A stretch of 25,653 nucleotides of DNA from an uncultured Candidatus Saccharibacteria bacterium (GTDB taxonomy: Bacteria > Patescibacteriota > Minisyncoccia > Minisyncoccales > CG1-02-41-26). Positions 1 through 25,653 of this stretch are shown here, one piece after another; positions within the stretch are counted from its first letter, which is position 1; every line of letters starts with the position of its first letter. The DNA lies in NCBI GenBank assembly GCA_964403365.1, contig CAYOFM010000001.1, forward strand, positions 1 to 25,653. The letters run 5' to 3'. The notes beneath the pieces are model-generated. The model did no database searches. It was given only the letters and a program-made list of their open reading frames with translations, and had not been told where the DNA came from. The position numbers were made by a program, and so were the translations under genes.

Positions 1-1
1 T

Positions 2-3000
2 AAGTTTATACTGCGTGATACGGCTATTAGGAAATTGGCAGAGATTAACGAGTATGAGCATAACGGAGAAATGCATAAGTTTACCAATAAGGATATTGCA
101 GATGCAGTGGATGAACTAAATAATATACCATTTGAGGGGTTAATTGATACATCTCGTAAGATTTATTCGATGATTATGCCAACCTCTGGCGGGAAAACAA
201 TTAAAGTTTCTCATAATAGTAAAAATGTTTCTAAGAGCTTACGTTTTATTGATTTTAATAATCCTAAAAATAATGATTTTGCTGTTACTGTTGAGTTTGA
301 AGCTATGGGTAAGAAAGGTATTCGTCCTGATATTGTAGTTTTTGTTAATGGTATTCCTTTTGCTGTGATAGAGAATAAGAAAGCGTCTGAATCAATAGAA
401 AAAGCTTTAAGCCAGCTAAATAGAAACCAAGGGGCTGATTACTGCCCAAAGCTATTTGTTTATCCGCAACTTTTAGTTGGGGCTAATAAAGAAGAATTGA
501 AATATGGTACAACAGGTACATTAAACAAGTTTTATGCTAACTGGAGAGAAAGGGGAGTGGATGAAGTAAAATTAAAAAATAAAGCTAAAAAGATTATTAG
601 TAAACCAATCAACGAAAAAACTTATTATCAAATTTTAAGTGATTTAAACGGAGCTACTTTTGGACATAAACAGCAAACCAGTCGCACACCAACCCCGCAG
701 GATTTATCAGTGATGGCTATATTTGAAAAAACTAGGTTACTTGATTTAGCTAAGAATCATATTTTATACGATGCTGGTATTAAGAAGATAATGCGTTATC
801 AGCAGTATTTTGCTATCCAAAAAATACTGAAACGAGTTGATCAAAAAGAAGAAACAAAAAAAGGAGTAAAGAGAAAAGGTGGTATAGTTTGGCATACACA
901 AGGGTCTGGCAAGTCTTTGACTATGGTAATGTTTGTAAAAGCTTTGATCGAGAATCCAGACATTATCAATCCAAGAGTACTAGTAGTAACTGATAGAAGG
1001 GATTTAGATAGGCAGATTAAAAAAACTTTTATAAACAGTGGGCTTAAAAAAGATACTATCCAAGTAAAAAGCGGGGAGCATTTATTGAGCTTAATCCGCA
1101 AAAATGATTTACGCGTTGTAACTACATTAATAGATAAGTTTCATTCAGCTAGCAAAAAGAAAACTGTTTTTGAAGATTTAGATGAGAACATCTTTGTTTT
1201 AATTGACGAAGCTCATCGTGGCCAACATGGGATGGCTAATTTAGAAATGAACAAAATGATTCCGAATGCTTGCTATATCGCTTTCACAGGTACGCCATTA
1301 CTTAAAAAAGACAAATCTAGGCAAAAGTTCGGCTCTTTTATTGATAAATATACTATTGATGATGCCTTAGATGATAAAATTATACTACCTTTAATTTACG
1401 AAGGTCGTTATGTTGATTTAAAACAAGACAAAAAGGAAATAAACAGGCAATTTGATAGATTAACAGATGGATTAGGTAAAAAATTGAAAGATCAATTATC
1501 AATTAACACAGAGAAGAACATTATTAAGAATAACCCACATAGAATTTTTGAGATTGCTTTTGATATTGAAAAACATTATTCAAAAATCTTTTCAGGGACT
1601 GGGCTAAAGGCACAGATTGTGGCTCCTTCAAAGTTTTCTGCTATGCTTTTTCAAAAGTATTTTGCAGAAAATAGCAAAATTAATACAGCTTTGGTTATTT
1701 CTGATGAGAATGGAATTATTGATGATAAAAATGAACACAGAAAAGAAGTTGAAGGATACCTAAGAGATATTAAAGAAAAATATAGAAGCTTACTTTCTTA
1801 TGAGAAAGATGTTATTAATAGCTTTGTGTATAATGATGATGGGGTAGAGATTTTGATTGTGGTGGATAAGCTTTTGACTGGTTTTGATGCCCCTAGAAAT
1901 ACAGTATTGTATTTAGCTAAAGAATTAAGAGATCATAACCTATTACAAGCTATTGCCAGAGTTAATAGATTGCATAATAACAAGGTTTTACCAAAAACTA
2001 GTGGGTATATTATTGATTACTCTGAAAATGCACAGAACATAAAGACAGCAATGCAGTTGTTTGGTAATTATGACGAAGAAGATGTAGAGGGAGCTTTGAT
2101 TAATGTACAAGATAAGGTCGATGAGCTGGAAGCTGGTTATAGCGAGCTACATGAAATTTTCAAAACCGTTAAAGGAGATGACGAAGCATATATCCAACAG
2201 TTATCAGACGAACCATTACGTAAAGAATTTTATGATGCTTTAAATAAGTTTATAAAAAGTTTTAATGAATGTATGGTTTTGCAAGGTTTTGTACATGAGT
2301 TTAATCATCTTGATGTTTATAGAAAAGAGTTAAAGAAGTTTATGGAACTTAGAAAGATTGCTAGCGTGCGTTATGCTGAAAGAGTTGATTTTAGCCAGTA
2401 CAAGCAAGCATTGATTAAAATAATGGATAATAATATAAAAGCAGAAGAAGCCGAGCTTTTGACTAAACAAATTACTATTACAGATAAGAAAGCTTTTGAT
2501 CAAGTGATTGAAGAAATGGGGTCAGACGCATCTAAAGCAGAGGCAATCGCAGCCCAAACCGACAGAATCATAACTGAAAAACAAGAAGCAGACCCTGTAT
2601 TTTACAGAAGATTTTCTGATAAAATAAGTGGTATTTTACAGAAAATGAGAGATAAAAAAATGGCTGATATTGAGGCATTAAAACAGTTAAAACTAATTGA
2701 CGATGAAATGAATAGTAAAAAAGATGATGAAATACCAGCTAAGATAAAAAAAGAGAAAGGAGCAGATATTTTTTATCGTAATTTACAGGATGATTTCATA
2801 CTGCATGATGTAGGTGATGAAAAGTTTGAAGAGATAATTTTGGAAATGTTTTTTGTATTAAAAAAAGAAGCGATTGTTGATTGGTACAGAAACAATGAAG
2901 TCAAACGAGTAATTTATAATAAGTTAGATGATTATCTTTACGATAATATAATCAAAGGAAAAGGTATAAAACTTACAAAAGAAGAGGCGAAAAGTATTAT

Positions 3001-3046
3001 TGACAAAACTATCAAGCTAGCAACAGAAAACTATTCAATTATATAA
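2..3046 (+). CDS. hsdR: Type I restriction endonuclease subunit R, 5'-truncated by the window edge
   Basis: Frame is open from base 2 (KFILRDTAIRKLAEIN), so the TTG at 35 is not the true start. Nuclease motif RPDIVVFVNGIPFAVIENK; SF2 motifs HTQGSGKS, LIDEAHR, FTGTP, LLTGFDAP, QAIARVNR. Confidence 0.96.
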   Translation, partial: KFILRDTAIRKLAEINEYEHNGEMHKFTNKDIADAVDELNNIPFEGLIDTSRKIYSMIMPTSGGKTIKVSHNSKNVSKSLRFIDFNNPKNNDFAVTVEFEAMGKKGIRPDIVVFVNGIPFAVIENKKASESIEKALSQLNRNQGADYCPKLFVYPQLLVGANKEELKYGTTGTLNKFYANWRERGVDEVKLKNKAKKIISKPINEKTYYQILSDLNGATFGHKQQTSRTPTPQDLSVMAIFEKTRLLDLAKNHILYDAGIKKIMRYQQYFAIQKILKRVDQKEETKKGVKRKGGIVWHTQGSGKSLTMVMFVKALIENPDIINPRVLVVTDRRDLDRQIKKTFINSGLKKDTIQVKSGEHLLSLIRKNDLRVVTTLIDKFHSASKKKTVFEDLDENIFVLIDEAHRGQHGMANLEMNKMIPNACYIAFTGTPLLKKDKSRQKFGSFIDKYTIDDALDDKIILPLIYEGRYVDLKQDKKEINRQFDRLTDGLGKKLKDQLSINTEKNIIKNNPHRIFEIAFDIEKHYSKIFSGTGLKAQIVAPSKFSAMLFQKYFAENSKINTALVISDENGIIDDKNEHRKEVEGYLRDIKEKYRSLLSYEKDVINSFVYNDDGVEILIVVDKLLTGFDAPRNTVLYLAKELRDHNLLQAIARVNRLHNNKVLPKTSGYIIDYSENAQNIKTAMQLFGNYDEEDVEGALINVQDKVDELEAGYSELHEIFKTVKGDDEAYIQQLSDEPLRKEFYDALNKFIKSFNECMVLQGFVHEFNHLDVYRKELKKFMELRKIASVRYAERVDFSQYKQALIKIMDNNIKAEEAELLTKQITITDKKAFDQVIEEMGSDASKAEAIAAQTDRIITEKQEADPVFYRRFSDKISGILQKMRDKKMADIEALKQLKLIDDEMNSKKDDEIPAKIKKEKGADIFYRNLQDDFILHDVGDEKFEEIILEMFFVLKKEAIVDWYRNNEVKRVIYNKLDDYLYDNIIKGKGIKLTKEEAKSIIDKTIKLATENYSII

Positions 3047-3054
3047 TCATATCT

Positions 3055-3759
3055 ATGGAGGAACAAACTTTTACTTATGGAAAGTATTCTTACCAATACT
3101 TTCTACTTAGAGAGCAACGTAAAACAGTGAGCTTGATTGTTCATCCGAATCTTAAGATAGTATTGAAGTGCCCAGCTATTTACAGCGAGAAAAAGATACA
3201 AAAGTTTCTTAAAGGCAAATGGCGTTGGCTAGAGAACCAGATTAAATATTTTAAGAAGTATCAAAAACAGATATTAACTAAAGAGTATATCTCTGGCGAA
3301 AGTTTTTTGTATCTAGGCAGACAGTATAAACTGGTTGTTAAAAAGGGAAAAGATGATAAGATAAGCTTGAAGCACGGTAGGCTGTTATTATCCACAACTA
3401 AGAATGTGGCTAATAAAAAACATAATAAAAAGATGTTACAGGATTGGTATTACCAAAGAACAGAAAAGATCTTTAAAGAGGAGTACGAAAAAATGTTAAA
3501 ATATTTTAAATATGATTTTCAGCCGAAACTAATTACTAGGGAGATGAAGAAAAGATGGGGTAGTTTTTTAAATCATAAAAAGATAATTCTTAATCCTAAA
3601 TTAATCCAAGCACCGAAAGAATGCATTGATTATGTTATTACCCACGAGCTGTGCCATATGAAGTATAAAAATCACGATGCGAAATTTTATAGGGCTTTAA
3701 AAAAAAGAATTCCTAACTGGAAAGAAATTAAAGAAAAGTTAGAGTTAAGATTTTTGTAA
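3055..3759 (+). CDS. YgjP-like / M48 (SprT-like, DUF45) zinc metalloprotein
   Basis: KRWGS and DYVITHELCH (HExxH) motifs; this family commonly follows hsdR. Confidence 0.9.
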   Translation: MEEQTFTYGKYSYQYFLLREQRKTVSLIVHPNLKIVLKCPAIYSEKKIQKFLKGKWRWLENQIKYFKKYQKQILTKEYISGESFLYLGRQYKLVVKKGKDDKISLKHGRLLLSTTKNVANKKHNKKMLQDWYYQRTEKIFKEEYEKMLKYFKYDFQPKLITREMKKRWGSFLNHKKIILNPKLIQAPKECIDYVITHELCHMKYKNHDAKFYRALKKRIPNWKEIKEKLELRFL

Positions 3760-3768
3760 GGAATGTAA

Positions 3769-3804
3769 AGTTTGTATGCATTACGAAAAAGATGTATACA
3801 AACT
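3769..3804. repeat. 13-bp inverted repeat with 10-nt spacer
   Basis: AGTTTGTATGCAT-TACGAAAAAG-ATGTATACAAACT, one G.T mismatch. Confidence 0.6.
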
Positions 3805-3839
3805 ATGCAAATAGAAATAAGTAAAAATATATAAAATTT

Positions 3840-4820
3840 ATGGAGGATTTTGAGGGAGGTTTGGGGGAGAAAATAAAGAAAGCTGATTATCTGATGACGC
3901 AGAAAAGATATTCAGAGGCGATTTTTGAGTTGAAAAAAGCACTTGATATCTTTTCTGAACAAGATTATTTATATTATCTTTTGGGTATAGCCCGTATGAA
4001 ATGTGGTAGATTTTTCCTAGCTAAACAAGCTTTGGAAAAAGCAAACATGTTGTCACCAAAACACTCTGAAAATTTAAGGTCGCTGGGCTGGGCAAAAGTA
4101 ATGCTTAGTGAGTTTGAAGAGGCAAGAAAAGATTTAAGAGAGGCCATAAGCCTAGATATGACAAATACTTTAGCTTACTTGGATTTAGCTATGAGTTATT
4201 TTAATTGCCTCGATTTTAAACAGGGTTTTGAGTGGCTAGAAAGGGCAAAAGCATTAGATCCACAAGATCAGTTTGTTTTGGAAAATTATAGAATTGCTAA
4301 AGAAACGGAGAAAGAGACACTAAGTTATCCTAAAGCAAAGTTAGCTGAATTAAAAAAGAGGCGCTTAGATCCAAAATTTCAAAAAGAAATGCGCTTAGCT
4401 ATGTTGGAAGAGTTTTTGCAAAAAGGTATTACATCTAAAGATGAAGCCGATGAGATTGTAGAAGAATTGAAATTAAATGGACTTTCAGCTGGGGCTACCC
4501 TACTTAAGGATGGCGATGCCAGTGAGGAGGAAATTAAAATTGCTAACGAGTATATTAAAATGCACAACGAGGTAGAGAATCTTGAGATAAAATTAACCAA
4601 AGAGGAAGAAAATGAAATAGGCGAAAGATTATTTTCTGACAAAGCGTCTTTATCAGAAACAAAAAAATGCATTTTACGTTTGGCACATCAAGGTACAGAA
4701 CAGTCCTTAGAACTTTTAAAAGATTTTGAAAAAAGCCATTCGGGTCAATTAAAAATTTGGGCTGAAATGGCAACACAAGAGTGCCAATCTTTTTTAGAAG
4801 TAGAGAAAGATAGGGGTTAG
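3840..4820 (+). CDS. Tetratricopeptide-repeat protein with a helical C-terminal domain
   Basis: About 4 TPR-like units (YYLLGIARMKCGRFFLAKQALEKA, LRSLGWAKVMLSEFEEARKDLREAISLD, AYLDLAMSYF...LERAKALDP). Confidence 0.85.
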   Translation: MEDFEGGLGEKIKKADYLMTQKRYSEAIFELKKALDIFSEQDYLYYLLGIARMKCGRFFLAKQALEKANMLSPKHSENLRSLGWAKVMLSEFEEARKDLREAISLDMTNTLAYLDLAMSYFNCLDFKQGFEWLERAKALDPQDQFVLENYRIAKETEKETLSYPKAKLAELKKRRLDPKFQKEMRLAMLEEFLQKGITSKDEADEIVEELKLNGLSAGATLLKDGDASEEEIKIANEYIKMHNEVENLEIKLTKEEENEIGERLFSDKASLSETKKCILRLAHQGTEQSLELLKDFEKSHSGQLKIWAEMATQECQSFLEVEKDRG

Positions 4821-4841
4821 CTCTGATTGATTTAAAAATTG
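4816..4841 (+). repeat. Direct repeat copy 1 (26 bp, 19-bp perfect core)
   Basis: GTTAGCTCTGATTGATTTAAAAATTG; overlaps the TPR gene TAG stop. Confidence 0.9.
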
Positions 4842-4865
4842 AAAGATAAATCAAAAAATAAAATT

Positions 4866-5327
4866 ATGGATGAAAAAAGATTAAAAGAATTTATTGTTCG
4901 AGCTAAGCAAAATACTTATGCCTCCAGCGGGGAAGGAGGGGAGTTGGTTTTAGCCGATGGATCAAAAGAGCTAGTGTTTGAAGATGGTGCCTTGAGATAC
5001 AGAGATAGGTATTTTGGCTCGCGTAATTTTGCGGGGCAAGAAGTTATTTTTGAGAATAAAAAAGCAATTTGGGGGATGAACTATTATGGCCAGATGGTTG
5101 CCAGTACTATTTACACAAAGCGGGTTTATAAATTTTTACAAAAAGCTTTAAAAATGGTTTCAATAAAAGAGCTGTTTCGCGGGCCAGCTGAGTTTTTTGA
5201 GGGTGATTTACGATATGTTAATGCTTCAGAGGGAGAATTAGCATCTTTTACAGGATTTGAAATGATTTATTACAAAGGGAAGCAAGTTTATCAATTATAC
5301 TATCACGGCGGGTTTATTAAAAAATAA
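4866..5327 (+). CDS. DUF5680-like protein
   Basis: FIVRAKQNTYA...YRDRYFG...FAGQEVIF...WGMNYYG...FRGP pattern; ATG at 4866 preferred over the TTG at 4839. Confidence 0.75.
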   Translation: MDEKRLKEFIVRAKQNTYASSGEGGELVLADGSKELVFEDGALRYRDRYFGSRNFAGQEVIFENKKAIWGMNYYGQMVASTIYTKRVYKFLQKALKMVSIKELFRGPAEFFEGDLRYVNASEGELASFTGFEMIYYKGKQVYQLYYHGGFIKK

Positions 5328-5328
5328 G

Positions 5329-5865
5329 ATGAAAAAAGTAATTTTAATAACAAGTAATCAGAATAAGTTGAGGGAATTTGAAAAAATTCTAGGTTTTAAA
5401 ATAAGGAACATAAGTTTGGATCTGGATGAAATCCAGGCAGTGAATGTGGAAGATGTAATTGAGCATAAAACAAAACAGGCATTTGAGAGAGTAGGGGAGC
5501 CAGTACTTTGCGAAGATACAGGATTATACTTTGATGCTTGGGGTGGCTTGCCTGGCGCTTTAATTAAGTGGTTTGATAAAACCATTGGTTATAATAATTT
5601 GTGTGGGTTATTGCAGGAAAACAGAAAAGCAAGAGCTGAGACAGTAATTAGCTATTTTAACGGGACAGACTACCTTAGTTTCAAGGGGGAGACTTTGGGT
5701 AGTATTAGTCTATCTCCGATGGGCACCACTAACTTTGGTTGGGATCCTATTTTTATCCCAGACGGTTTTAGTAAAACCTTTGCCCAAATGACGGCAGAAG
5801 AAAAGAACAAAATATCAATGAGAAAAATTGCCTTGAAAAAATTCAGAGATTTTTATATAAAATAA
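5329..5865 (+). CDS. HAM1/RdgB-family non-canonical purine NTP pyrophosphatase (ITPase-like)
   Basis: TSNQNKLRE, EDTGL...GLPG, FGWDPIF, KNKISMR (SHR motif variant). Confidence 0.93.
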   Translation: MKKVILITSNQNKLREFEKILGFKIRNISLDLDEIQAVNVEDVIEHKTKQAFERVGEPVLCEDTGLYFDAWGGLPGALIKWFDKTIGYNNLCGLLQENRKARAETVISYFNGTDYLSFKGETLGSISLSPMGTTNFGWDPIFIPDGFSKTFAQMTAEEKNKISMRKIALKKFRDFYIK

Positions 5866-5888
5866 GAGTTATTTAAAATAAATTTATT

Positions 5889-6275
5889 ATGAAGGAGAGT
5901 GTTAATACGATTATTCAAAATTCGGCGGGTAAGTATTTACTACAAATGAGAGATGGAACAGAGGGTATTTGCCATCCATTACAATGGAATTTTTTTGGTG
6001 GTGGTATGAAAAATAGTAAACCATTAGGAGAGGTAGCTAGAGAATTAAAAGAGGAATTAGGAATAGAAAGCAATGCAGAGGACTTTGATTTAGTAGGCGA
6101 TATCGCAGTGGGAGACTCTAAAGTGTATATTGTGAAGTATAAAAAAGAAGTAAATTGGCGTGATTTTGAGCTTTTTGAAGGTGCTGGAGTTGGGTATTTT
6201 ACCAAACAGGAGATGTTAAAAATTAACATCACAGAAAACACCAAATCAATTATTGAAAAATATTTAGGAAGATAA
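5889..6275 (+). CDS. Nudix hydrolase
   Basis: YLLQMRD...WNFFGGG...ARELKEELGI (Nudix box, first Glu absent). Confidence 0.85.
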   Translation: MKESVNTIIQNSAGKYLLQMRDGTEGICHPLQWNFFGGGMKNSKPLGEVARELKEELGIESNAEDFDLVGDIAVGDSKVYIVKYKKEVNWRDFELFEGAGVGYFTKQEMLKINITENTKSIIEKYLGR

Positions 6276-6277
6276 TA

Positions 6278-6303
6278 GTTAGCTCTGATTGATTTAGAAG
6301 TTG
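6278..6303 (+). repeat. Direct repeat copy 2
   Basis: GTTAGCTCTGATTGATTTAGAAGTTG; 24/26 identical to 4816-4841. Confidence 0.9.
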
Positions 6304-6321
6304 GGAGGTTTGGAAAATAGT

Positions 6322-6356
6322 ACAGCCCAGGGTATCCATGTGATACTCTGGGCTGT
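6322..6356. terminator. Hairpin between convergent genes, probable intrinsic terminator
   Basis: ACAGCCCAG-G-GTATC-CATGT-GATAC-T-CTGGGCTGT; short T-tract (ACTATTTT) on the - strand. Confidence 0.65.
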
Positions 6357-6380
6357 TTAGTTGGGAGGTGTTGGGGTGTG

Positions 6381-6782
6381 TTAGACCCTGACAGTCTCCG
6401 GTTTGGGATTTTGCGAGGGGGCCGATATCTTGACTGATTTTTCCAGAATATCGACCATTTTGGCTATGATTGTTGTGACGGCGATGTCATGCAGTAGCGT
6501 GAGGCCGTCAGCATGCTTATTAAGCCACGTACCACAGTGTACTATATACAATGAGGTACCAGGTAGACTATTTCCCCAGCCTTTGCCTTGCGCAGCAATT
6601 CGCCCCAGCGTTTCATGTCTGAGGTGTGCTACTTTCGCATAGACAGTTGGAGCAATCTGCTGATACAGATCTTGAGCATCTATATGCAGTCCTTGCTCAT
6701 CAAGGGCGGAAGGATGAATATCAATACTACTGATAACATCCTCTGCAATGCGACGGACAAGGGACTTCTTCTTTTTTCCCAT
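6381..6782 (-). CDS. Hypothetical protein (133 aa), no family recognised
   Basis: AGGAGG 8 nt before the ATG, upstream sigma70-like promoter, downstream hairpin. Confidence 0.8.
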   Translation of the reverse strand: MGKKKKSLVRRIAEDVISSIDIHPSALDEQGLHIDAQDLYQQIAPTVYAKVAHLRHETLGRIAAQGKGWGNSLPGTSLYIVHCGTWLNKHADGLTLLHDIAVTTIIAKMVDILEKSVKISAPSQNPKPETVRV

Positions 6783-6835
6783 TGTTGAACCCTCCTATGT
6801 TGCGATTCGGTATTACCTACAAACACAATGATGAT

Positions 6836-6864
6836 ACCTTAACATACTAGTTAATATCTGTCAA
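6836..6864 (-). promoter_or_regulatory. Sigma70-type promoter for the 6381-6782 ORF
   Basis: TTGACA-17 nt-TAAGGT with TG-n extension. Confidence 0.7.
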
Positions 6865-6992
6865 GTTTTTTTGGTGTTGCAGTTCGGAGCAGAATGTACC
6901 CCCAAACAAGAAAGGAGGGGATGTTTAGAAAACATGCAGTCAGTTTTGTTTATTAATCTTAAACGATCTAAAAAAGTAAGGAGCTTCAGAAA

Positions 6993-8028
6993 ATGAGAAT
7001 TTTGATCGTACCAATGGTGTTGTTGATATCTGTGTTTCTAACATGAGACAAATCCAGAAATCGAAAAAGTCATCACTTCTGCCCTTAATGCAACCTACAC
7101 TGCCCTAATCAGTGGCGATATGCAAAAACTCCAAAGAGATTTAGAGGGATTGTATGGCGACGAGGCATTAGCTTTGCAGGCGTTTAATCGTCCAAAGGGT
7201 ATAAGGGCAACATCAGACTTGCGCGGTTTTACTTACGAAGAAGTCAGTGCTGATTTCACTTTCCATTATAGTGATAGTGAGATTGCAGAAGAAAACGCTG
7301 TAATAGTAATGACCGAGGATAACAAAGAAAAGTCCTCCATTAATGGAGAATCAGTGATTTCTTTAGAACAGATCAAACACCAATTCATTCTTGAAAAGCG
7401 TGATGGCAGATGGCTTATCGTTGGAGACCTTTTTCTTAATGGCCAGCAACCTGAAATTTCAGATGGCAAGGCAGTACCTCCTATTAAGGGAGAGATAGAC
7501 GATAGTCAAGTAGAGAATATGGCTCCGGCTGGCAATCCAATGATGTATAATAGGAGTCGTGCAGTGTCATATGCTCGACAATGGGCGTATTCCCATAACT
7601 GGCGTTATCGTAGGCAGCCATTGGACTGTACTAATTTTATTTCTCAATGTCTTAAGGCAGGTAACTGGTTTTATGTGGGGTGGGGGCATCCAGGTTCGCG
7701 TGCTAATCTTAATCAATGGTGGTATACTTGGTTCACACAAACTTATACATGGGTTAATGCTAATGATTGGTCAATATTTACGCTAAGACGGCCTCGTGGT
7801 GTTCGTATTCCATTTGCAAGGAATTTGAAACTTGGAGATATCGTCCAGATTGACTATACACGAAATGGCGTAATGAACCATTCACTGATAGTCACTAAAA
7901 AGGTTGGGAATGAAGTCTATGTATCAGCCCATACACAAGCAAGATTAGACAAAAAGTTGGCTGACATAGAAAGAAGTTATTCAAGCGCCACTTTTCATTA
8001 TGTGAGCATATTTGACGCCTTTTATTAA
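6993..8028 (+). pseudogene. Secreted putative amidase (Amidase_6-like) with a frameshift just after the signal peptide
   Basis: AGGAG then ATG at 6993 gives MRILIVPMVLLISVFLT*. The +1 frame continues HETNPEIEKVITSALNATY into ORF 7120-8028, which has YNRSRAVSYARQWA...DCTNFISQCL...GDIVQID...HSLIV...AHT. Confidence 0.7.
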
Positions 8029-8052
8029 GGCATAAGCAAAATGTTCATTTTC

Positions 8053-8099
8053 TATTGGGTATGTTGTATCAGATTTTATCTAATGCAACATACCCAATA
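8053..8099. terminator. Long hairpin after the amidase gene
   Basis: TATTGGGTATGTTG / CAACATACCCAATA perfect 14-bp stem, extending to about 22 bp with a TTT loop. Confidence 0.55.
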
Positions 8100-8145
8100 T
8101 TTCATTAAAAAACTATAAATTAAGAAATTTTTTTAGAAAATTACT

Positions 8146-8700
8146 ATGAAAATTATTACAAAAAAAATAACCCTCTCTTTATTGGGTATAACGATAATTT
8201 TAGTTATCACGAGCTTGGTTATAATCAATTTAAAGTTTGACAATCCGTTGTGCCTTGATAATTTAGATATTCGTTGTAAGATCAAGAACGACTATATGGT
8301 AAAACATATACAGAAGGCAAATTTTGGCGGACAAGTGTTTTGTGCTCATACAGTAATGGGCAGTGATCAAGCTGGAGAAGTAATTACAGAGTATTTATGG
8401 GCGTTCTGCAGTGAATATATTGTAGAAAATGATGAATTAAAACAAGAATCAGGCTCAAGACCACCAGTTGTACTTACAATTGAAAGCATAAAAAACAGCT
8501 ATCTCGTTTTCAAGCATGAGCTTCCTGGAGATGGGAGCATGTACATGGAAGATATAAAAAGAATGTTCTCAAAGTATATCCTTGAACGTAAACTATTTTT
8601 TGTACCTTCTATTTTTGATCGTGCAGATAGCCGTAAAATTATTAGTAGATTAATCAACGAATCAAAAAGAAAGGCACAAATTCACTTTGGTTTAGAATAG
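8146..8700 (+). CDS. Hypothetical membrane-anchored extracytoplasmic protein
   Basis: N-terminal hydrophobic segment ITLSLLGITIILVITSLVIINL; 4 Cys in the soluble part. Confidence 0.75.
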   Translation: MKIITKKITLSLLGITIILVITSLVIINLKFDNPLCLDNLDIRCKIKNDYMVKHIQKANFGGQVFCAHTVMGSDQAGEVITEYLWAFCSEYIVENDELKQESGSRPPVVLTIESIKNSYLVFKHELPGDGSMYMEDIKRMFSKYILERKLFFVPSIFDRADSRKIISRLINESKRKAQIHFGLE

Positions 8701-8850
8701 TTATTAGCAATGAACATAAAAAAAATGCTTAATGTTTGAAAGGATTGAGTTAATCAAACAAAATAAAAACCCTTATTTCATTTACGGATTTGAAACAGGG
8801 GCAAATCAGAGAATTGGTTCTCATGATAACATAGAGATAGATTTAAAATT

Positions 8851-9450
8851 ATGAAAAAACAAGACAAATGGAAAATCGTAAAACGTCCTGGTTATTCTGG
8901 TAAACATCGTGATGTTTTACATATTAAATATGATGAACAGCATGGCAAAGGCAATTGGCGAATCGCTTGGGTTATACGGGGCAAAATTTTTAATAGAGAA
9001 GAGATCCTTCTTCTCTATGAAGATGCTTATTATTATTTTTTAAAAAATAATCCGAAAATAATTAATCAATTAATAAAAGAAGCAAGAGATATTTATGATG
9101 ATGCTCCTAGCAATGTTAATTCTGGTATAAATTATACTAAGCAAGAGACAAACCGAACGCATTATCAAGATATAGCTATTCGTCGTTGTATTTTGCGTTT
9201 CGGTTTTAAATTCCAAAGTAGAAAACTCATTCAAATACGCGATATAAAAGGGAAACACCCTTTAAGTCTTGTTCTTTCTCCAGGACACATTCCTTTTCAT
9301 ATGCCTGAATTTATAAAAAAACCGGAGCTTACTGGTTGGTGGCAGGCAGGAAGTATTGAAAGCTTCTACCAATCTAATAAAGTTTTGCAAAGTAAAAAGT
9401 CATACAATAAAACACTCAACCATTCGGAGGGCCATTCTGATTCTTTGTAG
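8851..9450 (+). CDS. Hypothetical cytoplasmic protein (199 aa)
   Basis: Long ORF with ATG start and protein-like composition; no family recognised. Confidence 0.75.
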   Translation: MKKQDKWKIVKRPGYSGKHRDVLHIKYDEQHGKGNWRIAWVIRGKIFNREEILLLYEDAYYYFLKNNPKIINQLIKEARDIYDDAPSNVNSGINYTKQETNRTHYQDIAIRRCILRFGFKFQSRKLIQIRDIKGKHPLSLVLSPGHIPFHMPEFIKKPELTGWWQAGSIESFYQSNKVLQSKKSYNKTLNHSEGHSDSL

Positions 9451-9484
9451 TTTTATTATTATTTCAGGGGGTTGGATTAAACGT

Positions 9485-9513
9485 CTATAATTGTGATACA
9501 ATTATAGTTTTTT
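9485..9513 (+). terminator. AT-rich palindrome followed by T6, possible terminator or operator
   Basis: CTATAATTGT-GAT-ACAATTATAG then TTTTTT. Confidence 0.45.
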
Positions 9514-9576
9514 ATTGTAATTTTTTTTGGGGGGAGCTTGAAGAAAAGGGAAAAATAGGGCAGAATAGAGAAAAGT

Positions 9577-10050
9577 ATGGTTGAACAGATAAAAATCAAA
9601 AAAGTGGGGGAGGGTGATGTGGATGCGGATGTGGAGTTTTTGTTTGGGTTGAGGAATGAGCCAACGGTTTTTGAGTATGCCAGGAATAATCGACCGGTTG
9701 AGAAAGCGGAGCATTTGGCTTGGATAGAGGGGATTTTAACAGGGCAAAGTAATAAAACATTGTTTATTGTTGAGTTTGAGGGACAAAGAGCTGGGCAAAT
9801 ACGATTTGATAAACTAGAAAATGGTGTTTTTGAAATAAGTATTGCCTTGGCGCCAGATTTTCGGGGTAGAGGAGTTGGTAAAAAGGCTTTACAACTAGGT
9901 GTAGAAAAGGTTAAATTAGAACAAAAGGCAGAAAAGATTATAGCTGTAGTTAATAAACAGAATATAGGTTCGTTGCGGTTTTTTGAAAAAGCCAACTTTA
10001 TTTTACAAAACCAAGAAGGCGATTGGCTTACTCATATTTTAGAAATTTAA
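9577..10050 (+). CDS. GNAT N-acetyltransferase, PseH-like
   Basis: LRNEPTV...EHLAWI...GQIRFD...ISIALAPDFRGRGVG...N.GSLRFFEKANF; stop overlaps the pseI start (TAATG). Confidence 0.8.
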   Translation: MVEQIKIKKVGEGDVDADVEFLFGLRNEPTVFEYARNNRPVEKAEHLAWIEGILTGQSNKTLFIVEFEGQRAGQIRFDKLENGVFEISIALAPDFRGRGVGKKALQLGVEKVKLEQKAEKIIAVVNKQNIGSLRFFEKANFILQNQEGDWLTHILEI

Positions 10051-11111
10051 TGAATAATAAAATAAACAATTTTAAAATAGCTGGAAAAGAAATTGGCATA
10101 GGTCAACCTGTTTTTGTTATTGCTGAGCTTTCAGGTAATCATAATGGTTCACTTGAGAAAGCCAAAGAAATGGTTAAAACAGCTTGCCAGGCAGGGGCTG
10201 ATATTATTAAACTACAAACCTATACAGCTGATACTATGACTATTGATTTAAACGAGAAATGGTTTCAAGTTAATGTTAATTCTGCGTGGAGTGGCAAGAC
10301 ACTACACCAGCTTTATGGAGAGGCTTTTACACCGTGGGAATGGCATGGGGAACTTGAAAAGATAGCCAAAAGTTACGGTAAGCCTCTTTTTTCAACTCCT
10401 TTTGATACAACTGCTGTTGATTTCTTAGAGAAAATGAATACGCCGGGTTATAAGATTGCTTCTTTTGAAATTGTTGATATCGAATTATTAAAAAGAGTAG
10501 GACAAACTAAAAAGCCAGTTATTATGTCCAGGGGTATGGCATCGCTTGAAGAAATGGAATTAGCTGTTAAAACCTTAAAAGAAAATGGCACTAAAGATTT
10601 GGCTATTTTACAGTGTATTAGTTCTTACCCTGCCTTGCCTGAAGAATTAAATTTAAAAATGATTCCTGATATATCAGAAAGATTTGGGGTAGTGAGCGGG
10701 CTATCAGACCATAGCTTAAGTATTTCTGCGCCAGTGGCTGCGGTTGCTTTAGGGGCTAGTATTATTGAAAAGCATTTTATTATAAACAGAAAACAGGGCG
10801 GGCCTGATGCTAATTTCTCATTAGAGCCAGAGGAGTTTAAACAAATGGTTAAACAAATTAGAGAAGCGGAAAAAGCCATGGGCCAGGTGCAATACGGGGT
10901 AGGGGAGCGAGAAAAAGAAAACATTATTTTCAGACGTTCTTTATTTATAGTCAGGGACATAAAGCAGGGGGAGGGATTTACTAGGGATAATCTTTGTTGT
11001 ATTAGGCCTGGTTATGGTTTAGCTCCAAAGTTATTACCCCAAATTTTGGGTAAAACAGCCACTTGTGATATAAAAAAAGGGACCCCTTTAAAACAAGAGT
11101 TTATTCAATAG
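10050..11111 (+). CDS. pseI: Pseudaminic acid synthase (NeuB/PseI family) with C-terminal SAF domain
   Basis: IAELSGNHNGSLEKA, KLQTYTADT, FSTPFD, YKIASFE, GLSDHS, IEKHF, RRSLF...IRPGYGL; ATG at 10050. Confidence 0.88.
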   Translation: MNNKINNFKIAGKEIGIGQPVFVIAELSGNHNGSLEKAKEMVKTACQAGADIIKLQTYTADTMTIDLNEKWFQVNVNSAWSGKTLHQLYGEAFTPWEWHGELEKIAKSYGKPLFSTPFDTTAVDFLEKMNTPGYKIASFEIVDIELLKRVGQTKKPVIMSRGMASLEEMELAVKTLKENGTKDLAILQCISSYPALPEELNLKMIPDISERFGVVSGLSDHSLSISAPVAAVALGASIIEKHFIINRKQGGPDANFSLEPEEFKQMVKQIREAEKAMGQVQYGVGEREKENIIFRRSLFIVRDIKQGEGFTRDNLCCIRPGYGLAPKLLPQILGKTATCDIKKGTPLKQEFIQ

Positions 11112-11112
11112 T

Positions 11113-12585
11113 ATGATAGAGAAAAAAGATTTAAAAGTTTGTATGTTTCTACAGAGAAAAGCCGCCTTATGGGGGCATGCTTTGGCTTTGGAGTTAAAAG
11201 AACTAGGGGTGGCCCAGTTTAGTGCTTATGCTTCGCCTTTTAGGTCTGCTGAGTTTTTAAGAGCCCAGCATGATATTGCATATCAACCATTGTTAGTAGA
11301 TGAAGAAATAATAGCAAATTTTAAAGATGAAAAGATTGATTTTACTTTTTTAAAAGATATGGAAGAAAAATATGGCATGCCTAATCTTTGGCACTATATT
11401 TTTATGGATAGATATTTAATTATGAGTAAGGCAAAAACTTCTTACGAACCTTCTTACAATTACCATGAGATGCTTCAGATATTGCAACTTCGCCTTAGGG
11501 CAATTGTAAAAATGTTAGAAGAGACGAAACCTGATGTGATGATTTTTTCATCTATTGCTACAATGCCTTCTTTGTTATGCTATCAAATATCAAAAAAAAT
11601 GGGCATAAAAACAATGCAGGTTGCTTCTACTAGAGTAGGTAAAAGAATTGGCGTTATGGAGGGCTTGGAAGAATATACATCTGTCCTGTCAGTTTTTAAA
11701 AGCATACAAGCAGGTCAAAGAGAGCGTAAATATGAGGCAGAGGCTTTAGGTTTTTTAAAAGAGTTTAGGCAGGAGAAGAAAGCAGCCTACACAGTATTTC
11801 AACTATCACATTCTAAGTTTTTACCAAAAAGGGTTTATAAGGCATTGGTTCATATAATTAGACGTACATTTAGGCACTCTACTACAACAAGAAAAAACGA
11901 CTACATGGAAGAGGATAATGTAAACTATTTCAGAAAGCGTATTACCAAAAAGATTAATACTTAGAGGGGATATGATAAATTATTTAAAAAGCCAGATTTT
12001 AGTAAAAACTATGTATTTTTTCCATTGCATGTTGAGCCAGAAGCAGCCACTCTTACCTTAGCTATTTATAATATCAATCAGATAAATTTAATTCGTAATA
12101 TTGCCCTTTCTCTCCCTATAGATTATAAGCTTTATGTTAAAGAACATCCTTGTATGATAAATACAAGGAAACGCTCGTATTACAAGAAGATATTAAGAGT
12201 ACCGAATGTAGAGTTAATAGATTGCAAAACACCATCTGTTGATTTAATTAAAAACGCTAAACTGATTACTACTATTACCGGAACAGTTGGCTGGGAGGCC
12301 ACACTGCTTGGCAAACCAGTCATTACCTTTGGCAATGCTTTTTATAATATCTTTTCGTTTGTTAAGCGTTGCGAAAACATAGAAAAATTGCCCTCTTTAA
12401 TAAAGGATAGTTTGCATCATTTTAACTATAATGAAAAGGAATTAGTTGATTACTTAAGTGCTTTGTTTGAAGAATCAGTAGATATAGACTTGTATAAAAT
12501 ATGGATAACAGGCACATCTTGGAAGCTTATAAAAGAAGAGGGAATGTTTAAAGAGTTGGCAAGATTCATCTACGACAGGATATAG
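11113..12585 (+). pseudogene. KpsS/Capsule_synth-like glycosyltransferase interrupted by a single in-frame TAG (11962-11964)
   Basis: ORFs 11113-11964 and 12025-12585 share a frame: KKINT*RGYDKLFKKPDFSKNYVFFPLHVEPE, then YVKEHP and TGTVGWEATLLGKPVITFG. Confidence 0.85.
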
Positions 12586-12592
12586 AAGTAAA

Positions 12593-13846
12593 CTATAGGT
12601 AACGGAGTAGGATAAAGTTAACAATACCATTTAATAAATTATGGATAGTTATAGCAATGATCAATCCTAATAAGCCAAAGAAATAAAGAGATAAAAATAA
12701 AATTGATATTTTAATTACAGCCATTGAGATATTTTGCTTGTATAATATCTTTGTTCTTCTTTTAGCAGTAAAGGCAACACCAGGGATTAAGCCAATACCA
12801 CCTAAAAGATTAAGGGAATAAATACGTGAGTAAAGGATAGCCCCAGTATAAGTAGGAAAAAATATTTTAAAGATAAGTGGGCAGAATGCAATATAAAGAG
12901 CGACCATACTAGTTAGTAAAATAGCCCAAGGAACTGTTTTTGCGAAAGCAGTTTTTTTTATTTCTTGGGCACTTCTAGTAGATAGCTTAGGCAAAGCCAA
13001 TTGGCACATACTTTTAGTAACAGATTTTAAGTTGTCTGGCAGTATTGTAGCAAACGAATAAATAGCTAATTGAACAGCACCTACATAATGAAAGATAAGG
13101 ATTTTATCAATCTGCATTGCAACAAGATTTAGCACACCCATTAAACTTAAATGTTTGCCAAAAACAAGTGATGATTTATCAACACTATTTTCTTGTGATG
13201 GAATAGGGTCTTGTTTAAAAGTGATTACATAGAATAAAATACTTAAAATAGATCTTGATGAAAAATAGACAAGTACTAAATAAATAGTATTATTTGTTAG
13301 GATGATTACACTAGCAGTAATTAGGGCTGCTAAAAATCCTTTTGCTAAGTCTAATTTAGCTTTTAAAGAAAAGTTTTTTTTGCCTTCTAAATAACTAGTA
13401 TAAAGAGGGAAAGAATTAATAATAGGGGAGAGTAGGCCAGCGATTAAAAAAGATATAGATAAAGTAACATCTTGTTTAACCCAATAATAAACAGCTAGAG
13501 AGAGCCCTGCTAAAAGTGCCAGCATGCCCCAGCGAAGTCGTGCTTTAAGGGCTTGCTTAACTGTGCCGGCAAAGTTTCTGGCTACTGCTTGAGTAACAGC
13601 ACTTTTCATACCAGATAAAGAGAAGATGGCCAATAAAGAGGCAATAGAAAGAATAAATTTATACTGACCATAAACATCTTGAGGCACAAATCTTGCCCAA
13701 ATCATACCCATTGCTAAAGCAATCAATAAGGTTCCAAAGCGTGCCAAACTTAGCCAAAAACTACCTTTGGCGATATAAACATTATCGGTTTTGGTGTATT
13801 TCTCTGTTTTCCTTAAAAGATTGTAGACCTTTCCTTTAATTGGCAT
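12593..13846 (-). CDS. Wzx-type polysaccharide flippase (MOP family)
   Basis: Many TM segments; RFVPQDVYGQYKFILSIASL, QIDKILIFHYVGAVQLAIYSFA. Confidence 0.85.
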   Translation of the reverse strand: MPIKGKVYNLLRKTEKYTKTDNVYIAKGSFWLSLARFGTLLIALAMGMIWARFVPQDVYGQYKFILSIASLLAIFSLSGMKSAVTQAVARNFAGTVKQALKARLRWGMLALLAGLSLAVYYWVKQDVTLSISFLIAGLLSPIINSFPLYTSYLEGKKNFSLKAKLDLAKGFLAALITASVIILTNNTIYLVLVYFSSRSILSILFYVITFKQDPIPSQENSVDKSSLVFGKHLSLMGVLNLVAMQIDKILIFHYVGAVQLAIYSFATILPDNLKSVTKSMCQLALPKLSTRSAQEIKKTAFAKTVPWAILLTSMVALYIAFCPLIFKIFFPTYTGAILYSRIYSLNLLGGIGLIPGVAFTAKRRTKILYKQNISMAVIKISILFLSLYFFGLLGLIIAITIHNLLNGIVNFILLRYL

Positions 13847-15558
13847 TAGATTAGATTATTATTTTGTAAATATTCAATAACTTGTTCGGCACATTTCTCA
13901 ATGTTTTCATCTGTGTTGCTTGATGTATCTAAAATAATTTCTGCGTTTTCTGGTTTTTCATAAGGATCAGAAACACCAGTAAAGTTTTTGATTTCTCCTG
14001 ATCTGGCTTTAGCGTAAAGCCCTTTTGCATCACGCTTTTCACAAACCTTAAGCGGGCATTTGCAATATACTTCTATAAAGTTTTCTACCTTATCTCTAAC
14101 ACCATCTCTTTGATGTTTATACGGAGAAATAAAAGAAGCGAGTACTCCTACTCCGTTTTTAGCTAGCATTTTAGCTACAAAACCAATCCTTTTAATATTT
14201 TCATCCCTATCTTCTTTGGAAAAGCCAAGATCTTTGGTTAATGTTTGGCGAACTATATCTCCATCTAATCTTTCAATATGTTGATTACTTTGTTTAAGTT
14301 TCTCTGAAACTTTGTCAGCCACTGTTGTTTTACCGCTACCTGATAAACCAGTGAACCATAAAATAAATCCTTTTTTATTATTAGAGTTTTTATGCATATT
14401 ATATTTATTATCTACTAATGGATTGTGGCTGTTAGCTAAAAAGTTATAAATCTCAGGTCTCATAACATAAGAGGGGATTGGCGTTTTATTTAAAATAGCT
14501 TGCCTAATTTTAGTACCACTAAATGATTCTTGATTTTTTGAGCAGTCTGGACAATCGTTTTCAAAAACGTGAGAGTTACAAGTATGACACCAAACTACAT
14601 TTTTAAACTTCAATATCTCGACACCGATTTCATCTGGCTTAAATTGATTAAAAATCTCTTGGGCATCAAATGGACCATAGAAATCTCCCACACCAGCATG
14701 GTCTCTACCCACAATAAAGTGAGTGCAACCAAAGTTTTTTCTGATTAAAGCATGCAGTACTGCTTCTCTTGGTCCAGCATACCTCATTTTTAAAGGCAAG
14801 ATACCCAACACCACCTTATTCTCAGGAAAAAAGTTTTTAATCAAGAGTTGGTAAGATGCTATGATAAATTCATCCTTAAAATCAGTTAGTTTTTTTTCAC
14901 CAATCACTGGCTGGATAAATAATCCGTCAGTTTGTTTTAGGGCCTGTTTCTGTAAAAACTCGTGTCCTTGGTGAGGCACATTTCTAGTTTGAAAAGCTGC
15001 AACCGTGTCCCAACCATTTTTTTTAAATAACCCTCTGGTTTCCTTTGGTGTTAAATCATAATCAGAAAAAGGTGTTTGGTCATGGATAAGCCAGGTATCT
15101 CCACCAATTAAATAATCTTTCATTTTAAAAACATTGGCTACTCCTGGGTGGTTTTGGTCGGTAGTACCAAATACATTTTTGGCAAAGCTATTTTTATCAT
15201 AACTAAATATCTCAAAGTTTTCTAGAATAGCGATTGGTTGGCTATCGTCAGATACAAGTAACACCTGTTTTTCATTTTTTATTTTCTGTTTTTCTGTTTC
15301 AGAAATATCTAAAACAATTGGCACAGACCAAACAACCCCGTTAGCCAAGCGCATATCTTTAACCACAGAACTAAAGTCACTTTTTTTCAAGAAACCAGTA
15401 AGAGGGGAATAGACCCCGTGGGCAATGTTTCTTACATCAACTGTTCTTTCTTTATCTAAAACCAGGACCTTTAATTGGTCCTTTTGCGCTAAGATATTCT
15501 GTTTTTTATCTTCATCAAGAACTCTATCAATAAGTTCTCCGCCGTGTGGTTTAATCAT
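13846..15558 (-). CDS. sat-cysC: Bifunctional sulfate adenylyltransferase / APS kinase (Sat-CysC, PAPS synthase)
   Basis: Start MIKPHGGEL at 15558 (not 15606); FQTRNVPHQGHE, MRYAGPREA, VGRDHAGVG; kinase half WFTGLSGSGKTT, LDGDIVR, RDAKGLY. Confidence 0.95.
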   Translation of the reverse strand: MIKPHGGELIDRVLDEDKKQNILAQKDQLKVLVLDKERTVDVRNIAHGVYSPLTGFLKKSDFSSVVKDMRLANGVVWSVPIVLDISETEKQKIKNEKQVLLVSDDSQPIAILENFEIFSYDKNSFAKNVFGTTDQNHPGVANVFKMKDYLIGGDTWLIHDQTPFSDYDLTPKETRGLFKKNGWDTVAAFQTRNVPHQGHEFLQKQALKQTDGLFIQPVIGEKKLTDFKDEFIIASYQLLIKNFFPENKVVLGILPLKMRYAGPREAVLHALIRKNFGCTHFIVGRDHAGVGDFYGPFDAQEIFNQFKPDEIGVEILKFKNVVWCHTCNSHVFENDCPDCSKNQESFSGTKIRQAILNKTPIPSYVMRPEIYNFLANSHNPLVDNKYNMHKNSNNKKGFILWFTGLSGSGKTTVADKVSEKLKQSNQHIERLDGDIVRQTLTKDLGFSKEDRDENIKRIGFVAKMLAKNGVGVLASFISPYKHQRDGVRDKVENFIEVYCKCPLKVCEKRDAKGLYAKARSGEIKNFTGVSDPYEKPENAEIILDTSSNTDENIEKCAEQVIEYLQNNNLI

Positions 15559-15572
15559 ATATGTTATGTGGG

Positions 15573-15753
15573 GTGTAGGGGGGAGGGCATTTGCCGAAGG
15601 GGGCACTGCGCAGACGCACTCACTGAGAATAATAAACTATTATTGAACTTAGGAAGTGCGTCGAGCAAAGCCACATCCGTAACTGTATTTTAATTTATTT
15701 CTTTAGGATAGTGGCGGGTCCCCTGAGGCAAATGACCCGAACCTCTCTAACGC
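15573..15753 (+). other. GC-rich Y-shaped structured element filling the frr-sat spacer (ncRNA or ssDNA/MITE-like)
   Basis: About 30-bp interrupted closing stem plus two internal hairpins, with several G.T pairs on the + strand. Confidence 0.6.
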
Positions 15754-15755
15754 GT

Positions 15756-16313
15756 CTATCCTTTAATCTCAACCTCTTTATTCTTAACCATTTCTTCCAT
15801 TTTGTCTCTATACTCACGAACCATTTCATCTAACTTATCTTTACCCTTAAACTTATCATCTTCTCTTATCTCTCCTTTAGTAAACCCGTCCTGTACTGAT
15901 TTCCACATCTTATCCCGTAAATGCCTAACAACTTGAAAAGCCTCTTCTTTCTTTTTATTTAACACGCGTACTAAATTAGCCCTGCTTTCTTCTGTTAGTG
16001 ACGGTGAAGTAAGATAAACTTTTTCTCCATCTATTCTTACTGATAAGCCAAGACCTGCTTTTTCAATAGCTCCAACAGCACCCTCTATATAACTCTTATC
16101 CCACAGTTGAATTAGTAGCTCTTTAGATGAGCCAGAGGTAATCGCCCCTAATTGCTTCATGGGCAAAATAGAGCCAAAACAATCTACCTTTATATCTTCT
16201 ACTAAGGCTGGAGATAACCGCCCACTACGCAGTTTCATCATCTCATCTTTAAACTCTTCCTGTACTTTCTCTAACTCTGGTTTTAAATTGTCTAAAATTG
16301 ATTGATAACTCAT
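15756..16313 (-). CDS. frr: Ribosome recycling factor
   Basis: KLRSGRLSPALVEDIKVDCFG, PSLTEESR, GEIREDD. Confidence 0.95.
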   Translation of the reverse strand: MSYQSILDNLKPELEKVQEEFKDEMMKLRSGRLSPALVEDIKVDCFGSILPMKQLGAITSGSSKELLIQLWDKSYIEGAVGAIEKAGLGLSVRIDGEKVYLTSPSLTEESRANLVRVLNKKKEEAFQVVRHLRDKMWKSVQDGFTKGEIREDDKFKGKDKLDEMVREYRDKMEEMVKNKEVEIKG

Positions 16314-17032
16314 ATATTTAACATTAAGTTTTCTAACACTAACCTTTTATTTATATTAGTTGTATTTACAAGATATTGCAACTTTTGAGCCAGCTTTATT
16401 TTCTCTACCACTCCCCTACTCTCTTCTATATTAGCTAGGAGTATCTGTCTCAAATAACTTATTAAATTTTCAAAAAAGTTTTGGACTGCTAAACCATTTT
16501 CTTTTGATATCTTTTCTGCAAAAACAAATTTGCTTTCTAAATCCCCAGCTATTATCCCCTGCATTTTTTGGGCTATGTTTTTGTCTAATGCCTTTGCCTT
16601 TGTGTTATAAAACTTTAAAACAGCACAACGGGATATAATAGTAGGTAAAAGTGTTTTATACTTATCAGTAATTAAAATAAATAAAGCATTGCTCTTTGGT
16701 TCTTCTAAGGTTTTTAAAAAACAATTCTGAGCCAGCTTATTCATTGCTTCCACTTTATTAATAATAACTATCTTCCTATCACTAAATTGTGGCTTAAAAC
16801 TTAAATCTTTTTGTAACTCCCTAATTTGATCTATTTGTATCTCTTTACCTAATGGCTCTATTTCTATTAAATCCTGCCCGCACATTTCCCCACTATGGAC
16901 TTGTTTAATAAAATCTAAAGCTATTTGTTTTTTGCCAACCCCTTTTGGTCCATTAAAAATAATAGCCTGTGGCACTCTATTATTAACCACAGAATTTTTC
17001 AAAAATTCAACTTGTTGTCGATGAGTAGTCAT
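16310..17032 (-). CDS. holB: DNA polymerase III subunit delta'
   Basis: FNGPKGVGK, IQIDQIREL, AQNCFLKTLEEP, LLPTIISRC; ATGA overlap with frr. Confidence 0.9.
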   Translation of the reverse strand: MTTHRQQVEFLKNSVVNNRVPQAIIFNGPKGVGKKQIALDFIKQVHSGEMCGQDLIEIEPLGKEIQIDQIRELQKDLSFKPQFSDRKIVIINKVEAMNKLAQNCFLKTLEEPKSNALFILITDKYKTLLPTIISRCAVLKFYNTKAKALDKNIAQKMQGIIAGDLESKFVFAEKISKENGLAVQNFFENLISYLRQILLANIEESRGVVEKIKLAQKLQYLVNTTNINKRLVLENLMLNI

Positions 17033-18040
17033 TTACTTCTTCGTCATCACACTTTTCTTATAAACATCTAAATTCTCCAATACAATACCTGTACCTTTAG
17101 CTACGCAAAATAAAGGATTTTCAGCTACAAAACATGGTACCCCTGTTTGCCTAGCAATCAATTGATCTAAATTTCTTAATAGGGCTCCTCCTCCAGCTAA
17201 AATCATCCCTTTATTCATAATATCTGCAGAAAGCTCTGGCGGAGTATCACGAAGTACCTGTTTTACTCCTTCTACTATCTCCATACAAGTAGGATAAATA
17301 GCTCGAGCAATTTCATTAGCAGTAATTTTAATGTTACGAGGCAAGCCAAGGGCTAAGTCTCTGCCCCTTATCTCTAACTGAGCATCTTTTTTCTCAGCAA
17401 AGGCCTTACCAATCTTTATTTTAATCTCTTCAGCTGATTGGCTTCCAATAGCTAAATTATGTTCTTTTTTAATATGCTCAGAAATTCTATCGTCCATTTT
17501 GTCTCCAGCTATTCTAACTGAGCTAGCAGTAACAATCCCGCCCAAAGAAACCACAGCAATTTCTGAAGTACCTCCACCAATATCAATAATCATATTACCC
17601 TCGCAAGAATGAATCGGAATGCCAGCCCCAATAGCTGCTAATATTGGCTCTTTAGCCACGTAAGCTGCTCTGGCTCCAGCAGCTCTGGCTGCTTCAATCA
17701 CAGCTCTTTTCTCAGTAGAGGTAGAACCAACTGGCACAGAAATCACTACTTCTGGTTTAAAAAAACCAAACCTGCCTTGAGCAGTTTTAATAAAGTGCCT
17801 AATCATAGCCTGAGTTACTTTGTAATCAGCAATTACTCCATCTTTCATTGGCCTGTAAACTACAATAGAATCAGGTGTACGGCCAATCATTAATTTAGCT
17901 TCATTACCCACTGCTAGTATGGTATTCTCCTGTTTACTAACCGCTACCACAGAAGGCTCTTGCAAAACAATCCCTTTTTTAGGGACAAAAACAAGACAAT
18001 TACAAGTTCCTAAATCAATAGCTATTTTTGTAACAAACAT
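17033..18040 (-). CDS. mreB: Rod shape-determining protein MreB
   Basis: IAIDLGT, EPSVVA, RPMKDGVIADY, IDIGGGTSEIA, LAGGGALLR. Confidence 0.97.
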   Translation of the reverse strand: MFVTKIAIDLGTCNCLVFVPKKGIVLQEPSVVAVSKQENTILAVGNEAKLMIGRTPDSIVVYRPMKDGVIADYKVTQAMIRHFIKTAQGRFGFFKPEVVISVPVGSTSTEKRAVIEAARAAGARAAYVAKEPILAAIGAGIPIHSCEGNMIIDIGGGTSEIAVVSLGGIVTASSVRIAGDKMDDRISEHIKKEHNLAIGSQSAEEIKIKIGKAFAEKKDAQLEIRGRDLALGLPRNIKITANEIARAIYPTCMEIVEGVKQVLRDTPPELSADIMNKGMILAGGGALLRNLDQLIARQTGVPCFVAENPLFCVAKGTGIVLENLDVYKKSVMTKK

Positions 18041-18068
18041 AAATAAAGTTTATAAATTTTGATTGTAA

Positions 18069-18223
18069 GCAGGTACGAGGGAGTCCTCTTGTATCGGCGT
18101 CTCGCAGGCGAATGAGCATGGTCCCCAAGGTAATCCGAGGGGTCATTCGCCGAGAGCCGAGCAGCGACTAACGGCTGGGTTAGTCGACTGCGTACGATAC
18201 AAGAGGACTACCCGAGTGCCTGC
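18069..18223 (+). other. GC-rich Y-shaped structured element in the murA-mreB spacer (ncRNA or MITE-like)
   Basis: Closing stem with a perfect 15-bp segment AGTCCTCTTGTATCG/CGATACAAGAGGACT, plus two internal hairpins. Confidence 0.7.
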
Positions 18224-18230
18224 CATCCGA

Positions 18231-19493
18231 CTAAACCCTCTTAATATCCGCACCAAGTGATTGGAGCCTCTCCTCTATTTTCTCATACCCTCTATCTATC
18301 TGATAAATATTATTTATCGTAGTAGTTCCCTCAGCTATTAAGCCAGCTACAATCAAGCTAGCTCCAGCCCTAATATCCCACGATTCAATTGATACACCAT
18401 GCAATTTATTTGGACCAAGCACAAACGCTCGATGAGGATCTACTATCTCTATATCAGCTCCCATTTTACGCAACTCTTGCACATATTGCAAACGATTTTC
18501 ATAAAGTGGATCATGTATTAAACTTTTACCTTTAATTTGAGTTAATAATGGCACCATTAAAGGCATTAAGTCTGTAGGGAATCCTGGGTGTGGTAAAGCC
18601 TGAATACGACAAGGTGTCAGCTCTTCCCCTGCCTCTATTTCAATATCACTTTCCCCTATCTTAATATTATTGATACCCATCTGGCTTAGAGTAGCCACAA
18701 ACATAGATAAATCATCTGGGTTAATATTGTTTACTTTTACTTTCCCCCCAGTGACAATACCGGCAATTAAAAATGTACCTGCTTCAATATAGTCGCCTAC
18801 TATTGTATGCTCTGTGCCTTTTAGCTCTTTTACTCCCTCAATTTCTAAACTGTGAGAAGATATCCATTTAATTTTAGCTCCCATACTATTTAACATTTTA
18901 ACTAAATCCTGCACATGTGGCTCTACGGCTGCTGTTTCAATAATTGTTTTACCCTCTGCTAAAACCCCTGCCATAATTACATTCTCAGTAGCAGTTACGC
19001 TAAACTCTGGTAAAACTATTTTTTTGCCAACAAGCTTATCTGCATTAAAATGATAAAATTCATCTTCTATTTCCACACTTACTCCCAACTCTTTTAAAGC
19101 ATCTAAATGAGTAGTAATCGGTCTTAAGCCAATTTTATCTCCCCCAGGCCTAGATATCTTAAAGTTTTTAAACCTAGGCAAAAGCGCTCCAATAAATAAT
19201 ACCGAAGTACGAGTTTTAGAAAACTTTTCAAAATCTATTTTAGATGGATCAACAGAATCTACTGCTTTTATCTTTACCCCTCTCTCTCCTACCCACTCTA
19301 TTTCTGCCCCCATATCTTTTAAAACCTCAATCATATTCTTTATATCCTCTACTAGTGGTAAATTACTAATTAAACATTCTTCTTTTGTAAGCAAAACAGC
19401 GGCAATGATTGCCGCAGCTGCGTTTTTGGACCCGCGTATTTCTACTTCTCCCTCTAATTTATTTCCACCGTTAATAACAAAATGTTTAGACAT
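18231..19493 (-). CDS. murA: UDP-N-acetylglucosamine 1-carboxyvinyltransferase
   Basis: GSKNAA, PGGDKIGLRP, SVTATEN, DYIEAGT, PHPGFPTDL, DIRAGA, IDRGYE. Confidence 0.97.
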   Translation of the reverse strand: MSKHFVINGGNKLEGEVEIRGSKNAAAAIIAAVLLTKEECLISNLPLVEDIKNMIEVLKDMGAEIEWVGERGVKIKAVDSVDPSKIDFEKFSKTRTSVLFIGALLPRFKNFKISRPGGDKIGLRPITTHLDALKELGVSVEIEDEFYHFNADKLVGKKIVLPEFSVTATENVIMAGVLAEGKTIIETAAVEPHVQDLVKMLNSMGAKIKWISSHSLEIEGVKELKGTEHTIVGDYIEAGTFLIAGIVTGGKVKVNNINPDDLSMFVATLSQMGINNIKIGESDIEIEAGEELTPCRIQALPHPGFPTDLMPLMVPLLTQIKGKSLIHDPLYENRLQYVQELRKMGADIEIVDPHRAFVLGPNKLHGVSIESWDIRAGASLIVAGLIAEGTTTINNIYQIDRGYEKIEERLQSLGADIKRV

Positions 19494-19525
19494 GAATAAT
19501 ATAAAAACTTATTTTTTACAAACTT

Positions 19526-19554
19526 ATCATACCTTTTAATTCCTATCTTTTCAA
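19526..19554 (-). promoter_or_regulatory. Sigma70-type promoter for murA
   Basis: TTGAAA-17 nt-TATGAT. Confidence 0.6.
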
Positions 19555-19566
19555 GTTGTATAAAAT

Positions 19567-19605
19567 AAAGGACGGTTGGGAAAATGGTTTTCCCTTCCGT
19601 CCTTT
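19567..19605 (-). terminator. Intrinsic terminator of the dockerin gene
   Basis: - strand: AAAGGACGG-AA-GGGAAAA-CCA-TTTTCCC-AA-CCGTCCTTT followed by ATTTT. Confidence 0.75.
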
Positions 19606-19619
19606 TGTACCTTTTGGCT

Positions 19620-20462
19620 TCATCTCTTTTTTATGCCACCCCAAGTTATGGGTAGCCTATTCTGCTGGCTACGCTCACTATCGTGAGCGTCAGTGAGCAA
19701 ATTAAGAACATCCTCTTCTATCTGCTCACTAGCCAACAAATCATCCACCAATTCTTCAAATGATAGTGGATTCTTGGCTGGCGCCCCTTTCCCATCATAG
19801 GTCGGGAACTCGAAAATAATACCTGCTGAATATTGTAAAATCAGCATAGCATCACGGGTAGTCACTCCTCCAAGACCTGTGACATCAGCTCGTACCCATT
19901 CTTCTGATGTCAATTCTTCAGTCCCCAAGACGTGCAACAATATCATCACAGCATCTTGGGACGAAATCATACCATCAGCGTTGATATCGCCAATCTCGGG
20001 TATTATCTCAAAAACAATACCCTCTGTTTTCCCACCAAGCACCAACAAGTTAGCACCCTCGGGTTCAGGCCAACCATTAATCAACACTTTTTTAAACACT
20101 ATGTCAACAGGTCCACAGTAGTGTTTAATATTAAGCTTGAAAAAAATGGCTGGTTCAACTAATGGCGTTGCCCCTGTGGCAACAATTTTAATTAAACCAT
20201 CTTGGACTGACCAAACATAGAACCAGTCCTCAAAACCACCAGCTGGTTCTACTACATAAAATGGCGGCATCGTCGCTTGCGCCACTTTAACTTCAATTTC
20301 AAGGTCAAGTGAGCCAATCGCCCGATCTGGGTTCACCATCAAGTTTACCCCTTCTCCTTGAATAGCAAACCAAAACACTGGATCGCCACCTGCTGCAAAA
20401 ACAACAGAGGACAGGACCAAAAACACCATAATCGTCGCACAGATTCCCAAATTCTTCTTCAT
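19620..20462 (-). CDS. Secreted protein with a cohesin-like beta domain, a type I dockerin and a C-terminal TWGGIKKR motif
   Basis: Signal peptide ending SSVVFA; dockerin repeats GDINADGMISSQDAVMILLHVLG and ADVTGLGGVTTRDAMLILQYSAG; AAGGAG SD. Confidence 0.85.
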   Translation of the reverse strand: MKKNLGICATIMVFLVLSSVVFAAGGDPVFWFAIQGEGVNLMVNPDRAIGSLDLEIEVKVAQATMPPFYVVEPAGGFEDWFYVWSVQDGLIKIVATGATPLVEPAIFFKLNIKHYCGPVDIVFKKVLINGWPEPEGANLLVLGGKTEGIVFEIIPEIGDINADGMISSQDAVMILLHVLGTEELTSEEWVRADVTGLGGVTTRDAMLILQYSAGIIFEFPTYDGKGAPAKNPLSFEELVDDLLASEQIEEDVLNLLTDAHDSERSQQNRLPITWGGIKKR

Positions 20463-20583
20463 TTCAATCTCCTTGAGATGTGCCTGCCCTTGGACAGGCT
20501 TTAGTTAAGTATTACCTTTCACCCTGTTTAAAATGTTAAACAAGGCAAAAAGCAACAAAAAATGATGCCTTAGCATCAATCAA

Positions 20584-20612
20584 ATACTAACATATTTTAC
20601 AACATTTGTCAA
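20584..20612 (-). promoter_or_regulatory. Sigma70-type promoter for the dockerin gene
   Basis: TTGACA-17 nt-TAGTAT with TG-n extension; palindromes TGATGC-CTTA-GCATCA (20563-20578) and TGTTTAA-AATG-TTAAACA (20525-20542) downstream. Confidence 0.7.
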
Positions 20613-20631
20613 GCCCGAACAATCGAAAAAC

Positions 20632-21837
20632 CTACTTCTTTTCAATAATAAAGACTTGGTTGTTGCGGTGGACTTTGTGGGGTAGCTTAATGGCACAGTT
20701 ATCTCCTTTTTTGGCAACCTTAATTGCCTTATTATCCTTCTCCATATACTTTATCTTATGCCTAAGATAAGTATCTTTACCTTCAATACTTAAATCATCA
20801 TTAAGCTTCAGTCCCCTACTCTGCACCTCAACAATAGCTACTTTTAAATTAGAATAATAATGGATAACCTTGCCAATGTGAGTACGTTTTAAGGGTGATA
20901 AGTTATCTGCTTGGTCATAACTAATACCCTGCTTACTCGGCGTACCAAAATAAAAACCAGTAGAAAACCCACGGTTATACACATTAGCTAATTGTTTCTT
21001 CCATTGTTTAACCTTAGTATCAGTAAAGGTTTTATTATAATAACTATCTATGGCTTCTCTATAACACTTAGTAACTGTACCGATATAGCCTGGGTCTCTT
21101 TTTCTTCCTTCTATTTTAAACGAATCTATACCTGCTTTAATTAGTTCTGGAATGTACTCAATCATACATAAATCCTTAGGATTAAGAAAATACTTACCTT
21201 GATTATCTATTTGTTTGCCATCTTCATCAGTTAAAGTCCATATTTTACGGCAAGGTTGTGAACAAGCCCCGCAGTTAGCTGAAGTGTTAAATAAATAAGC
21301 AGAAAGTATGCATCTACCAGAGATAGATACGCACATAGCCCCGTGGACAAATGTTTCTATCTCCACCTTCACCTTTTTCTTTATTTCTTTAATTTGCTTT
21401 AAAGTCATCTCCCTAGCCAAAACCACTCGTTGGGTCCCCAAAGATTTAAAAAACTTTGTTGTTTGCCAGTTAGAAACATTGGCTTGGGTAGAGATAAAAA
21501 ATGGTACTTTGTATTTTTTAGCTAACAATATAGCCGCCATATCCCAAACAATTACAGCATCTACTCCTGCCTGCTTAGCTTTTTTAATTATCTTTTCTGC
21601 CTTAACTAAATCATTATTATATAAAACAGAGTTAACAGTAAGGTACGCTTTTAATTTATATGTATGGCACCTATCTATAAACTTTGGTAATTCACTCAAA
21701 GTAATATTATTAGCCCTAGCTCTCATACTTAAATCACTGCAACCAAAATATACCGCATCGGCATAATCTTTACAGGCCTCAAGAGATGTCCAATCTCTAA
21801 TTGGGGCCATTAACTCTGGTTTTTTTATTTTCATCAT
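20632..21837 (-). CDS. Peptidase U32-family protein (TrhP/YegQ-like Fe-S RNA hydroxylase)
   Basis: KPELMAP, ADAVYFG, STQANV, RVVLARE, FVHGAMCVSISGRC...CSQPCR, SFKIEGR; C-terminal beta-barrel. Confidence 0.9.
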   Translation of the reverse strand: MMKIKKPELMAPIRDWTSLEACKDYADAVYFGCSDLSMRARANNITLSELPKFIDRCHTYKLKAYLTVNSVLYNNDLVKAEKIIKKAKQAGVDAVIVWDMAAILLAKKYKVPFFISTQANVSNWQTTKFFKSLGTQRVVLAREMTLKQIKEIKKKVKVEIETFVHGAMCVSISGRCILSAYLFNTSANCGACSQPCRKIWTLTDEDGKQIDNQGKYFLNPKDLCMIEYIPELIKAGIDSFKIEGRKRDPGYIGTVTKCYREAIDSYYNKTFTDTKVKQWKKQLANVYNRGFSTGFYFGTPSKQGISYDQADNLSPLKRTHIGKVIHYYSNLKVAIVEVQSRGLKLNDDLSIEGKDTYLRHKIKYMEKDNKAIKVAKKGDNCAIKLPHKVHRNNQVFIIEKK

Positions 21838-22535
21838 ATTTCTAAAGTGCCATTTTGAGGAGATTCCTCCATTTTATCCTTAAACTCTTTCCATGTTAAT
21901 TCTTCCTTACCTGCCAAACGGCAAATATCTTTAAACACACAATATCTACATTGCCAATTACGAGGGAAATCTGGTAACACACTAGGTACTAAATCTTTTT
22001 CTATTCTTACTTTTAAGTTTTCAAAAGCACCTATTAACTGCTCTACTAACTGCTCATCATAATCAAGGAAAAACTCTTTTATCTCTTGTAAATCTTTGTC
22101 TATATATAGTAAAACCCCTTTTTTAATCTTAAAATAGTGCATATACAACTGTATCTGAAAAACATTCTCCATTTTAGGTTCTTCCAGCTTCCTAAAGATC
22201 ATACTATTCATACTTTTAATATCTACCACATAATTCTCTCCATCAATGCAACAAATAGCATCTGCCCTGCCAGAAACAAGCTCTATTTCTGGTATTTTCA
22301 CTTCAGTAGTTACCCCAATACGTAAACGGTACATCACATTAAAGATATTATCGTGCATTTTATCCCCTCTTTCAAATACTCTTAATATTCGCGCATCCAT
22401 TGGTTTACGCGGGGCATTTTTAAATTTAAAAAAAACAGACCGCGGGCATCTGCCTGCATCTGTAACATAAAAATGAATTTGAGCAGCATACTTTTGCTCG
22501 TCTAAATAAAATTTGTCTATTAGTTCTTTTAACAT
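21834..22535 (-). CDS. Solo Cas4-like PD-(D/E)xK nuclease with 4-Cys Fe-S ligands
   Basis: GRCPR, GDKMH, E...SGRAD...DIKS, QIQLY, WQCRYCVFKDIC. Confidence 0.88.
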   Translation of the reverse strand: MLKELIDKFYLDEQKYAAQIHFYVTDAGRCPRSVFFKFKNAPRKPMDARILRVFERGDKMHDNIFNVMYRLRIGVTTEVKIPEIELVSGRADAICCIDGENYVVDIKSMNSMIFRKLEEPKMENVFQIQLYMHYFKIKKGVLLYIDKDLQEIKEFFLDYDEQLVEQLIGAFENLKVRIEKDLVPSVLPDFPRNWQCRYCVFKDICRLAGKEELTWKEFKDKMEESPQNGTLEI

Positions 22536-22536
22536 A

Positions 22537-22573
22537 AATAAAAATGCTAATAAGTTAGTTTAGCATTTTTATT
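22537..22573. repeat. Perfect 14-bp inverted repeat directly upstream of the Cas4-like start
   Basis: AATAAAAATGCTAA-9 nt-TTAGCATTTTTATT. Confidence 0.75.
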
Positions 22574-22588
22574 ACCCTTAAGTCAAAA

Positions 22589-23083
22589 TTATCTTTTACT
22601 CCATTGAGGGGCACGACGGGCTCTTTTTAGCCCTGGTTTTTTACGCTCTCTCATCCGAGAATCTCTAGTTAAGAAACCAAGCTTTTTAAGTGGTTTTCTA
22701 AAGTATGGATTTAGGTCTTCTAGGGCTCTAGCAATGCCATGTCGGCAAGCCTCTGCTTGGCCGATGACTCCCCCACCTTTAACTACAATAGTAATGCCAA
22801 ACTTGTCTTTTATTTTCAATCTATCAATTGGATCTTTAATAATATTTTGTAAAACTTGAGTAGGAAAATACTCTTCTAATATTTTACCATTAACAACAAT
22901 CCCTTTTTTATTCTGGGTGTATAAACGAACACGAGCAGTTGATGTTTTTCTCCTGCCTATGGCTTCGTAATATCCTTTTTTTGAAGCACTTTTTGGAATC
23001 TCAAATTCTGCTGGTTCCACAATTACTTCCTCGCCTACATCGCTAACGGATTGTTCTTTTTGTTCTGGTTCTTCGCTTGGCAT
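22589..23083 (-). CDS. rpsI: 30S ribosomal protein S9 with acidic N-terminal extension
   Basis: GRRKTSTARV, GGGVIGQAEA, LTRDSRMRERKKPGLKRARRAPQWSKR. Confidence 0.97.
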   Translation of the reverse strand: MPSEEPEQKEQSVSDVGEEVIVEPAEFEIPKSASKKGYYEAIGRRKTSTARVRLYTQNKKGIVVNGKILEEYFPTQVLQNIIKDPIDRLKIKDKFGITIVVKGGGVIGQAEACRHGIARALEDLNPYFRKPLKKLGFLTRDSRMRERKKPGLKRARRAPQWSKR

Positions 23084-23085
23084 AA

Positions 23086-23439
23086 TTATTTAATCTTTAA
23101 TCTTTTAATTTGTTTGTCTCTTAATTTATTAGTTGGTAACATTCCAAAAACTGCTCTCTTTAAAACTTCTTCTATTCCTTTTTTCTCTATTAGCTTTTCC
23201 ATAGTAATAGATTTAAAACCACCTGGCCAACCAGTATGTGAATGATAGATTTTTGTTTTCATCTTGTTACCAGTAATCTTCATACTTTTAATATTTTCAA
23301 TCATGACAACACCACCCTCATCTTTATATGGAGCGAAATCTGTTTTATTCTTGCCACGCAATATAATAGCAACCTCCACAGCTAATCTGCCGAGTGGCCT
23401 ATCTGTAGCATCAATTGTATATGTTTCTCTTTTAATCAT
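23086..23439 (-). CDS. rplM: 50S ribosomal protein L13 (short form)
   Basis: IDATDRPLGRLA...LRGKNK, HTGWPGG, AVFGMLP. Confidence 0.95.
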   Translation of the reverse strand: MIKRETYTIDATDRPLGRLAVEVAIILRGKNKTDFAPYKDEGGVVMIENIKSMKITGNKMKTKIYHSHTGWPGGFKSITMEKLIEKKGIEEVLKRAVFGMLPTNKLRDKQIKRLKIK

Positions 23440-23448
23440 AATCTATAG

Positions 23449-23796
23449 TTAAACTAATTCTATAATAGCCATTTTAGCTCCATCAGATTTTCTAGCACCA
23501 AATCTAATAACTCTAGTATAGCCACCATTTCTTGTTTTGTATCTTGGGCCAATATCGTTCATTAACTTCTTAACTACATTTTCTGGCAAGTATTTTAATA
23601 AGTGCCTTCTAGCAGCTAAGTCCCCTTTCTTGGCTTTGGTAATAAATTTTTCAACAAACATTTTTGTTTCTTTGGCTTTAGCTTCTGTGGTTTTAATCTT
23701 TTCTTTAAGTAAAACCTCTCTGGTCAAGCCATACATTAATGCTTTTCTCGGTGCTGTTTTCCTATCAAATTTTCTACCTTGTACCTTTTTCTTCAT
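23449..23796 (-). CDS. rplQ: 50S ribosomal protein L17
   Basis: IKTTEAKAKE, RNGGYTRVIR, DGAKMAIIELV. Confidence 0.96.
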   Translation of the reverse strand: MKKKVQGRKFDRKTAPRKALMYGLTREVLLKEKIKTTEAKAKETKMFVEKFITKAKKGDLAARRHLLKYLPENVVKKLMNDIGPRYKTRNGGYTRVIRFGARKSDGAKMAIIELV

Positions 23797-23801
23797 ATTA
23801 T

Positions 23802-24629
23802 CTACTTCTTTTCTTTAGCTACTTTTTTTGGTTCTGCCTTTTTAGTAGCCGGTTTTTTAATAGCTGTTTCCTTTTTCTTAGCTGGTGCTTTTTTCTTTGC
23901 CTTTTTTTCTTTTTTTACTTCTTTCTTAACAACTGGCTCACTAAGAGTAACTCCATCCATCACAACTGTAAAATGTTTAAGTAAAGCATCTGTTGATTTA
24001 GCCATAGCCTCTTCTGGGCTGATACTGCCATCTGTTTCTACTGAAATAGTTAATCTATCAAAATCTGTTCTATCCCCTACTCTCATATTCTCTACTCTAA
24101 AACTTACCTTTTCCATTGGAGTAAAAATAGCGTCTAAAGGTAAGGCACCTACTTCAGATTTTTCTGAATTTCTGTCTTCAGATTTTTGGTAACCAGTTCC
24201 CTGTTCTACTTTTACCTCTATATCCAAATTAACACTTGATTTAGTAATAGTAGCAATGTGGGCGTCTGAATTAACAACCTCTAACTGACCAGATGTTTTA
24301 AAATCTTTGGCAGTAACTGCCCTTTCTCCTTTAACTGACAAGCTAGCTGTTTGTTCTTCATCTGCAAAAAACTTAAATCTTACTTTTTTTAAATTTAAAA
24401 GAATAACTACCACATCTTCTAGTATCCCATCTAAGACTTCAAACTCATGCGAAGCCCCTTTTATCTTAACTTGAGTAATGGCTGCTCCCTCTAGGGAAGA
24501 TAAAAGCACCCTTCTTAAGCTATTACCTAAGGTTACTCCGTAACCAGGATAAAGACCAGCTATCTCAAAAATAGCACTATTGCCTTGTTTTTTAATAACC
24601 TTTGTTTTTTGGGGAAGTGGAATATTCAT
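23802..24629 (-). CDS. rpoA: RNA polymerase alpha subunit lacking the alpha-CTD, with a Lys/Ala-rich tail
   Basis: PGYGVTLGNSLRRVLLSSLEGAA, HEF, VENMRVGDRTDFDRL, TDGSISPEEA. Confidence 0.96.
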   Translation of the reverse strand: MNIPLPQKTKVIKKQGNSAIFEIAGLYPGYGVTLGNSLRRVLLSSLEGAAITQVKIKGASHEFEVLDGILEDVVVILLNLKKVRFKFFADEEQTASLSVKGERAVTAKDFKTSGQLEVVNSDAHIATITKSSVNLDIEVKVEQGTGYQKSEDRNSEKSEVGALPLDAIFTPMEKVSFRVENMRVGDRTDFDRLTISVETDGSISPEEAMAKSTDALLKHFTVVMDGVTLSEPVVKKEVKKEKKAKKKAPAKKKETAIKKPATKKAEPKKVAKEKK

Positions 24630-24702
24630 AAGAATAATTGCCTGCTAACCAGAGTTTATTAAAATTATATCAATTTAGAATAAGCTCAGATTAAACAGAA
24701 TT

Positions 24703-25332
24703 TTAGCGAGAATAAAACTCAAAGATAGAAGGGATATCCACTGGCAAACCAACATCTTCTAAGCTTGGCTGGCCAACAATTTCCCCTTCTAGTTTATCAA
24801 AATCTACCTTTAGCCATGAAGGTGCTTGGTAATTCTTCATAGCAATGATTAAATTCTTAAAAACTGTTTTGTCTTTTTTACTTGGTTTTAAGCTAATCTT
24901 CATACCTTGCTTAGTATTAAAAGAAGAAATGTTAACTGGCTTGTCATTAACTAAAAAGTGACCATGGCTGACTAGTTCCCTAGCTTCCCTTCGTGATCGG
25001 GCCAAACCCATTTTAAAAACCACATTAGATAATCTACCCTCTAATTTACTAATTAAAAACAATGTGGCTCCAGTTCTACCACCTTTAGCCATAGCTTCTT
25101 TAACATGTTTAGCAAACTGTTTTTCTCTTAAGCCGTAATAGTTTCTTAATTTTTGCTTTTCTGATAACTCTTTAGAATATTCAGACACATTAAACCTGCC
25201 TCTTTTCTTTCTAATACCTGGTGGGTAAGGTCGTTTAATAAAAGGACACTTAGGAGAAAAACACTTTTCTCCTTTTAAAAATAGCTTCTGGCCTTGACGC
25301 CGACAAATTTTACAAACATTATTATTCATCAT
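24703..25332 (-). CDS. rpsD: 30S ribosomal protein S4
   Basis: CKICRRQGQKLFLKGEKC, SEYSKELSEKQKLR, LVSHGH, EFYSR. Confidence 0.97.
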   Translation of the reverse strand: MMNNNVCKICRRQGQKLFLKGEKCFSPKCPFIKRPYPPGIRKKRGRFNVSEYSKELSEKQKLRNYYGLREKQFAKHVKEAMAKGGRTGATLFLISKLEGRLSNVVFKMGLARSRREARELVSHGHFLVNDKPVNISSFNTKQGMKISLKPSKKDKTVFKNLIIAMKNYQAPSWLKVDFDKLEGEIVGQPSLEDVGLPVDIPSIFEFYSR

Positions 25333-25341
25333 ATCTTTTCA

Positions 25342-25653
25342 TTATACTCTTCTTTTCTTTTTAGGTCTGCACCCGTTATGAGGCAGAGGTGTTACATCGT
25401 TAATACTGTTTAAATCCATACCTTTGGCAACTAATGTTTTAAGGGCTCCATCTCTACCACCACTAATCCCAGTGATAAATACATCTACTGTTCTAACTCT
25501 TAACTTTTCACATACTGATACAATAGCTTCAGCTACTTTAGAAGCAGCAAAAGAAGTTCCTTTTTTAGTTCCCTTAAAACCAATATTTCCAGCACTTCTC
25601 CAAGCTAGTACATTACCTGCTGAATCTGCTAAGCTAATAATAGTGTTGTTATA
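25342..25653 (-). CDS. rpsK: 30S ribosomal protein S11, 5'-truncated (absent from the ORF track)
   Basis: Own translation: YNNTIISLADSAGNVLAWRSAGNIGFKGTKK...DVTPLPHNGCRPKKKRRV*. Confidence 0.95.
   Translation of the reverse strand, partial: YNNTIISLADSAGNVLAWRSAGNIGFKGTKKGTSFAASKVAEAIVSVCEKLRVRTVDVFITGISGGRDGALKTLVAKGMDLNSINDVTPLPHNGCRPKKKRRV

Follow-up and report, generated by a model that had tools for sequence, protein, structure and literature searches.

What is the folded element between the frr and sat genes of this bacterium, and does it belong to either of them? The window, meaning the whole 25,653-nt stretch of DNA that was analysed, comes from an uncultured Candidatus Saccharibacteria bacterium (contig CAYOFM010000001.1 of assembly GCA_964403365.1). 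Its frr-sat spacer is 197 nt long and is filled by a Y-shaped element on the + strand (15573-15753), while both genes are read from the - strand. A gap of 2 nt separates the 3′ end of the element from the frr stop codon (15756-58), and one of 14 nt separates its 5′ end from the ATG of sat (15558). The two genes, the element and its parts are as follows.

13846..15558, - strand: sat-cysC fusion, ATP sulfurylase plus APS kinase (ORF and Pfam)
15573..15753, + strand: whole Y element, the core called type A (minimum-free-energy fold; covariance models R1 and R2)
15573..15583, + strand: 5′ half of the outer stem, pairing with 15742-15753, where A15749 is unpaired in the 3′ half
15585..15604, + strand: 5′ strand of the conserved rod, GGG-CAUUUGCC, tandem GA at 15596-97, then AGGGGGC
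15607..15667, + strand: arm 1, with a 3-bp closing helix (15607-09 with 15665-67)
15670..15715, + strand: arm 2, a helix (15670-78 with 15706-15; A15710 bulged) that carries a large AT-rich loop
15718..15738, + strand: 3′ strand of the conserved rod, GUCCCCU, tandem GA at 15725-26, GGCAAAUG, bulged A15735, then CCC
15756..16313, - strand: frr, ribosome recycling factor (ORF and Pfam RRF)

The minimum-free-energy fold was computed on 15561-15755, and the helix coordinates were checked by script. The + strand folds into a three-way junction of -86.0 kcal/mol (z = -7.85), and none of 200 shuffled sequences folds as well. In the rod, 15585-15595 pairs with 15727-15738, leaving A15735 bulged, and 15598-15604 pairs with 15718-15724; the tandem G.A mismatch between the two helices is formed by 15596-97 opposite 15725-26. 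Above its closing helix, arm 1 (15613-15662) has a helix of 15613-20 with 15655-62 and then an AT-rich variable tip. The internal loop GCA/GA of arm 1 (15610-12 and 15663-64) is a CG(C)AG/CGAG motif and thus makes a second purine loop. The - strand fold is weaker (-62.1 kcal/mol, z = -4.93). A first-pass annotation of the DNA, made from the letters, had described a Y-shaped fold for 15573-15753 that is better on the + strand. Every helix that it named is present in the computed fold, and the folding of both strands bears out its choice of strand. It had also counted about five G.T pairs; such G.U pairs do occur in the + fold of the frr-sat copy, but they make up 7 of the 63 pairs. The annotation had recognised no RNA family in the element, in agreement with Rfam, which gave zero matches to the window at gathering scores, nothing relevant to 15400-15900 at E <= 10, and nothing at E <= 1 for seven other members of the family described below. 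Contigs from four independent salt-lake metagenome runs span the element with 0 or 1 difference. The only variants across these runs, at thin coverage, are the SNP 15649 T>C, which turns a G.U pair into a G-C pair, and a one-base deletion in a loop.

Is this element found in other genomes? A BLASTN search of 195 nt against 60 relatives gave matches of 20-30 nt only, and the loci behind these short matches have the same architecture with different arm sequences. The building of a covariance model, which had been suggested as a check, was more productive. A model made from four sequences (R1) finds 1-11 copies each in 8 of the 39 genomes of the same family, and a model made from 37 copies (R2) is positive in 35 of the 151 genomes sampled from the order, which have between 1 and at least 18 copies each. 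When 151 genomes from the whole phylum were sampled, R2 was positive in only one genome outside the order. The carriers include, by record name, Candidatus Gribaldobacteria and Nealsonbacteria MAGs. The frr-sat element itself is matched by R1 and R2 over 15578-15746 with 153 and 113 bits, respectively. As judged from these model matches, the family is multi-copy, patchy, and nearly confined to one Patescibacteria order. It is a conserved structured element that is absent from Rfam.

In the alignment of 37 copies, standard pairs are found in 97% of the cells and double changes at 27 of 35 pairs, including 3/4 and 5/8 pairs in arm 1 and 6/8 pairs in arm 2. None of 500 shuffles reaches the real level of covariation, and slid controls pair at about 40%. 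Fitting the alignment to the model biases it towards the structure, but the effect is far beyond that bias, and covariation is already apparent in an unfitted MAFFT alignment. The identity among copies is 77% within a genome and 61% between genomes. By this measure the copies cluster by genome, being closer to their genome-mates than to copies elsewhere. A divergent SRP, 6S or RNase P RNA was also considered. It is excluded because the element is multi-copy with variable arms, and the RNase P RNA sits elsewhere, on contig C45 of the window's genome. The match on C45 is short and scores 55.7 bits, below the Rfam cut-off, and SRP and 6S RNA have no bacterial match at E <= 1 in this genome, which is 90% complete.

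Which strand is seen by selection? The + strand is the stabler one in 31 of 37 type-A copies (mean -77.8 vs. -70.8 kcal/mol) and in all five copies of the type C described below. Among the pairs of the + strand, G.U pairs outnumber A.C pairs 48 to 17. The invariant or nearly invariant unpaired bases are all purines (G40, A43, A113, A165, G170, G179, and A180). G40, A43, and A113, all three in arm 1, and G179 and A180 belong to Y-GA-R/Y-GA-R mismatches, typically CGAG opposite CGAG; at these tandem G.A sites, the opposite strand has tandem U.C mismatches. G179 and A180, on the 3′ side of the rod (alignment A6), are invariant in 37/37 copies, while the GA columns on its 5′ side hold G in 26/37 and A in 32/37. 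The bulged A of arm 2 is kept in 35/37 copies. The covariation, the invariant purine motifs, and the strand asymmetry in stability and in G.U pairs thus provide good evidence for selection on the core in single-stranded form, namely on the + strand, either as RNA or as ssDNA. Selection on a single strand had been proposed by the first-pass annotation from the G.T pairs, and this proposal is upheld.

The window's genome has one type A copy and at least five type C copies. R1 and R2 detect only the frr-sat copy in this genome, and the type C copies were found by a fold scan of all its GC-rich 170-nt windows.

18069..18225 of the window, + strand: second Y element, of type C, between murA and mreB (169 bits with the type C model R3)
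C11:9358-9513 of the window's genome: type C (fold scan)
C19:6931-7087 of the window's genome: type C (fold scan)
C63:3379-3547 of the window's genome: type C (fold scan)
C67:3433-3590 of the window's genome: type C (fold scan)

The element at 18069-18225 has the same junction as type A and likewise lies antisense and after a stop codon. Each of the five type C copies is antisense to the gene whose end it adjoins, and the copies are about 80% identical among themselves. Types A and C have in common the junction words (UCUCGCAG, an arm, CGAGAG, and GCAGCG...CGACUGCG) and one CGAG/CGAG module, while the rod of type C differs. R3 is positive in 7 of the 39 family genomes, mostly other than the type A carriers. 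A third form, type B, has the type-A rod and a different interior. Since the types have some parts in common and differ in others, the family is modular. A repeated gene of 499 aa beside the type-B copies turned out to be an artefact of locus truncation.

Has the element always been next to frr? Among 30 relatives, most have an frr spacer of 0-75 nt, and the next gene is usually a conserved one of about 362 aa; none of the 30 has a Y element in the frr spacer. In the window's genome, frr is followed by sat-cysC and then by a glycan gene block. Since the next gene here is sat-cysC rather than the usual one and the frr spacer of the relatives is short, the frr-sat copy lies at a synteny break and is lineage-specific. 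An ancient conserved element linked to frr is ruled out by the same short spacers. The frr-sat copy is also the most divergent type A copy, with 59% identity to its nearest relative, and all of its helices are intact.

Where do the other copies lie? In 35 of the 41 copies with a readable ORF (about 85%), the gene on the 3′ side is on the opposite strand and its stop codon is 0-30 nt away. Copies with both neighbours on the opposite strand number 28, and those with both on the same strand number 5. The antisense placement after a stop codon applies to 12 of 16 copies in genome G144 and to 4/4 type-C copies of the window's genome. The copies are not mutually independent, so these counts overstate the statistics, but the direction of the bias is consistent. 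The neighbours include L23|L2, S2, EF-Ts, MraZ|MraW, rpoC, SecA, PGK, enolase, GAPDH, RRF, and LigA. A common regulon was looked for among these flanking genes and discarded, their housekeeping functions being unrelated. A consensus scan found neither a + strand promoter nor a terminator, nor a terminator-like U tract, at the frr-sat element or at the 18069-18225 element. The 5′ flanks are unrelated between copies and usually lie in, or by the start of, a gene on the opposite strand; thus, no conserved promoter belongs to the element.

Just 5′ of many naked copies (cores that lack the terminal repeats described below), a conserved AT-rich module (CCCTACGAATTAC ... TACGAATATACGAATAA) was found in different genera (L017:1400-1500, L022:1400-1500, L014, L029, L032, L162, L173, L174, and L175), sometimes joined by a GC hairpin. 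This module may be part of a composite repeat or the promoter of the next gene.

In at least four genomes (G073, G094, G144, and G150), the Y core is the cargo of a MITE. These MITEs are 235-260 bp long, with inverted repeats of about 27 bp (TGTA...GTAAC) and AT-rich target duplications of 7-9 bp. G073 has eight copies that are 97-100% identical, and their repeat unit reaches about 29 nt past the core on each side, to the inverted repeats. Perfect 8-bp duplications were found in G073 (TTTAATTT, ATTTATTT, and CATAAATT), and the duplications in G150 and G094 are GGTATGATT and TCTATAGC, respectively; those in G144 are TTTTGTT and GATTATA. The four genomes have common MITE ends, with 5′ TGTACTA..CTAACCAcTTcAGTAAC and an inverted partner ending in TACA. 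The repeat motif occurs 33-62 times per genome, as compared with 11-17 times for a reversed control pattern. In G144 (L114-L129), the Y core is present in both orientations within asymmetric MITE ends. The switch point lies in the perfect part of the rod, indicating an inversion between the rod's own inverted repeats. Two congeneric species have orthologous MITE copies that are 85% identical, vs. 93% in the coding flanks, and one of the two copies has broken helices. Thus, individual copies can decay.

What mobilises these MITEs? Variants with the same ends include a 130-bp element that has lost most of the core, one that carries other GC-rich cargo, and a 530-bp element with the decayed C-terminal motif of an rve-type (IS481/IS3) transposase, interrupted by stop codons. 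A Gribaldobacteria genome of the same bacterial family (G003) has an IS481-family IS (HTH_32, rve, and rve_3) with 30-bp ends, which share 19 of 27 positions with the MITE repeat; the MITE ends start with TGT and finish with ACA. A Y core would not fit into this compact IS; the core is therefore cargo and not one of the IS ends. The MITEs resemble deletion derivatives of an IS481-family IS, from which the frr-sat copy differs in having no such ends, and no intact IS with ends matching the MITE was found in 30 rve loci. As a partner that might track the element, the rve transposase was rejected, because 9 genomes have both where 7 are expected (151 genomes), which is not above chance. A Y1/RAYT transposase was rejected as well for want of co-occurrence: Y1_Tnp is present in 21 of the 39 family genomes and absent from the carriers G003, G012, G036, G026, G032, and G006, and G003 has 11 copies of the element and no Y1_Tnp match.

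In most carrier genomes, the window's included, the cores are naked, that is, without inverted repeats or short duplications. This is so in G003, G007, G012, G032, and G036, as well as in twelve other genomes sampled across the order and in the single positive genome outside it. In the flanks of the frr-sat copy, the family repeat CTAACCAnTTnnGTAAC has no match with up to 4 mismatches, and the longest flanking direct repeat is 8 nt, vs. up to 11 nt in shuffled sequences. A TTTAATC at 15550-56 and 15762-68 lies within the sat and frr coding sequences and is no longer than expected by chance. Among 48 naked copies, no short target duplications were found above shuffled controls. The only exceptions are three long direct repeats:

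G082, 62 bp: rebuilds the 5′ end of fusA
G082, 37 bp: rebuilds the 3′ end of rpoC
G093, 32 bp exact and about 45 bp by eye: rebuilds the 3′ end of a dehydrogenase gene

At these loci (L170 and L169 of G082 and L176 of G093), the element separates an intact gene from a stub. Such long duplications of 32-62 bp are not a product of a DDE transposase. Young naked pairs were found in G003 (93-95% identical) and in G118 (near-identical rod ends, only the termini being read), and the sequence shared within these pairs begins at the very first base of the rod and stops at its last. In some cases, naked copies of different genera fill an equivalent gene junction (two pairs, with both flanks homologous), yet each of them is closer to its genome-mates than to its positional counterpart. 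This suggests that the few permissive sites have been hit repeatedly or that old copies have undergone gene conversion with one another.

The family has much in common with the foldable MITEs of other bacteria, such as Correia/NEMIS of Neisseria, ERIC/IRU of enterobacteria, and RUP/BOX of Streptococcus pneumoniae. These are likewise non-coding, multi-copy, intergenic elements of about 170-260 bp that form a long imperfect palindrome and cluster by genome, and their terminal inverted repeats and target duplications of fixed size have counterparts in four Y-carrying genomes. In contrast, what the Y family conserves is not the termini but an internal three-way junction, with invariant purines and tandem G.A motifs specific to one strand, and most of its copies, including that at frr-sat, lack inverted repeats and duplications. 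Moreover, the Y core can be inverted within the repeat frame and has a strong tendency to lie antisense directly after a stop codon.

On balance, the frr-sat element probably does not regulate frr or sat and is a naked copy of a structured mobile repeat that is selfish or neutral. A role of its own in the frr-sat spacer, in the manner of a riboswitch or another locus-specific RNA, was implied by the first-pass annotation. This implication has to be given up in view of a dispersed, multi-copy repeat that lies beside unrelated housekeeping genes, that nearly all relatives lack in their frr spacer, and whose core sits in some genomes within a MITE bounded by inverted repeats and target duplications. 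The family would spread, at least in part, through trans-mobilisation by an IS481-type DDE transposase. After landing by a stop codon, a copy may have lost its inverted repeats, or may never have had them, while the core persisted. The orientation bias could arise from selection against a stable, G.A-rich + strand in an operon transcript or in an exposed replication template. The selection on the core as a single strand would then most simply serve the propagation or the tolerance of the repeat rather than the regulation of frr or sat. Several observations do not sit easily with a mobile repeat: the frr-sat copy has no recognisable inverted repeat or flanking repeat beyond chance, rve transposases are not distributed like the element, an intact IS with matching ends did not turn up, some naked copies share a gene junction across genera, and DDE transposition is seen in a minority of the family, most genomes having naked cores only, without short duplications. 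In addition, a copy that is structurally perfect at 59% identity fits purifying selection in place, as for a host function, and a plain MITE would not normally have invariant unpaired purines.

Could the Y core be a self-standing, mobile or functional single-strand module (RNA or ssDNA) that spreads without IS481-type ends and became the cargo of MITEs later? I consider this unlikely, though worth keeping in mind. Such a module might be moved by a hairpin-directed recombinase or inserted by a reverse transcriptase in the manner of a SINE, with long and variable target duplications. If this were so, the core would constitute a new kind of non-autonomous element in bacteria, or else a new ribozyme or protein-binding RNA that such an element has spread.

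The placement of the copies raises another possibility, that of a domesticated cis element. Here the reverse complement would form a hairpin in the operon transcript after the stop codon and act, in the manner of REP/BIME or ERIC sequences, as a barrier at the 3′ end, a processing site, or an insulator between cistrons. Such an element would need no promoter of its own, and it would account for the 35/41 copies lying 0-30 nt past a stop codon, for the copies within read-through operons (L23|L2 and MraZ|MraW), and for the same junctions being filled across genera; the - strand also folds strongly (z = -4.9; mean -70.8 kcal/mol). However, the strand signals favour the other strand (G.U 48 vs. 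A.C 17; + stabler in 31/37), and in the mRNA the conserved GA/GA mismatches become UC/UC. Furthermore, most relatives manage without the element after frr, orthologous MITE copies decay, and there is no terminator-like U tract. Domestication is thus a minority explanation with a rather low probability. The known REP/BIME repeats with their RAYT (Y1) transposases are similar in being GC-rich, palindromic, and intergenic and in lying just past stop codons with an orientation bias. The Y element is different in that it is branched and about 170 nt long, vs. 20-40 nt for a REP hairpin, and in that Y1_Tnp genes are absent from the genomes richest in Y elements, e.g., G003.

In integrons, the bottom strand of attC is the one that folds, and it is antisense to the gene whose stop codon it adjoins. 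The folded + strand of the Y element might by analogy be an ssDNA substrate of a recombinase or a reverse transcriptase, with the naked cores moving apart from the IS481-type MITE. It has strand-specific mismatches and bulges on a near-perfect palindrome and is antisense to the adjoining gene end just as the attC bottom strands are. The naked copies are sharp-ended and without short duplications, and in three of them the target gene has its end rebuilt by flanking duplications of 32-62 bp. The likeness to attC, and to the forked hairpin of the CTX phage attP, which are also imperfect palindromes with strand-defining mismatches and bulges and a folding strand antisense to the end of the adjoining ORF, is a resemblance in design only. 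The attC motifs RYYYAAC ... GTTRRRY, that is, the R″/R′ core motifs, are absent from both strands of 15559-15755, and the neighbours of the Y elements are essential housekeeping genes and not cassettes. No candidate enzyme was found, Y1/HUH transposases do not co-occur with the element, the long duplications were seen three times only, and sharp boundaries could also result from gene conversion among old copies. An ssDNA substrate of this kind is accordingly a doubtful reading with a slim chance.

That the + strand acts in trans as an sRNA or a ribozyme, with the junction and the tandem G.A as its protein-binding or catalytic core, is very improbable: the strong covariation in every helix, local arms included, the seven invariant or nearly invariant unpaired purines, the + strand bias, and the absence of an Rfam family would suit it, but the unrelated 5′ flanks offer no conserved promoter of the element, the copies cluster by genome and number up to at least 18 in 1-Mb genomes, and forms with inverted repeats and target duplications exist.

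If the element is a mobile repeat, as favoured here, what does it mean? The Patescibacteria genomes are among the smallest and most streamlined, yet they may hold at least 18 copies of a branched repeat of 170 nt between essential genes, for instance those of ribosomal proteins, rpoC, and secA. GC-rich folded islands should not automatically be annotated as riboswitches or small RNAs of the adjoining gene. The family is an unusually clear case of a mobile repeat in which the inner fold, and not the ends, is conserved, as seen in the compensatory changes, the invariant purines, and the strand preference. If the core is active by itself, it would represent a new class of structured nucleic acid. 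If it has no activity of its own, selection on selfish elements can mimic the covariation signature of a functional RNA.

Other structured repeats may be present in the same genome. A different family of GC-rich palindromes was found at C28:6020-6230, C37:3310-3510, and C43:3650-3870 (genome G000, that of the window), whose nested hairpins are based on such words as GACGAGGGCAGCCCTCGTC and GACAAGGGCAGCCCTTGTC. Within the window, two further GC-richer regions fold better on one strand, namely 6276-6470 on the + strand (-64.6 vs. -49.4 kcal/mol per 170 nt) and 19576-19820 on the - strand (-71.4 vs. -53.3 kcal/mol per 170 nt).

Follow-up and report, generated by a model that had tools for sequence, protein, structure and literature searches.

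Two intergenic elements in the window (the whole stretch of 25,653 nt that was analysed) share an exceptionally stable Y-shaped fold, and the data support the proposal of a preliminary description that they are members of one class of dispersed three-way-junction elements. Element 2 (E2, 18067..18227, + strand) is an intact family member with a full covariance-model match (174.8 bits with model R1, 150.4 bits with model R2), and Element 1 (E1, 15573..15752, + strand) was recognised with the same models as a decayed or divergent one. The Patescibacteria three-way-junction repeat to which they belong was found with 1-13 copies per genome, in 35 of the 151 genomes searched within the order and in 13 of the 151 searched phylum-wide. 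The evidence is evenly poised for the full proposition that E2 is an intact and E1 a decayed copy of a phylum-wide, protein-less Patescibacteria element of 150-180 nt (~155 typical) that is a non-autonomous mobile repeat. The family is most likely a mobile structured repeat with a putative partner, an antisense RNA function being possible. No match to Rfam 15 was found in the window at the gathering score, or in the loci of three relatives, and a search of 15400-18400 returned only snoRNA-like noise (E >=1). A literature search likewise found no description of a three-way-junction repeat of Patescibacteria.

E1 lies between a sat-cysC fusion (ATP sulfurylase plus APS kinase, 13846..15558, - strand), whose start is 14 nt from the 5′ end of the element, and frr (ribosome recycling factor, 15756..16313, - strand; Pfam RRF, 2e-37, and the ORF list). 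E2 is flanked by mreB (17033..18040, - strand; Pfam MreB_Mbl, 1e-134), with 26 nt between its start and the 5′ end of the element, and by a gene for a murA-family enolpyruvyl transferase (18231..19493, - strand; Pfam EPSP_synthase family, 5e-91). As the flanking genes are all on the - strand, E1 and E2 start right behind a stop codon when read in the gene-sense orientation. The model match of E1 ends at 15752, leaving a gap of 3 nt to the frr stop codon (15756-15758), and the outer stem of E2 ends at 18223, 7 nt from the stop codon of the murA-family gene (18231-18233), in agreement with the earlier claim that both begin within 8 nt of the upstream stop. Both elements are antisense to their neighbours, with their 3′ ends at the stop codons of convergent genes. 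The spacer of E1 as a whole (15561-15755, + strand) folds at -86 kcal/mol (z -7.9) and that of E2 (18041-18230, + strand) at -96.5 kcal/mol (z -8.1). The + strand preference noted before was borne out, since + folds better than - in E1 (-83 vs -62 kcal/mol, with 6 vs 2 G.U pairs) and in E2 (-96 vs -88 kcal/mol).

The fold of E2 can be followed from its outer stem inwards. The 5′ arm of P1 (GCAGGTAC, 18069..18076) pairs with 18216-18223 and leads into a tandem GA (18077..18078) opposite a second GA (18214-18215), read from the sequence and lying at conserved model positions (GAgG ... a-CCgAg). A GGG (18079-18081) is then paired with a CCC (18211-18213), next to which a bulged A is found at 18210, and the long stem P2 follows (18082..18098, partner 18195-18209). 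Arm P3 (18100..18156) has the conserved base UCUCG-C-AGGCG ... CGCC-GAGAG, beyond which there is a 9-bp stem and then a distal hairpin with a second GA/GA-type loop; its conserved bulge of 7 nt, GCAUGGU, is at 18116..18122. Arm P4 (18161..18191) carries the conserved loop (G/C)GCUGG at 18173-18178, and the 3′ arms of P2 and P1 (18195..18223) end 7 nt ahead of the murA-family stop codon. A TTGTAA and a TATAAA separated by 17 nt are also present on the + strand upstream of E2 (18028-18056). E2 is one of five copies in its own 0.63-Mb genome, which share 70-87% identity and differ by compensatory changes in every helix (30 of 61 pairs affected).

This architecture is that of the family at large. 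A copy-specific closing stem (P1) is followed by a tandem G.A loop and a long variable stem (P2), which bears a tight three-way junction with P3, including its conserved purine-rich base and GCAUGGU bulge, and P4, with its CGCUGG loop, as the arms. The family fold is maintained by compensatory change: 90.6% of cells are paired among 85 copies, compared with 55% for shuffled controls and about 40% once the partners are slid, and both sides have changed in 61 of 63 pairs. In P2 this holds for 19 of 19 pairs (92-94% of cells paired), and the sequence of P1 is unrelated from copy to copy, with the pairing still kept. Pairing is also retained in diverged paralogues, via compensated transitions. The unpaired positions are conserved as well, with column counts in the bulge of G 76, C 78, G 80, G 82 and U 78 among the 85 copies. 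The first two bases of the bulge probably pair with the GC of the P4 loop, judging from the base combinations at these positions (GC 72, CG 3, other 1). An altered bulge-loop combination is also borne by L069. Three tandem G.A loops and A-rich apical loops are found on the folded strand, and variants include inverted copies back to back, partial copies and copies with an additional hairpin. The element is a GC-rich island in a host genome of 35% GC.

E1 scores 32.1 bits with model R1 and 43.2 bits (E about 2e-9) with model R2, which was built from 35 copies from about 30 genomes, mostly other than the host's. It keeps P1, the GA/GA, the GGG/CCC with bulged A, P2, the CGCAG ... CGAG at the base of P3, and P4. 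Both the GCAUGGU bulge and the CGCUGG loop are absent, and E1 is therefore classed as decayed or divergent. Its arm P3 (CGCAG-ACGCACUC ... GAGUGCGU-CGAG, 15607..15667) has an AT-rich tip, and P4 (GCCACAUCC ... GGAUAGUGGC, 15670..15716) an AT-rich loop of 27 nt. No link between E1 and the family was found by BLAST or by the sequence-only profile search nhmmer. A GTAG present in E1 at 15576-15579 is not a feature of the family.

The kinship of E1 and E2 rests on the covariance-model match and an ordered motif pattern, not on shared words. With R2, E1 stands at 43.2 bits vs 19 for the reverse strand of E2, and all other sites in the window are at <=17. Moreover, on rebuilding R1 into R2 the score of E1 rose (32 to 43 bits), while that of the E2 reverse strand fell (30 to 19). 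The GA/GA loop, the GGG/CCC step and the bulged A occupy identical model positions in E1 and E2, so that the GA/GA plus bulged-A stem claimed for both can now be aligned, and the CG[G/C]AG ... CGAG at the base of P3 takes the same structural place in each. In the whole genome (1.26 Mb of sequence) the ordered motif pattern gave eight matches, namely the five E2 copies, E1 and two chance matches in coding sequence. The four further E2 copies and the common covariance model speak for a single class, and with the family order- and phylum-wide, the lack of other copies and of a common model that had been named as grounds against it was not what was found. The shared words exist, but have no value as evidence of homology. 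The shared 12-mer GGC[A/G]AATGACCC lies in non-equivalent helices, within the 3′ arm of P2 in E1 but, for E2, on the complementary strand of P3's 3′ arm; an 11/12 match arose in 5 of 60 shuffles, i.e. at chance level. The caution that this word is inverted, lies in a different helix and leaves homology unproven was thus justified.

Selection acts on the strand that is antisense to the host genes. In 80 of 85 copies the complement of the folded strand is the less stable of the two (mean difference 8.7 kcal/mol), and the folded strand carries 169 G.U vs 62 A.C and 258 G.A/A.G vs 27 C.U/U.C oppositions; wobble pairs are scarce (about 3.5%) and purines make up 65% of unpaired residues. Within co-directional gene pairs the orientation is antisense in 45 of 57 copies and sense in 12, and copies of opposite orientation are found 4-15 kb apart in G313 and G042. 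A closer inspection of the closed relative G065 revealed that all nine copies are antisense and have the folded strand as leading-strand template, the orientation switching somewhere from 246 kb to 467 kb, with the GC-skew origin (near 290 kb) inside this interval. The replichore strand bias that had been suggested as a check is therefore present in this genome. Of 60 copies facing a convergent gene, 38 have their 3′ end -10 to +11 nt from its stop codon. Neighbouring genes are diverse housekeeping genes, none of them recurrent, and copies are found inside operons directly behind stops (rplB-rpsS, L3-L4, groES-groEL).

Sister species differ through the gain, loss and replacement of copies, and copy number is patchy. 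When orthologous spacers were compared between two congeneric genomes, G173 and G065, with flanks about 90% identical in amino-acid sequence, three sites filled in G173 were empty in G065. One of the empty sites reads TAA-AAAT-ATG, the insertion in G173 being immediately 3′ of the TAA. At one site common to both genomes the copies have unrelated stem sequences, i.e. the copy was replaced. Two copies contribute the end of the upstream reading frame, i.e. its final codons and its stop. No target-site duplication was seen in the filled/empty pairs. The longest direct repeat flanking the copies had a mean of 6.5 nt vs 6.1 in shuffles. Searches for a related autonomous IS with the same ends, or for a larger parent element, found none, the partial model matches being elements with an extra hairpin; TnpB and reverse transcriptase are absent from the genome.

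In the reading that we prefer, the elements would be non-autonomous mobile repeats akin to REPINs or structured MITEs. They may spread and overwrite each other via a single-stranded form of the folded strand, as RNA or ssDNA, with a putative trans-acting factor recognising the conserved junction, bulge and loop. Copies would persist right behind stops in tight operons because insertion is least harmful there, and the orientation retained would mostly be the one in which the mRNA does not contain the tightly folding strand. Several observations count against this reading. Among them are the lack of target-site duplications and of a larger parent element, the absence of TnpB and reverse transcriptase from the genome, and RAYT-like genes that go with other repeats. 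The polarity is not absolute, given the 12 sense copies and the opposite copies in G313 and G042. At the fork, the leading-strand template is not the strand that is usually single-stranded, and a spread via ssDNA is thereby made less plausible. Old copies (70-87% identity) are near-perfectly paired, which would not be expected of passive MITE copies and suggests selection in place, i.e. a cellular function. A specific bulge-loop tertiary pair and purine-rich conserved loops are also seen more typically in functional RNAs than at the ends of transposons.

Such features lead to the strongest alternative, in which the elements are genes for structured antisense or trans-acting ncRNAs and dispersal is secondary; this is possible, if on present evidence unlikely. 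The RNAs could be protein or tRNA/ribosome binders, cis-antisense regulators of the convergent 3′ end, or ribozymes. Every strand-specific signal is antisense (an excess of G.U over A.C, the three tandem G.A loops, apical loops rich in A and a purine bias among unpaired residues), the unpaired GCAUGGU and CGCUGG are conserved phylum-wide with a covarying bulge-loop pair, and compensated transitions preserve pairing in diverged paralogues. The TTGTAA/TATAAA pair upstream of E2 is also in keeping with it. RNase P L15 and the T-box pair with the ACC of the tRNA 3′ end, and the conserved GGU of the bulge could, by analogy, do the same. However, in a sigma-70-type promoter test, from which CPR promoters could differ, a -10-like hexamer was not enriched at any fixed upstream distance (84 copies; <=5% at any position), and no U-tract terminator follows the element. 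The divergent gene starts 0-10 nt from the element in many copies, too close for a promoter to fit in between. The patchy distribution (0 to 13 copies), the unconserved positions with empty sites in a congener and the rarity of wobble pairs (about 3.5%) also stand against a gene of this kind. A more specific version, a functional RNA with a tertiary fold (the bulge-loop-locked junction and three G.A loops), made antisense and either catalytic (self-processing or self-mobilising) or a binder of a universal partner, for which tRNA 3′ ends paired via their ACC with the invariant GGU would be a candidate, is improbable. If true, dispersal through a phylum of minimal-genome symbionts would be an RNA-level activity, not that of a protein transposase.

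Decidedly improbable is a function of the sense strand within operon mRNA, as a REP/BIME-like post-stop stabiliser of the upstream cistron or an RNase III processing site that separates cistrons. The copies directly behind stops inside ribosomal-protein and groES-groEL operons would fit, the 79% of copies in co-directional pairs that are antisense would be co-transcribed in such an orientation, the 25-30-bp, nearly perfect P1+P2 helix is a predicted RNase III substrate on either strand, and wobble scarcity suits a need for pairing on both strands. The sense version is, however, the less stable in 80 of 85 copies, and E1 is 21 kcal/mol weaker on that strand. Read in sense, 62 G.U would be outnumbered by 169 A.C, and U.C/C.U would make up the conserved internal loops. 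Mutational skew predicts A.C over G.U on the strand, and the reverse is observed. A stabiliser would also leave the conserved unpaired motifs and the tertiary pair unexplained. The suggestion of REP-like tuning of mRNA behind stops is thus disfavoured, with all strand-specific features being antisense.

Mobilisation of the hairpins by an HUH Y1 transposase (RAYT or IS200/IS605 TnpA), in the manner of REPINs, is very unlikely and was largely refuted by the data already at hand. The genome does encode three Y1_Tnp proteins that resemble RAYTs, have HUH motifs and are about 250 aa long, Y1_Tnp matches are somewhat commoner in element-bearing genomes (24 of 35) than in those without the element (54 of 116), and the elements are strand-polar relative to replication. 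However, a search for tnpA/RAYT genes with similar ends, as the preliminary description had advised, revealed that each RAYT-like gene is flanked by its own short palindrome family, three in all and REPtron-like, with the three-way-junction element at none. Eleven element-bearing genomes are without a Y1_Tnp match, including G085 (five copies) and G078 (four copies). A GT[AG]G foot is missing from the family consensus, whose 5′ end is AAGCGAGG. Y1 transposases act on the lagging-strand template, a polarity documented for IS608 and ISDra2 (PMC6006769), and none of the nine copies in G065 has its folded strand there, with the active strand taken from the pair and purine bias. A HUH/IS200-605/RAYT-type origin is accordingly not supported. 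Scarcely credible, finally, is a chance resemblance of two unrelated hairpin clusters: it would accommodate the BLAST and profile results for E1, its two missing unpaired motifs (the most conserved) and the chance-level 12-mer, but not an E1 score of 43.2 bits where every other hairpin of the window is at <=19, its rise on a rebuild from other genomes, a motif pattern nearly unique to the six elements in 1.26 Mb, or the identical strand, position and orientation of E1 and E2.

Patescibacteria have among the smallest and tightest of bacterial genomes, and yet as many as 13 copies of a non-coding element of 155 nt are maintained in the narrow gaps that separate essential genes, with the fold conserved phylum-wide. 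If the mobile-repeat reading holds and this is selfish DNA, it is a structured repeat that none of the usual mobilising enzymes fits, with an unusual polarity (leading-strand template) and the rewriting of gene 3′ ends; if RNA, it is a new and widespread structured class. The covariance model is now able to annotate such spacers, which averts their misreading as riboswitches, 6S-like RNAs or terminators in CPR genomes.

Among known systems, REP/REPIN sequences with their RAYTs are alike in being extragenic hairpins behind stops, multicopy, divided into families and subfamilies per genome, strand-polar and with pairing kept. Three classical-looking sets of RAYT plus palindrome are held by the same genome. 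The present family differs in its 150-180 nt with a conserved junction and tertiary pair, vs a 20-40-nt hairpin or doublet for REPs, in lacking the GT[AG]G foot and a cognate RAYT, in its presence in genomes without a Y1_Tnp match, and in having the leading-strand template as folded strand; for REP families, one tnpA-REP per family is described (PMC6006769). PATEs derived from IS200/IS605 are similar in that classical terminal inverted repeats and target duplications are absent, recognition is structure-based and orientation is tied to the replichore. However, the genome is without TnpB, the polarity is opposite to that of IS608 and ISDra2 (PMC6006769), and there is a single whole-element fold as opposed to separate left- and right-end hairpins. 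Orphan structured ncRNA motifs, which were likewise discovered as GC-rich spacers in AT-rich genomes (e.g. PMC8632094, PMC11109978), share the GC-rich island, strong covariation and conserved loops, whereas the family is multi-copy, lacks synteny and a promoter, matches no Rfam 15 family, runs antisense to the genes next to it and has been gained as well as lost among congeners.

Integron attC sites are folded single-strand sites at gene 3′ ends, in which structure counts above sequence, extrahelical bases are present and recombination is strand-specific; long attC sites have branched tips. The family resembles them in its folded sites at gene 3′ ends, structure kept above sequence, extrahelical bases and strand specificity. 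It differs in having core housekeeping flanks, not cassettes, and a junction core conserved in sequence, and attC R/L boxes (GTTRRRY) are not conserved at the ends of the family alignment. ERIC/IRU, the Correia element (CREE) of Neisseria, pneumococcal BOX/RUP, RPE of Rickettsia and bcr1 of Bacillus are structured MITE-like repeats of 100-170 nt, i.e. long intergenic hairpins, variably present among relatives and some overlapping gene ends, which are restricted to a genus or family and drift neutrally. The family is comparable in size, long hairpins, dispersal, variable presence and gene-end overlap (two copies supply C-terminal codons and the stop). No target-site duplication or parent IS was found for it, and it is set apart from those repeats by its phylum-wide range, the retention of 90% of its pairs, the conservation of unpaired motifs, and strong biases of strand and of orientation.

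The genome of which the window forms contig C1 is of the Patescibacteria/CPR type (632 kb, 35% GC, 80 contigs, 90% complete), and a run search matched the window DNA to salt-lake metagenome DNA runs only, with no RNA run among them. Two of its spacers are GC-rich islands. The first element, E1 (15573-15752, + strand), occupies the spacer between sat-cysC (13846-15558) and frr (15756-16313), whilst the second, E2 (18067-18227, + strand), occupies that between mreB (17033-18040) and a murA-family gene (18231-19493); a holB-like gene (16310-17032) lies between frr and mreB. Every gene around the two elements is on the - strand. Both adopt a very stable branched fold on the + strand (E1 -86 kcal/mol, z -7.9; E2 -96.5 kcal/mol, z -8.1), and the - strand folds worse in each case, for E1 by >20 kcal/mol (6 G.U pairs on the + strand vs 2 on the -), which bears out the + strand preference reported in the preliminary description. 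The E1/E2 region had no match in Rfam 15 at either gathering or permissive thresholds, and a tRNA/tmRNA gene search found none. Gene orientation in the window switches from + to - at 12585-12593, where convergent operons are separated by 8 nt, and + strand GC skew is negative across the profiled stretch (~15.6-19.5 kb), in which the genes are on the - strand. Salt-lake metagenome contigs aligned to the window carry two variants of E1 (T>C at 15649; 1-nt deletion at 15702), which fall in its AT-rich distal parts and leave the stems unaltered. Four DNA runs aligned to the window gave fragments of low depth and no trustworthy empty-site joint, every such joint having sides <30 nt and stemming from other organisms.

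E1 and E2 belong to a single family of ~155-base three-way-junction repeats, built from a closing stem (P1), a long stem (P2) and two arms (P3 and P4). Four further copies of E2, 70-87% identical to it, were found elsewhere in the genome, in the galT/tpiA (C19), rplB/rpsS (C11) and lysS/serS (C63) spacers and upstream of mraZ (C67). Within the order, a covariance model of the family (R1) detected it in 35 of 151 genomes, each with 1-8 copies, and with E-values down to 1e-26. With a second model (R2), built from 35 copies, 13 of 151 genomes drawn from across the phylum proved to contain the family, one of them with 13 copies, the maximum. Searching 60 relatives by BLAST with E1 and E2 gave no match because that collection has no congener, and literature searches found no published description of the family in CPR/Patescibacteria. 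The fold is maintained by compensatory change. RNAalifold predicted 61 pairs from the five copies of this genome, 30 of them with compensatory changes. Across 85 copies from ~45 genomes (statistics were also computed for 35 copies), standard pairs filled 90.6% of pair cells, compared with 55% in column shuffles and ~40% with slid partners, and 61 of 63 pairs had changed on both sides.

The link between E1 and E2 was recovered by neither BLAST nor a sequence-only nhmmer profile. With filters off, E1 scored 32.1 bits against R1, and 43.2 bits (E ~2e-9) against R2, which consists mostly of copies from other genomes; in the R2 controls the reverse strand of E2 fell to 19 bits and every other hairpin scored <=17. 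Global alignment of E1 to the model covered P1, the GA/GA, the GGG/CCC with its bulged A, P2, the CGCAG ... CGAG of the P3 base, P4 and the junction. An ordered pattern of four of these motifs had just eight matches on both strands of the genome, of which six are the elements (E1 and the five of the E2 type) and two are accidents in coding sequence. Neither the GCAUGGU bulge nor the CGCUGG loop is present in E1. Both its distal P3 and its P4 loop are rich in AT, G.U pairs are numerous, and E1 reads as a decayed or divergent copy. A genome-wide model search with fast filters misses E1, so the count of decayed copies in this genome is a minimum. The preliminary description had placed the two elements in one class. 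E2 is multi-copy and the covariance models tie E1 to its family, and the two are therefore not unrelated hairpin clusters. The 12-mer that it reported as shared does exist, but it lies in non-equivalent helices and 11/12 matches arose in 5 of 60 shuffles, and it thus carries no evidential weight.

On the folded strand, the ends of the element (AAGCGAGG ... CCGAGCG) together make a tandem G.A loop. The P3 base (UCG[G/C]AGGC ... GCCGAGA) contains a second G.A-type loop, and distal P3 often has a third tandem G.A. Covariation links the first base of the 7-nt bulge (GCAUGGU) to the third base of the P4 loop (CGCUGG), the two being G:C in 72 copies, C:G in 3 and another combination in 1; the altered bulge-loop combination also occurs in a fourth copy (L069), the altered copies coming from three genomes. 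This suggests that bulge and loop may form a two-base-pair tertiary contact. Support is moderate, because the four altered copies may share ancestry and the change can also be read as a one-base insertion. A likeness of the folded strand to GGAGG-N9-AUG was considered as a small ORF or ribosome decoy and dropped, since copies differ at the G/C position and in the AUG and do not keep a common frame. Some copies carry an extra hairpin of ~55 nt between P3 and P4. In one subfamily this module is identical in two copies 23 kb apart (L098 and L099, G042:C11, ~115.2 kb and ~138.3 kb), and another copy (L100, G116:C3, ~57.7 kb) has an insertion within P4. Inverted back-to-back copies and adjacent partial copies are also present. 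A parent element behind the partial model matches was rejected, as these matches are copies with the extra hairpin. A TACGAAT-repeat motif (CATAACCCTACGAATTACGAAT...) is common to the 5′ flanks, in folded-strand orientation, of copies in three genomes (L036 in G085, L049 in G087 and L109 in G173); it separates the element from the divergent gene's start codon, and may be a second small module travelling with the element.

Several lines of evidence agree that the strand under constraint is the one antisense to the genes. In 80/85 copies the folded strand has the lower folding energy (mean difference from its complement -8.7 kcal/mol with RNA parameters, -3.8 with DNA parameters). Paired positions hold 169 G.U against 62 A.C, mismatches are purine-purine in 258 cases and pyrimidine-pyrimidine in 27, unpaired residues are 65% purine, and the apical loops are GAA, GAAG, AAA or UAA. 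Within the replichore the folded strand is the one enriched in C and A, from which it is inferred that mutation pressure alone would favour A.C over G.U and that the G.U excess does not stem from mutational bias. Wobble pairs are nonetheless rare (~3.5% of pairs), which is unusual for RNA and compatible with hairpin correction at the DNA level or with a need for both strands to pair.

Copies also favour a particular position and polarity. The folded strand is antisense in 45 of the 57 co-directional gene pairs; another 13 copies have convergent neighbours and 5 have divergent ones. In 38 of the 60 copies facing a convergent gene, the 3′ end falls within -10 to +11 nt of its stop codon. Divergent genes mostly start 20-80 nt away, and many copies abut the start codon. 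The closed genome G065 (639,534 bp) has nine copies, on the + strand at 107-246 kb and on the - strand at 467-539 kb, and its cumulative GC-skew minimum places the origin at ~290 kb; to the right of this, 81-100% of genes are co-oriented with the skew. All nine folded strands are therefore on the leading-strand template, and all nine are antisense to their immediate neighbours. Six of the nine cluster within 75 kb (466-540 kb), where 92-100% of genes are co-oriented and which probably holds ribosomal-protein operons. A replichore strand bias is thus seen in G065, but G313 and G042 speak against a polarity strictly determined by replication, since each has opposite copies only 4-15 kb from one another where gene orientation stays the same.

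Copies turn over between sister species. Orthologous spacers were compared for six copies of G173 and the closed congeneric G065 (~90% amino-acid identity in the flanks), and filled, empty and replaced sites were all seen. Three sites are empty in G065; at one, the empty spacer is TAA-AAAT-ATG and the element was gained directly after the TAA. The galT/tpiA site (L046 of G173 vs G065:488664-488870) is filled in both, with flanking genes >90% identical. The P2, P3 and P4 sequences are entirely unrelated, and the P4 loop of the G065 copy is enlarged by a 48-nt insert; the comparison points to replacement of the resident copy rather than to its divergence. Two sites hold other sequence in G065. 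Two G173 copies (L106 and L113, vs G065 ~110.2 kb and ~74.1 kb) overlap the upstream gene at its 3′ end, where they provide the last 4-6 codons and the stop codon (e.g. ...CGC TCG GTA ATA TAA), so that insertion rewrites protein C-termini. No direct repeats were found flanking copies, and the 160 flanking proteins (134 clusters), all from housekeeping genes, included no recurrent enzyme. Among paralogues within a genome the core (P3, P4 and inner P2) can be nearly identical, whilst compensated transitions set outer P2 and P1 apart, and similarity ends exactly at the ends of P1. A target-derived closing stem or duplicated gene end was rejected, as flanking duplicates are absent and the compensated transitions show the stems to be homologous.

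Taken together, the family, its fold, strand, position and turnover point, with about an even chance, to a non-autonomous mobile structured repeat. The conserved junction, bulge and loop would then be the recognition surface for a putative partner, and copies would survive just behind stop codons, where insertion would be least harmful. The main rival, that the antisense strand is made as an RNA with a cellular function, is possible but clearly less probable. Such an RNA is favoured by the predicted tertiary pair, by conserved loops rich in purines and by the fact that old copies still pair almost perfectly; however, 84 copies showed no enrichment of a -10-like hexamer at a fixed upstream distance, copy number is patchy and sites are found empty. 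A role in the sense mRNA, including the tuning of operon mRNA by REP-like post-stop elements put forward in the preliminary description, is improbable, being at odds with every strand-specific signal.

The element also differs from known systems. A hammerhead-like core was rejected as the junction has just 0-2 unpaired nt per strand, a K-turn as there is no 3-nt bulge beside the G.A pairs, and an attC site as R/L boxes are absent. Mobilisation by RAYT/IS200-605 enzymes, as had been proposed, is unsupported. No TnpB or reverse transcriptase was found in the genome (90% complete), which encodes three RAYT-like Y1_Tnp proteins, each ~250 aa long and bearing HUH motifs. None of their genes is flanked by a three-way-junction element and each is flanked by palindromes of its own, ruling them out as partner. 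Across the order, Y1_Tnp occurs in 24/35 element-bearing genomes vs 54/116 others and is absent from 11 element-bearing genomes. Furthermore, it is the lagging-strand template that Y1 transposases use (PMC6006769), and the folded strand of the element is on the opposite strand. L149 (C62:2978-3718) has a REP-like palindrome of the ACTAGGGCAGCCCTAGT type on both flanks, L150 (C30:1977-2768) one of the ATATTCGATATCGGATATCGAATAT type, and L151 (C9:4779-5537) GGAAGGAGTTCAACTCCTTCC. Arrays of ACTAGGGCAGCCCTAGT-type palindromes and variants form very stable nested hairpins at C43:3684-3783, C4:12267-12375, C16:5489-5605 and C9:2235-2332, and a second palindrome family (TTCGATATCGGATATCGAA) occurs at C34:1387-1502 and around C30:1977-2768. 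The REPtron rule is one tnpA-REP per REP family (PMC6006769), and the three RAYT genes, each with its own short palindrome family, make three REPtron-like sets in a minimal genome.

Follow-up and report, generated by a model that had tools for sequence, protein, structure and literature searches.

The spacer between murA and mreB in the window (the whole 25,653-nt stretch of DNA analysed here) holds a structured element that is probably one member of a mobile repeat family of Patescibacteria, whose copies are small, non-coding, GC-rich and palindromic. As far as we can judge, it is likely to behave as mobile DNA and not as a local RNA gene or switch. Copies of the family were gained and lost at gene boundaries, typically a few bases from a stop codon. 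The family is widespread in ultra-small Patescibacteria and apparently undescribed; a limited full-text literature search, which does not prove absence, returned no description of such elements for Patescibacteria/CPR.

Results

Structure of the element in the murA-mreB spacer

The murA-mreB spacer is 190 nt long and reaches ~60% G+C, compared with 35% genome-wide. RNA folding of positions 18060-18235 gave -96.2 kcal/mol for the + strand (z -8.48, with none of 200 shuffles equal) and -88.7 kcal/mol for the - strand (z -7.77), so that the + strand folds better. This structure is far beyond chance, and 18067-18225 is a very stable Y-shaped three-way junction on the + strand. The stems, the tandem GA/GA and the bulged A that had been described between the two genes were all confirmed by the helices of the fold. 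The features are as follows.

15573-15748, + strand: divergent sixth member of the family, in the frr-sat/cysC spacer (covariance model R2, 40.3 bits, E 1e-8, full length)
17033-18040, - strand: mreB, the downstream gene (MreB_Mbl, E 1e-134)
18028-18033 and 18051-18056, + strand: TTGTAA and TATAAA with a 17-nt spacer, judged from the sequence to be a chance match
18067-18225, + strand (the better-folding, 'model' orientation): whole element (covariance model R1, 171 bits; R2, 151 bits; fold)
18069-18076 with 18216-18223, + strand: outermost stem of 8 bp, GCAGGTAC with GTGCCTGC (helix mapping from the fold)
18077-18078 against 18214-18215, + strand: tandem G.A mismatch, GA facing GA (helix mapping, consensus)
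18079-18098, + strand: 5' arm of the long stem P1 (single-sequence fold, helix mapping)
18100-18155, + strand: arm 1, P2/P2b (consensus, helix mapping)
18161-18191, + strand: arm 2, P3 (consensus, helix mapping)
18196-18223, + strand: 3' arms of P1 and of the outer stem (helix mapping)
18231-19493, - strand: murA, the upstream gene in the sense of transcription (EPSP_synthase fold, E 5e-91)

The model orientation is antisense to both murA and mreB. The covariance model match starts at 18067, 26 nt from the mreB start codon (18038-18040, - strand), and the 3' arms stop 7 nt short of the murA stop codon (18231-18233). P1 has 17 bp, formed by 18079-18095 and 18196-18213 with A18210 bulged, and the single-sequence fold closes arm 1 at its base with GGC (18096-18098) paired to GCC (18156-18158). 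Arm 1 consists of the helices UCUC/GAGA, GGCGAAUGA/UCAUUCGCC and CCCC/GGGG and contains a conserved internal loop, TCG(S)AG / GA, as well as a conserved 7-nt bulge, GCATGGT (18116-18122). Arm 2 consists of GCAG/CUGC and CGACUAAC/GUUAGUCG with one bulged A, and its conserved loop (C/G)GCTGG corresponds to 18173-18178. The mismatched dinucleotides are parts of the conserved termini, namely the 5' terminus (G)CGAGG for GA 18077-18078 and the 3' terminus CCGAG(C) for GA 18214-18215. The outermost stem differs between otherwise near-identical copies and therefore may be outside the mobile unit.

Error-free DNA contigs from independent runs cover 17728-18607 and 17634-18212, which confirmed the assembly. 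The locus is contained in 14 public runs, all of which are DNA from salt-lake metagenomes. The DNA contigs over the locus showed no informative joint, and their sole 'skips' were diverged relatives with 20-nt anchors. Elsewhere in the window, a 280-aa ORF between a U32 peptidase gene and murA (19620-20462, - strand) matches dockerin type I (E 5e-8); a domain of this kind is unusual in so small a genome.

An antisense promoter, TTGTAA-17 nt-TATAAA, had been suggested ahead of the stem. Its hexamers are present, but the promoter role was not borne out. The stretch overlaps the mreB start codon and failed a consensus promoter scan, and 8 promoter-like sites were observed in the region against 7.5 expected. 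There was also no promoter conserved in the 5' flanks of 33 family members, which had A/T richness alone in common. The promoter-like hexamers before the element are no better than chance.

A family of repeats within and beyond the genome

BLAST and R1, a covariance model built from the five close copies of the genome (632 kb, 80 contigs), identified four full-length copies besides that of the window, on contigs C19, C11, C63 and C67; these were 71-87% identical to the window copy. By its murA relatives, the organism is of the Patescibacteria/Parcubacteria type and resembles Nealson-, Staskawicz- or Gribaldobacteria. R1 matched in 10 of 61 related genomes. R2, a second covariance model built from 23 sequences, matched in 67 of the 151 sampled genomes of the same order, with 1-11 copies each. 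When a phylum-wide sample (n = 151) was searched, R2 matches were present in 12 genomes, that is, the own genome, two of the same order and nine others. Their distribution was patchy, with up to 13 copies per genome.

The preliminary description had regarded the window's two Y-shaped elements as related, and the R2 match to 15573-15748, obtained with filters off, supported this view. The second element has the same orientation as the murA-mreB copy and is single-copy by BLAST. On the strength of this match, we regard it as a divergent member of the same family. Its fold has -88.5 kcal/mol (z -8.7) and is without the GCATGGT bulge.

Searches of Rfam 15 returned nothing at gathering thresholds across the whole window, nothing relevant at E<=10 over 17950-18300, and no match for two variant loci, L035 and L036. 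None of 80 phage loci, taken from 120 IMG/VR stretches that matched a degenerate core pattern, fits the model. Two pairs of members stand back to back (G078:C10:5170-5488 and G126:C14:10978-11274), one inverted and one tandem, and recall BIME-like clusters.

Covariation and the strand on which the fold is selected

A covariation search, as proposed in the preliminary description, was carried out, and the family was found by covariance model. In the 23-member alignment, 91% of cells were paired and 58 of 61 pairs showed double changes; 0 of 500 shuffles and no slid control came near the observed values. The consensus of 44 members reads 5'-(G)CGAGG - P1 (~17-20 bp, one bulged A) - yTCG(S)AG - P2 - bulge GCAYGGT - hairpin P2b - P2' - GA-GAr - nnAG - P3 with loop CGCTGG - CGGT - P1' - CCGAG(C)-3'. 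The family termini face each other as tandem G.A mismatches. The variants L035 and L036 have an extra helix between the arms. In detail, these loci on G042 C11 (L035:1381-1581, L036:1374-1584) share a conserved insert of ~60 nt (CTCGCTGAACCTTCGGTTCC…GCGAAAACTCGGGAATGC) between the arms, which results in a four-way junction.

Across the 44 members, the model strand contained 70 G.U versus 44 A.C and 112 G.A/A.G versus 12 C.U/U.C mismatches, and it was the more stable strand in 41 of the 44, with a mean of 8.5 kcal/mol. From this asymmetry and the higher stability we conclude that the fold is under selection on one strand only, the model strand, which is the + strand in the window. Mutational bias was rejected as the cause of the asymmetry by reasoning that leading-strand cytosine deamination would favour A.C on the model strand, the opposite of what was seen.

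Gain and loss of copies at gene boundaries

The copies are flanked by murA/mreB, galT-like/tpiA, rplB/rpsS, and lysS-like (class II aaRS)/serS, and further ones lie upstream of mraZ or at PBP2, gatB and pnp. These neighbours are unrelated housekeeping genes with no functional theme.

It had been proposed that empty sites in relatives would favour a MITE over an ncRNA, and this check was run. None of 80 related murA loci has the element between murA and mreB, and ~58 of these loci have mreB directly downstream. The murA-mreB spacers of relatives are often only 0-60 nt. In many other relatives, this spacer is occupied by a long palindrome or by a GC-rich structured insert (130-230 nt): AT-rich palindromes were seen in L042, L055, L062, L066, L072, L083 and L088, and GC-rich inserts in L061, L069, L086, L090 and L091. 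L061 and L069 have one distinct element in common (…CGGAGAGGGGTCGGGAGAACC…). The murA-mreB spacer is a recurrent landing site, or hot spot, for unrelated foldable repeats.

We compared the complete genome G065 (639,534 bp, nine copies) with its congeners G173 and G135, whose flanks around four G065 insertion sites are ~90-95% identical. Neither congener has the copies at 106848 and 539129 at its orthologous sites, where the flanks are 90-93% identical. G135 but not G173 shares the copy at 228178, and both lack that at 466610. At one such site G135 keeps only GCGAGGCAGC/TTGCCGAGC, a 33-nt mini-hairpin of both termini. Thus, the four G065 insertions face empty or much shorter congener sites, which places the outcome of the empty-site check on the side of a mobile element. 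In one case the insertion falls precisely on the stop/start junction TAA|ATG at a pilC-like gene, leaving a TTG start codon. In another genome, G017, a copy lies in frame inside mfd (59.5 bits), and its ~49 residues are absent from the 55%-identical Mfd of G065.

No consistent target-site duplication was found at the three alignable loci, which had 0-1 nt of ambiguous overlap and ragged, unequal extensions; the spacers at locus 466610 were too different to place the junctions. Three insertions carry a variable AT-rich extension of 8-22 nt at one end. The flanks are heterogeneous and contain no conserved target motif. Because neither a target-site duplication nor a conserved target motif was found, a transposition mechanism is not demonstrated. 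Nor is recent movement in the window's own genome, since there are no near-identical copies there (the best pair is 87% identical).

Orthologous copies of G065 and G135 differ in their arms, and some of these arms are identical to those of other copies; arms therefore appear to have been exchanged between copies. In G065 C1:500155-500190 (L166/L167), a 33-nt piece from the 5' end of a copy of one subfamily directly adjoins a complete copy of a second subfamily at the joint CGGAG|CGAGG, which represents either a nested insertion or recombination at a terminus-like site. Insertion into pre-existing terminator hairpins was considered as the origin of the variable outer stem and was not supported for the copies with empty sites in G173, where no hairpin is present.

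Polarity with respect to genes and replication

Among 49 inspected members, the gene 3' of the model strand was on the opposite strand in 38 of 47 cases, and the stop codon of that gene was usually -5 to +8 nt from the end of the model. Where both neighbours are co-directional, the element was antisense in 29 cases versus sense in 8.

The cumulative GC-skew minimum of G065 lies at ~295 kb and dnaA at 304 kb, which marks the replication origin. The + strand carries the three copies located at 106-246 kb, and the - strand the six located at 466-539 kb. Taken together with the origin at ~295-304 kb, these orientations mean that all nine folding strands, which are antisense to local genes, are also the leading-strand template. 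Orientation likewise clusters by contig region in G211. The polarity in G065 may follow the direction of replication or that of transcription, two directions that are not separable here.

Candidate partner enzymes

No transposase adjoins any copy inspected. The own genome has three RAYT-like Y1 ORFs, whose best NCBIfam match, REP_Tyr_transpos, is below the family cut-off. Y1 genes were present in 47 of 67 element-bearing and 31 of 84 element-free genomes (odds ratio 4.0, p 7e-5, without phylogenetic correction). No Y1 match was found in 20 of the 67 element-bearing genomes, including genomes with 6-11 copies. On contig C62, the repeat at either side of the RAYT-like gene is another REP, AGGGCWGCCCT, and not the Y element. 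Y1/RAYT as a partner is thus enriched, but it is neither necessary nor adjacent to the element. The repeat AGGGCWGCCCT occurs in 53 copies in the 632-kb genome and in none in the window; on C62 (L186:1080-2100), and also on C9 and C16, it brackets a 246-aa RAYT-like Y1 gene of the own genome (G000) and even lies inside it.

Three further candidates were rejected. DUF559 is present in only 13 of 67 element-bearing genomes and is absent from the own genome. Reverse transcriptase (RVT_1) was found in 12 of 67 element-bearing versus 26 of 84 element-free genomes, and neither in the own genome nor in G065 with its nine copies. A single-copy, Xer-like tyrosine recombinase gene is present in the tested genomes with or without the element and is not adjacent to it; PF00589 gave no match in the own genome.

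Discussion

Mobile DNA as the preferred interpretation

We propose that the family consists of mobile units of ~135-175 bp, the conserved part of which extends from 5'-(G)CGAGG to CCGAG(C)-3'. One strand folds into a long stem that is closed by tandem G.A mismatches and bears two arms, which contain the invariant unpaired motifs TCG(S)AG/GA, the GCAYGGT bulge and the CGCTGG loop. This fold may be used as single-stranded DNA by a candidate structure-specific enzyme. Insertion or copy survival may be polar relative to replication and transcription, which would account for the folding strand being antisense to the genes in nearly all cases and being the leading-strand template. The window element itself is probably a passenger in the murA-mreB transcript, with at most a secondary effect as a stable hairpin, for example as a barrier, processing site or attenuator.

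The preliminary description had raised the possibility of an ncRNA, with self-cleavage or a ligand response as things to test. An ncRNA, riboswitch or ribozyme is not supported, in view of the empty sites, the in-frame copy in mfd and the lack of a promoter common to the 5' flanks. A cis-regulatory RNA such as a riboswitch or leader was also rejected on the grounds that the neighbours are unrelated housekeeping genes and that most copies are antisense. As a counterpoint to the interpretation as mobile DNA, invariant unpaired nucleotides together with freely covarying stems also fit a functional RNA.

Alternative explanations

It is possible, and we say so tentatively, that the family stands for something less conventional. 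It could be a new, structure-specified class of mobile DNA that moves as a folded single strand, with the Y shape, the G.A mismatches, the bulge and the loop as a recognition code for a host enzyme or for one yet to be found; or the fold could belong to an antisense RNA with a function of its own, which spread in the manner of mobile DNA. Members of such a class would insert with fixed polarity into the discontinuously copied strand, next to stop codons and without target duplication, by a mechanism that would be distinct from those of IS200/IS605, REP-RAYT and integron attC recombination.

We consider it unlikely that the copies act in cis on operon mRNA, as a - strand hairpin after a stop codon that would serve as terminator/attenuator, exonuclease block or RNase III site, so that the repeats would have been co-opted like E. 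coli REPs and the Correia elements of Neisseria. When their reverse complement is read, about 80% of copies are indeed gene-sense, and the gene upstream has its stop codon at -5 to +8 nt relative to the end of the element. The - strand is itself very stable (-88.7 kcal/mol), and several copies have A-tract/T-tract outer stems that resemble bidirectional terminators. However, selection favours the fold of the opposite strand, and the conserved tandem mismatches would read C.U/U.C on the mRNA strand. Termination would do harm in the S10 ribosomal-protein operon, and one copy lies there, between rplB and rpsS. Furthermore, no T-run follows the window copy on the - strand, and most relatives manage with murA-mreB spacers of 0-60 nt.

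A family of trans-acting or antisense structured small RNA genes, transcribed from the + strand by their own promoter, is in our estimate quite improbable. In this case, proteins or RNAs would bind to the conserved bulge and loops. The invariance of the unpaired motifs throughout the phylum, the selection of the fold on the + strand, the extra-helix variants (L035, L036) of a kind that many RNA families have, and a T-rich 3' flank in the model orientation all agree with such genes. Against them stand the absence of a conserved promoter in the 5' flanks of 33 members and the chance-level hexamers of the window, which overlap the mreB start codon. The same is true of the gain and loss of copies between congeners, the copy in frame inside mfd, the patchy distribution with copy numbers from 0 to 13, and the lack of any Rfam match.

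A retro-mobile element copied from RNA by a resident reverse transcriptase, whether SINE-like or derived from a group II intron or retron, might account for the AT-rich extension at one end of three insertions (8-22 nt) and for the polar orientation, but it is highly improbable given that RVT_1 is less frequent in element-bearing (12/67) than in element-free (26/84) genomes and absent from the own genome and G065, and that Rfam scans gave no similarity to intron domains.

Significance of the family

The genomes of Patescibacteria measure 0.5-1 Mb and leave hardly any DNA to spare. Nearly half of the sampled genomes of the order nevertheless carry up to 11 structured repeats of ~150 bp between or inside essential genes. 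Recognition of the family would prevent GC-rich islands of this kind from being misannotated as riboswitches, small RNAs or terminators. The covariance model can be used for masking the copies, and the copies can serve as markers for strain-level insertion polymorphism. Selection of the fold on one strand, together with the strict polarity, suggests one of two things: either copies move by a pathway that uses single-stranded DNA, or hairpins carry a cost in minimal genomes that depends on the strand. Should a partner enzyme be found, it might represent a DNA-insertion activity of a new kind, guided by structure.

Comparison with known repeats and mobile elements

In its behaviour the Y element is akin to the selfish palindromes of other compact or reduced genomes, namely Rickettsia palindromic elements (RPE), ERIC, Correia and REP. 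RPE are palindromic repeats of 100-150 bp in a reduced genome, dispersed between genes and in frame in essential genes, and they are not known to have a transposase. The Y element is likewise palindromic and tolerated in frame in a protein gene (mfd of G017), which is a likeness of behaviour only. RPE, reportedly described by Ogata et al. in 2000, belong to a different phylum. Unlike them, the Y element has copies that are mostly intergenic and abut stop codons, and it shows a conserved three-way junction, invariant loops and strong strand polarity.

ERIC/IRU and Correia (NEMIS/CREE) elements are imperfect palindromes of ~105-160 bp in transcribed spacers of enterobacteria and Neisseria. Their insertions are polymorphic between strains, and they can influence how mRNA is processed and how stable it is. 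A TA target duplication and a defined terminal inverted repeat mark the Correia elements, whereas the Y element has no consistent duplication. Its orientation is biased ~4:1, and its termini are G.A mismatches instead of perfect inverted repeats, in both respects unlike ERIC/Correia.

REP/BIME/REPIN sequences resemble the Y element as GC-rich extragenic palindromes just after genes, whose folding as single strands is implied. Also reminiscent of the REP-RAYT system are the presence of RAYT-like genes in the same genome and their enrichment in element-bearing genomes. Each REP is a simple hairpin (20-40 nt, GTAG head), and REPs flank the RAYT that belongs to them; the Y element has no conserved GTAG head, and the RAYT-like gene on C62 is flanked by the other REP, AGGGCWGCCCT.

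IS200/IS605 elements recognise imperfect hairpins in single-stranded DNA and insert 3' of a fixed tetra- or pentanucleotide. Like them and their non-autonomous derivatives, PATE, the Y element lacks a target duplication and has an orientation tied to the direction of replication. IS200/IS605 have no long terminal inverted repeats, in contrast to the long closing stem of the Y element, which in turn has no fixed target. The active strand of IS200/IS605 is the lagging-strand template, whereas the better-folding strand of the Y element is the leading-strand template (9/9 in G065).

Integron attC sites share with the Y element the precedence of structure over sequence, a fold on the gene-complementary strand after the stop codon, and unpaired spacer or extrahelical bases. 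The Y element differs from attC in that it has no cassette array and no adjoining integrase, it lies between core housekeeping genes, and nothing but the element is inserted.

Classical MITEs have a fixed-length target-site duplication, unlike the Y element. In other respects the likeness to MITEs is extensive: the Y element is small (~157 bp), non-coding and multi-copy (5-6 in the genome), its termini GCGAGG.../...CCGAGC and P1 act as long imperfect inverted repeats, and it shows insertion polymorphism with empty orthologous sites.

What the first reader, a model, noticed from the sequence alone, without database searches (positions are those of the whole stretch)
19567..20612. Cohesin-dockerin surface protein ending in a TWGxIK motif, inserted as an autonomous cassette in a housekeeping region
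The gene has its own promoter, SD and terminator, is GC-richer, and sits between the U32 gene and murA. The protein comprises a signal peptide, a cohesin-like beta domain, a dockerin and C-terminal RLPITWGGIKKR. From recollection, terminal TWGxIK motifs typify secreted proteins of Poribacteria and Latescibacterota-related phyla and may be sorting signals. The gene may therefore be acquired from, or mimic, a host lineage and mediate attachment (inference).
Basis: partly seen in the sequence, partly recalled or inferred. Interest (0 to 1): 0.7.

Follow-up and report, generated by a model that had tools for sequence, protein, structure and literature searches.

The report
Cohesin-dockerin surface protein with TWG tail
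The gene is real and built as described, but it is a home-grown, fast-evolving surface protein of one family of ultra-small (Patescibacteria/CPR) bacteria, and its TWGxIK ending is an uncatalogued C-terminal tag that this family puts on many unrelated exported proteins.

Summary
Observation confirmed. Window 19620-20462 (minus strand) encodes a 280-aa exported protein: signal peptide, cohesin-fold domain (by fold only; no Pfam Cohesin match), Pfam dockerin, helical linker, and the C-terminal ...RLPITWGGIKKR. It has its own SD, a strong terminator, and GC3 in the genome's 98th percentile.

The reading "acquired from, or mimicking, a host lineage" is not supported. All full-length relatives lie in the same CPR family. 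They sit at the same locus (after PD-(D/E)XK, before murA) in G027 and in metagenome contig L002. Most relatives have PDEXK directly next to murA, so the gene is often lost or gained.

The main result concerns the tail. In this CPR family, 15 of 28 matches to the TWGx[IVM][KR] DNA pattern lie within 4 codons of a stop, and all 13 intact ORFs among them have signal peptides. They fall into about 10 unrelated protein families in 11 of 39 genomes. The comparison figures are 0 of 30 in other Patescibacteria and 1 of 26 in the rest of the order.

The same core, extended to TWGx[IV]KALYR, ends proteins in Eisenbacteria, Krumholzibacteria, Latescibacteria and Gemmatimonadota MAGs. Earlier reports of this scan found that tail on other DNA; this is its first CPR case. 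Its reader is unknown. No T9SS domain, C25 peptidase or sortase was found in this genome.

The parts
20584..20612 (-). promoter-like site (TTGACA, 17 nt, TAGTAT with TG)
   Evidence: 10 of 12 consensus matches. Consensus match only; not shown to be active.
20563..20578 (-). short hairpin plus T-run just after the -10 box (terminator of the U32 gene, or a leader element)
   Evidence: terminator-like scan.
20482..20499 (-). GC-rich hairpin in the 5' leader
   Evidence: Function unknown.
20469..20474 (-). Shine-Dalgarno AAGGAG, 6 nt before the ATG
   Evidence: Read. Supports Met1 rather than the database call at Met12 (P0002).
19620..20462 (-). CDS, 280 aa plus stop (P0001)
20391..20462 (-). Sec-type signal peptide, residues 1-24
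   Evidence: By inspection (KK, hydrophobic core, VFA|A). Conserved in homologues. No predictor was run.
19995..20393 (-). cohesin-fold beta-sandwich, residues 24-156
   Evidence: Model. Foldseek top 3 hits are cohesins. VIA-align Z 9.4-10.5 against many cohesins. Residues 67-237 align to the Pfam Cohesin + dockerin region of P0105. No direct Pfam Cohesin match.
19830..19991 (-). type I dockerin, residues 158-211
   Evidence: Pfam PF00404, E 4.6e-8. VIA-align Z 13.4, rmsd 1.0. The second Ca loop (DVTGLGG..D) departs from DxNxDG at positions 3 and 5 (read).
19662..19829 (-). conserved linker (EFPxYDGKGAPAKNPLSF) and helical hairpin, residues 212-267
   Evidence: Alignments. Helices 235-245 and 250-265 have pLDDT 77-92. 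The same linker precedes T9SS C-terminal domains in P0108, P0113, P0119 and P0151.
19623..19661 (-). C-terminal TWG tail, residues 268-280 (NRLPITWGGIKKR); core TWGGIK at 19629-19646
   Evidence: T and G invariant, W and K at least 90% conserved, against a mean column identity of 39%. Recurs on unrelated exported proteins.
19557..19605 (-). intrinsic terminator (two-tier hairpin plus U-run)
   Evidence: dG -24.7 kcal/mol, z -5.6. Inverted repeat I1.

Best explanation
The gene encodes a Sec-exported surface protein of an ultra-small Patescibacteria bacterium found in salt-lake metagenomes. Its GTDB family includes a MAG that NCBI names Candidatus Gribaldobacteria.

The protein has one cohesin-fold module, one type I dockerin, a conserved linker with a helical hairpin, and a C-terminal K/R-L-x-x-T-W-G-x-[IV]-K tail. 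It is a fast-evolving, frequently lost member of a small family confined to this CPR family. Members keep the same chromosomal place, after the PD-(D/E)XK gene and before murA.

The tail is a portable C-terminal tag that this CPR family uses on many unrelated exported proteins. It shares its core with the TWGx[IV]KALYR tail of Eisenbacteria, Krumholzibacteria, Latescibacteria and Gemmatimonadota.

Most likely mechanism (inferred, not shown): after Sec export, the tail is recognised by an unidentified envelope factor that retains or places the protein at the cell surface. Cohesin and dockerin then dock proteins in a calcium-dependent way. The genome holds only this one dockerin and this one cohesin-fold domain. 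The partner is therefore either another copy of the same protein (head-to-tail chains or dimers) or a module on another cell.

Shown here: architecture, folds, distribution, synteny, tail recurrence. Inferred: surface retention, docking, and what reads the tail.
For: Architecture:
- ORF, dockerin, model and fold matches.

Family:
- An exhaustive phmmer search found one full-length relative (P0003, 46% identity, ending TTWGGIKQ).
- It also found P0023, P0025, P0047, P0090 and P0093 with the same dockerin-linker-TWG module.

CPR origin and locus:
- G027 has the order PEGA protein | family member | orf171 | murA.
- Contig L002 has rpsI (70% identity) - PDEXK (66%) - P0093.
- L005 has the PEGA homologue next to P0090, as in G027.
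- G030's member is NCBI-named Candidatus Gribaldobacteria.

Restriction:
- The full module is in 3 of 39 family genomes.
- It was found in 0 of 400 other Patescibacteria at E <= 1e-8.

Tail as a tag:
- It occurs twice in the G000 proteome, both times at the C-terminus of a signal-peptide protein.
- Across the family, the pattern has 28 hits against 12 for the reversed control.
- 15 of the 28 lie in frame within 4 codons of a stop. All 13 intact ORFs among them have Sec or lipoprotein signal peptides.
- By BLASTP they form about 10 separate families.
- The comparison figures are 0 of 30 sampled hits in other Patescibacteria and 1 of 26 in other families of the order.

Outside CPR:
- At least 120 loci carry TWGx[IV]KALYR. 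63 of 85 examined end exactly at the R.

Sorting-signal position:
- Homologous dockerin-linker modules in P0108, P0113, P0119 and P0151 carry a T9SS C-terminal domain where this family has the tail.

Single pair:
- One dockerin and no Pfam cohesin elsewhere in G000.
Against: - No reader of the tail was identified.
- Sortase was not found in G000, which is 90% complete.
- The S41 C-terminal peptidase is present in all five genomes tested, so it does not discriminate.
- Searches for the T9SS C-terminal domain and C25 peptidase found nothing, but their control genomes were silent too.
- The second Ca loop of the dockerin is degenerate in this subgroup, so Ca-dependent docking may be weakened.
- The position-6 residue of the tail is sometimes Arg (P0047, the C17 protein). 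This argues against covalent attachment through a Lys.
- The cohesin assignment rests on a medium-confidence model (pLDDT 71), not on sequence.
- High GC3 and the patchy distribution (3 of 39 genomes) fit lateral movement within the family as well as vertical descent with loss.
- The signal peptide was judged by eye only.
Confidence: 0.6

Rival explanations
1. Recent horizontal acquisition from a host lineage, or mimicry of it. The episymbiont took a TWG-tailed cohesin-dockerin gene from a Latescibacterota- or Poribacteria-type host. It uses the tail to be handled by the host's own sorting machinery and so attach.
For: - GC3 is in the 98th percentile.
- The gene has its own promoter-like site and a terminator.
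- The gene is missing from the syntenic rpsI-PDEXK-murA locus in G007, G013, G015 and G017.
- The tail core is abundant in Eisenbacteria, Krumholzibacteria and Latescibacteria MAGs.
- The dockerin-linker resembles that of T9SS-tagged proteins.
- Cohesin-dockerin surface complexes with T9SS anchors have been described in Cloacimonadota of a saline Antarctic lake (PMC8542988). The window's DNA is held by salt-lake metagenome runs.
Against: - No non-CPR full-length homologue turned up in 1.8 billion representatives.
- Positional orthologues exist in other genomes of the same CPR family.
- The tail is on about 10 unrelated exported families in 11 of 39 family genomes, so it is a native system and not one borrowed gene.
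- Tail loci outside CPR have 49-73% GC (mostly 58-73%), against 44% here.
- Other native secreted-protein genes in G000 are equally GC3-rich.
- A protein secreted by an epibiont would not pass through the host periplasm, where host sorting would act (inference).
Confidence: 0.1
2. Ancient transfer of the module. The ancestor of this CPR family acquired a dockerin-linker-sorting-tag module, and possibly the tag system itself, from a T9SS-bearing bacterium of the FCB/Gemmatimonadota-related group. The bulky T9SS domain was lost or never taken, and the short TWG tag was kept. This is compatible with the best explanation for present-day function.
For: - The linker is homologous to that of T9SS-tagged dockerin proteins (P0113 E 7e-4 and P0138 E 2e-6 for the post-dockerin segment alone).
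- The tail is concentrated in one family of Patescibacteria: 15 of 28 hits, against 0 of 30 and 1 of 26 elsewhere.
- The same core is widespread in diderm candidate phyla.
- An earlier scan note (e1-1201725, not checked here) reports a Poribacteria variant K-L-T-T-T-W-G-x-[LV]-K. It resembles the CPR form and also occurs directly before T9SS domains.
Against: - A six-residue core could arise by convergence.
- No tree was built.
- The CPR tails lack the ALYR extension.
- No shared reader gene was found in either group. A C25 peptidase sits next to tail genes in only 2 of about 120 non-CPR loci and was not found in the five CPR genomes searched.
Confidence: 0.3
3. The tail is not a sorting signal. 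It is a terminal binding or structural peptide, for example a strand or short helix that plugs into a partner protein or into the envelope polymer, and it needs no dedicated enzyme or machinery.
For: - No candidate sorting enzyme was found.
- No hydrophobic anchor follows the tail.
- Only 0-5 residues follow the core.
- The tail is amphipathic and basic (W, I/V, K/R).
- TWG-tailed small proteins sit next to a conserved cysteine-rich secreted protein in four genomes, which could be a partner.
Against: - The tail recurs on about 10 unrelated folds and only at the extreme C-terminus of exported proteins. That is the signature of an address tag.
- It occupies the position of a T9SS sorting domain in homologous modules.
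- The model gives it low confidence, with no packing against the body (pLDDT below 50 for residues 273-280).
Confidence: 0.2

Closest known systems
Non-cellulosomal cohesin-dockerin proteins, including single polypeptides with both modules (Ruminococcus bromii Amy4; Archaeoglobus fulgidus cohesin, PDB 2xdh)
   Same: - One cohesin-fold module and one type I dockerin, with no enzyme attached.
- 2xdh is the best cohesin match (Foldseek E 4e-4, VIA-align Z 10.5).
- Dockerin matches solved type I dockerins at Z 11-13.
   Different: - No Pfam Cohesin match.
- The second Ca loop is degenerate.
- The host is a 0.6-Mb CPR bacterium with no other dockerin.
- The protein carries a C-terminal TWG tail, which none of these has. 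The Amy4 comparison is from my own knowledge.
   Same: - Homologous dockerin plus 'FP...APxxNPKS' linker and helical hairpin.
- A C-terminal targeting element follows at the same place.
   Different: - Those proteins have a roughly 75-residue beta-sandwich domain (NYPNPFNPETW...) read by T9SS and PorU.
- This one has 6-13 residues and no such domain.
- No T9SS domain was found in the five CPR genomes searched (control silent).
TWGx[IV]KALYR terminal decapeptide of Eisenbacteria, Krumholzibacteria, Latescibacteria and Gemmatimonadota MAGs
   Same: - Identical T-W-G-x-[IV]-K core.
- Sits at the extreme C-terminus of otherwise unrelated proteins.
- No Pfam or NCBIfam model matches it.
   Different: - The CPR tails lack ALYR and end 0-5 variable residues after K/R.
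- They are usually preceded by K-[LM]-x-x rather than P-[VT]-x-E-x-[ST].
- The genomes are low-GC and ultra-small, and no T9SS domain was found in them.
Tripartite C-terminal sorting signals (LPXTG/sortase, PEP-CTERM/exosortase, GlyGly-CTERM/rhombosortase)
   Same: - A short conserved C-terminal motif on many unrelated exported proteins of one lineage.
- 'LPITWG' superficially recalls LPXTG.
   Different: - No transmembrane helix or basic cluster follows the motif.
- LP is not conserved (LL, AP, LA, RR in relatives).
- Sortase was not found in G000.

Membership tests
Dockerin type I (PF00404) | Sequence match above Pfam's gathering score | tested here: met
   33.6 bits against a cut-off of 22.9, residues 158-211. 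Confirmed on the DNA.
Dockerin type I (PF00404) | Duplicated EF-hand-like Ca-binding loop plus helix fold | tested here: met
   VIA-align Z 11-13.4, rmsd 1.0-2.1, over 62-71 residues against solved dockerins.
Dockerin type I (PF00404) | Both Ca loops with D/N at positions 1, 3, 5 and D at 12 | tested here: inconclusive
   Loop 1 (DINADGMISSQD) is canonical. Loop 2 (DVTGLGGVTTRD) has T and L at positions 3 and 5. P0025, P0047, P0090 and P0093 keep canonical second loops.
Cohesin (PF00963) | Sequence match to the Pfam model | tested here: not met
   No match at E <= 1 for the protein or anywhere in the genome. A profile of the domain against PDB sequences found no cohesin.
Cohesin (PF00963) | Nine-strand jelly-roll beta-sandwich like solved cohesins | tested here: met
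   The top three Foldseek hits are cohesins. Z 9.4-10.5 over 119-126 residues against more than 20 cohesin entries. The model is of medium confidence.
Cohesin (PF00963) | Binds a dockerin | not testable with these tools
   Needs a binding assay.
T9SS type A C-terminal sorting domain (PF18962) | Roughly 75-residue C-terminal beta-sandwich | tested here: not met
   No Pfam or NCBIfam match on residues 210-280. The protein ends 7 residues after the T of TWG.
Sortase substrate (LPXTG-type signal) | LPXTG-like motif, then a hydrophobic helix, then basic residues | tested here: not met
   Nothing hydrophobic follows the motif. LP is not conserved among relatives. Sortase was not found in G000.
TWG C-terminal tail (uncatalogued class) | T-W-G-x-[IVM]-[KR] within a few residues of the C-terminus of a signal-peptide protein | tested here: met
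   TWGGIK is followed by KR and the stop. The core is conserved in all family members.
TWG C-terminal tail (uncatalogued class) | Same tail on unrelated exported proteins of the same lineage | tested here: met
   13 complete tailed ORFs with signal peptides, in about 10 BLASTP families, in the CPR family. A second tailed protein exists in G000 itself.
TWG C-terminal tail (uncatalogued class) | ALYR extension, as in Eisenbacteria and Krumholzibacteria | tested here: not met
   The CPR tails end in KR, Q, IEP, STL, S, NDA and the like. The ALYR form was seen only in high-GC non-CPR MAGs.

The most novel reading that the evidence does not exclude
The TWG tail is a true address tag whose reader needs neither an outer membrane nor T9SS. 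It is shared by ancient transfer between one CPR family and the Eisenbacteria / Krumholzibacteria / Latescibacteria group. In this reading the single cohesin-dockerin protein is the episymbiont's adhesin. It plugs into the cohesin-dockerin surface scaffolds of a host or neighbour cell, giving cross-species cohesin-dockerin docking.
Probability: 0.12. Interest if true: 0.85.

Novelty: new variant of a known kind. Interest (0 to 1): 0.62.

Why it matters
Short C-terminal tags that sort surface proteins are a known kind of system (LPXTG, PEP-CTERM, the T9SS domain). The TWG tail has no Pfam or NCBIfam model, and I found no paper on it.

Finding it as a family-wide tag in ultra-small Patescibacteria narrows the possible mechanisms. 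These genomes are about 0.6 Mb, and I found no T9SS domain or C25 peptidase in them and no sortase in G000. Whatever reads the tail should be encoded among a few hundred genes, and it probably does not depend on type IX secretion.

Comparative genomics within one family is therefore feasible: 11 of the 39 genomes carry the tail. The tail also marks the likely surface proteome of an episymbiont-type lineage, including its only cohesin-dockerin pair. These proteins are candidates for cell-cell attachment.

Tried and rejected
- Complex prediction, cohesin-fold domain against dockerin-linker with 2 Ca: no verdict (score 0.15, mark 0.32). It says nothing either way.
- The look-up of sequencing runs: no RNA holder listed, so nothing can be said on expression.
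- Pfam Cohesin on the protein and on the genome: no match.
- Profile of the N-domain against PDB sequences: only a chance hit, E 0.96.
- NCBIfam on the tail segment: nothing.
- Rfam on 19400-20700: only sub-threshold chance matches.
- Flanking direct repeats or an insertion scar: only an 11-nt AT-rich pair at 19511 and 20592, taken as chance.
- PF18962 and PF01364 searches in five CPR genomes found nothing, but the control genomes were silent too. They show only 'not found'. A tblastn of a C25 peptidase from a non-CPR tail locus against G000 also found nothing.
- C25 peptidase as a general neighbour of tail genes: seen in only 2 of about 120 non-CPR loci, so it is a weak lead.
- Homologues of the second tailed protein (contig C17): none in the family or in the 5.8-billion-protein set.
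- Paper searches for 'TWGxIK' and 'KALYR': nothing relevant.
- The two matches in a MAG titled 'Patescibacteria group' (L112) are internal to ORFs, not tails.
- Covalent linkage through the tail's Lys (by analogy with Lpp, from my own knowledge): set aside, because Arg replaces Lys in some tails.
Full report
WHAT IS THERE

The interval holds one gene on the minus strand, 19620-20462, encoding 280 aa. AAGGAG sits 6 nt before the ATG. This supports Met1 rather than the Met12 start used in the public protein set (P0002).

A promoter-like site (TTGACA-17-TAGTAT with TG) lies at 20612-20584. Such matches are only about 2.5-fold over shuffles in this stretch. The gene ends in a strong two-tier hairpin with a U-run (dG -24.7 kcal/mol, z -5.6).

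Pfam finds a type I dockerin at residues 158-211. Nothing in Pfam or NCBIfam matches the N-terminal 156 residues or the last 70.

An AlphaFold2 model built on a nine-sequence family alignment has mean pLDDT 71. Residues 24-156 form a beta-sandwich. Its best Foldseek matches are cohesins: 2xdh, 2vo8 and 2jh2, at E 4-7e-4. VIA-align gives Z 9.4-10.5 over about 120 residues against more than twenty cohesin entries, and Z 13.4 for the dockerin. phmmer also aligns residues 67-237 to a segment of P0105 that Pfam calls Cohesin plus Dockerin.

The second Ca loop of the dockerin is degenerate here (T and L at positions 3 and 5). It is canonical in several relatives.

COMPOSITION

The gene has GC 0.44 and GC3 0.404. 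Long ORFs of the genome average GC3 0.273 +/- 0.045, which puts the gene in the 98th percentile. The other top-GC3 genes are mostly signal-peptide or lipoprotein genes, including the genome's second TWG-tailed gene. High GC3 is a property of this genome's surface-protein genes and does not single this one out.

WHOSE GENE IS IT

An exhaustive phmmer search of 1.84 billion representatives found 2595 dockerin-level hits but only one full-length relative. That is P0003, 46% identical, ending TTWGGIKQ. Five further proteins (P0023, P0025, P0047, P0090, P0093) share the cohesin-like domain, the dockerin, the 'FPxYxGKGAP' linker, the helical hairpin and a terminal TWGx[IV][KR]. P0138 is a variant ending TLGELKRR.

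The genome is 632 kb, 35% GC and 90% complete. In its GTDB family the full module occurs in 3 of 39 genomes: G000, G027 and G030. In 400 other Patescibacteria it was not found at E <= 1e-8. G030's copy is the NCBI protein named 'Candidatus Gribaldobacteria bacterium'.

SYNTENY

Relatives G007, G013, G015 and G017 have rplM-rpsI-PDEXK-murA-mreB with PDEXK directly next to murA. The U32 gene and the cohesin-dockerin gene are therefore extra in G000.

Other family members sit at the same place:
- In G027 the order is PEGA protein (opposite strand), family member, a 171-aa ORF, murA.
- In metagenome contig L002 the order is rpsI (70% identical to the window's), PDEXK (66%), P0093.
- In L005, P0090 lies beside the homologue of G027's PEGA protein.

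G027 is not G000's nearest relative by MurA (64% against 70% for G007). The simplest history is an old gene at this locus that evolves fast and is often lost, or is exchanged within the family. It is not a recent import from another phylum.

THE TAIL

In the family alignment T and G are invariant and W and K at least 90% conserved, against a mean column identity of 39%. In all ORF translations of G000, TWG.[ILVM][KR] occurs exactly twice. One copy is here. The other is 4 residues from the end of an unrelated 364-aa lipoprotein on contig C17, which also carries clpP, tig and ppa.

A DNA pattern for the core was run over the 39 family genomes. It gave 28 hits against 12 for the reversed control.
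- 15 of the 28 lie in frame within 4 codons of a stop.
- 13 of these are complete ORFs with Sec or lipoprotein signal peptides.
- One (G033) has the tail shifted out of frame at the very end of a small exported protein. One (G062) is a fragment.
- By all-against-all BLASTP the 13 fall into about 10 families.
- They come from 11 of the 39 genomes.

The same pattern gave 0 true tails among 30 sampled hits from other Patescibacteria families. It gave 1 among 26 hits from 89 other genomes of the order. The consensus is K-[LM]-x-x-T-W-G-x-[IV]-K plus 0-5 residues. The tail is thus a native, family-wide C-terminal tag of exported proteins.

OUTSIDE CPR

By my own arithmetic about three would be expected by chance.
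- Of 85 occurrences examined, 63 end exactly at the R and 80 lie within 6 residues of the stop.
- The contigs have 49-73% GC, mostly 58-73%.
- Their titles name Eisenbacteria, Krumholzibacteria, Latescibacteria and Gemmatimonadota.

It agrees with earlier notes of this scan, which found the tail on other DNA but not in Patescibacteria. Poribacteria were not tested here.

In P0108, P0113, P0119 and P0151 the dockerin-linker-hairpin is followed by a T9SS C-terminal domain exactly where the CPR family has the tail. By position, the tail occupies the place of a sorting signal.

WHAT READS IT

This is not known.
- Sortase was not found in G000 but is present in four relatives.
- An S41 C-terminal peptidase is in all five genomes tested, so it does not discriminate.
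- No T9SS domain or C25 peptidase was found in five family genomes, though the control genomes were silent.
- In one non-CPR locus three tailed genes are followed by a C25 peptidase. Only 2 of about 120 loci show this.

MECHANISM

Shown: an exported protein with one cohesin fold, one dockerin and a lineage-wide terminal tag.

Inferred: the tag retains or places the protein at the cell surface, and the modules dock proteins. G000 has only this one dockerin and no other recognisable cohesin. The partner is therefore either a second copy of the same protein or a module on another cell. A complex prediction gave no verdict.

VERDICT

The host-acquisition or mimicry reading is not supported. The finding is re-read as the first CPR instance of an uncatalogued C-terminal tag, carried by a family-restricted cohesin-dockerin surface protein.

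Noticed in passing
window 20632-21837 (minus strand): The U32 peptidase gene is itself accessory. Among 40 relatives only G021 has it (74% identity), and there it sits at an unrelated locus. In G000 its start overlaps the stop of the PD-(D/E)XK gene.
   Followed up: partly
G000 contig C17 (L001:39-2713): A cysteine-rich secreted protein (500 aa) lies head-to-head with the second TWG-tailed gene, a 364-aa lipoprotein with no homologue anywhere. The same pairing (cysteine-rich protein next to a small, non-alignable TWG-tailed exported protein) recurs in G021, G019 and G033. It may be a partner pair.
   Followed up: partly
L063 (G033:C19), about 200-600: A small signal-peptide protein ends at a stop. 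A perfect tail (GKLSTTWGSIKKQ) then follows in another frame. This is a frameshift at the very end: either an assembly error or a tail being lost.
   Followed up: no
G000 genome-wide: Genes with the highest GC3 (0.37-0.51 against a mean of 0.27) are mostly signal-peptide or lipoprotein genes on contigs C2, C23, C17 and C42. The surface proteome appears compositionally distinct.
   Followed up: no
L078 (JAPEKQ010000030.1) 96-7998: A non-CPR MAG contig carries three TWGGIKALYR-tailed genes in a row, followed by a multihaem cytochrome and a C25 (gingipain/PorU-type) peptidase with its propeptide.
   Followed up: partly
L048 (G030:C54) 419-1627, compared with P0025: G030's family member (P0153) lacks the cohesin-like domain that its 56%-identical relative P0025 has, and its linker is cut down to about 10 residues before the tail. 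The tail survives when other parts are lost.
   Followed up: no
L253 (G487, another family of the same order): A 282-aa exported protein ends in TTTTWGYIK. Its N-terminus (…TFVFQFG…) looks like those of the tailed proteins of G030 (L067) and G010 (L203). This was the only tail seen outside the family within the order.
   Followed up: no
window 20482-20499 and 20563-20578: Two hairpins lie in the 120-nt leader between the promoter-like site and the SD. One carries a T-run immediately after the -10 box. It could be the U32 terminator or a leader attenuator.
   Followed up: no
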